A stretch of 33,468 bases of DNA from Pseudomonadota bacterium (GCA_039818545.1 JBCBTR010000001.1:1-33468); one strand, 5' to 3'. Positions 1 to 33,468 are shown, counted from the first letter of the stretch. Made by a program: numbers and translations. The notes: a model not told the origin generated them from the letters alone.

Positions 1-68
1 ACGAAGCTCAAAATCCTGAGTCCGTCGATTTCAAGTCGATGAATTCGAAAAATACGAGATCGGCCTAA
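1..68 (+). CDS. rplM: 3' end of ribosomal protein L13 (partial, runs off the left edge)
   Basis: Frame 3 reads EAQNPESVDFKSMNSKNTRSA then TAA at 66-68. This resembles alphaproteobacterial L13 C-termini, and the position directly upstream of rpsI matches the conserved rplM-rpsI operon. Confidence 0.5.
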   Translation, partial: EAQNPESVDFKSMNSKNTRSA

Positions 69-71
69 TAC

Positions 72-560
72 ATGTCTGATACTGCACAATCCCTCGAAGA
101 TCTCGGCGCGCTCGAAGGCGCACCTGCCGGCGAAGAGCTGGTCGTTGCCCCCGTCGAACCCAAGATTGACGAATTCGGCCGCGCTTACGGTACAGGCCGC
201 CGGAAATCTGCTGTTGCCCGCGTCTGGATTAAGCCCGGCTCCGGCAAGATCACCATCAATGGCAAGGATCAGGAGCAGTACTTTGCTCGCCCGGTCCTGC
301 GCATGGTTATCGAGCAACCGCTGATCGAAGCCGACCGGCGCACTCAATTCGACATTATCTGCACCGTAAAGGGCTCCGGCCTGTCCGGTCAGGCTGGCGC
401 GATCCGCCACGGCATCACACGCGCACTTGTCGCGTATGAGCCGAGCCTTCGCTCGGTTCTCAAGCCGCATGGCTTCCTGACACGTGACCCGCGTACTGTG
501 GAACGCAAGAAATATGGCCGTGCGAAAGCGCGCCGCAGCTTCCAGTTCTCGAAGCGTTAG
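72..560 (+). CDS. rpsI: 30S ribosomal protein S9
   Basis: 162 aa. Contains [42 protein letters not shown] and the C-terminal [11 protein letters not shown] typical of S9. Confidence 0.95.
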
Positions 561-589
561 ATCAACGAGCGAACTCGGGTTTGTTCAGC

Positions 590-623
590 GGGCGCTTCGG
601 AAACGAGGCGCCCGTTTTCTATT
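590..623 (+). terminator. Rho-independent terminator after rpsI
   Basis: A 10-bp stem GGGCGCTTCG (590-599) pairs with CGAGGCGCCC (604-613) and includes one G-U pair. The loop is a GAAA tetraloop, followed by GTTTTCTATT. Confidence 0.65.
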
Positions 624-635
624 CGGAGCAACAAG

Positions 636-1628
636 ATGTCTCTCCCAAAAGTTTTCATTGATGGCGAAGCCGGAACCACAGGCCTGCAGATTGTCGATCG
701 GCTGAAAGGCCGGGACGATCTGGAACTCATGTCAATCGATCCGGACCTGCGCAAGGATGCCGGCGCGCGCTCAGCGCTGATGAACGACGCCGATGCGGTG
801 ATCCTGTGCCTGCCGGATGATGCCGCCCGCGAAGCCGTCAAGCTCGTCACCAACCCTGAAACCGCCATCATCGATGCCTCCACGGCGCATCGCGTGGCAG
901 ACGAATGGACCTACGGTTTCGCCGAGTATGCTCCGCATCAGCGGTCGGCGATCTCGGCGTCAAAGCGTATCTCGAATCCGGGCTGTTATCCCACCGGGAC
1001 GATTGCACTGCTCGCCCCTCTGATTGCCGCCGGGCTCGTGCCCGCTGTCTTTCCGATCACGGTCAATGCGGTGTCAGGCTACAGCGGCGGCGGGAAGGGC
1101 CTGATTGCTGAATACAAGGACGGCAAGGGCGATCCGCTCCGCACATATGCAGCCACGCTTGCGCACAAGCATATCCCGGAAATGACGCAGTATTCGGGGC
1201 TGAAGCATCCGCCTCTCTTTGCCCCGGCCGTCGGCGCGTTCGAGCAGGGGATGATCATCGATATCCCGCTCCAGCTCTGGGCCCTACCAGAGGTCGTCAC
1301 CACCTCCGACCTGCGGTCGGTCCTCACCGTCGCCTATTCGGGAGAGCCCTTCATTGATGTGGTGGACGCAGAAGCAACCGCGGAGCTTCAACAGAAGCGG
1401 AAAGGCGCAGCGGGAACGGTCGAGGCACTGGATCCGCAATCGCTGAACGGGACGAACGGTCTTCGCCTGTTCGTGCTCGGCAATGATGAGATGCGGCAGG
1501 CGCGGCTGGTCGCCATTCTCGACAATCTCGGCAAGGGCGCGTCCGGTGCAGCAGTGCAGAATCTCAATCTCGCGCTTGGCCTGCCGGAAGGATCAGGCCT
1601 TGGCGGTGGCCTTGCGGCGCTTGGCTGA
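636..1628 (+). CDS. argC: N-acetyl-gamma-glutamyl-phosphate reductase (short, type-2 ArgC)
   Basis: 330 aa. N-terminal [13 protein letters not shown] Rossmann motif and the catalytic-Cys motif SNPGCYPTG. Confidence 0.9.
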
Positions 1629-3488
1629 GGCCTTCTTGCCGGCGGTCGACTTGGCCTTGCCAGCCTTCTTCCGTTCCTGGGCGATGTCTTCCAGGCGCGA
1701 CTTCACGTAAGTCCCGGGAGCATCGCCGAGACCGCAATCCTTGGGCTCGATCGCCGGGATCTTCTCGCCGGAATTCTTCTTCAGCCATTTCCACCATGTC
1801 GGCCACCATGAGCCGGGTATCTCTTCTGCGTCGCCCAGCCACTCATCGGCATCGCCGGGCAGATCCTTGCGGACCCAGTGCTGGTACTTGTTTGCGTCGG
1901 GGTGATTGACCACGCCTGCGATATGGCCGGAGCCAGCCATCACAAATGTGGTGTCGCCGCCAAAGACCTTCGCCGTGCGATAGACCGACTCATACGGGCA
2001 GATGTGATCGTCCCGGCTGCACTGCACAAAGACGGGGATCTTCACGTCGGAAAGATCGACGCGCTCGCCGAGAATCTCGAACTCGCCTTTTGCGAGCGCG
2101 TTCTCGCCATAGAAGCGCTGAATGTAAGTTCTGTGAGTCGGGCCGGGGATGTTGGTCTGGTCCGCATTCCAGTAGAGCAGATCGAACGGGCGCGGCTTCT
2201 TGCCCATCATGTAATTGTCCACGACATAGCGCCACACAAGATCGACCGGCCGGAGCCAGTTGAACGTCTCGGCCATGTATTCGCCTGGCATGATCCCATC
2301 ATGCTCATCGATGATCGTCGAGATGGTCTGCTGGGCCTCGCCATCGGTGAAGATCAGCAGTTCGCCGGCTTTCTCGAAGTCCGACTGCGAGGCGAAGAAG
2401 GTGGCCGATGCAATCCGGGTGTCATCGGTCTGGGCCATGCGCGCCAACGTGCCGGAGAGCAGGGACCCGCCGATGCAATATCCGACCGTGTTGAGATCCT
2501 CGGCACCCGTCGCCTCAAGCGCGGCGTCCAAGGCGGCATGGATGCCTTTCTCGACATAATCGTCCCACGTGTAATCCTTGGTCACATCGTCGGCAGACCG
2601 CCATGATACAACCAGAACCGTCAGGCCCTTGTTGACGAGCCAGCGGATCATCGAATTCTCCTCACGGAGATCGAGAATGTAAAACTTGTTGATCCAGGGC
2701 GGGAAGATCAGCAGCGGGCGCTCCCGCGTCTTCTTCTTTGTTGGTGCATACTGGATGAGCTCGATCAGGTCGTTGCGGAACACGACCTTGCCGGGGGCGG
2801 TGGCGATGTTCTTGCCGACCTCGAACGGTGTCTCATCTGTCTGGCTGATGGAGAGCTTGCCGCCGCCGCGCTTGATGTCCGTCCGCGCCTGACGAAGCCC
2901 TTCAACAACGCTGGACCCGCCACTCTCCAGCATGGCCTTGAGGGCGGTGGGATTGCTCGCGAAGAAATTCGTCGGCGCAAAGGCATCGACTGTCAGCCGT
3001 CCATAATACTTGGCTTTTCTGCGGTCGGCCTCTTCCAGCTCGGTCGCGCTGTCGACGAGCGCCATCATCCAGTCGGAGTTCAGTTTGTAGGCCCGGCGCA
3101 TGAAATCGAACATCGGGTTCTCGGACCATTCCGGATCGGAGAATCGGCGATCGCGCTCAGCCTCATCGAGGTTGCCCGTCATGAATCCCTGAAAGAGTTC
3201 GAACCAGCCCCGCATCAGTTCAGCATTCGCATTCGCGAGCCGGTCCGGGTGGGCGAGCAGGGACCGGCCGACCTTGGATAGGGCTTTCGACGCGGCGACA
3301 GGGTCGTTGGCGGGGTTTTGCGTGCCGGTAGACCCGAACCCGATCACATCGCTGATCAGCGACTGGCTCTCAGACATGGCTTCGGCCATGGTCGATGAAA
3401 GCGCTTGCAATTGTTCTGGAGGGCGGCTGGCCAAAAGTTCCGAGAGGGACGGAGAACGGTCTTTGCCGTTGGTCTGTTTACCTGCCAT
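1593..3488 (-). CDS. phaC: Class I poly(3-hydroxyalkanoate) synthase with a Lys/Ala-rich C-terminal tail
   Basis: Lipase-box variant GYCIGG (G-x-C-x-G), length about 630 aa, and conserved WNADQTN and [12 protein letters not shown] regions. The track ORF begins at a TTG (3518). I prefer the ATG at 3488 (MAGKQ...), which is preceded by AAGG. The start is uncertain by 30 nt. Confidence 0.88.
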
Positions 3489-3572
3489 TAGCCTTAATCT
3501 CGCCCTTCTGTGCGACAACTCGTATAGTAGCAGGGTATTTGGAATTAGTGAGTCTCGGGACGAAATTAACTG

Positions 3573-3980
3573 ATGTTTGTTAGGACTTTAGCCCTCGTTG
3601 CCCTTCTGGGTGGCTGCGCCGGATCGGTCGATCGGGTGCGCGGGCTCGTTGCCGATGCGCCGGATTGGTACACCGAACGCCGGGTGGAGATCCGCGGCGA
3701 AGGCTATCCGAACGTCGCAGCCATCCCCCGGCTCGATGAAAACACGCGCCCCGGCAAGGACCTGAACGTCGAGCAGGACAGTCTCGGCACGGCAGAAATC
3801 GCGTTTTTGGCGCATCCCCGCGCTGAACCAGCCTCTCCGACATCCACCGAAGAGATCTACGAATTGCAGGCGTCGCTGATGGCGCGCTTCGATCCAGTAT
3901 CGACCCCGCCAGACATCCTGACGGACGAAGAAATCGAAGCACTCAGATCAGTCTTTGACAAATACACCGCAGGCGGTTGA
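3573..3980 (+). CDS. Hypothetical lipoprotein
   Basis: 135 aa. N-terminus MFVRTLALVALLGGCAGS has a signal peptide plus a lipobox-like LGGC. No recognisable domain. Confidence 0.55.
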   Translation: MFVRTLALVALLGGCAGSVDRVRGLVADAPDWYTERRVEIRGEGYPNVAAIPRLDENTRPGKDLNVEQDSLGTAEIAFLAHPRAEPASPTSTEEIYELQASLMARFDPVSTPPDILTDEEIEALRSVFDKYTAGG

Positions 3981-4003
3981 AAACACCCGTCAAGGAGACG
4001 GTC

Positions 4004-5203
4004 ATGAACGGCGAGTTCCATAAAATCAGGCGATTGCCGCCCTATGTGTTCGAACAGGTGAACCGCAAGGCCGCCACGCTTCGAGCGGAAGGGGCCGATA
4101 TCATCAATCTCGGCATGGGCAATCCGGACCTGCCGACGCCGCAGCACATCATCGATAAGCTAACCGAGACGGCTCAGAAACCGGGCACGAACCGCTATTC
4201 TTCCTCGCGCGGCATTCCCGGCCTGCGCCGGGCGCTCGCTGGTTATTACAAGCGACGCTTCGACGTGACGCTCGACATGGACCGGGAAGTGATTGTCACG
4301 CTGGGCTCGAAGGAAGGCTTTGCCAACCTCGCACAGGCCATGACCGCCCCCGGTGATGTGATCCTCGCTCCGGACCCATCCTATCCGATCCATTCGTTCG
4401 GCTTCATCATGGCCGGGGCCTCCATTCGGAACGTGCCAGCGCTGACTCCAGAGCAGTATCTCTCAAGCCTCGGAAAGGCTGTGAACCATTCGGTTCCGCC
4501 GCCAACGGCGATGGTGCTCTGCTATCCGTCAAACCCGACTGCGGAAGTCGTCGACCTCGATTTCTATCGGGAGGCCGTCCGCTTCGCCAAGAAACACGAT
4601 CTCTGGATTCTGTCGGATCTCGCCTACAATGAGATTTACTTCGACGAACAGCCGCCCTCGATCCTCCAGATTGACGGCGCGCGAGACATCGCTGTCGAAA
4701 CCACCACGCTCTCCAAGACTTACTCCATGGCCGGTTGGCGCGTCGGCTTTGTCGCTGGCAATGAACGCCTGATTGGCGCGCTGGCCCGTGTGAAATCCTA
4801 TCTCGACTATGGTGCCTACACGCCTATTCAGGTCGCCGCCTGCGCCGCGCTCGACGGCCCCGACGACTGCGTCGAAGAGATGCGCGAGACTTACCGGTCC
4901 CGGCGCGATGCGCTTGTAGAGAGCTTCACCCGTGCTGGCTGGCGTATCCCGAGCCCACGCGCCTCAATGTTCGCATGGGCCCCGATCCCGCCGGCCCTGC
5001 GCGCGCTCGGAAGCCTTGAATTTTCGCTCCAACTGATCGAAGAGGCGCACGTCGCCGTTTCTCCGGGCGCTGCTTTTGGCGAGCACGGAGAAGGCTATGT
5101 CCGCATAGGTCTCGTAGAGAACGAGCAGCGGCTCCGCCAGGCGGCGCGCAACATCAGAAAGTTTCTGGAAGCGCGCGGCATCAACGAAATCGCTGCGGCC
5201 TGA
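4004..5203 (+). CDS. PLP-dependent class I/II aminotransferase (the aminotransferase usually found upstream of hom in alphaproteobacteria)
   Basis: Contains IRRLPPYVFEQV, INLGMGNPDLPTP and the PLP-lysine motif LSKTYSMAGWRVGF. The ATG at 4004 is preceded by the strong SD AAGGAG (3992-3997). The track ORF start at 3977 is a TTG overlapping the upstream stop. Confidence 0.85.
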   Translation: MNGEFHKIRRLPPYVFEQVNRKAATLRAEGADIINLGMGNPDLPTPQHIIDKLTETAQKPGTNRYSSSRGIPGLRRALAGYYKRRFDVTLDMDREVIVTLGSKEGFANLAQAMTAPGDVILAPDPSYPIHSFGFIMAGASIRNVPALTPEQYLSSLGKAVNHSVPPPTAMVLCYPSNPTAEVVDLDFYREAVRFAKKHDLWILSDLAYNEIYFDEQPPSILQIDGARDIAVETTTLSKTYSMAGWRVGFVAGNERLIGALARVKSYLDYGAYTPIQVAACAALDGPDDCVEEMRETYRSRRDALVESFTRAGWRIPSPRASMFAWAPIPPALRALGSLEFSLQLIEEAHVAVSPGAAFGEHGEGYVRIGLVENEQRLRQAARNIRKFLEARGINEIAAA

Positions 5204-5231
5204 TCCGCCGGAGCAGGGGAAGGAACCGGCT

Positions 5232-6515
5232 TTGAAGCCATTGCGTCTTGGAATCGCCGGCCTCGGCCATGTGGGCTGCGGCCTCATTGATCTTGTCGAA
5301 AAACAGGACAAGCTACGCCTGCCGGGCCCGGTGGAAGTAACCGGCGTGTCCGCGCGCAGTCGCGGGCGCAATCGCAATGCCGATATCTCCGGCTATCGCT
5401 GGTTCGACGATGCCGCCACGCTGGCCGAAGACGAAGACATTGATGTCTTCGTTGAACTGGTGGGCGGCTCCGATGGACCCGCGAAGTTTGCTGTCGAGAC
5501 AGCCCTGAAAGCCGGAAAGCCGGTCGTCACGGCGAACAAGGCCCTGATCGCGCTGCACGGGTCCGCGCTGGCGGATCTCGCAAGCGAGAACAATGTTGAT
5601 CTTCTGTTCGAGGCTGCGGTCGCCGGCGGCGTTCCGGTTGTTCGCGCGCTGCGGGACTCGCTTTCTGCGGTTCAGGTTAGCCGCGTCTCCGGCATTCTGA
5701 ACGGCACCTGCAACTTCCTGACAACCGAGATGCTGAAGACCGGCCGGTCTTATGAAGAAGTCCTGTCAGAGGCTCAGAAGCTTGGATATGCGGAGGCTGA
5801 TCCAACCTTCGACGTTTCCGGGATGGATGCGGCCCACAAGGCTGCCATTCTGTCTGCGATCGCATTCTCGGCGGATCTGGATTTCTCCAAGGTCTCTGTT
5901 GAGGGCGTCGAGAACGTTGAATTGCTGGATCTGACCTTCGCAGACCGGCTCGGTTATCGCATCAAGCTGATCGCTGAGGGTGTGCTGACGGACAATGGTG
6001 TCGTCTGCCGTGTTGCCCCGATGGCGTTGCCGCATGAACATCCGCTGGCGCGCGTCAATGGCAGCCTCAACACCGTCCGGGTTGAGGGTGAACCCCTTGG
6101 TGCTGTTGTTCTGACGGGCCCCGGAGCTGGGGCAGGCCCGACAGCAAGCGCCGTGATGGGCGATATTGCCAAGCTTTTCACGCCATCCGCGAGACCTGCA
6201 TTCGGGCGCGCGGACCACCATTCCGGTCGACCCTTCACGACCGAGATCACAGATGAGCGCTCGGCCTACTTCCTGCGGGTACGCCTTCAGGATCGCTCGG
6301 GTGCACTGGCTGAATTGACCGAGGCCCTCGCTGCAGAGGGCGTCTCTGTCGACAAGCTGATGCAGGATTCAGCTGATGAAAACGGCGCTGCGCCGATTGC
6401 GATTGTCACACATGTTTGCTCAAACGCTGAGATTAACGCGGCCCGTGAGAGACTCGACGGGCTTTCCAGCCCCATTGACGCACCGCTTCTCATCCGTATC
6501 GAAGCAGCAGCCTAA
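5232..6515 (+). CDS. hom: Homoserine dehydrogenase
   Basis: 427 aa with a TTG start. N-terminal LGIAGLGHVGCG NAD-binding motif, NGTCNFL, and a C-terminal ACT-like region (YFLRVRLQDRSGALAELTEAL). Confidence 0.9.
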   Translation: MKPLRLGIAGLGHVGCGLIDLVEKQDKLRLPGPVEVTGVSARSRGRNRNADISGYRWFDDAATLAEDEDIDVFVELVGGSDGPAKFAVETALKAGKPVVTANKALIALHGSALADLASENNVDLLFEAAVAGGVPVVRALRDSLSAVQVSRVSGILNGTCNFLTTEMLKTGRSYEEVLSEAQKLGYAEADPTFDVSGMDAAHKAAILSAIAFSADLDFSKVSVEGVENVELLDLTFADRLGYRIKLIAEGVLTDNGVVCRVAPMALPHEHPLARVNGSLNTVRVEGEPLGAVVLTGPGAGAGPTASAVMGDIAKLFTPSARPAFGRADHHSGRPFTTEITDERSAYFLRVRLQDRSGALAELTEALAAEGVSVDKLMQDSADENGAAPIAIVTHVCSNAEINAARERLDGLSSPIDAPLLIRIEAAA

Positions 6516-6557
6516 TAAGAATCATAAGCGGCGAGTCAGCCGCAGGAGTGCAATGCC

Positions 6558-7508
6558 ATGACAAGTATCCTTACGCCTGATCTCGCGGACGCAATGGTCC
6601 GCGTCACCGAGAAAGCTGCCGTCGCCGCATCGACCCTTGTTGGGCGCGGGGATGAAAAGGCCGCCGATCAGGCCGCCGTCGACGCCATGCGCACGGCCTT
6701 CAACGATATCGACTTCAAAGGCCGGATCGTGATCGGCGAAGGCGAACGCGACGAAGCGCCAATGCTCTATATCGGCGAGGAAGTCGGCACGCGGACGGGG
6801 CCGGAGATTGATATCGCGCTTGATCCGCTTGAAGGCACCACACTGACCGCGAAAGCCATGGCGAACGCACTCGCCGTTCTTGCCATCGCGCCACGCGGCG
6901 GGTTGCTTCACGCACCAGACACCTACATGGAAAAAATCGCCGTCGGCCCCGGCTATCCGGATGACATTGTCAGCCTCGACACAACACCCGCCGAAGTGAT
7001 TGGCGAACTCGCCAAGGCCAAGGGCGTCGACGTCGGCTCAATGACGGCCTGTGTCCTCGATCGCCCGCGTCACGCCGATACGATCGAAAGCCTACGTTCG
7101 GCAGGTGCCCGCATTCGCCTGATTACGGATGGAGACGTGGCAGGTATTATCTACACGACAGATCCAGCCACCGGCATCGATCTCTATGTCGGGTCCGGCG
7201 GCGCGCCGGAAGGAGTGCTTGCGGCAGCCGCGTTGAAATGCGTCGGCGGCCAGATGAAGGGCCGTCTGGTCTTCCGTAATGATGATGAGCGTGCCCGCGC
7301 CAGCCGCGTCGGCATCACCGATTTCGACCGCACTTATGATCTGTCCGAACTCGCCTCTGATGAAACGGTCTTCTGCGCCACGGGCGTCACCAATGGCGAC
7401 CTGCTGGAAGGTGTCCGCACGGATGCAAAAGGCGTTCAAACCCACACGCTGGTCATGTCTTCAGCTGACGGTGCCGTTCGAATGATCCGGTCCAAACGGC
7501 CCGCCTGA
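6558..7508 (+). CDS. glpX: Class II fructose-1,6-bisphosphatase
   Basis: 316 aa. GRGDEKAADQAAVDAMR, DPLEGTT and GGAPEGV motifs typical of GlpX. Confidence 0.9.
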   Translation: MTSILTPDLADAMVRVTEKAAVAASTLVGRGDEKAADQAAVDAMRTAFNDIDFKGRIVIGEGERDEAPMLYIGEEVGTRTGPEIDIALDPLEGTTLTAKAMANALAVLAIAPRGGLLHAPDTYMEKIAVGPGYPDDIVSLDTTPAEVIGELAKAKGVDVGSMTACVLDRPRHADTIESLRSAGARIRLITDGDVAGIIYTTDPATGIDLYVGSGGAPEGVLAAAALKCVGGQMKGRLVFRNDDERARASRVGITDFDRTYDLSELASDETVFCATGVTNGDLLEGVRTDAKGVQTHTLVMSSADGAVRMIRSKRPA

Positions 7509-7512
7509 CCGG

Positions 7513-9303
7513 ATGGCGACCGAAGCGCCATCCCACGACAATCTATTCGACGTCTCTGACTCTCTGACAGGGCGCTTCTGGCACCTCGCTGCGCCAGAAG
7601 AGATCGATGTACGTGCGCTGTCAGCACAACTCGGCGGCAACGACACACTTGCCCGTCTGCTGGCGCTTCGCGGCGTCAAAGCAGAGGGCGTCGACACATA
7701 CCTGAACCCAACGCTTCGGGCCCTGTTTCCAGACCCGTTCAGCTTTGCCGATATGGAAAAGGCCGCCGAACTTGTCCTCGACGCCATTCAGGACGGGCGG
7801 GCGGTTACGGTCTTTGCTGACTATGACGTGGATGGCGGAACCTCCTCGGCACTTCTCAGCCGATACTTTCGCGTTTGGGGCCGCGACCTTGGCCTCTATG
7901 TCCCGGACCGCCTGAAAGAAGGATACGGGCCATCGCCAGAGGCTTTCCGGGCACTTCAAAAGTCAGGTGCCGAACTCGTCATCACGGTGGATTGCGGGGC
8001 AGCGGCTGTACAGGCCCTGGAAACCGCCGATGAGATTGGCCTGCCGGTAATCGTGCTGGACCATCACCTGATGCAGGGCGCGCCACCGCCGAGCGCGGCA
8101 CTGGTGAACCCAAACCGGGCCGATGACACCTCAGGCTGCGGGCACCTTGCTGCTGCGGGCGTGGTGTTCGTGTTTCTTGCCGCCATCAACAAGATCGCCC
8201 GTGCGCGCGGCGTTGAGCCAGAGGGCGGTCTGCCGGACCCGCTTCAATGGCTGGATCTCTGCGCGCTCGGCACGCTTTGCGACATGTCACCGCTCGAGGG
8301 CGTCAACCGAGCCTTCGTCAAGCAGGGCCTTAAAGTGATGAGTCGAAACGCCAATCCCGGTTTGAGGGCCTTAGCCGATGTATCGGGAATCGGAGCAATC
8401 GAGACCGTCTATCACGCGACCTTCATGCTCGGCCCGCGCCTGAATGCGGGCGGACGCGTCGGCGACCCGTGGCTGGCGGCAAAGCTGCTGGCGACAGACG
8501 ACCGTGCAGAAGCAATTGCGCTCGCGGAGCGACTGCACGCGCTCAATGATGAGCGAAAAGCCGTTGAAGCCGCCATTCTTGAAGAGGCTTCCACACAGGC
8601 TTCGAAAGCGCTGGAGCGTGATCCTGACAGGGGTATTCTCATCGCCAGCGGGGAAGGGTGGCATCCCGGTGTGATCGGCATTGTCGCCGGGCGGCTCAAA
8701 GACCGTTTTCACCTGCCAAGCATCGTGATCGGCTGGGGGGAGGGCCTCGGCCCTGTTGCCAAAGGCTCTGCGCGGTCTGTGCGCGGCGTGAACATTGGCG
8801 ACGCGATTGCGGTTGCCGCGAAAGAGGGCGTGATCCTCTCCGGAGGCGGTCATGCCATGGCCGGCGGGCTTAGCCTCGAACCGGAACAACTGGGGGCCTT
8901 TGACGACTGGATGACCCATCACATGGCGGCGTTCTCCGAAGAACGCGCCGCGGCGCTTGAACTGTTCATCGACGCTGTCTCATCGCCCGGCGCGGCGACC
9001 ACCGATTTCATCGACAGGATCGAGGCGCTCAGCCCGTTTGGCGTCGGCGCGCCTCAGCCGGTCTTCGCAATGGCCGACATTATGGTCACCGGGGCCCGCA
9101 CGGTCGGCACCAATCACACAAAGTTCGTCGCCGAAGACAGCTCCGGCCGGCTCGAATGCATAGCCTGGCGAACCAAAGACACCCCCCTCGGCGATGCCGT
9201 GGTGAATGGGGCGAGGCTTCATATTGTCGGACGGCTCAAGGCGGATGAATGGAACGGGCGACGGCGCGTACAGATGGAGGTCATCGACGCCGCACCCATA
9301 TGA
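7513..9303 (+). CDS. recJ: Single-stranded-DNA-specific exonuclease RecJ
   Basis: 596 aa. DHH-family motifs FADYDVDGGTS, ITVDCG and VLDHH, plus the DHHA1 motif GGGHAMAGG. Confidence 0.92.
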   Translation: MATEAPSHDNLFDVSDSLTGRFWHLAAPEEIDVRALSAQLGGNDTLARLLALRGVKAEGVDTYLNPTLRALFPDPFSFADMEKAAELVLDAIQDGRAVTVFADYDVDGGTSSALLSRYFRVWGRDLGLYVPDRLKEGYGPSPEAFRALQKSGAELVITVDCGAAAVQALETADEIGLPVIVLDHHLMQGAPPPSAALVNPNRADDTSGCGHLAAAGVVFVFLAAINKIARARGVEPEGGLPDPLQWLDLCALGTLCDMSPLEGVNRAFVKQGLKVMSRNANPGLRALADVSGIGAIETVYHATFMLGPRLNAGGRVGDPWLAAKLLATDDRAEAIALAERLHALNDERKAVEAAILEEASTQASKALERDPDRGILIASGEGWHPGVIGIVAGRLKDRFHLPSIVIGWGEGLGPVAKGSARSVRGVNIGDAIAVAAKEGVILSGGGHAMAGGLSLEPEQLGAFDDWMTHHMAAFSEERAAALELFIDAVSSPGAATTDFIDRIEALSPFGVGAPQPVFAMADIMVTGARTVGTNHTKFVAEDSSGRLECIAWRTKDTPLGDAVVNGARLHIVGRLKADEWNGRRRVQMEVIDAAPI

Positions 9304-9363
9304 TACATAACACCGCTTGCGTGTTCATCCGCGCGCCGTTATATCCGCTTTCTCCAACCGAGC

Positions 9364-9438
9364 GCTCCCTTCGTCTATCGGTTAGGACGCCAGGTTTTCA
9401 ACCTGGAAAGAGGGGTTCGATTCCCCTAGGGAGTGCCA
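9364..9438 (+). tRNA. tRNA-Glu (anticodon UUC)
   Basis: 75-nt cloverleaf folded by hand. Acceptor stem GCTCCCT/AGGGAGT, anticodon stem CCAGG/CCTGG with loop TTTTCAA, T-arm AGGGG-TTCGATT-CCCCT, encoded CCA. Confidence 0.9.
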
Positions 9439-9535
9439 CTTTTTCGACACGCTTGCATTTTTTCGTGTTGTCGATGTCTTGGGCGGGTGACAATTCCGCG
9501 ACAGACGCATAGCCTAATTCTTCAGGGGATTTTGG

Positions 9536-10057
9536 GTGATGTCACAAGTTGCGAAGCAAGATGATGCCGAGGTGGAACCGGAAACCGTCCGTGTGATCGG
9601 TACCGTCAAATGGTTCGATACTGCCAAGGGATACGGATTCGTGGTGCCGACAAGCGCCGCCGCATCTTCGTTTGGCGGGGACGTCCTTCTGCATATCAGC
9701 GCCTTGCGCCAGTACGGCGAGAGCTTTGCAGATGAAGGTGCCAACATCGTTTGTGATGCGATCCAGGGCGACAAAGGCTGGCAGGCCGTCAACATCATCG
9801 AGATGGACCCGCCTCGCGCGAAGGCTGCCGCTACAGACGAACAGGACGAGTTTACCTCAGTTGTGGTGAAATGGTTCAACCGCACGAAGGGATACGGTTT
9901 CGTGCAACTGGCGGACTCCGACGAAGACATATTCATCCACGCTGTCGTGGCCCGCGATGCTGGCTATGAAAGCCTCGAACCCGGCGACGAACTGACTGTC
10001 TCGATCCATACGGGCGCGAAGGGCAAGTATGTTGGCGGCGTGAAGGCGATTGATTGA
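9536..10057 (+). CDS. Cold-shock protein with two tandem cold-shock domains
   Basis: 173 aa. Two CSD/RNP1-like motifs, GTVKWFDTAKGYGFV and VVVKWFNRTKGYGFV. GTG 9536 and ATG 9539 are adjacent candidate starts. Confidence 0.85.
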   Translation: MMSQVAKQDDAEVEPETVRVIGTVKWFDTAKGYGFVVPTSAAASSFGGDVLLHISALRQYGESFADEGANIVCDAIQGDKGWQAVNIIEMDPPRAKAAATDEQDEFTSVVVKWFNRTKGYGFVQLADSDEDIFIHAVVARDAGYESLEPGDELTVSIHTGAKGKYVGGVKAID

Positions 10058-10106
10058 GCGGCCTAACGGCCTTGCGACAGTCCGGGCGCTCGATTAGACG
10101 ACGCAT

Positions 10107-10553
10107 ATGAAAATCGCAGTTTTGAGCCTTCTGGCATTGATGGCCGGGCATGCTTTTGCCCAGGAAACCGAAATTGTCGTTGTCCAGTCAGGCGACGCCG
10201 CTCATGAGTTCGTGGTCGAACTGGCCGACGAACCGGATGAGATCACCACAGGCTTCATGTTCCGTGAAACGCTCGAACCCGATGCCGGCATGCTGTTTGA
10301 CTTCGGCACGCCGCGTGAGGCGAACATGTGGATGCGCAACGTGACACTGCCGCTGGACATGCTCTTCATCGGTGAAGACGGTATCGTCGTCGCGATTGCG
10401 CGCAACGCGGTGCCGGGATCTGAGAGGCGTATCAATCCGGGCGTGCCGGTCAAAGGCGTGCTTGAGCTGAATGGCGGTCGCGCGGCTGAATTGGGCATTG
10501 AGCCGGGTGCCACGGTCGATCATCCGATATTTGCGACCTCGGATGACGAGTAG
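10107..10553 (+). CDS. DUF192-family exported protein
   Basis: 148 aa. Signal peptide MKIAVLSLLALMAGHAFAQE. GMLFDFG...MWMRNVTLPLDMLFI matches my recollection of DUF192. Confidence 0.75.
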   Translation: MKIAVLSLLALMAGHAFAQETEIVVVQSGDAAHEFVVELADEPDEITTGFMFRETLEPDAGMLFDFGTPREANMWMRNVTLPLDMLFIGEDGIVVAIARNAVPGSERRINPGVPVKGVLELNGGRAAELGIEPGATVDHPIFATSDDE

Positions 10554-10971
10554 CGCAGACGCTACACCGCCGGCCGGATTTGAGCTTTCTTCCTCCCGAG
10601 GCCCGTTCACCCTGCATAACGGGCCTGTTTATCGAGCGACCGGTAAAGACGATCTGAGATCCGGTCTGATCGTCCTCGACCGCCACTGCAACAGCATGGG
10701 CTTCCTGCATGGGGGCATGGCTTCCGCCTTTGCCGACGGCGCACTGGCCTGGGCGGTCTGGCATGAAGCCCGGTCCATGTCGGTTACGCTGAAACTCACG
10801 ATGAGCTTTCTCGATATCGTTCCCGAGGGAGCCTGGCTGGAAGCGCGACCGCGCGTTTCTGCCGCGCGAGATGACGTTGTTCATGTAAGCGCGGACATGA
10901 TGCGAGACGGTCGGCGGCCGTGCGGACGGGCCGATGCCGTGTTCAGATTGATCCGGCGAAAGCCGAAGTAG
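10543..10971 (+). CDS. PaaI/4HBT-type hotdog-fold thioesterase
   Basis: Contains MGFLHGGMASAFADGALAWAV and the overall size of a hotdog thioesterase. The ATG at 10543 overlaps the DUF192 stop by 11 nt. The longer track ORF (10471) would lie inside the upstream gene. Confidence 0.7.
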   Translation: MTSSADATPPAGFELSSSRGPFTLHNGPVYRATGKDDLRSGLIVLDRHCNSMGFLHGGMASAFADGALAWAVWHEARSMSVTLKLTMSFLDIVPEGAWLEARPRVSAARDDVVHVSADMMRDGRRPCGRADAVFRLIRRKPK

Positions 10972-11050
10972 GGCCCGCAGACCTAATTGTCGCTGCCGAC
11001 AAGCGGAAAAAGGGGTTGTCTTGCCCGTTTTCGCCATTAGTACGGGACTC

Positions 11051-11127
<77 letters not shown>

Positions 11128-11143
11128 TTTTCACGAGGCGACC

Positions 11144-11449
11144 ATGGACGCACGCATTTACCGCCCCCGCAAAAGCGCCATGCAGGCCGGGCGCGCGAAA
11201 TCCGGCGGTTGGGTTCTGGAACTCCTCAACAAAGGCCGGCGCACCTCCGATCCCCTTATGGGCTGGACCAGTATTTCCGATACGAGTTCACAGGTTCGCA
11301 TGGCCTTCGAGAGCCGCGACGCGGCAATCGCATATGCCAAGCGCGAAGGCCTGACCTTCACAGTCGATGAGGCGCGCGAGACCAAGCGTCTGGTGAAGTC
11401 CTACAGCGAAAACTTCTCCGCCGATCGGAAGCAGCCCTGGACGCACTGA
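11144..11449 (+). CDS. ETC complex I subunit conserved-region protein (NDUFS4-like)
   Basis: 101 aa. ARIYRPRKSAMQAGRAKSGGWVLE...DPLMGWTS...QVRMAFESRDAAIAYAKREGL matches the bacterial NDUFS4-like family as I know it. The start is set at the first ATG after tRNA-Pro. Confidence 0.8.
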   Translation: MDARIYRPRKSAMQAGRAKSGGWVLELLNKGRRTSDPLMGWTSISDTSSQVRMAFESRDAAIAYAKREGLTFTVDEARETKRLVKSYSENFSADRKQPWTH

Positions 11450-11476
11450 CCGCGCCCTTGAAAAGGCGTGTCATGG

Positions 11477-11553
11477 GGCCCCTTAGCTCAACTGGATAGA
11501 GCACCGGACTTCTAATCCGACGGTTGCAGGTTCAAGTCCTGCAGGGGTCGCCA
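11477..11553 (+). tRNA. tRNA-Arg (anticodon UCU)
   Basis: 77-nt cloverleaf. Acceptor GGCCCCT/AGGGGTC (one G-U pair), D-arm GCTC-AACTGGATA-GAGC, anticodon loop CTTCTAA, T-arm GCAGG-TTCAAGT-CCTGC, encoded CCA. Confidence 0.88.
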
Positions 11554-11562
11554 GCGGCCGGC

Positions 11563-12717
11563 CTATTCAGACAAATGCGCGAAGGCCTGATCCAGCTCGG
11601 AAATCAGATCATCGGTATCTTCCAGACCGATATGCAGCCGCAGAAGCGGCCCGGGCATCTGCGACGTCCAATCTGTATCCAGTCGGGTTAATTGCTCATC
11701 ACAGGGGATCAGCAGGCTTTCGAAGCCGCCCCATGAGAAGCCGAGCCGAAAGAGCGAGAGCGACCCAATCATCGCATCGACCGACGCCTTGCTGCAGGGC
11801 TTTAGGACGACGCCGAACAAACCATTCGAGCCCGAAAAGTCACGCTGCCAGATCTCATAATCAGGATGCGACGGCAGGGCAGGGTTCAGGACTTCATGCA
11901 CTTTGTCGTGCCCCTGAAGCCATTCTGAAACGGTCAGGCCCGCGCGCTCATGCGCCTTCAGACGCGTGGGCAACGTCCTCAAGCCCCGAAGCGCGGTGTA
12001 GGCGTCTTCCGGTCCGAGGGAGAGCCCCCAGTCTTCAGCTGTCGCATTGATCCGGGCCGCAAGGCCCTTATTGCTGGTCAGAACAACACCGCCAAAGGCA
12101 TCGGCATGGCCGACCGGGTACTTGGTCAAGGCCTGCACGGAGATATCCACACCGAGATCCAGCGGGCGGTGGTGGACGCCAGCGCCCCAGGTGTTGTCCA
12201 ACACAGTGTTCAGGCGGCGTTCCTTAGCCAGCTTCACGATCGCCGGCGTGTCAGACACCTCGAATGTCAGCGATCCGGGGACTTCAAGAAGTATCGCGGT
12301 GGTGTTGTCCTGTACCAGCCCATCAATCTCGCCGGATGCACGCGGGGCGAAACGCGTGGACGTGACCCCCATGTTTGCCAGACGACGTTCGCAGAACCTT
12401 CGCGTCGGGCCGTAGAGACTGTCGGATATCAGAATATGATCGCCGGACCGGACAATGCTGGCAATTGCCATGGCGCAGGCTGTCAGGCCGGACGGTGCAA
12501 GTTGCGCGAAGTCAGCCCCCTCGACCAGACAGAGCGCCTCTTCAAGTTCGCGGTGCACCTGCAGGCCGAGCCGTCCATAGGTCGGTTTCGGCCCGTAGAG
12601 GGCCTCTTCAGTATCGAACAGGACCGTCGACGCGCGTTCGATGGGCGGGTTGACCGTCCGCCGCCTGGGTTTGCCGGGCAGGTGTATCAGCGACGTGGGC
12701 AGTTTCCGGTCCGTCAC
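11563..12717 (-). CDS. metC: Cystathionine beta-lyase (Cys/Met-metabolism PLP enzyme)
   Basis: Contains VNPPIERASTVLF and the PLP-lysine region SVQALTKYPVGHAD. I prefer the GTG start at 12717 because it forms a GTGA overlap with the sseA stop. The track ORF start at 12759 would overlap sseA by 46 nt. Confidence 0.85.
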   Translation of the reverse strand: MTDRKLPTSLIHLPGKPRRRTVNPPIERASTVLFDTEEALYGPKPTYGRLGLQVHRELEEALCLVEGADFAQLAPSGLTACAMAIASIVRSGDHILISDSLYGPTRRFCERRLANMGVTSTRFAPRASGEIDGLVQDNTTAILLEVPGSLTFEVSDTPAIVKLAKERRLNTVLDNTWGAGVHHRPLDLGVDISVQALTKYPVGHADAFGGVVLTSNKGLAARINATAEDWGLSLGPEDAYTALRGLRTLPTRLKAHERAGLTVSEWLQGHDKVHEVLNPALPSHPDYEIWQRDFSGSNGLFGVVLKPCSKASVDAMIGSLSLFRLGFSWGGFESLLIPCDEQLTRLDTDWTSQMPGPLLRLHIGLEDTDDLISELDQAFAHLSE

Positions 12718-13550
12718 CCTGCATCCGTCGCAATTGGCAGGTCGGCGTTGGCACCCCATTCAGACCATGAGCCGTCATAGACGGACGCATTGTAGTTACC
12801 GATCCGAGCCAGAGCGAGTGCAATGACAGCCGCAGACACGCCTGACCCGCACGTGCAGATCACCGGCTCTTCTCCGTTTGGGAGGACCTCTTTCAGGGCC
12901 TCTGCGGACTTCATCTTCCCGTCTGCGCCCATCAACGAGTCTGACGGCACACTCGTACTGCCCGGGATGTGGCCAGATCGCAGGTCAGCGCGTGGTTCGG
13001 GTGCCCGCCCGTAAAAACGGTCAGCCGGGCGTGCATCGAGAACCGGCATTCCGTTGGCGTCGAGAACCTGTTCAGCCGTCTTTATGAGGTCAGCGCGTAC
13101 GCGTGGCGTAAAATGCCGTTCGACCGCCACAGGAGGCAGGTCTTCGAGCGCTCCGCCGGCGTCCGTCCATGCGGCGAGGCCGCCATCAAGCACTTTCACA
13201 TCGGCATGTCCCATGACACGGAGCATCCACCACGCCCGTGCCGAGGCGAAGAAATTGTTGGAGTCGTAAACAACGATCCGATTACCATCCCCTATGCCGA
13301 GCTTACGAGCCCGCGAGGCGAACAGAACCGAGTCCGGCATCATGTGCGGAAGGTCGGTCTTGCTATCAGCGATCTCGTCGATGTCGAAAAACGCTGCGCC
13401 CGGAATGTGTGCCGCCTCATAGGAACTGCGACCCGTTCGGTCCGCGTTCGCGAAGGCGGGTATCCAGGTTGCGTCAAGCACACGGACGTCAGGGGCGCTA
13501 ATGTTCTCAAGCAACCAGGACGCAGATACCAGTGGATCGCCAGTTTCCAT
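12714..13550 (-). CDS. sseA: 3-mercaptopyruvate sulfurtransferase (tandem rhodanese)
   Basis: Active-site loop CTCGSGVSA and two rhodanese halves. The start is trimmed to the ATG at 13550 (METGDPLVSASWL), which has a GGAGA SD and lies 2 nt after the upstream stop. The longer ORF would overlap the upstream gene by 184 nt. Confidence 0.85.
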   Translation of the reverse strand: METGDPLVSASWLLENISAPDVRVLDATWIPAFANADRTGRSSYEAAHIPGAAFFDIDEIADSKTDLPHMMPDSVLFASRARKLGIGDGNRIVVYDSNNFFASARAWWMLRVMGHADVKVLDGGLAAWTDAGGALEDLPPVAVERHFTPRVRADLIKTAEQVLDANGMPVLDARPADRFYGRAPEPRADLRSGHIPGSTSVPSDSLMGADGKMKSAEALKEVLPNGEEPVICTCGSGVSAAVIALALARIGNYNASVYDGSWSEWGANADLPIATDAG

Positions 13551-13552
13551 GC

Positions 13553-14557
13553 CTAGGTCTCCATCCATGGGGGTGTTGGCAAATCTTTGCTCCTCAGAAA
13601 ATCTGGATTGTAGAGTTTGGACTGATAGCGGTTTCCGTAATCGCAGAGCACGGTCACGATCGTATGGCCGGGGCCCATCTCCTTCGCCATCCGAACCGCG
13701 CCGGCGAGGTTGATGCCGGCAGATCCACCAAGGCAAAGGCCTTCTTCAAGCACGAGATCATACAGAATTTTCAGGGCTTCTTCGTCCGTACAGCGATAGG
13801 CGTAATCAACGGAGAGGCCTTCAAGGTTACCCGTAATCCGGGACTGACCGATGCCCTCCGTGATCGAGGTGCCTTCGGCTTTGAGCTCGCCCTCAGCATA
13901 GTAGCCATACAGAGCAGCACCGCCCGGATCGGCAATCCCGATTTTCACATCCTTGTTGCGCTCCCTGAGCGCCATCGCCACCCCGGCGAGCGTGCCGCCA
14001 GACCCGACAGCGCAAATGAAGCCATCCACTTTCCCGTCGGTCTGCTCGAAGATTTCAGGACCGGTCGCCCCAAAATGCGCGTCCCGATTGGCGGTGTTAT
14101 CGAACTGGTTCGCCCAGATCGCCCCGCTCGGTTCGCTCTTTGCGAGCTCTTCCGCAAGCGTTCCTGAGTAGCGCGCATAGTGATTGGGGTTCGCGTAGGG
14201 GACCGCATCGACCTCGATGAGCTTCGCACCGAGTATCCGGATCGCGTCCTTCTTTTCCTGAGACTGGGTGCGCGGAAAGACGATCACCGTCCTGTAACCA
14301 AGCGCGTTGCCGACGAGCGCCAGTCCGATACCTGTATTGCCAGCTGTGCCTTCGACGATCGTGCCGCCGGGCTGGAGGCTGCCATCGGCCTCCGCGCTTC
14401 GGATGATGCCAAGCGCTGCGCGATCCTTCACAGACTGGCCCGGGTTCAGAAACTCCGCTTTTCCGAGGATCTCGCAACCGGTCTCGTCAGAAAGCCGATT
14501 CAGGCGAATGAGCGGCGTGTTGCCGATGGCGTCCACGACGGACGGAAAAAACTGCAT
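13553..14557 (-). CDS. Cysteine synthase / cystathionine beta-synthase family PLP enzyme (catalytic core only)
   Basis: 334 aa. PLP-lysine motif NPGQSVKDR, with GTAGNTG and AVGSGGT loops. No CBS-pair or heme domain. Confidence 0.85.
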   Translation of the reverse strand: MQFFPSVVDAIGNTPLIRLNRLSDETGCEILGKAEFLNPGQSVKDRAALGIIRSAEADGSLQPGGTIVEGTAGNTGIGLALVGNALGYRTVIVFPRTQSQEKKDAIRILGAKLIEVDAVPYANPNHYARYSGTLAEELAKSEPSGAIWANQFDNTANRDAHFGATGPEIFEQTDGKVDGFICAVGSGGTLAGVAMALRERNKDVKIGIADPGGAALYGYYAEGELKAEGTSITEGIGQSRITGNLEGLSVDYAYRCTDEEALKILYDLVLEEGLCLGGSAGINLAGAVRMAKEMGPGHTIVTVLCDYGNRYQSKLYNPDFLRSKDLPTPPWMET

Positions 14558-14620
14558 GGATCACCTGTGTAGACTGCCTCAAAGCTAGGCACCGCCGCTG
14601 TGAAAGACAACCACCCGAAG

Positions 14621-14646
14621 TGATCCGATACGCTGTGTCTCACGTA
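14621..14646 (+). promoter_or_regulatory. Candidate ECF sigma-E (ChrR-group) promoter, TGATCC-N16-CGTA
   Basis: TGATCC at 14621-14626, a 16-nt spacer, then CGTA at 14643-14646, which ends 31 nt upstream of the GTG start at 14678. The same architecture occurs on the minus strand at 22268-22243. Confidence 0.6.
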
Positions 14647-14677
14647 ATGAGGGCAGATAATCGCAGGGCTATGCAAA

Positions 14678-15226
14678 GTGTTTAAAGACCCAACCTACGA
14701 CGCCTTCATGCTCGACCACGCTTCGCGGTCGTTATCACCGGGGTTGAACGTCCTCGCCGACGCGCATTTGGCGTTAAACGAGGCCGGCCGGGACCGCAGC
14801 GACATCTGGGCCGCTATTGGCGGCGTGCTGCTGGAGAATGTCGATGGTTCGCCTCATGCAAGCCGCTTCCAACGGCAGGCCATGCCGTACCGAACGGACG
14901 AGACAAGCGCATCCATTCTGGACGCGAATCTAGACGACCTGCCTTGGAAAACAGGGTTTTCGGGCGTTGAGTACGCCCGCGGACGCACGCCGCACACCAA
15001 GTTTATGCGTCTCGATGCCGGCAAGTCCGCTCCAAAACACCGCCACAGCGCGCTTGAGGCAACGCTTGTCCTGAAGGGTACACTGTCGGACGGCGAGCAT
15101 ACCTATGAGGTGGGGGAGATTGCATTCGGCGTGCCCGGCGAGGTGCACAAACCGATGGCCGTGGGGAACGAAACCTGTGTCTGCTTCGTTGCACAAGACA
15201 GGAAACCATTCTGGAGATTGAGCTAA
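14678..15226 (+). CDS. ChrR-like anti-sigma/cupin protein lacking the zinc-binding HxxxCxxC motif
   Basis: 182 aa with a GTG start. The N-terminal region aligns without gaps to my recollection of the ChrR anti-sigma domain, with AHLALNEAG in place of H-x3-C-x2-C. The C-terminal cupin motif is G-KSAPK-H-R-H-SAL-E-ATLVLK-G. Confidence 0.7.
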   Translation: MFKDPTYDAFMLDHASRSLSPGLNVLADAHLALNEAGRDRSDIWAAIGGVLLENVDGSPHASRFQRQAMPYRTDETSASILDANLDDLPWKTGFSGVEYARGRTPHTKFMRLDAGKSAPKHRHSALEATLVLKGTLSDGEHTYEVGEIAFGVPGEVHKPMAVGNETCVCFVAQDRKPFWRLS

Positions 15227-15894
15227 TGAGATATCTCGCATCCATCGCTTTTGCTGCCGCCATCGCCCAGACGGCCGTCGCGGATAGCGCGCCGGCACCC
15301 GACCCATGGACTCCAAGCGCTGGCGACCAAATCTCCTTCGAAGTGCTCCGCAAAGGCAAACCCTTCGGCGATCACGTTCTCAGCTTTGACAAAGCCGAGG
15401 ACGGCACATTGCAGGTTACGACCGATGTGGACCTGAAGGCCGGCCTCGGACCGATCACCGTTTTCCGATATTCGCTGGACAGCACCGAGACGTGGCAGGA
15501 CGGCAAACTGGTCTCATTGTCTGGCCAGACCAATGACGATGGGGACAAAACCCGCGTCACGGCCGAACTGGATGGCGATGCATTGTCGGTCGACGGAACG
15601 GCATACTCGGGCGATGCCCCGACAGACATCATTCCGTCGAGCCATTGGAACATCAAACAGATGTATGGCGACGTGATGCTGTCCACCGAAGATGGCGAGT
15701 TGCTCGACATTACAGTTGAACAGATCGGCCGCGAGAATGTTTCAATCGGTGATCAGTCGATCCCGGCGGACCACTACCGTCTGACGTCCGATATTACCGT
15801 AGACCTCTGGTATGATGATGCGGGTCGATGGGTGAAACTCGCCTTCGAAGCACGCGGACAGACGATCGAGTATCGGCTCCGCCAGCTCTACTAG
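15226..15894 (+). CDS. Exported protein of unknown function
   Basis: 222 aa. Signal peptide MRYLASIAFAAAIAQTAVA|D and a beta-rich, acidic sequence. Its start overlaps the upstream stop (TAATG) and its stop abuts the next ATG (TAGATG). Confidence 0.65.
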   Translation: MRYLASIAFAAAIAQTAVADSAPAPDPWTPSAGDQISFEVLRKGKPFGDHVLSFDKAEDGTLQVTTDVDLKAGLGPITVFRYSLDSTETWQDGKLVSLSGQTNDDGDKTRVTAELDGDALSVDGTAYSGDAPTDIIPSSHWNIKQMYGDVMLSTEDGELLDITVEQIGRENVSIGDQSIPADHYRLTSDITVDLWYDDAGRWVKLAFEARGQTIEYRLRQLY

Positions 15895-17424
15895 ATGGCG
15901 ACGTTACGACTGGTCCTTGGCGACCAGCTATCGATGAACCTCTCCAGCCTGTCGGATATCGACAAGCAAGCCGACCTGATTGTGATGGCGGAGGTGTCGG
16001 AAGAGGCCACCTACGTCCGACATCACAAGAAGAAGATCGCCTTCCTGTTCGCCGCCATGCGTCAGCACGCCAAGGCTCTCAGGGATGAAGGCTACAACGT
16101 CCGCTACCAGAAGATCACCGACGACAATCCGGCCGATAGTTTGAGGGCCGTCGTTGAACGGTGTCTGGCTGACTCAGCTGAATATGAACGTGTGGTGGTG
16201 ACCAAGCCCGGCGAATGGCGGCTGCTTGAAGAGATGATGTCCTGGTGCGAGGCGTTCGACTGCGAGGTCGAGCTTCGGGACGATGATCGTTTCCTCTGTT
16301 CCGAAGAGATGTTCAACGAGTGGGCCGACGGGCGGAAAGAACTCCGAATGGAGTACTTCTACCGGGAGATACGGCGAAAGACCGACCTCCTGATGGAAGG
16401 CGACAAGCCCGCCGGCGGCGAGTGGAACTACGATCAGGAGAACAGGAAGAAACTCCCCAAGTCCAAGTCTACACCCTCAAGATGGTTCACCAGCCCCGAC
16501 GACATCGACAAGGACGCGCTCGCCGATGTCGCCGATCGCTTCGACAATCACTTTGGCGATCTCGAAGGCTTCTCCTTCGCAACCACGCGTGAGGGCGCAG
16601 AAGAAGCCCGCGATCATTTCATGGAGAACATCCTTCCCGGCTTCGGGGACTATCAGGACGCCATGGCGATGGACGAGCCATGGATGTGGCACTCAATCCT
16701 GTCGATTTACCTGAATTGCGGCTTGCTGGAGCCGCTCGATCTTTGTCAGCGCGCTGAGAAGGAGTGGAAGAAGGATCGTGCCCCGCTCAACGCTGTCGAG
16801 GGCTTCATCCGGCAGATCATTGGCTGGCGGGAATACGTCCGGGGCGTCTACTGGCTGAAGATGCCGGACTACAAAGACACCAACGCACTGAAGGCCTCAC
16901 GCGACTTGCCCGATTTCTACTGGACCGGCGAGACGGACATGACATGCCTCTCGCAGGCCGTCCGGCAGACGCGCGACAATGCTTATGCACATCACATTCA
17001 AAGGCTGATGATCACTGGCAACTTCGCGCTCATCGCAGGCGTGCATCCCGACCACGTCAATGAGTGGTATCTGGCCGTCTATGCGGATGCCTATGAATGG
17101 GTCGAACTGCCAAACACGCATGGGATGGCGATCTACGCAGATGGCGGTGTCGTGGCGTCGAAGCCCTACGCCTCAAGCGGGGCCTACATCAATCGGATGT
17201 CTGACTACTGCTCGAACTGCGCCTATGATGTTCGCAAGAAGACGGGCGAGGGGGCCTGCCCGTTCAATTATCTATACTGGGACTTCATCGCCCGGAACGA
17301 AGATCAGCTCCGATCGAATGGCCGCATGGGCCTCATCTACTCAAATCTCGACAAGAAGAACGATGACGAACGAGAGGAGATCAGCGCAAGCGCCGAAACT
17401 TTTCTCAAATCGATCGGGATCTAG
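15895..17424 (+). CDS. FeS-cluster bacterial cryptochrome/(6-4) photolyase family protein (CryB/PhrB-like)
   Basis: 509 aa. N-terminus LRLVLGDQL...YVRHHKKKIAFLFAAMRQHA is typical of the photolyase-related COG3046 family. Four Cys have the PhrB-like spacing: C in DMTCLSQ, then C-x2-C-x12-C in YCSNCAYDVRKKTGEGAC. Confidence 0.88.
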   Translation: MATLRLVLGDQLSMNLSSLSDIDKQADLIVMAEVSEEATYVRHHKKKIAFLFAAMRQHAKALRDEGYNVRYQKITDDNPADSLRAVVERCLADSAEYERVVVTKPGEWRLLEEMMSWCEAFDCEVELRDDDRFLCSEEMFNEWADGRKELRMEYFYREIRRKTDLLMEGDKPAGGEWNYDQENRKKLPKSKSTPSRWFTSPDDIDKDALADVADRFDNHFGDLEGFSFATTREGAEEARDHFMENILPGFGDYQDAMAMDEPWMWHSILSIYLNCGLLEPLDLCQRAEKEWKKDRAPLNAVEGFIRQIIGWREYVRGVYWLKMPDYKDTNALKASRDLPDFYWTGETDMTCLSQAVRQTRDNAYAHHIQRLMITGNFALIAGVHPDHVNEWYLAVYADAYEWVELPNTHGMAIYADGGVVASKPYASSGAYINRMSDYCSNCAYDVRKKTGEGACPFNYLYWDFIARNEDQLRSNGRMGLIYSNLDKKNDDEREEISASAETFLKSIGI

Positions 17425-18641
17425 GCTTTCGCCAGCTGGAACTGACCGACATTGATCCGCCCATCCAGAAAGCCAGCCTCGCAATAGCTCAGATAGAAGT
17501 TCCACATCTGCTTGAACGCGAAGTCGAAGCCGAGCCCTTCCAGACGGTCCCATTTGTCATTGAATGAGCGCCGCCATTCCGCGCAGGTGCGCGCATAATC
17601 CTGACCGAACAAGCTCGCGCCATCATAGCGCAGGCCAGCCGCCGCGACCTGATCCTTCAATGCCGCTTCGCTGGGCAACATTCCGCCCGGAAAGATGTAG
17701 CGCTGGATAAAGTCCGCACGCTTGCGGTAGCGAGGGAACAACTTGTCATCAATGGTAATGATCTGGAGCGCCGCCCGGCCTCCGTCTTTCAGGACTTCCG
17801 CGACCTTTGCGAAGTAACTCGGCCAGTAACGTTCCCCGACCGCCTCAAACATCTCGATGGAAGCAACCCCGTCATAAGACCCGGTATGATCACGATAGTC
17901 CTCAAGCCGGATCTCAACCTGATCGTTCAGGCCCTGTTCGAACATTCTCTTCTGCGCGTACTCACGTTGCGAAGGGGAGATCGTCAGGCAGGTCACTTTG
18001 GAGCCGCGCTCCTTGGCGGCATATTCGGCAAAGCCGCCCCAGCCGCATCCGATCTCCAGAATATTGCTTCCCGGTCCCGCCGATATTCCATCGCAGATAC
18101 CGGCATATTTGGACTGCTGGCCTTGTTCGAGCGACTGATTGGGGTTGTCGAACCGCGCGGATGAGTAGGTCATGCTGGGGTCCAGCCACGAGGCGTAGAA
18201 CTCGTTCCCAAGGTCATAATGGGCCGTGATGTTCCGCCGTGCACCGCTCTTGCTGTTCCGGTTGAACATATGACGCAACAGGTTCATCGCACGGACGAGC
18301 GCGCCGCCAACGGCGAGCTGTCCCGCAGCTTCAAAGTTCGCCGAGAAGAACCGCAATACGGTCGTGAGATCCGGTGTTTCCCACTCGCCATCCATGTAGG
18401 ACTCGGCAAAGCCGACATCGCCGCCCGCCATGGCGCGCTTGGCGACCGCGTAGTCGAGGAATGTCAGCTTTGCATGCGGACCATTGACGCCATGATCAAA
18501 GAGCACCACGCGCTGGTCCGGCAGGGTGACCTCGAGTGATCCGCGTCGCGCGCGCAGCAGAGCCAGAGCGGCAAGCTTGAAGCTGGTGGGGACATCGTCC
18601 AGTTGTCGGATCGTCCTGGTGTTCGCAATGATGACGCTCAT
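17421..18641 (-). CDS. Cyclopropane-fatty-acyl-phospholipid synthase-like SAM-dependent methyltransferase
   Basis: 406 aa. SAM motif ILEIGCGWGGFAEYAA and the CMAS-family C-terminus (YLSYCEAGF). A 4-nt overlap with the upstream DUF1365 gene. Confidence 0.88.
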   Translation of the reverse strand: MSVIIANTRTIRQLDDVPTSFKLAALALLRARRGSLEVTLPDQRVVLFDHGVNGPHAKLTFLDYAVAKRAMAGGDVGFAESYMDGEWETPDLTTVLRFFSANFEAAGQLAVGGALVRAMNLLRHMFNRNSKSGARRNITAHYDLGNEFYASWLDPSMTYSSARFDNPNQSLEQGQQSKYAGICDGISAGPGSNILEIGCGWGGFAEYAAKERGSKVTCLTISPSQREYAQKRMFEQGLNDQVEIRLEDYRDHTGSYDGVASIEMFEAVGERYWPSYFAKVAEVLKDGGRAALQIITIDDKLFPRYRKRADFIQRYIFPGGMLPSEAALKDQVAAAGLRYDGASLFGQDYARTCAEWRRSFNDKWDRLEGLGFDFAFKQMWNFYLSYCEAGFLDGRINVGQFQLAKA

Positions 18642-19429
18642 GCCGCCGGTTCCTTGGTCTTGCCCATCGCCACGGTCACCTCATTCGAGGGCGGCGTTGG
18701 TTTTGAGTGATATTTTGCACCTTTCAACCACAACTTTAAAGCCTCCCAATGAATTCCGGCGGTGACGCCGATGGAGGAGAAGGGTTGGGAAAGGGCAGTT
18801 TTCAGAAAATTGGCGCTGCTTGCAGGCATCCGACGCGTCTGGATCGTCGCCATATGGGTCCGCGCATCGCTGCCGACGCTGTCGACGACAAGGTGGACGC
18901 CTTTGTCTGGCGGTCGGAGGGTAAAGCGGTACTGGCCCGACACATCGAAGAAGGGCGATACGTGGAAGACTTTGTCGGCCTCGTGCCGGCTCACTTCGTC
19001 TGATGCCGCAGCCGCCACGTAAGAATGCGTTTCCCCGAACGTGTTCTTCACTTCATAGATCACGCCTTTCACGTCGCCATTGAGATCGTAGCCGAACCAG
19101 AGCGAGATCGGCGCGAACTTGTAGAACATGTGACGCGGAAAGGTGGTGAGCCGGATTGCGCCGCCTTCAAGGTCAACGCCCGCCTCATTGAACTTGGCTT
19201 CCGCCCACTCGCGAAGGGAAAGCGCGCCGCGAGCGCCATGATCCTTTTCGGCAAACGAGAACAGTCCGGGCCCGTTCACCGAGAAGAGAGGAGAGACCTT
19301 GCTGGCGTCGTCCAGCCGGTCGATGTCGATATCGATCATGAACAGCCTGTACTTGAAGCGCTGCTCGAACGGCACGAAACGCTTGTGGGTCGTTTCGCCG
19401 GTGAGAAGGGTAAGAGGGGCGTCGGACAT
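18638..19429 (-). CDS. DUF1365-family protein
   Basis: Contains GETTHKRFVPFEQRFKYRLFMIDIDIDRLD, characteristic of DUF1365. The ATG at 19429 forms a TAATG overlap with the upstream stop, and the 28-codon track extension would overlap the upstream gene. Confidence 0.85.
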   Translation of the reverse strand: MSDAPLTLLTGETTHKRFVPFEQRFKYRLFMIDIDIDRLDDASKVSPLFSVNGPGLFSFAEKDHGARGALSLREWAEAKFNEAGVDLEGGAIRLTTFPRHMFYKFAPISLWFGYDLNGDVKGVIYEVKNTFGETHSYVAAAASDEVSRHEADKVFHVSPFFDVSGQYRFTLRPPDKGVHLVVDSVGSDARTHMATIQTRRMPASSANFLKTALSQPFSSIGVTAGIHWEALKLWLKGAKYHSKPTPPSNEVTVAMGKTKEPAA

Positions 19430-20751
19430 TAGCTGGTGGCCTGTGCCCGTCCGGTGCTCGCATCGACTTCGCGGGTTTTTGGAGTGGCGATCTCCACGCC
19501 GTGTGGTGTCCATGGGACGGCCCCGCCTAGCGATAACGCCGCCGACAGGCCCGACTTCAATCCATCCTCATGGAAGCCGCTGCCCATCCAGGCTCCGGCA
19601 AGCCACAGCCCGTCTTCGCCCTGAACGCGCTTCAGTGTGCGTACAGCAGCCTCCGCTGCGCCGTCGAACTGAGGATGATCGAAAACGAAAGAACTGAACG
19701 TCAGCTCTTCGGCAGGCGGAGTGTCCGGGTTGAGGGTCACGAAAAGAGGGGCTCGGTGGTCGATCGATTGCAATGTGTTCATCCAGTATGACAGGCAGAT
19801 ATCGCCGCTTTCCTGTTTTAACACGTTCCATGCCGCCCAAGCCGCTCGCTTGCGCGGCATCAAGGCGGGATCACGGTGCAGGTAAATCTGGTTGGGTCGG
19901 TACTGGGCGGAGCCGAGCGTAAACTGCCGATCCGCAAAGCTTTCGTCGAGCATCGCAGCCGCCTGATCGGAATGGACCGCCAGAACGACATCATCGAAGA
20001 CTTCCTGCTTTCCGTTCTCGAAGGTCAGGCGCACCTTGTCGCCGAACCGGGACACAGTCTCAACGCCCATGCCTGACTTTAGCCTATCGCCAAGCTCGGC
20101 CTTCAAGGCCGTAACATAAGACTGGCTGCCATCTTTGACGGTGCGCCACTTCGGGCGCTCCTTGTGCATCAGGCGGTGGTTCTCGAAGAATTTGAAGAAG
20201 CTGAGGGCCGGATAATCAAGAAGCCTGTCCTCGGGCGTGGACCAGATCGCTGCGCCCATGGGGAGAATGTAGTTCCGCCGGAACGTCTCATCGAAGCCAT
20301 GGCGATCCAGCCATGCCCCGAGAGACACTTCGCCGACCTCGCCAGCGTCCAGCTCCTGCCGGACCGTATCATTGAAACGCAGGATCGTGCGCCAGAACCG
20401 GTGAAAGCGCGGGCTGAGGAGATTTCGCTTCTGCGCGAAAAACCCTCTTGCCGTCGACGCCCACTCATAGCCGTCGGGATCGGACACAGCGAAACTCATG
20501 TCGCTGGCCTGTGTTTCGACATCCAGTGCATCGAACAGCGCGATCAGGTTGGGATAGTTGTGAGCATTGTAGACGATGAACCCGACATCGACATTGATCG
20601 GGCCAAAGCCCGGATAGTCGATTGTCTTCGTGTTCGAATGGCCGCCAAAGCGATCGCGTTTCTCGAACAGGGTCACGTCGGCGGTATCCTTCAGCGCCCA
20701 AGCGGCGCTCAACCCGGAAATCCCGGACCCGACAATGGCTACTCTCTTCAT
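19429..20751 (-). CDS. FAD-dependent oxidoreductase (amine-oxidase / phytoene-desaturase-like, COG2907 type)
   Basis: 440 aa. N-terminal dinucleotide fold VAIVGSGISGLSAAWAL...FEKRDRFGGH. A 4-nt ATGA-type overlap with the photolyase stop. Confidence 0.85.
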   Translation of the reverse strand: MKRVAIVGSGISGLSAAWALKDTADVTLFEKRDRFGGHSNTKTIDYPGFGPINVDVGFIVYNAHNYPNLIALFDALDVETQASDMSFAVSDPDGYEWASTARGFFAQKRNLLSPRFHRFWRTILRFNDTVRQELDAGEVGEVSLGAWLDRHGFDETFRRNYILPMGAAIWSTPEDRLLDYPALSFFKFFENHRLMHKERPKWRTVKDGSQSYVTALKAELGDRLKSGMGVETVSRFGDKVRLTFENGKQEVFDDVVLAVHSDQAAAMLDESFADRQFTLGSAQYRPNQIYLHRDPALMPRKRAAWAAWNVLKQESGDICLSYWMNTLQSIDHRAPLFVTLNPDTPPAEELTFSSFVFDHPQFDGAAEAAVRTLKRVQGEDGLWLAGAWMGSGFHEDGLKSGLSAALSLGGAVPWTPHGVEIATPKTREVDASTGRAQATS

Positions 20752-22208
20752 GCTGCGTCCCGTTGCTTCTTGAGTGTCTCATAGGCTTCAAGCGCACGCT
20801 CGCGGCCTGTCTTGTGCTCGACCATGGCGTGAGGGTAGGTCTCCCCAAGCGTCACGCCAGCGTCTGAAAGCACGCCTTCGGGGGCCTCCCATGGCGCGTG
20901 AATATGTTTGGTGGGCAGGTCTGCCAGCTCTGGCACCCATTGGCGGACATAGTCGCCCGTCTCGTCGAACTTCTGGCCCTGCGTGATCGGGTTGAAGACC
21001 CGGAAATAGGGAGCCGCGTCAGCACCTGAGCCTGCAGTCCACTGCCAGCTCGCACTGTTCGCGGCAGGGTCCGCATCCACAAGCGTATCCCAGAACCAGT
21101 CCTCGCCGCGCTGCCAGTGCACCAGCAGGTGCTTCGTCAGGAAAGACGCAACGATCATCCGAACCCGATTGTGCATCCAACCCGTATGCCAGAGCTGTCG
21201 CATACCGGCATCGACGATCGGATAGCCCGTCAGGCCTTTAGTCCACTTGGAGTAGCCCTCATCATCATCGCGCCAGGGCATGTTGTCGAAGTCGGAATTG
21301 TAGTTTTCCGTCGCAAGATCAGGATTGTGGAACAGCTGCACATAAGAAAACTCGCGCCAGCCGATCTCTGACAGGAACACCTGCGCAGACGCCTCATTGA
21401 CATCACCCGCCTCGATCCGGGCCTGCGTCGCCCGCCAGATCTGCGCCGGACCGATCTCGCCGAAGTGCAAGTGAGGCGACAGGCCAGAGGTGCCATCGGA
21501 CACGTCGGGCCGGTTTCGGTCATCCTTGTACTCGTTGACCGGTCCCTCAAGGAAGGCAGTCAGCCGCTTGCGCGCACCGGCCTCGCCGGGTGTCCACGCG
21601 TCCTCAAATCCAGTTGCCCAGTTCGGCGCTGTCGGCAGCAGGCCCCAGTCCGGAAGATCATCGGAAGCCACATCAAGCTGCGCCAGCTCTTTCGGCTTTT
21701 TCGACGGTGCTGGCGGCGTGTAGCAGGCTCGAACAGCTTTCCAGTAGGGCGTGAAAACACGGTAGTGACCACCGGACCCGGTTTCGATGGTCCACGGTTC
21801 CGTCAGCAGCGACCCGTTGAAGCTCTCAACCTCAACGTCGTTTTCTTTCAGTGAAGCTTTCAGGTTGGAATCAACCTCGCGCTCGGCTGCTCCATATCGC
21901 CGATTCCAGAATACCGCGCCGGCTCCGGTGTCCTCGACAACGGACATCAATACCTCGTGCGCCTGTCCGCGCCGCAGGATCAAACGCCCGCCAAGGCTTT
22001 CAATACCGTGTGAGAGCGATTCCAGTGACTTGTGCAGCCACCACTTCGATGCGCCGCCGGGTTCGCGAAACGCCAGGTTCTGTTCGAAAACAAAGAGACA
22101 GACCACCGGACGGCCACTGTTTACGGCCGCCTCCAGAGCGGGGTTATCGTCCAGCCTCAGATCATTTCGGAACCAGACAAGCGCTGGTGTCGATTCATTA
22201 CCCGGCAA
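20748..22208 (-). CDS. phr: Deoxyribodipyrimidine (CPD) photolyase
   Basis: Contains ALVWFRNDLRLDDNPAL, WREF and TGYPIVDAGMRQLWHTGWMHNRVRMIVASFL. I place the start at TTG 22208, with SD GAGGGGAG 6 nt upstream, because the ATG at 22259 lies inside the predicted promoter. Confidence 0.88.
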   Translation of the reverse strand: MPGNESTPALVWFRNDLRLDDNPALEAAVNSGRPVVCLFVFEQNLAFREPGGASKWWLHKSLESLSHGIESLGGRLILRRGQAHEVLMSVVEDTGAGAVFWNRRYGAAEREVDSNLKASLKENDVEVESFNGSLLTEPWTIETGSGGHYRVFTPYWKAVRACYTPPAPSKKPKELAQLDVASDDLPDWGLLPTAPNWATGFEDAWTPGEAGARKRLTAFLEGPVNEYKDDRNRPDVSDGTSGLSPHLHFGEIGPAQIWRATQARIEAGDVNEASAQVFLSEIGWREFSYVQLFHNPDLATENYNSDFDNMPWRDDDEGYSKWTKGLTGYPIVDAGMRQLWHTGWMHNRVRMIVASFLTKHLLVHWQRGEDWFWDTLVDADPAANSASWQWTAGSGADAAPYFRVFNPITQGQKFDETGDYVRQWVPELADLPTKHIHAPWEAPEGVLSDAGVTLGETYPHAMVEHKTGRERALEAYETLKKQRDAA

Positions 22209-22242
22209 GGATGGCTCCCCTCGAAGCGACGTTTGTTGTAGA

Positions 22243-22268
22243 TACGCGCCGCAAAGCATTGTGGATCA
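22243..22268 (-). promoter_or_regulatory. Candidate ECF sigma-E (ChrR-group) promoter, TGATCC-N16-CGTA
   Basis: The minus strand reads TGATCC (22268-22263), ACAATGCTTTGCGGCG (16 nt), then CGTA (22246-22243). This is 34 nt upstream of the TTG start I propose for phr. Confidence 0.6.
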
Positions 22269-22348
22269 ACACGAATTGCCATTCGCCTGCGCTATTCACC
22301 TGCGTTTGCCTGTCGTACGACCAGACTAGACCTTGTTGGGAAATCAAA

Positions 22349-23812
22349 GTGACCGAGCAAAACCTTTCTGCCCTGATCGATGCGTCATCGACCAAGAAGA
22401 TCATCTGTATCGGCGACACGATGCTGGATCGCTTTGTTTACGGTAGCGTCGACCGGATTTCGCCCGAAGCGCCGGTTCCTGTTTTCAAACAGACGCGCGT
22501 CACTGAAATGCCCGGCGGGGCGGGGAATGTCGCCCGCAACGTTGCCGCGCTGGGGGCTCAAGCTGTGCTGATCGGCGTTGTCGGGGATGATGACGAAGCC
22601 CGGCGGCTTGTCGGGGCCATTGGCGATATGGACGGTGTCACGGGGGACCTCATTGCGGAGCGTGGACGCCCCACAACCCTGAAGACCCGATACGTCGCCA
22701 CCGCCCAGCAAATGCTCCGCGTCGACAGCGAAAACACCGCCCCGATCGACCGCGCCACTGAACAGGCGGTGATCGACTCGCTGACCTATGAAGCAAAGAC
22801 GGCACAGGCGATCCTGTTCTCCGATTACGCCAAGGGCGTTGCGACGCCCGCTATTCTGGAGGCTGTCGCCGGAATCGGCCGGGAACACGGCATACCCATC
22901 ATCGTCGATCCGAAGGGGCGCGATTTCGGCAAGTACGGTTCGGTCACACTGATCAAGCCGAACGCCTCAGAACTCGCAGCGGCCACCGAACTGCCCTGCG
23001 GGTCTGATCAGGACGTCGCCGCCGCGCTTGAGGCGGCCAAAAACGCTTCCAGTGCCACAGCCATCGTCGCCACCCGCGCCGCGAAGGGCATGTCCTATAT
23101 CAATGCCAACGATCAAATCGTGCACGTCCAGGGCGAGGCGCGTGAGGTTTATGATGTCTCAGGGGCAGGTGATACCAGCCTTGCGGCCCTTGGGATCGGG
23201 CTCGCGTCCAATGGCACCCTCGAACAGGCTATTGCGCTGGCAATCCGGGCGTCGGGTATCGCTGTTGGCAAAGCCGGCACGGCCGCTGTCACAGCTGCTG
23301 AACTGCGCGAGTCGCTCCAGCTCGGCATGGCCCGTCTTGGCGGCGTGCACACACCGCTCGACGCGTTGCTGACGCGTGTAGACGGATGGCGCGATGCCGG
23401 GCTGACGATTGGCTTCACCAATGGCTGCTTCGATATCCTGCACCCCGGCCATTTGAAAGTGCTGGAAGAAGCCCGGGAGCGTTGCGGCCGGCTGATCGTC
23501 GGCCTCAATTCAGATGCCTCGGTGCGCCGGCTGAAAGGGGAGACCCGCCCCGTGAACAACGAAGCCTCCCGCGCCCGCGTCCTCTCGGCGTTGTCCGTTG
23601 TGGATGATGTTATTGTCTTCGAAGAGGACACCCCCGCCAATCTGATCGATGCGCTCAAGCCTGACCTTCTCGTAAAGGGCGGAGACTATGCGCTCGACGA
23701 TATCGTGGGTGCACGCGATGTTCTTGAGCGGGGCGGGGCCGTTCATATCGTGCCGCTTGTTGAGGGCGAGTCGACAACATCGGCGATTGCCCGTGCCAAG
23801 GGGAATACATGA
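22349..23812 (+). CDS. hldE: Bifunctional D-beta-D-heptose 7-phosphate kinase / D-beta-D-heptose 1-phosphate adenylyltransferase
   Basis: The N-terminal ribokinase-like half has IGDTMLDRFVYG...ISPEAPVPV and DVSGAGDT. The C-terminal cytidylyltransferase half has GFTNGCFDILHPGHL. GTG start at 22349. The 166 upstream codons of the track ORF run antisense to phr and are rejected. Confidence 0.88.
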   Translation: MTEQNLSALIDASSTKKIICIGDTMLDRFVYGSVDRISPEAPVPVFKQTRVTEMPGGAGNVARNVAALGAQAVLIGVVGDDDEARRLVGAIGDMDGVTGDLIAERGRPTTLKTRYVATAQQMLRVDSENTAPIDRATEQAVIDSLTYEAKTAQAILFSDYAKGVATPAILEAVAGIGREHGIPIIVDPKGRDFGKYGSVTLIKPNASELAAATELPCGSDQDVAAALEAAKNASSATAIVATRAAKGMSYINANDQIVHVQGEAREVYDVSGAGDTSLAALGIGLASNGTLEQAIALAIRASGIAVGKAGTAAVTAAELRESLQLGMARLGGVHTPLDALLTRVDGWRDAGLTIGFTNGCFDILHPGHLKVLEEARERCGRLIVGLNSDASVRRLKGETRPVNNEASRARVLSALSVVDDVIVFEEDTPANLIDALKPDLLVKGGDYALDDIVGARDVLERGGAVHIVPLVEGESTTSAIARAKGNT

Positions 23813-23994
23813 GCGACTCAGCCATCAGGACTACGGCCAGCCAGCTTTTCGCTCAGTACGGAGAAGACGCCGTTGTGATTGCAACGCTCAGGGCAGCTGA
23901 GGTCGCAGCGCTCGGCGATGCCGAAGCGCTCCAGCACTGGGACGATGTCATCGCTTACCTGGAAAAGGGCGTCGAGAACGGACCGCTCAACTAG
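23809..23994 (+). CDS. Small hypothetical protein (61 aa), translationally coupled to hldE
   Basis: ATGA overlap with the hldE stop. The composition looks coding-like and helical. No domain recognised. Confidence 0.45.
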   Translation: MSDSAIRTTASQLFAQYGEDAVVIATLRAAEVAALGDAEALQHWDDVIAYLEKGVENGPLN

Positions 23995-24869
23995 TCTTCG
24001 TCGACAGGATCGCCCGGACGGCGGATCGGCGCGACCTCGACAGATTCCATTTCATCGAACCCGCCAAACGGCTCAGCCGGCTTCGGAGCGTTTTCGTCCA
24101 GCCAGTCCGACAAAAAAGTGAGCCTGTTGGAAACGCTGACAGCCGCAGCTTCCGGATCAACGAGCCGATACTTCAGGCGCGGCAATGGCAGGTTCGGCTT
24201 CAGACGCTGAAACACCGGGACACCGGACTTCATCGGAACTTCGATCAGGCACTGCCCGACGAGGCCATCCGAGCACTCCAGCCCCTCCAGCGATGCGCCA
24301 TCAGACCCAAGCCAGACGACACCTCCAAAGCGTTGCCGCACGTCTGGGTCTTCTGTGAATAGCGCTAAGACGCGCTCCGTCGGCGCTTTCATGGACGCCG
24401 GGGCGACAAGCAAAAGGCCGCGCTTGCGGTTGTCCAGCTCGAGATACGACTGGAAGGCCGACACCGCATCAGCTTCTGTCATCGCCGCGAAATCACTGTC
24501 ATCCCGCTGAACGGGCGAGCCGTGCCGCAAATAAGGGGCATACACAGGCGTGTCGCCAAACGAACCGGACAAAAGCTCTAGGAATGCTCCCGTTTCATCG
24601 CTGGAACGCTGATGATCGGGGGGCACGGTTCCCGGTGGATGCGGCGACCGGCGAACGGGCGGCAGGACAAAGAGATCGACGCCCCATGGCGACTCCCACC
24701 CGCCGGCGGGCTGCTCTGCCGGGCGCATGGCCCAGCTTTCGGGGCTCGTATAGTCGGGCTCGCTTGCCTCAACGGGGGTCTGTTGCGTGTAGATTGTCCG
24801 GTAGGCCCAGTCTTTCAGGCCAATCCATAAGATGGCTGCCACAGCAACAACCATGAGAGCACGACGCAT
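23991..24869 (-). CDS. Membrane-anchored protein, possibly DUF3089-like (alpha/beta-hydrolase-like) with a degenerate nucleophile motif
   Basis: 292 aa. N-terminal TM/signal anchor MRRALMVVAVAAILWIGL. VDLFVLPP, VYAPYLRH and DAVSAFQSYLELDNRKRGLLLVAPASM resemble DUF3089 blocks as I remember them. TAATG overlap with the upstream gene. Confidence 0.55.
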   Translation of the reverse strand: MRRALMVVAVAAILWIGLKDWAYRTIYTQQTPVEASEPDYTSPESWAMRPAEQPAGGWESPWGVDLFVLPPVRRSPHPPGTVPPDHQRSSDETGAFLELLSGSFGDTPVYAPYLRHGSPVQRDDSDFAAMTEADAVSAFQSYLELDNRKRGLLLVAPASMKAPTERVLALFTEDPDVRQRFGGVVWLGSDGASLEGLECSDGLVGQCLIEVPMKSGVPVFQRLKPNLPLPRLKYRLVDPEAAAVSVSNRLTFLSDWLDENAPKPAEPFGGFDEMESVEVAPIRRPGDPVDED

Positions 24870-25252
24870 TAGGGTCTCCCAAGGGCCTCTCTGAGACCTG
24901 AATACTTCGGTTGATCGACTTCTAACTGAGCAATTGCGGTGGTTTTAAGATGCTCAAGAAGCCCCGGTGTATCCAATGTCAGCTCCGAGCTGCGCAGCTT
25001 TTCACAAAGCATCCGGACCATCTCTGAGTGGCTGTGTGCGTCTGCGGAGACGTCCAGAAGCGCGGCGAGGGAGGCCGTCTCCTTCCGGTCATTTTCGGCC
25101 CGCCCGTCGAGGTCTCGCAGGACGATGTCGAGAACGTTTATCGCGACGCGCGCATGAAAGGCAGCATGGCCGGTCAGCTGCGGCGCGGCACTGTCTGAAA
25201 TGAAACCCCGAACCGCAGCCACGAGTTCGGAGACAGAAGGCTGGTCATGCAT
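24869..25252 (-). CDS. DUF6285-like helical protein (usual partner of APH-like phosphotransferases)
   Basis: 127 aa. PSVSELVAAVRGFI...FHARVAINVLDIVLRDL and C-terminal LEVDQPKY. 8-nt overlap with the kinase gene. Confidence 0.7.
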   Translation of the reverse strand: MHDQPSVSELVAAVRGFISDSAAPQLTGHAAFHARVAINVLDIVLRDLDGRAENDRKETASLAALLDVSADAHSHSEMVRMLCEKLRSSELTLDTPGLLEHLKTTAIAQLEVDQPKYSGLREALGRP

Positions 25253-26264
25253 CGCGAACGCGCTCCAAAAGGTTGATCAGGTCAATCTCGGTCTCGGAGA
25301 CCCGGCGCCCGATCGCAGCGCGCTCCACACTCGGATCCGCGCCTGAGCGGAAGGCTTCGTACATGATCATGCACATGACCCCCCATTTGAAGCTGCCAAG
25401 TGTTTCCCACCAGTCGATCTCAGCGGGCGTGACCTCAACGCCACCGGCGGCCGCGTAAGCATCAAGAAAGTCGCCGAGCGCTCCGAAACCCCCGACGCGG
25501 TTCTCAGAGTTCCCGAAGCGCCAGGAATTGATGCAGATCCATGCAAGATCCTCCCGGCGATCCCCGAGATGGGCAAGTTCCCAGTCGAGCACAGCCACAA
25601 GACCGGTCTCGTCAACAATCAGGTTGCCAAGCCGGAAGTCGCCGTGAACGAGTGAAGGTTCCACGGCCTCCGGAACAGAAGCTTTCAACCACTGAATGGC
25701 AAGCTCGAAAACCGGGCGCGGAGTCTCGAACCCCCGGTAGATTTCTTCGTATTGGGCGAGCTGATCCTCGCCCATGCTCCGAGGCAATTCGGGGACATCA
25801 GCGATATCTATGGAATGAATAAGCGCGGCGGCGCTACCGCATTGAGCTGCAAGTTTTTGGCGGGCTGTCGCGTACTCATCATCTCTAAGAATCTTCCGCG
25901 CAATCGTCTCGCCTGCGATCCGGTTCATGATGAAGGCCTGACCGAGCCCGTCCTGAGGCTCGCAGCTGTGAATCACGCGCGGAGCAGGGACGCCCGCCGC
26001 AACGGCGCGATCAATCAGGGCAGCTTCGTTCTCGAGGCCAATCGCAGCCTGCGAGCGGGCCGCAGATACCCCTCCCGGTGCGCGGCGCAGGATCAGCTCC
26101 TCGACTGGTCCTTTGTCCGGACCGAAATCGAAGGCCCACGTTTCCTGACTGGCACCGCCGGACAGTCGTTTCAAATCAGAGACACGCCCGTCGGTGCCAC
26201 CTAATTTCGGTCCGAGTGCGTTAAGCGCATTTTCAAGTTCTTGTGTCGTACCCATCTTCAACAC
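25245..26264 (-). CDS. Phosphotransferase-family (APH/choline-kinase-like) protein
   Basis: 339 aa. Catalytic loop LVHGDFRLGNLIV and metal-binding AVLDWELAHLGD. Confidence 0.85.
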   Translation of the reverse strand: MLKMGTTQELENALNALGPKLGGTDGRVSDLKRLSGGASQETWAFDFGPDKGPVEELILRRAPGGVSAARSQAAIGLENEAALIDRAVAAGVPAPRVIHSCEPQDGLGQAFIMNRIAGETIARKILRDDEYATARQKLAAQCGSAAALIHSIDIADVPELPRSMGEDQLAQYEEIYRGFETPRPVFELAIQWLKASVPEAVEPSLVHGDFRLGNLIVDETGLVAVLDWELAHLGDRREDLAWICINSWRFGNSENRVGGFGALGDFLDAYAAAGGVEVTPAEIDWWETLGSFKWGVMCMIMYEAFRSGADPSVERAAIGRRVSETEIDLINLLERVRDA

Positions 26265-26322
26265 AATTGCGCGGAACGACGATTAAAGCCAAGAGTTCCT
26301 CAAGGTCAGGATTAGAGCAGAA

Positions 26323-27081
26323 ATGGCGAAGAAGACCGAACAACCTCAATCACCGCTGATTCCGTCGGATGGGCTCGAACCCCCGCGGAAGCAGAGCCTT
26401 TTTGCGTGGCTGCGTGCCCGGTTCTTCGCCGGAATGGTCATCGCGGCCCCAATCGCGATCACATTCTGGGTGCTTCAGTTCCTGATCACTTTCATCGATG
26501 ACCGGGTCAAACCGATCCTTCCGCCCATCCTGAAGCCGGAAACCTACACGAATTACGCGATCCCCGGCGTCGGCGTCCTGGTGACTGTCGTTGCGCTGAC
26601 AATTCTCGGTGCGGTCGCAACGAACCTCATTGGCCGCTCCCTGATCAACAGCAGCGACCGGCTGCTGAGCCGCATTCCGATCGTCCGGAACGTCTATTCG
26701 GCCTTCAAGCAACTGTTTGAAGTGCTCGGCAACAACCAGACTGCCAGTTTCGATTCCGTCGTGCTGGTGGAGTATCCAAGGCGCGGCTCATGGTGCATCG
26801 GATTTGTAGCCTCCGGTGCCAAGGGGGAAGTGAAAGCACGCCTGACGGATGACCATATAGGCGTGTTTGTCCCCACAACCCCGAACCCAACCTCTGGATT
26901 TCTTGTTTATGTCGAAAGAGCCGGGGTGAAGGAACTTGATATGACGGTAGAGGAGGGCGCAAAGCTTATCCTGTCGGCTGGTCTCGTCGTTCCTGAAGCC
27001 AAAACAGGCGAGTCCGGCGAGCTACCCTTCGACGCTAAGACTCTTCCGGCTTCTGAAACTGAGGTGCGAGAAGGGTCTTAA
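26323..27081 (+). CDS. DUF502-family membrane protein
   Basis: 252 aa. Two TM segments, then IPIVRNVYSAFKQL and GFVASG...VFVPTTPNPTSGFL, typical of DUF502. Confidence 0.8.
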   Translation: MAKKTEQPQSPLIPSDGLEPPRKQSLFAWLRARFFAGMVIAAPIAITFWVLQFLITFIDDRVKPILPPILKPETYTNYAIPGVGVLVTVVALTILGAVATNLIGRSLINSSDRLLSRIPIVRNVYSAFKQLFEVLGNNQTASFDSVVLVEYPRRGSWCIGFVASGAKGEVKARLTDDHIGVFVPTTPNPTSGFLVYVERAGVKELDMTVEEGAKLILSAGLVVPEAKTGESGELPFDAKTLPASETEVREGS

Positions 27082-29107
27082 GCAGTCCGAGAGCCTCGGC
27101 GCGGGTCGGATCGAGATCATCACCCCGTTGCACAACCATGCGGGCATCCTGCCGCGCGATTTCGATCAGGTCAGCATGCTCTGACAGGTCAAGCAGCCGA
27201 AACGAGGCAAGGCCGGACTGACGCGTTCCGAGGATATCGCCCGGCCCACGAAGCTTGTAGTCGGCTTCCGCGATCTCGAAACCATCATCCGTGCGTCTCA
27301 ACGTTTCCAGTCGCTCATGCGCCATCTCGGTGAGTGGCGGCCTGTAGAGCAAAAGGCAGAAACTTGGCTTGTCTCCGCGCCCGACGCGGCCTCTGAGCTG
27401 ATGAAGCTGCGCTAGCCCAAACCCCTCGGCGCGTTCGATCACCATGATTGTCGCCTCGGGCACATCCACACCGACTTCGATCACGGTCGTAGCGACCAGC
27501 ACTGATGTGCGCCCGGTTCTAAAGGCTTCGAGGTTGGCATCTTTCTCGCTCGCCTTCATTCGTCCATGAACAAGGCCGACCGGAGCGTTGAGGGACCGCG
27601 AGAGCGCCGCATGCCGCCCGACAGCTGTGCTGTCATCATCGTCCATATCGACCTTCGGGCAAACCCAGAACGCACGCTCGCCACGGGAGATCGCGCGTCC
27701 AACGGCGTTTACGACATCTTCAATTCGCGTGTCGGGCATGGCACGCGTCTCAATCGGCTGCCGCCCCGCCGGTTTCTCATCCAGAATGGAGAGGTCGAGG
27801 TCGCCCGCCACGGCCATTGAAAGTGTACGCGGGATTGGCGTCGCACTCATGACCAGCATGTGCGGGCTGGTGGCCTTATCCGCGAGCCGGGCCCGGTCCA
27901 TCACGCCAAAGCGGTGCTGCTCATCGACAATGACAAGCCCCAGATTGCGGAACGTCACCGCATCCTGAAACAGCGCCTGCGTCCCGACGCAAACCTGCAC
28001 CGTTCCATCCGCCAGTCCCATACGCACGCTTTCGCGCGCCGAAGCTGTCATTCCACCGGTCAAAAGCTCAACCTGATAGCCAAGCGGCGACAGTATCTGC
28101 ACGAATGCCCGGTGTTGCTGCGTGGCGAGCACCTCCGTCGGTGCCATGAACGCCGTCTGCGCCCCGGCCGCCACCGCCTGAACCACAGCCATCCCCCCAA
28201 CCAGCGTCTTGCCAGACCCGACGTCGCCTTGGAGCATGCGACGCATGGGGTGGGATTTTTCGAGATCTGCGGAGATATCCTGAAACGCCCTGACCTGAGC
28301 GCGGGTTGGCTTGTAGGGCAGGCTCTTCAGCAGTTCTGCGTGTCGCTCCTCGGCGGCGGGCAGGGGGCGGCTCTGCCGGTCGGAGCGCGCAGCCCGTGCT
28401 TGTGCAAAAACGATCTCCCGGGCCAGCGCTTCATCATAAGCCAGACGTGCGCGCGCCTGTTCGAACGCCTCTTCATCATACGTCTTTGGGTTGTGAAGCG
28501 CGACCAACGATTCTTTCATGGACGCCCAGCCGTTCTTTGCGGTCTGGCCCGGATCAGACCACTCCGGTAGATCGTCCGGGACAAGCTCAAGAGCGGCGAT
28601 CTGAGCACTGTGGACGCGCTTGTTCGTCAGCCCGGCCGACAGCGGATAGATCGGCTCGACAAGTGGCGGGCGCTCGGCCTTTGCCGGGTCAAGAACGTAG
28701 TCCGGGTGCGCAATCTGCCGCTCGCCCTGAAACTCCTCGACCTTGCCCGACACGATCCGCGTCGAGTTGAGCGGAAACTGACCCTTGAGCCACTGACCAT
28801 TCGCCCGGAAGAAGACCAGCGTCAGAAACCCTGTGTCGTCCACAAGGCGAACCCGGTGCGGAGCCGTCGCGTTGTACGGCGCAATGACGGATGAAACAGT
28901 CCCCTCGACCGTGGCGACCTCACCCGGAACGGTGTCTTCGAAAGAGGCTTTGGTTCGCCGGTCCACCCATGCGTTGGGAAGATGGAGCAACAGATCCCAG
29001 ACCCGCTCACCGTCCACGAGATGTTCAAGCACAGGTTTGAGCTTTGGACCGATGCCGGGCAGGGCGTCCAACGGTTCGAACAGGGGAAACAGGCGCGAGT
29101 CACGCAT
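27035..29107 (-). CDS. recG: ATP-dependent DNA helicase RecG
   Basis: 690 aa. Walker A GDVGSGKT, VIVDEQHRFGV, and helicase C motif QLHQLRGRVGRG. The N-terminal wedge region includes GIGPK. Confidence 0.92.
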   Translation of the reverse strand: MRDSRLFPLFEPLDALPGIGPKLKPVLEHLVDGERVWDLLLHLPNAWVDRRTKASFEDTVPGEVATVEGTVSSVIAPYNATAPHRVRLVDDTGFLTLVFFRANGQWLKGQFPLNSTRIVSGKVEEFQGERQIAHPDYVLDPAKAERPPLVEPIYPLSAGLTNKRVHSAQIAALELVPDDLPEWSDPGQTAKNGWASMKESLVALHNPKTYDEEAFEQARARLAYDEALAREIVFAQARAARSDRQSRPLPAAEERHAELLKSLPYKPTRAQVRAFQDISADLEKSHPMRRMLQGDVGSGKTLVGGMAVVQAVAAGAQTAFMAPTEVLATQQHRAFVQILSPLGYQVELLTGGMTASARESVRMGLADGTVQVCVGTQALFQDAVTFRNLGLVIVDEQHRFGVMDRARLADKATSPHMLVMSATPIPRTLSMAVAGDLDLSILDEKPAGRQPIETRAMPDTRIEDVVNAVGRAISRGERAFWVCPKVDMDDDDSTAVGRHAALSRSLNAPVGLVHGRMKASEKDANLEAFRTGRTSVLVATTVIEVGVDVPEATIMVIERAEGFGLAQLHQLRGRVGRGDKPSFCLLLYRPPLTEMAHERLETLRRTDDGFEIAEADYKLRGPGDILGTRQSGLASFRLLDLSEHADLIEIARQDARMVVQRGDDLDPTRAEALGLLKTLLAPQFQKPEES

Positions 29108-29197
29108 CCCGCGACACTATGGATCGAGGTCTTCCTGCGCAATCATATGTGCTTCCGCGTGAGATCGTCCTATCTAGTCATCCGATAGGAGATCGAG

Positions 29198-29458
29198 ATG
29201 GACGAACGTCGCCGAAAACTGAAGTTCCGGGCCTGGCGACGGGGCTTCCGGGAAATGGACCTGCTCATGGGGTCTTTCGCCGAAAAGCACATTGGCGAGC
29301 TCGACGACGCCGGCCTCGACGAGTTCGAACGGCTACTGGCGACACCTGACTGGGAAGTCTACGCCTGGCTCGTCGGCCAGAAGCCCATTCCCGACAATCA
29401 TGCAGGGCCAGTGCTGGACCAGATGATCGCCTTTCGCTACGAGGCGATGCCGGGCTAA
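29198..29458 (+). CDS. sdhE: Succinate dehydrogenase flavinylation factor SdhE (SDHAF2 family)
   Basis: 86 aa. RKLKFRAWRRGFREMDLLMGSF contains the RGxxE motif. It lies in the recG-sdhE-mfd context common in alphaproteobacteria. Confidence 0.85.
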   Translation: MDERRRKLKFRAWRRGFREMDLLMGSFAEKHIGELDDAGLDEFERLLATPDWEVYAWLVGQKPIPDNHAGPVLDQMIAFRYEAMPG

Positions 29459-29482
29459 CGCCGTCAACCATCGTCTATAATC

Positions 29483-32400
29483 ATGCAAGCTCTCTCCGTC
29501 CTGAAAACGCTGTCGGGCCCGGCCAGGTTCTTTGGTGCCCCGTTTGGTGCCGATGTTCGCGTTATGGCGAAAACCGCCATCGCGCGCGGCGGCCTCTGCA
29601 TCTACGTTGCACGTGACGACAAGGCCGCCGCCAGCGCGATCGCGCTCAGCCAGTTTGTCGAGCCGAACCTCGAAACCGTCCTGATCCCCGCCTGGGATAC
29701 GCTGCCCTATGACCGCGTCAGTCCGGCTCCGGCTGTAGCGTCACGGCGGTGCGCGGGTCTCGCGCGTCTTGCACAGAGAAAACCTGACAGCGCGCCACTC
29801 CTTTGCGTGACGACGGCTGCCTCGCTTGTTCAGCGTGCCCCGCCGGTGGAAACCATGCGCCAGTCGAGCCTGTCACTCGCCAAGGGCGACACCGTCTCTG
29901 AACGGGACCTGACAGAGTATCTGAGCGTGAACGGGTATGTGCGGGTCAGCACCGTGCGGGAGCGCGGCGAGTTTGCGATCCGTGGCGGGATCATCGACAT
30001 CTATCCCCCGACAGAACCCGACCCCATACGTCTGGATCTCTTCGGCGATGAGCTCGACACGATCAAATCCTTCGATCCCGAAACCCAGCGCTCGACCGGG
30101 CAGCTTGGCCGGGTCGACTTCGCACCCGTCAGCGAGATCATCTTTTCATCCGACGTGCTCTCGCTGTTCCGCGAAAAGTATCTTGAAAAACTCGGGCCCC
30201 CGGCGGGTGACCCAATGTACGAGGCCGCGCGCGCGCAGATCCGCCGACAAGGTCTGGAGAACTGGCTCCCGCTGTTTCACGAGCGTCTGGACACGCTGTT
30301 CGATTATGCCGGCGAGGAAGCGCTTTTCGGCCTCGGTGCCCTCGCAGGCGAGGCCATGGCTGAACGCCTGTCGCAGGCGCGTGACTATCATGATGCGCGG
30401 GTTGAAGCAGCTGGAGAAGGCATATCAGCAAAGGTTCTGGGCCCCGACGCGCTCTATCTCGCGCCCGACGAACTCGACCGATACGTCGCCGCCAATGCCG
30501 TTGCCCGGTTTACCAGCGCAACTGCGGGTGAAACCGGCATTGATCTCGGCGCACGCAACGAACGAAACTTCGCGCCCGAGCGCGCACGGCCTGATGTCAA
30601 TGTGTTTGAGGCGGCTGCCGCGCATGCCGCCGAACATCGCAAGGCCGGGAAAGCGGTTTGCTTTGCCGCATGGAGCGAAGGGTCCGCCGAGCGACTCTCG
30701 AACGTGCTCGAAGATCATGGGCTCTCCGCGCCGCCGCGCAGTCATTCCGAAGAGGCCGCGACCCGGGCCGGTCTGAGCATCAGCGTGCTGCCGCTGGAGC
30801 ACGGGCTTCTCTTCGATGATCTTGCGATCATTGCCGAACCCGACATTCTCGGCGATCGGCTGGCGGCCCCGCGTCGCAAGCGAAAGGCAGCAAACTTCAT
30901 TACGGAGGCCGGATCCCTGTCCGTTGGAGACCTGATCGTCCACGTCGATCATGGGGTCGGGCGCTATAGCGGTCTGCGCTTGCTTGAACTGACCGGTGCC
31001 GCACATGACTGCCTTGAGCTGGAATATGCGGGCGGGGATCGTATTTTCCTCCCCGTTGAGAATATCGACCTGATTAGCCGGTACGGCTCCGACGAAGCTG
31101 AAACCGCCGTCGACCGGCTTGGCGGCGCAGGCTGGCAAACCCGCAAGGCCAAGGCCAAGAAGCGCATTCTGGAAATGGCAGCAGAGCTTCTTCAGATTGC
31201 CGCCACACGCGAATTGAAGAAAGCCGAAACGACCGGAACAGGAGAGGGGCTTTACGAAGAGTTCGCCGCCCGCTTCCCATACGAAGAAACCGACGATCAG
31301 CTCAACGCGATTCAGGATGTGCTGGGAGATCTGTCTTCCGGCAAACCTATGGACCGGCTTGTTTGCGGCGATGTCGGATTCGGCAAGACCGAAGTCGCGC
31401 TGCGGGGCGCTTTCGTTGCGGCGATGAGCGGTATGCAGGTCGCGGTAATCGCACCGACGACGCTCCTCGCCCGGCAACACTACCAGACCTTCAAGGATCG
31501 CTTCTCGGGCTGGCCGCTGAATGTGCGCCAGCTGTCTCGGCTGGTCAGCGCGAAGGAAGCGACAGACGTTCGCACAGGTCTTGAGAACGGCACGGTTGAC
31601 GTCGTCATCGGCACCCATGCGCTGCTCTCGGAAAGCGTCCAGTTCAAGCGGCTCGGTCTTGTCGTGGTGGATGAAGAGCAACGCTTTGGCGTGAAGCACA
31701 AGGAACGCCTGAAGGAGTTCAAGGCAGACGTGCATGTGCTGACACTGTCTGCGACGCCGATCCCGCGAACACTTCAGATGGCGCTCACCGGCATTCGGGA
31801 TCTGTCGATCATCGCGACGCCGCCTGTCGACCGGCTCTCGGTGCGCACCTACGTGACCGAGTTCGACACGCTCACCATCCGCGAAGCGCTCCTCAGAGAG
31901 AAGTATCGCGGCGGGCAGGCGTTCTATGTTGCGCCCCGCATCGCTGACCTCGACAAGCTGGAAACGTTCCTGCGAGACAATGTGCCGGAGGTCAGTTTCG
32001 TGGTCGCTCACGGACAAATGGGACCGACCGAACTCGAAGACATCATGACGGCGTTCTACGACGGCAAGTATGACGTCCTGCTGTCGACAACGATTGTTGA
32101 AAGCGGACTGGACATTCCACGCGCCAACACGCTGATCATTCATCGCGCCGACCTGTTCGGCCTCGCCCAGCTCTATCAATTGCGCGGGCGGGTCGGGCGC
32201 TCCAAGCTCCGGGCCTATGCCTACTTCACCTCGCCGCAGGATCAGGTGATCACGACCAATGCCGAACGCCGCCTGAAGGTCTTGCAATCGCTCGACAGTC
32301 TGGGGGCCGGCTTCCAGCTCGCCAGCCATGACCTCGACATCCGGGGCGGCGGAAACCTTCTGGGGGATGCCCAGTCGGGACACATTCGCGAAGTGGGCGT

Positions 32401-32950
32401 CGAGCTTTACCAGACCATGCTCGAAGAGGCTGTCAGTGCGTTGAAAGCGGGGGCTCATGAAGACGACGAGGTTGCCGACGAGTGGTCGCCACAAATCAAT
32501 CTCGGCGTCTCTGTCCTCATCCCGGAAGACTATGTGCAGGACCTCGGTGAAAGGCTGGCGCTTTATCGTCGCCTCGCTTCCATCGACAATGATTCAGAAA
32601 GAGAGTCGTTCGCCGCCGAACTCATTGATCGGTTCGGTCCGCTTCCCGAAGAAACGAGCCAGTTGTTGGATGTCATGGCCATCAAGGCCGCTTGCAAGAA
32701 TCTCGGCATCGAAAAGCTCGACGGGGGTCCGAAGGGCATCGTCTTCACCTTCCGGGATGACACCCCGCTCGAGCCACAGGCCCTGATGACGATTGTCCGG
32801 TCACGTCCGAACAATCTGCGTCTTCGTCCGGACTCCAAGCTGGTTCTGTCCCCGGCCCAGCAAACGCCTGCGCAACGCATGCTGCAGGCCCGCAAGTTCC
32901 TGACTGAACTCAGCGGATTTGCCGCCCATAGCGCAACGGCCGACGCCTGA
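29483..32950 (+). CDS. mfd: Transcription-repair coupling factor
   Basis: 1155 aa. Walker A CGDVGFGKTEVA, VVDEEQRFGV, QLYQLRGRVGRS, and an N-terminal UvrB-homology region. Confidence 0.95.
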   Translation: MQALSVLKTLSGPARFFGAPFGADVRVMAKTAIARGGLCIYVARDDKAAASAIALSQFVEPNLETVLIPAWDTLPYDRVSPAPAVASRRCAGLARLAQRKPDSAPLLCVTTAASLVQRAPPVETMRQSSLSLAKGDTVSERDLTEYLSVNGYVRVSTVRERGEFAIRGGIIDIYPPTEPDPIRLDLFGDELDTIKSFDPETQRSTGQLGRVDFAPVSEIIFSSDVLSLFREKYLEKLGPPAGDPMYEAARAQIRRQGLENWLPLFHERLDTLFDYAGEEALFGLGALAGEAMAERLSQARDYHDARVEAAGEGISAKVLGPDALYLAPDELDRYVAANAVARFTSATAGETGIDLGARNERNFAPERARPDVNVFEAAAAHAAEHRKAGKAVCFAAWSEGSAERLSNVLEDHGLSAPPRSHSEEAATRAGLSISVLPLEHGLLFDDLAIIAEPDILGDRLAAPRRKRKAANFITEAGSLSVGDLIVHVDHGVGRYSGLRLLELTGAAHDCLELEYAGGDRIFLPVENIDLISRYGSDEAETAVDRLGGAGWQTRKAKAKKRILEMAAELLQIAATRELKKAETTGTGEGLYEEFAARFPYEETDDQLNAIQDVLGDLSSGKPMDRLVCGDVGFGKTEVALRGAFVAAMSGMQVAVIAPTTLLARQHYQTFKDRFSGWPLNVRQLSRLVSAKEATDVRTGLENGTVDVVIGTHALLSESVQFKRLGLVVVDEEQRFGVKHKERLKEFKADVHVLTLSATPIPRTLQMALTGIRDLSIIATPPVDRLSVRTYVTEFDTLTIREALLREKYRGGQAFYVAPRIADLDKLETFLRDNVPEVSFVVAHGQMGPTELEDIMTAFYDGKYDVLLSTTIVESGLDIPRANTLIIHRADLFGLAQLYQLRGRVGRSKLRAYAYFTSPQDQVITTNAERRLKVLQSLDSLGAGFQLASHDLDIRGGGNLLGDAQSGHIREVGVELYQTMLEEAVSALKAGAHEDDEVADEWSPQINLGVSVLIPEDYVQDLGERLALYRRLASIDNDSERESFAAELIDRFGPLPEETSQLLDVMAIKAACKNLGIEKLDGGPKGIVFTFRDDTPLEPQALMTIVRSRPNNLRLRPDSKLVLSPAQQTPAQRMLQARKFLTELSGFAAHSATADA

Positions 32951-32987
32951 ACCAACCGATACCGCTGGGGAACCTCTTTTCATTAGC

Positions 32988-33089
32988 CGCACCGGTCTTA
33001 AGGTCGCGGTCAAACCCCGCTCAAGCTGGCGGTTCAGAAATCAGGGAGAAACGAGATGGCATCAGGACCATTGGCAGGCGTGCGGATTG
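32988..33089. repeat. Left arm of a perfect 102-nt inverted repeat
   Basis: Checked base by base: the reverse complement of 32988-33089 is identical to 33367-33468. The arm contains the mfd-distal intergenic region, the RBS and the first 11 codons of the CoA-transferase gene. Confidence 0.95.
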
Positions 33090-33394
33090 TCGAGTTTGCG
33101 GGGATCGGACCGGGGCCATTCTGCGGGATGCTCTTGTCGGACCTTGGAGCCGATGTGGTTCGGATCGACCGGCCCGGCGACGGAAAGCCCGGCAATCCCG
33201 CCGATGTGAGCGGACGCGGGCGTCGGTCAATTGGCCTCGACCTCAAGAATCCAAAGCACACTGAAGCCGCGCTCGCCCTGATCGAGAAGGCAGACGGTCT
33301 GATTGAGGGCTTTCGGCCCGGCGTCATGGAACGGCTGGGCCTCGGCCCGGATGAAGCGCTCGCCCGCAATCCGCACGCCTGCCAATGGTCCTGA
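33056..33394 (+). pseudogene. CoA-transferase family III (CaiB/BaiF / alpha-methylacyl-CoA-racemase-like) gene, 5' fragment truncated by a fold-back repeat
   Basis: [35 protein letters not shown] and [19 protein letters not shown] are typical family N-terminal motifs. From about 33367 the reading frame runs into the reverse complement of its own 5' region, giving ...[10 protein letters not shown] and a stop. Confidence 0.7.
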
Positions 33395-33468
33395 TGCCAT
33401 CTCGTTTCTCCCTGATTTCTGAACCGCCAGCTTGAGCGGGGTTTGACCGCGACCTTAAGACCGGTGCG
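33367..33468. repeat. Right arm of a perfect 102-nt inverted repeat (reaches the window end)
   Basis: Exact reverse complement of 32988-33089. The repeat could extend beyond the window edge. Confidence 0.95.

Follow-up and report, generated by a model that had tools for sequence, protein, structure and literature searches.

In R. sphaeroides, rpoE and chrR share a single operon under autoregulation and the anti-sigma factor ChrR binds zinc (PMC6852236), and the singlet-oxygen regulon of this sigma-E/ChrR (ECF11) pair has the consensus TGATCC-N16-CGTA, its RpoE promoters being given as TGATCC(N15)GCGTA (PMC5036791). Its core targets include a photolyase, UfaM (RSP2144), UfaD (RSP1091) and UfaO (RSP1090), and they are split between phrB-cfaS and RSP1091-1087. 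UfaM, UfaO and UfaD are furan fatty acid enzymes, UfaO being the DUF1365 protein (PMC7380195) and RSP1091, UfaD, an amine-oxidase-like flavoprotein (PMC5507510, PMC7380195), and all three are members of the sigma-E core regulon (PMC7380195, PMC6852236, PMC5507510). In the P. syringae DC3000 PSPTO_1043/PSPTO_1042 regulon, where PSPTO_1043 is the RpoE(Rsp)-type sigma factor, the consensus backed by ChIP-seq and qRT-PCR is TGATCC-N16-CGTA; a sigma-dependent operon that begins with phrB and also carries an amine oxidase gene, a homologue of RSP1090/UfaO (annotated as hypothetical) and cfa is preceded there by aGATCC-N16-CGTA (PMC5507510). A related consensus, TGATC...CGTAT, is found in V. cholerae (PMC5241685). 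The phylogenetically closest studied system, from the order Caulobacterales, is reported to be induced by cadmium and UV-A as well as by singlet oxygen and organic hydroperoxide.

The DNA analysed here, referred to as the window, is a stretch of 33,468 nucleotides from a Pseudomonadota bacterium (GCA_039818545.1 JBCBTR010000001.1:1-33468). TGATCC-N16-CGTA occurs in it exactly twice, as TGATCC GATACGCTGTGTCTCA CGTA on the plus strand (P1) and as TGATCC ACAATGCTTTGCGGCG CGTA on the minus strand (P2), and searches of the whole window with spacers of 15-18 nt, with one mismatch allowed or with the 8-base core ATCC-N16-CGTA added no further sites (Table 1). The first-pass annotation had called these two sites identical promoters; their sequences and coordinates are as it gave them, but the identity extends to the 10 fixed positions only and the spacers differ. 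Both sites are intergenic and each points toward its gene, the end of CGTA lying 31 nt from the GTG start (14678) of a ChrR-like gene in P1 and 34 nt from the TTG start of a photolyase gene in P2, the same distances as annotated earlier. The sigma-E consensus that had been given for them, TGATCC-N16-CGTA, matches the published consensus sequences from P. syringae (PMC5507510) and R. sphaeroides (PMC5036791). A tally of about 25 TGATCC sites was too low, the window having 33.

Table 1. Promoters and genes of the two convergent operons, in coordinates of the window.
Feature	Coordinates	Strand	Length (aa)	Basis and details
P1, predicted ECF11 (sigma-E/ChrR-type) promoter	14621..14646	+		Exact motif match; -35 TGATCC 14621-14626, 16-nt spacer, -10 CGTA 14643-14646
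ChrR-like protein	14678..15226	+	182	Pfam Cupin_7; N-terminal anti-sigma-type helical domain without zinc cysteines, C-terminal cupin with HxHxxxE...H
DUF6134 protein	15226..15894	+	222	Pfam DUF6134, E 2e-56
FeS-BCP type (6-4) photolyase (PhrB/CryB-like)	15895..17424	+	509	Pfam DPRP
UfaM-like SAM-dependent fatty-acyl methylase (CFA-synthase family)	17421..18641	-	406	Pfam CMAS, E 1e-77
UfaO-like DUF1365 protein	18638..19429	-	263	Pfam DUF1365, E 2e-67; length from ATG 19429
UfaD-like FAD amine-oxidase-family desaturase	19429..20751	-	440	Pfam Amino_oxidase, NAD_binding_8
Class III CPD photolyase (PhrA-like)	20748..22208	-	486	Pfam DNA_photolyase, FAD_binding_7
P2, predicted ECF11-type promoter	22243..22268	-		Exact motif match; -35 TGATCC 22268-22263, -10 CGTA 22246-22243

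Conservation of P1 was examined in 80 Hyphomonadaceae loci that were chosen solely by homology of the ChrR-like protein (34-84% identity). The exact motif precedes the ChrR-like gene, at the same position as P1, in 77 of the 80, where about 1e-4 is the estimated chance per 100-nt upstream region, and the remaining three have one or two mismatches confined to motif bases 1-2, while no flank or spacer position is more than 73% conserved. For P2, the scan was anchored on the aligned photolyase start in the 43 loci with a readable upstream region. Here the motif was exact in 16, had one mismatch in eight and two mismatches in 19, and ATCC-N16-CGTA was kept in all 43, at 28-39 nt from the aligned start. 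Comparison of these upstream regions points to ATCC as the only indispensable part of the -35 box before the photolyase gene. Many Henriciella relatives have a degenerate photolyase -35 box (AAATCC), and because of this the strength or dependence of the promoter may vary among lineages. Throughout the comparative locus set, a purine directly follows TGATCC on its 3' side. Thus both motifs are positionally conserved across divergent relatives and the surrounding DNA is not. The case for two functionless 10-base matches that co-occur by chance is that only 10 positions are specified. Against it, 100 dinucleotide-preserving shuffles of the window gave a mean of 0.04 matches per window, near the figure of about 0.06 estimated earlier, none of the 100 contained two, and both sites lie between genes in the correct orientation. 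The shuffles, together with the conservation at both upstream regions, effectively refute chance co-occurrence, which we regard as having a negligible probability.

These observations also bear on the idea that TGATCC...CGTA is an operator to which a regulator binds, such as a light-responsive LitR/MerR-type protein or another repressor. MerR-family regulators do control photolyase/cfa clusters in some bacteria (V. cholerae; PMC5241685), and one relative (L006) has a MerR gene at a distance of about 3 kb. However, the element is asymmetric, with two unlike short boxes at a fixed distance of 16 nt and a free spacer, its distance from the start codon is always promoter-like and its direction is that of the gene, and neither operon of the window has a regulator gene beside it, nor do the relatives consistently have one. 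An operator is therefore very unlikely. It is probable that P1 and P2 are promoters for an ECF11-type sigma factor, of the RpoE/sigma-E family with a ChrR anti-sigma, which is predicted to be encoded elsewhere in this Hyphomonadaceae genome.

The genes downstream of P2 fit such a promoter. The first of them codes for a class III CPD photolyase whose best PDB match is 4U63_A (E 1.3e-164), the class III PhrA of A. tumefaciens. The longest photolyase ORF begins at ATG 22259 and such a start would overlap P2. TTG 22208, which had been proposed as the start and is preceded by the ribosome-binding site GGGGAG, is the better one because the Pfam domain of the ORF starts only at residue 26 and the relatives align from the TTG. 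The CMAS, Amino_oxidase and DUF1365 genes that follow are together in one overlapping operon, and their families are those of the furan fatty acid enzymes UfaM, UfaD and UfaO (PMC7380195); the start of the UfaO-like gene overlaps the gene upstream of it (TAATG), its ortholog in locus L001 is likewise called at 263 aa, and the UfaM-like protein falls below the NCBIfam cut-offs for the Cfa equivalogs. Presumably RPA2571 of Rhodopseudomonas palustris is a ufaD homologue. In that organism RPA2570 (ufaO) adjoins RPA2569 (ufaM), like the UfaO- and UfaM-like genes here, and RPA2571-RPA2568 are treated as one gene block, for which the accessible text of the source mentions no photolyase (PMC7380195). 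Judged by sequence, the minus-strand operon as a whole, with its class III CPD photolyase and UfaD-, UfaO- and UfaM-like genes, matches the published core sigma-E regulon. The core targets are those of R. sphaeroides at the level of protein family, and those targets, split there, are fused in one operon here. The P. syringae operon differs in that it also contains an SDR gene and other genes; the sigma gene of that gammaproteobacterium adjoins ChrR, and an operon of ChrR-like, DUF6134 and (6-4) photolyase genes is not described for it.

The plus-strand operon ends with the second photolyase, and the view that the two photolyases belong to different classes was borne out, the PhrA-like class III CPD enzyme standing against a PhrB/CryB-like FeS (6-4) enzyme. 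The latter was matched by phmmer to 9HNK (E 1e-192), to A. tumefaciens PhrB 4DJA (E 2e-186) and to R. sphaeroides CryB 3ZXS (E 5e-172). Its alignment with 9HNK has four candidate cluster cysteines, one in 'dmtC' and three in 'sdyCsnC...gaCpfn', and by comparison with PhrB these are presumably the Fe-S cluster ligands. The PhrA/PhrB pair of A. tumefaciens is nearest to the photolyases of the window and shows the same division of labour between CPD and (6-4) repair; those photolyases are not known to be arranged convergently or co-regulated by a sigma-E-type factor. In R. sphaeroides cryB is RpoHII-dependent, whereas here the CryB/PhrB-type photolyase is directly under a sigma-E-type promoter. 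The other gene calls of the first-pass annotation (photolyases, CFA-synthase-like, DUF1365 and FAD oxidoreductase) were upheld by Pfam, NCBIfam and phmmer.

The first gene of this operon resembles R. sphaeroides in that a ChrR-fold protein is under the same promoter type. The family profile of the ChrR-like protein aligns with ChrR residues 14-194 of 2Z2S_B (E 1.5e-20), and its AF2 model (pLDDT 89.6) has ChrR 2Q1Z_D as the best match, with a TM of 0.72 over 174 columns; going by this model, the protein has the complete two-domain ChrR fold. A look-up of its exact sequence gave no record. In the cupin domain, whose ligands in ChrR were taken from PMC6852236, the metal ligands H121, H123, E127 and H157 (HxHxxxE...H) are invariant in the family. 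The zinc site is not kept in the same way: of the ChrR zinc ligands H6, H31, C35 and C38 (HxxxCxxC) only the equivalent of H31 is retained, C35 is replaced by N or S and C38 by G throughout the family, and HxxxCxxC is absent from the best 45 listed representatives (about E <= 1e-30 and better). NCBIfam TIGR02451 (ChrR), which has a cut-off of 124.5 bits, matches the protein in the cupin part alone, with a score of 65.1 bits. Moreover, unlike in the definition of ChrR and in the rpoE-chrR operon of R. sphaeroides, the ChrR-like gene is not adjacent to an ECF sigma gene in the window or in the 80 loci. Thus the earlier ChrR-like call stands as far as full-length homology with ChrR is concerned and fails in two features that define ChrR, since the protein lacks the zinc motif and its gene is not linked to a sigma gene; because the protein lies below the NCBIfam ChrR thresholds and has no HxxxCxxC, its role as an anti-sigma stays putative. 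The DUF6134 gene, whose start overlaps the ChrR-like stop (TAATG), comes directly after the ChrR-like one in practically all related loci for which sequence is available. Inspection of its translation by eye showed a signal-peptide-like N-terminus. The model of the protein (pLDDT 89.9) is all-beta, its best PDB match being the beta-barrel DUF1849 6NTR (TM 0.58) and the other fold matches being weak and LolA/LppX-like only; because such matches are too weak, no function was assigned to it. No paper on DUF6134 was found in the literature searched.

The sigma factor was sought by phmmer over all ORFs of at least 90 aa in the window and in 88 related loci, with E. coli RpoE (approximate sequence) as the first query and the RpoE(Rsp)-like sigma of locus L091 as the second. 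There was no sigma gene in the window, in agreement with the earlier statement that rpoE is not in it, and in the 88 loci the 10-kb flanks of the ChrR-like gene contained no ECF11 sigma gene. The sole ECF sigma match among the 88 (L082) has a different gene context, and it was rejected as a partner of the ChrR-like protein since its neighbours are not ChrR-like. The literature search on ECF11 in Hyphomonadaceae found nothing relevant. As a positive control, L091 has a canonical operon of ECF sigma and ChrR with the same motif upstream, and its sigma is nearest to R. sphaeroides RpoE 2Q1Z_A (E 6.7e-47 vs 2.9e-18 for the next match). Could the two promoters be read by some other sigma, either a non-ECF11 ECF factor with convergent specificity or a lineage-specific sigma with the zinc-less ChrR-like protein as its dedicated, unlinked anti-sigma, the genome having no canonical rpoE-chrR? 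The lack of a linked sigma gene in any locus examined would agree with this, as would the motif being strictest before the ChrR-like gene, which is expected for an autoregulated ECF regulatory gene, and in L091 a zinc-less ChrR does adjoin an ECF sigma. But the 10 bases and their spacing are those established by experiment for ECF11, the genes under control are those of its core regulon, the ChrR-like protein is specifically homologous to ChrR, and the L091 sigma that lies beside a zinc-less ChrR is itself RpoE(Rsp)-like. We therefore consider another sigma unlikely, and if the partner is unlinked but ECF11-like this explanation merges into that of an ECF11-type sigma encoded elsewhere.

For such an ECF11-type sigma, a mechanism is suggested by what happens in R. 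sphaeroides, C. crescentus, P. syringae and V. cholerae. Sigma-E would be freed from its anti-sigma when singlet oxygen, organic peroxide, UV-A or blue light causes photo-oxidative stress, the sigma-E holoenzyme would bind the -35 TGATCC and the -10 CGTA, 16 nt apart, and transcription would begin a few nt 3' of CGTA, giving short leaders of about 22-28 nt. Transcripts from P1 would carry chrR-like, DUF6134 and the (6-4) photolyase, and those from P2 the CPD photolyase followed by ufaD, ufaO and ufaM, that is, a complete furan fatty acid pathway. The ChrR-like product would most likely bind the same sigma and so provide sigma-induced negative feedback or a reset. The unlinked zinc-less ChrR paralogue and the secreted, beta-barrel-like DUF6134 protein appear to be an invariant Hyphomonadaceae unit that is not rpoE-chrR, and it is possible, although we think it doubtful, that they form a distinct regulatory module or the sole anti-sigma. 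As a module, the pair would act as a second anti-sigma, induced by the sigma and serving to reset or tune the ECF11 response, and DUF6134 might tie it to a signal from the periplasm or from lipids; alternatively, a sigma encoded elsewhere would have this pair as its only anti-sigma. If either were true, the ECF sigma/anti-sigma architecture would be a split one to which a new accessory component has been added.

The reading given in the first-pass annotation is thus supported by computation, and all its computationally checkable parts hold. The locus is a known stress regulon in a new host, with an unusual extra, namely, the unlinked zinc-less ChrR-like gene and an uncharacterised secreted protein, and this orphan ChrR-like/DUF6134 pair may be the only part that is new. 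The sigma-E/ChrR singlet-oxygen regulon is extended to marine, non-phototrophic Hyphomonadaceae (Henriciella, Hyphomonas and uncultured relatives), and its regulatory logic is legible in the sequence: one sigma type would co-induce CPD and 6-4 photorepair and also the complete furan fatty acid pathway. The pair offers a handle on how ChrR-type proteins work when the zinc site is missing and on what DUF6134 does, and the 80 loci with their near-invariant -35/-10 pair could sharpen the ECF11 promoter model.

Within each operon the genes overlap or abut and are therefore probably translationally coupled. No terminator was found at the convergent junction, the six terminator-like matches of the window not exceeding the shuffle mean of 7.0, and an Rfam scan of the window gave nothing beyond three tRNAs. 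The locus, described earlier as an island, should not be regarded as horizontally acquired: its GC content is flat, with values of 0.56-0.61 over 14-23 kb that resemble those of the flanks, the flanking genes are housekeeping genes, and the layout is modular and conserved as a neighbourhood across the Hyphomonadaceae. At the point of convergence, the stops of the UfaM-like and (6-4) photolyase genes overlap by 4 nt (CTAG).

Direct reading confirmed the two TGATCC-N16-CGTA sites, P1 and P2, at the positions reported in the first-pass annotation. Both are intergenic and each is directed towards a gene. TGATCC occurs 33 times in the window, not roughly 25 times as had been counted, but the observation that no third copy has CGTA at 16 nt stood, and no extra site was found in the window at spacers of 15 to 18 nt, with one mismatch, or with the core ATCC-N16-CGTA alone. 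Dinucleotide-preserving shuffles gave 0.04 expected matches per window, in line with the low rate estimated earlier (roughly 0.06), and two matches were obtained in 0 of 100 shuffles. Chance occurrence, set beside these figures, is hardly credible. At P1, 31 nt separate the end of CGTA from the GTG of the first plus-strand gene, and at P2, 34 nt separate it from a TTG at 22208. The longest photolyase ORF opens at an ATG at 22259 on the minus strand, within P2, whose -35 box is at 22268-22263; homology and a predicted ribosome-binding site, GGGGAG, preceding the TTG support 22208 as the start. Automatic ORF calling at 22209-22259 would hide the P2 promoter.

Positions of the promoters, genes and other elements in the window
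Feature	Position	Strand	Evidence or sequence
P1	14621-14646	+	TGATCC-GATACGCTGTGTCTCA-CGTA
ChrR-like cupin protein	14678-15226	+	Pfam/NCBIfam/PDB searches
DUF6134	15226-15894	+	Pfam/NCBIfam/PDB searches
FeS-BCP (6-4) photolyase	15895-17424	+	A. tumefaciens PhrB 4DJA, E 2e-186; R. sphaeroides CryB 3ZXS, E 5e-172
P2	22268-22243	-	TGATCC-ACAATGCTTTGCGGCG-CGTA
Class III CPD photolyase	20748-22208	-	4U63, E 1.3e-164
FAD amine-oxidase-family protein	19429-20751	-	Pfam/NCBIfam/PDB searches
DUF1365 protein	18638-19429	-	Pfam/NCBIfam/PDB searches
CFA-synthase-family methylase	17421-18641	-	Pfam/NCBIfam/PDB searches
CTAG palindrome	17421-17424		
Stop of (6-4) photolyase (TAG)	17422-17424	+	
Stop of ufaM-like gene	17423-17421	-	
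Sigma-70-like element	14582-14610	-	TTGTCT-N17-TAGCTT
tRNA-Glu (TTC)	9364-9438		Rfam
tRNA-Pro (TGG)	11051-11127		Rfam
tRNA-Arg (TCT)	11477-11553		Rfam

Gene products were assigned from Pfam, NCBIfam and PDB sequence searches. On each strand adjoining genes abut or overlap by 1-4 nt, which supports two operons; as had been claimed, these are convergent and each has a photolyase of a different class, FeS-BCP (6-4) in the plus-strand operon and class III CPD in the minus-strand operon. Judged by sequence, the window motif is the ECF11 consensus. The sigma-E consensus TGATCC-N16-CGTA named in the first-pass annotation agrees with TGATCCnnnnnnnnnnnnnnnnCGTA, obtained by ChIP-seq and qRT-PCR for the P. 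syringae sigma PSPTO_1043, of RpoE(Rsp) type (PMC5507510), and with the R. sphaeroides RpoE promoter, given as TGATCC(N15)GCGTA (PMC5036791); the V. cholerae consensus, TGATC...CGTAT, is related (PMC5241685). The core sigma-E/ChrR regulon takes in rpoE-chrR, photolyase and furan fatty acid genes (PMC6852236). Among the latter, UfaM (RSP2144) is a CFA-synthase-like methylase, UfaD (RSP1091) a flavin desaturase and UfaO (RSP1090) a DUF1365 protein (PMC7380195). By these family assignments the minus-strand operon consists of a photolyase and a complete UfaD-UfaO-UfaM set, and its genes are regulon members as the first-pass annotation had held. In P. syringae, a phrB-first operon with an amine oxidase, an RSP1090/UfaO homologue and cfa has the promoter aGATCC-N16-CGTA (PMC5507510), and in R. 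palustris RPA2570-RPA2569 are adjacent (PMC7380195), as are the ufaO and ufaM homologues in the window. The window operons are the established sigma-E/ChrR regulon, found here in a host family new to it.

Close relatives of the ChrR-like protein are few, 8 in the first search and 125 by profile. A one-genome-per-species scan, with selection by protein similarity only, gave 80 loci. Almost without exception these bear the label Hyphomonadaceae (Henriciella, Hyphomonas) or that of unclassified Pseudomonadota/Alphaproteobacteria MAGs, and the nearest (84% identity) is from a Hyphomonadaceae MAG. The exact motif is directly upstream of the ChrR-like gene in 77 of them, and the remaining 3 have TcATCC or acATCC at the equal position. 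Among 75 unique P1 promoters (the window and L010-L089), no spacer or flank position is more than 73% conserved; TGATCC is followed by a purine in all 75 (A 61%, G 39%) and CGTA by A in 55%, preferences by which the ECF11 promoter model might be extended. The photolyase upstream region was readable in 43 loci, window included. Here the motif is exact in 16 promoters and deviates at one base in 8 and at two bases in 19, while ATCC-N16-CGTA is kept in all 43 at 28-39 nt from the aligned start. On these alignments the pattern is the footprint of a fixed-spacer two-box promoter rather than of drift or chance. For a motif kept in this form, the alternative that it is the operator of a regulator is very improbable.

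At the photolyase, AAATCC or ACATCC replaces TGATCC in many relatives (including L019, L022, L023, L025-L027 and L037), and the loci concerned are mostly from Henriciella or unclassified MAGs. In these promoters CGTA, its 16-nt distance and some of the spacer sequence (GATC...AAAGTGTGT) are unchanged. The -35 box seems to have been weakened or modified in a lineage-specific way. Synteny is modular: nearly every sufficiently long locus has the ChrR-like/DUF6134 pair together with a divergent PALP-rhodanese-cystathionine-lyase operon. Only some lineages have the (6-4) photolyase, and only some have the converging photolyase-ufaDOM operon. The MAG P01_D01_bin.79 has the ChrR-like/DUF6134/ufa/photolyase neighbourhood twice (L013 and L018), one copy with a (6-4) photolyase and the exact motif and the other with acATCC and without that photolyase; the second copy may be a paralogue of the locus, or the bin may mix strains. 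In a metagenomic relative (L090, 2534-4691) the motif is upstream of an operon of ChrR-like, DUF6134 and short-chain dehydrogenase genes; the SDR RSP1087 is also listed in the sigma-E core regulon (PMC5507510).

The name ChrR-like was upheld in part. The family profile aligns with both domains of R. sphaeroides ChrR (residues 14-194, E 1.5e-20), the AlphaFold model (pLDDT 89.6) is closest to ChrR as solved in complex with sigma-E (2Q1Z_D, TM 0.72), and the cupin ligands HxHxxxE...H are invariant. However, of the zinc ligands listed for the anti-sigma domain (PMC6852236) only H31 has an equivalent; N or S stands in place of C35 and G in place of C38. NCBIfam ChrR models match the cupin part only, with a score below cut-off. 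An exhaustive profile search gave 3115 relatives, of which the 45 first-listed representatives all lack HxxxCxxC whereas 49 of the 103 next-listed have it. The partner, DUF6134, is more conserved (about 55-60% identity) and has a signal-peptide-like N-terminus. Its model (pLDDT 89.9) is all-beta and barrel-like, with a DUF1849 protein as the best solved structural match (TM 0.58) and weak LolA/LppX-like matches; a literature search on DUF6134 found no paper.

No sigma gene adjoins the ChrR-like gene. A screen that covered every ORF of the window and of 88 loci yielded a single ECF gene, in L082, with unrelated neighbours; this bears out the claim that the cognate rpoE is not in the window. A canonical pair served as a positive control. 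In L091 (861-2396) and L092, a more distant ChrR relative is encoded directly 3' of an ECF sigma gene; the L091 sigma is nearest to R. sphaeroides RpoE (2Q1Z_A, E 6.7e-47; next match 2.9e-18) and TGATCC-N16-CGTA is upstream of the pair. Thus, the motif accompanies ECF11 sigma/ChrR operons in the present data as well. Since this ChrR, in spite of its standard pairing, also has no HxxxCxxC, cysteine loss does not exclude anti-sigma function. That a non-ECF11 sigma, or an unlinked dedicated one, reads the motifs would suit loci with no sigma gene of their own; beside the L091 pair we consider this unlikely. We think it likely that an ECF11 sigma encoded elsewhere drives both P1 and P2. Photo-oxidative stress would free this sigma from its anti-sigma; the released sigma would recognise both sites and start transcription there, co-inducing both kinds of photorepair, CPD and (6-4), together with furan fatty acid synthesis and the ChrR-like/DUF6134 pair, and the ChrR-like protein would probably feed back on the sigma.

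Unlike in model sigma-E/ChrR systems, the targets in the window are packed into two converging operons whose stops overlap in CTAG, a (6-4) photolyase is directly behind a sigma-E-type promoter, and the strictest motif belongs to the gene of a zinc-less orphan ChrR paralogue, which is coupled to DUF6134. This pair is the sole candidate for new biology. The stops overlap and no terminator-like hairpin was found at the junction of the operons, so that transcription of each, with co-induction by one sigma as predicted, would run straight into the other. The same 4-nt stop overlap, or gaps of a few nt, occurs in L010, L014, L015, L024, L026 and L032.

The region is flanked by housekeeping genes (rpsI, argC, phaC, hom, glpX, recJ, a cysteine/sulfur operon, hldE, recG and mfd) and its GC content is flat; therefore, a foreign island was ruled out. 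The only Rfam matches in the window are three tRNA genes, upstream of the sulfur-metabolism operon. Back-to-back with P1, with the -35 boxes 10 nt apart, is a sigma-70-like element directed at the divergent PALP-rhodanese-cystathionine-lyase operon, whose enzymes, we presume, resemble the hydrogen-sulfide-producing CBS/CSE/3-MST trio. TTGnnn-N17-TAnnnT (mostly TAGCnT) was found in 49 of 77 related loci, and these boxes are the sole other conserved columns of the intergenic alignment.
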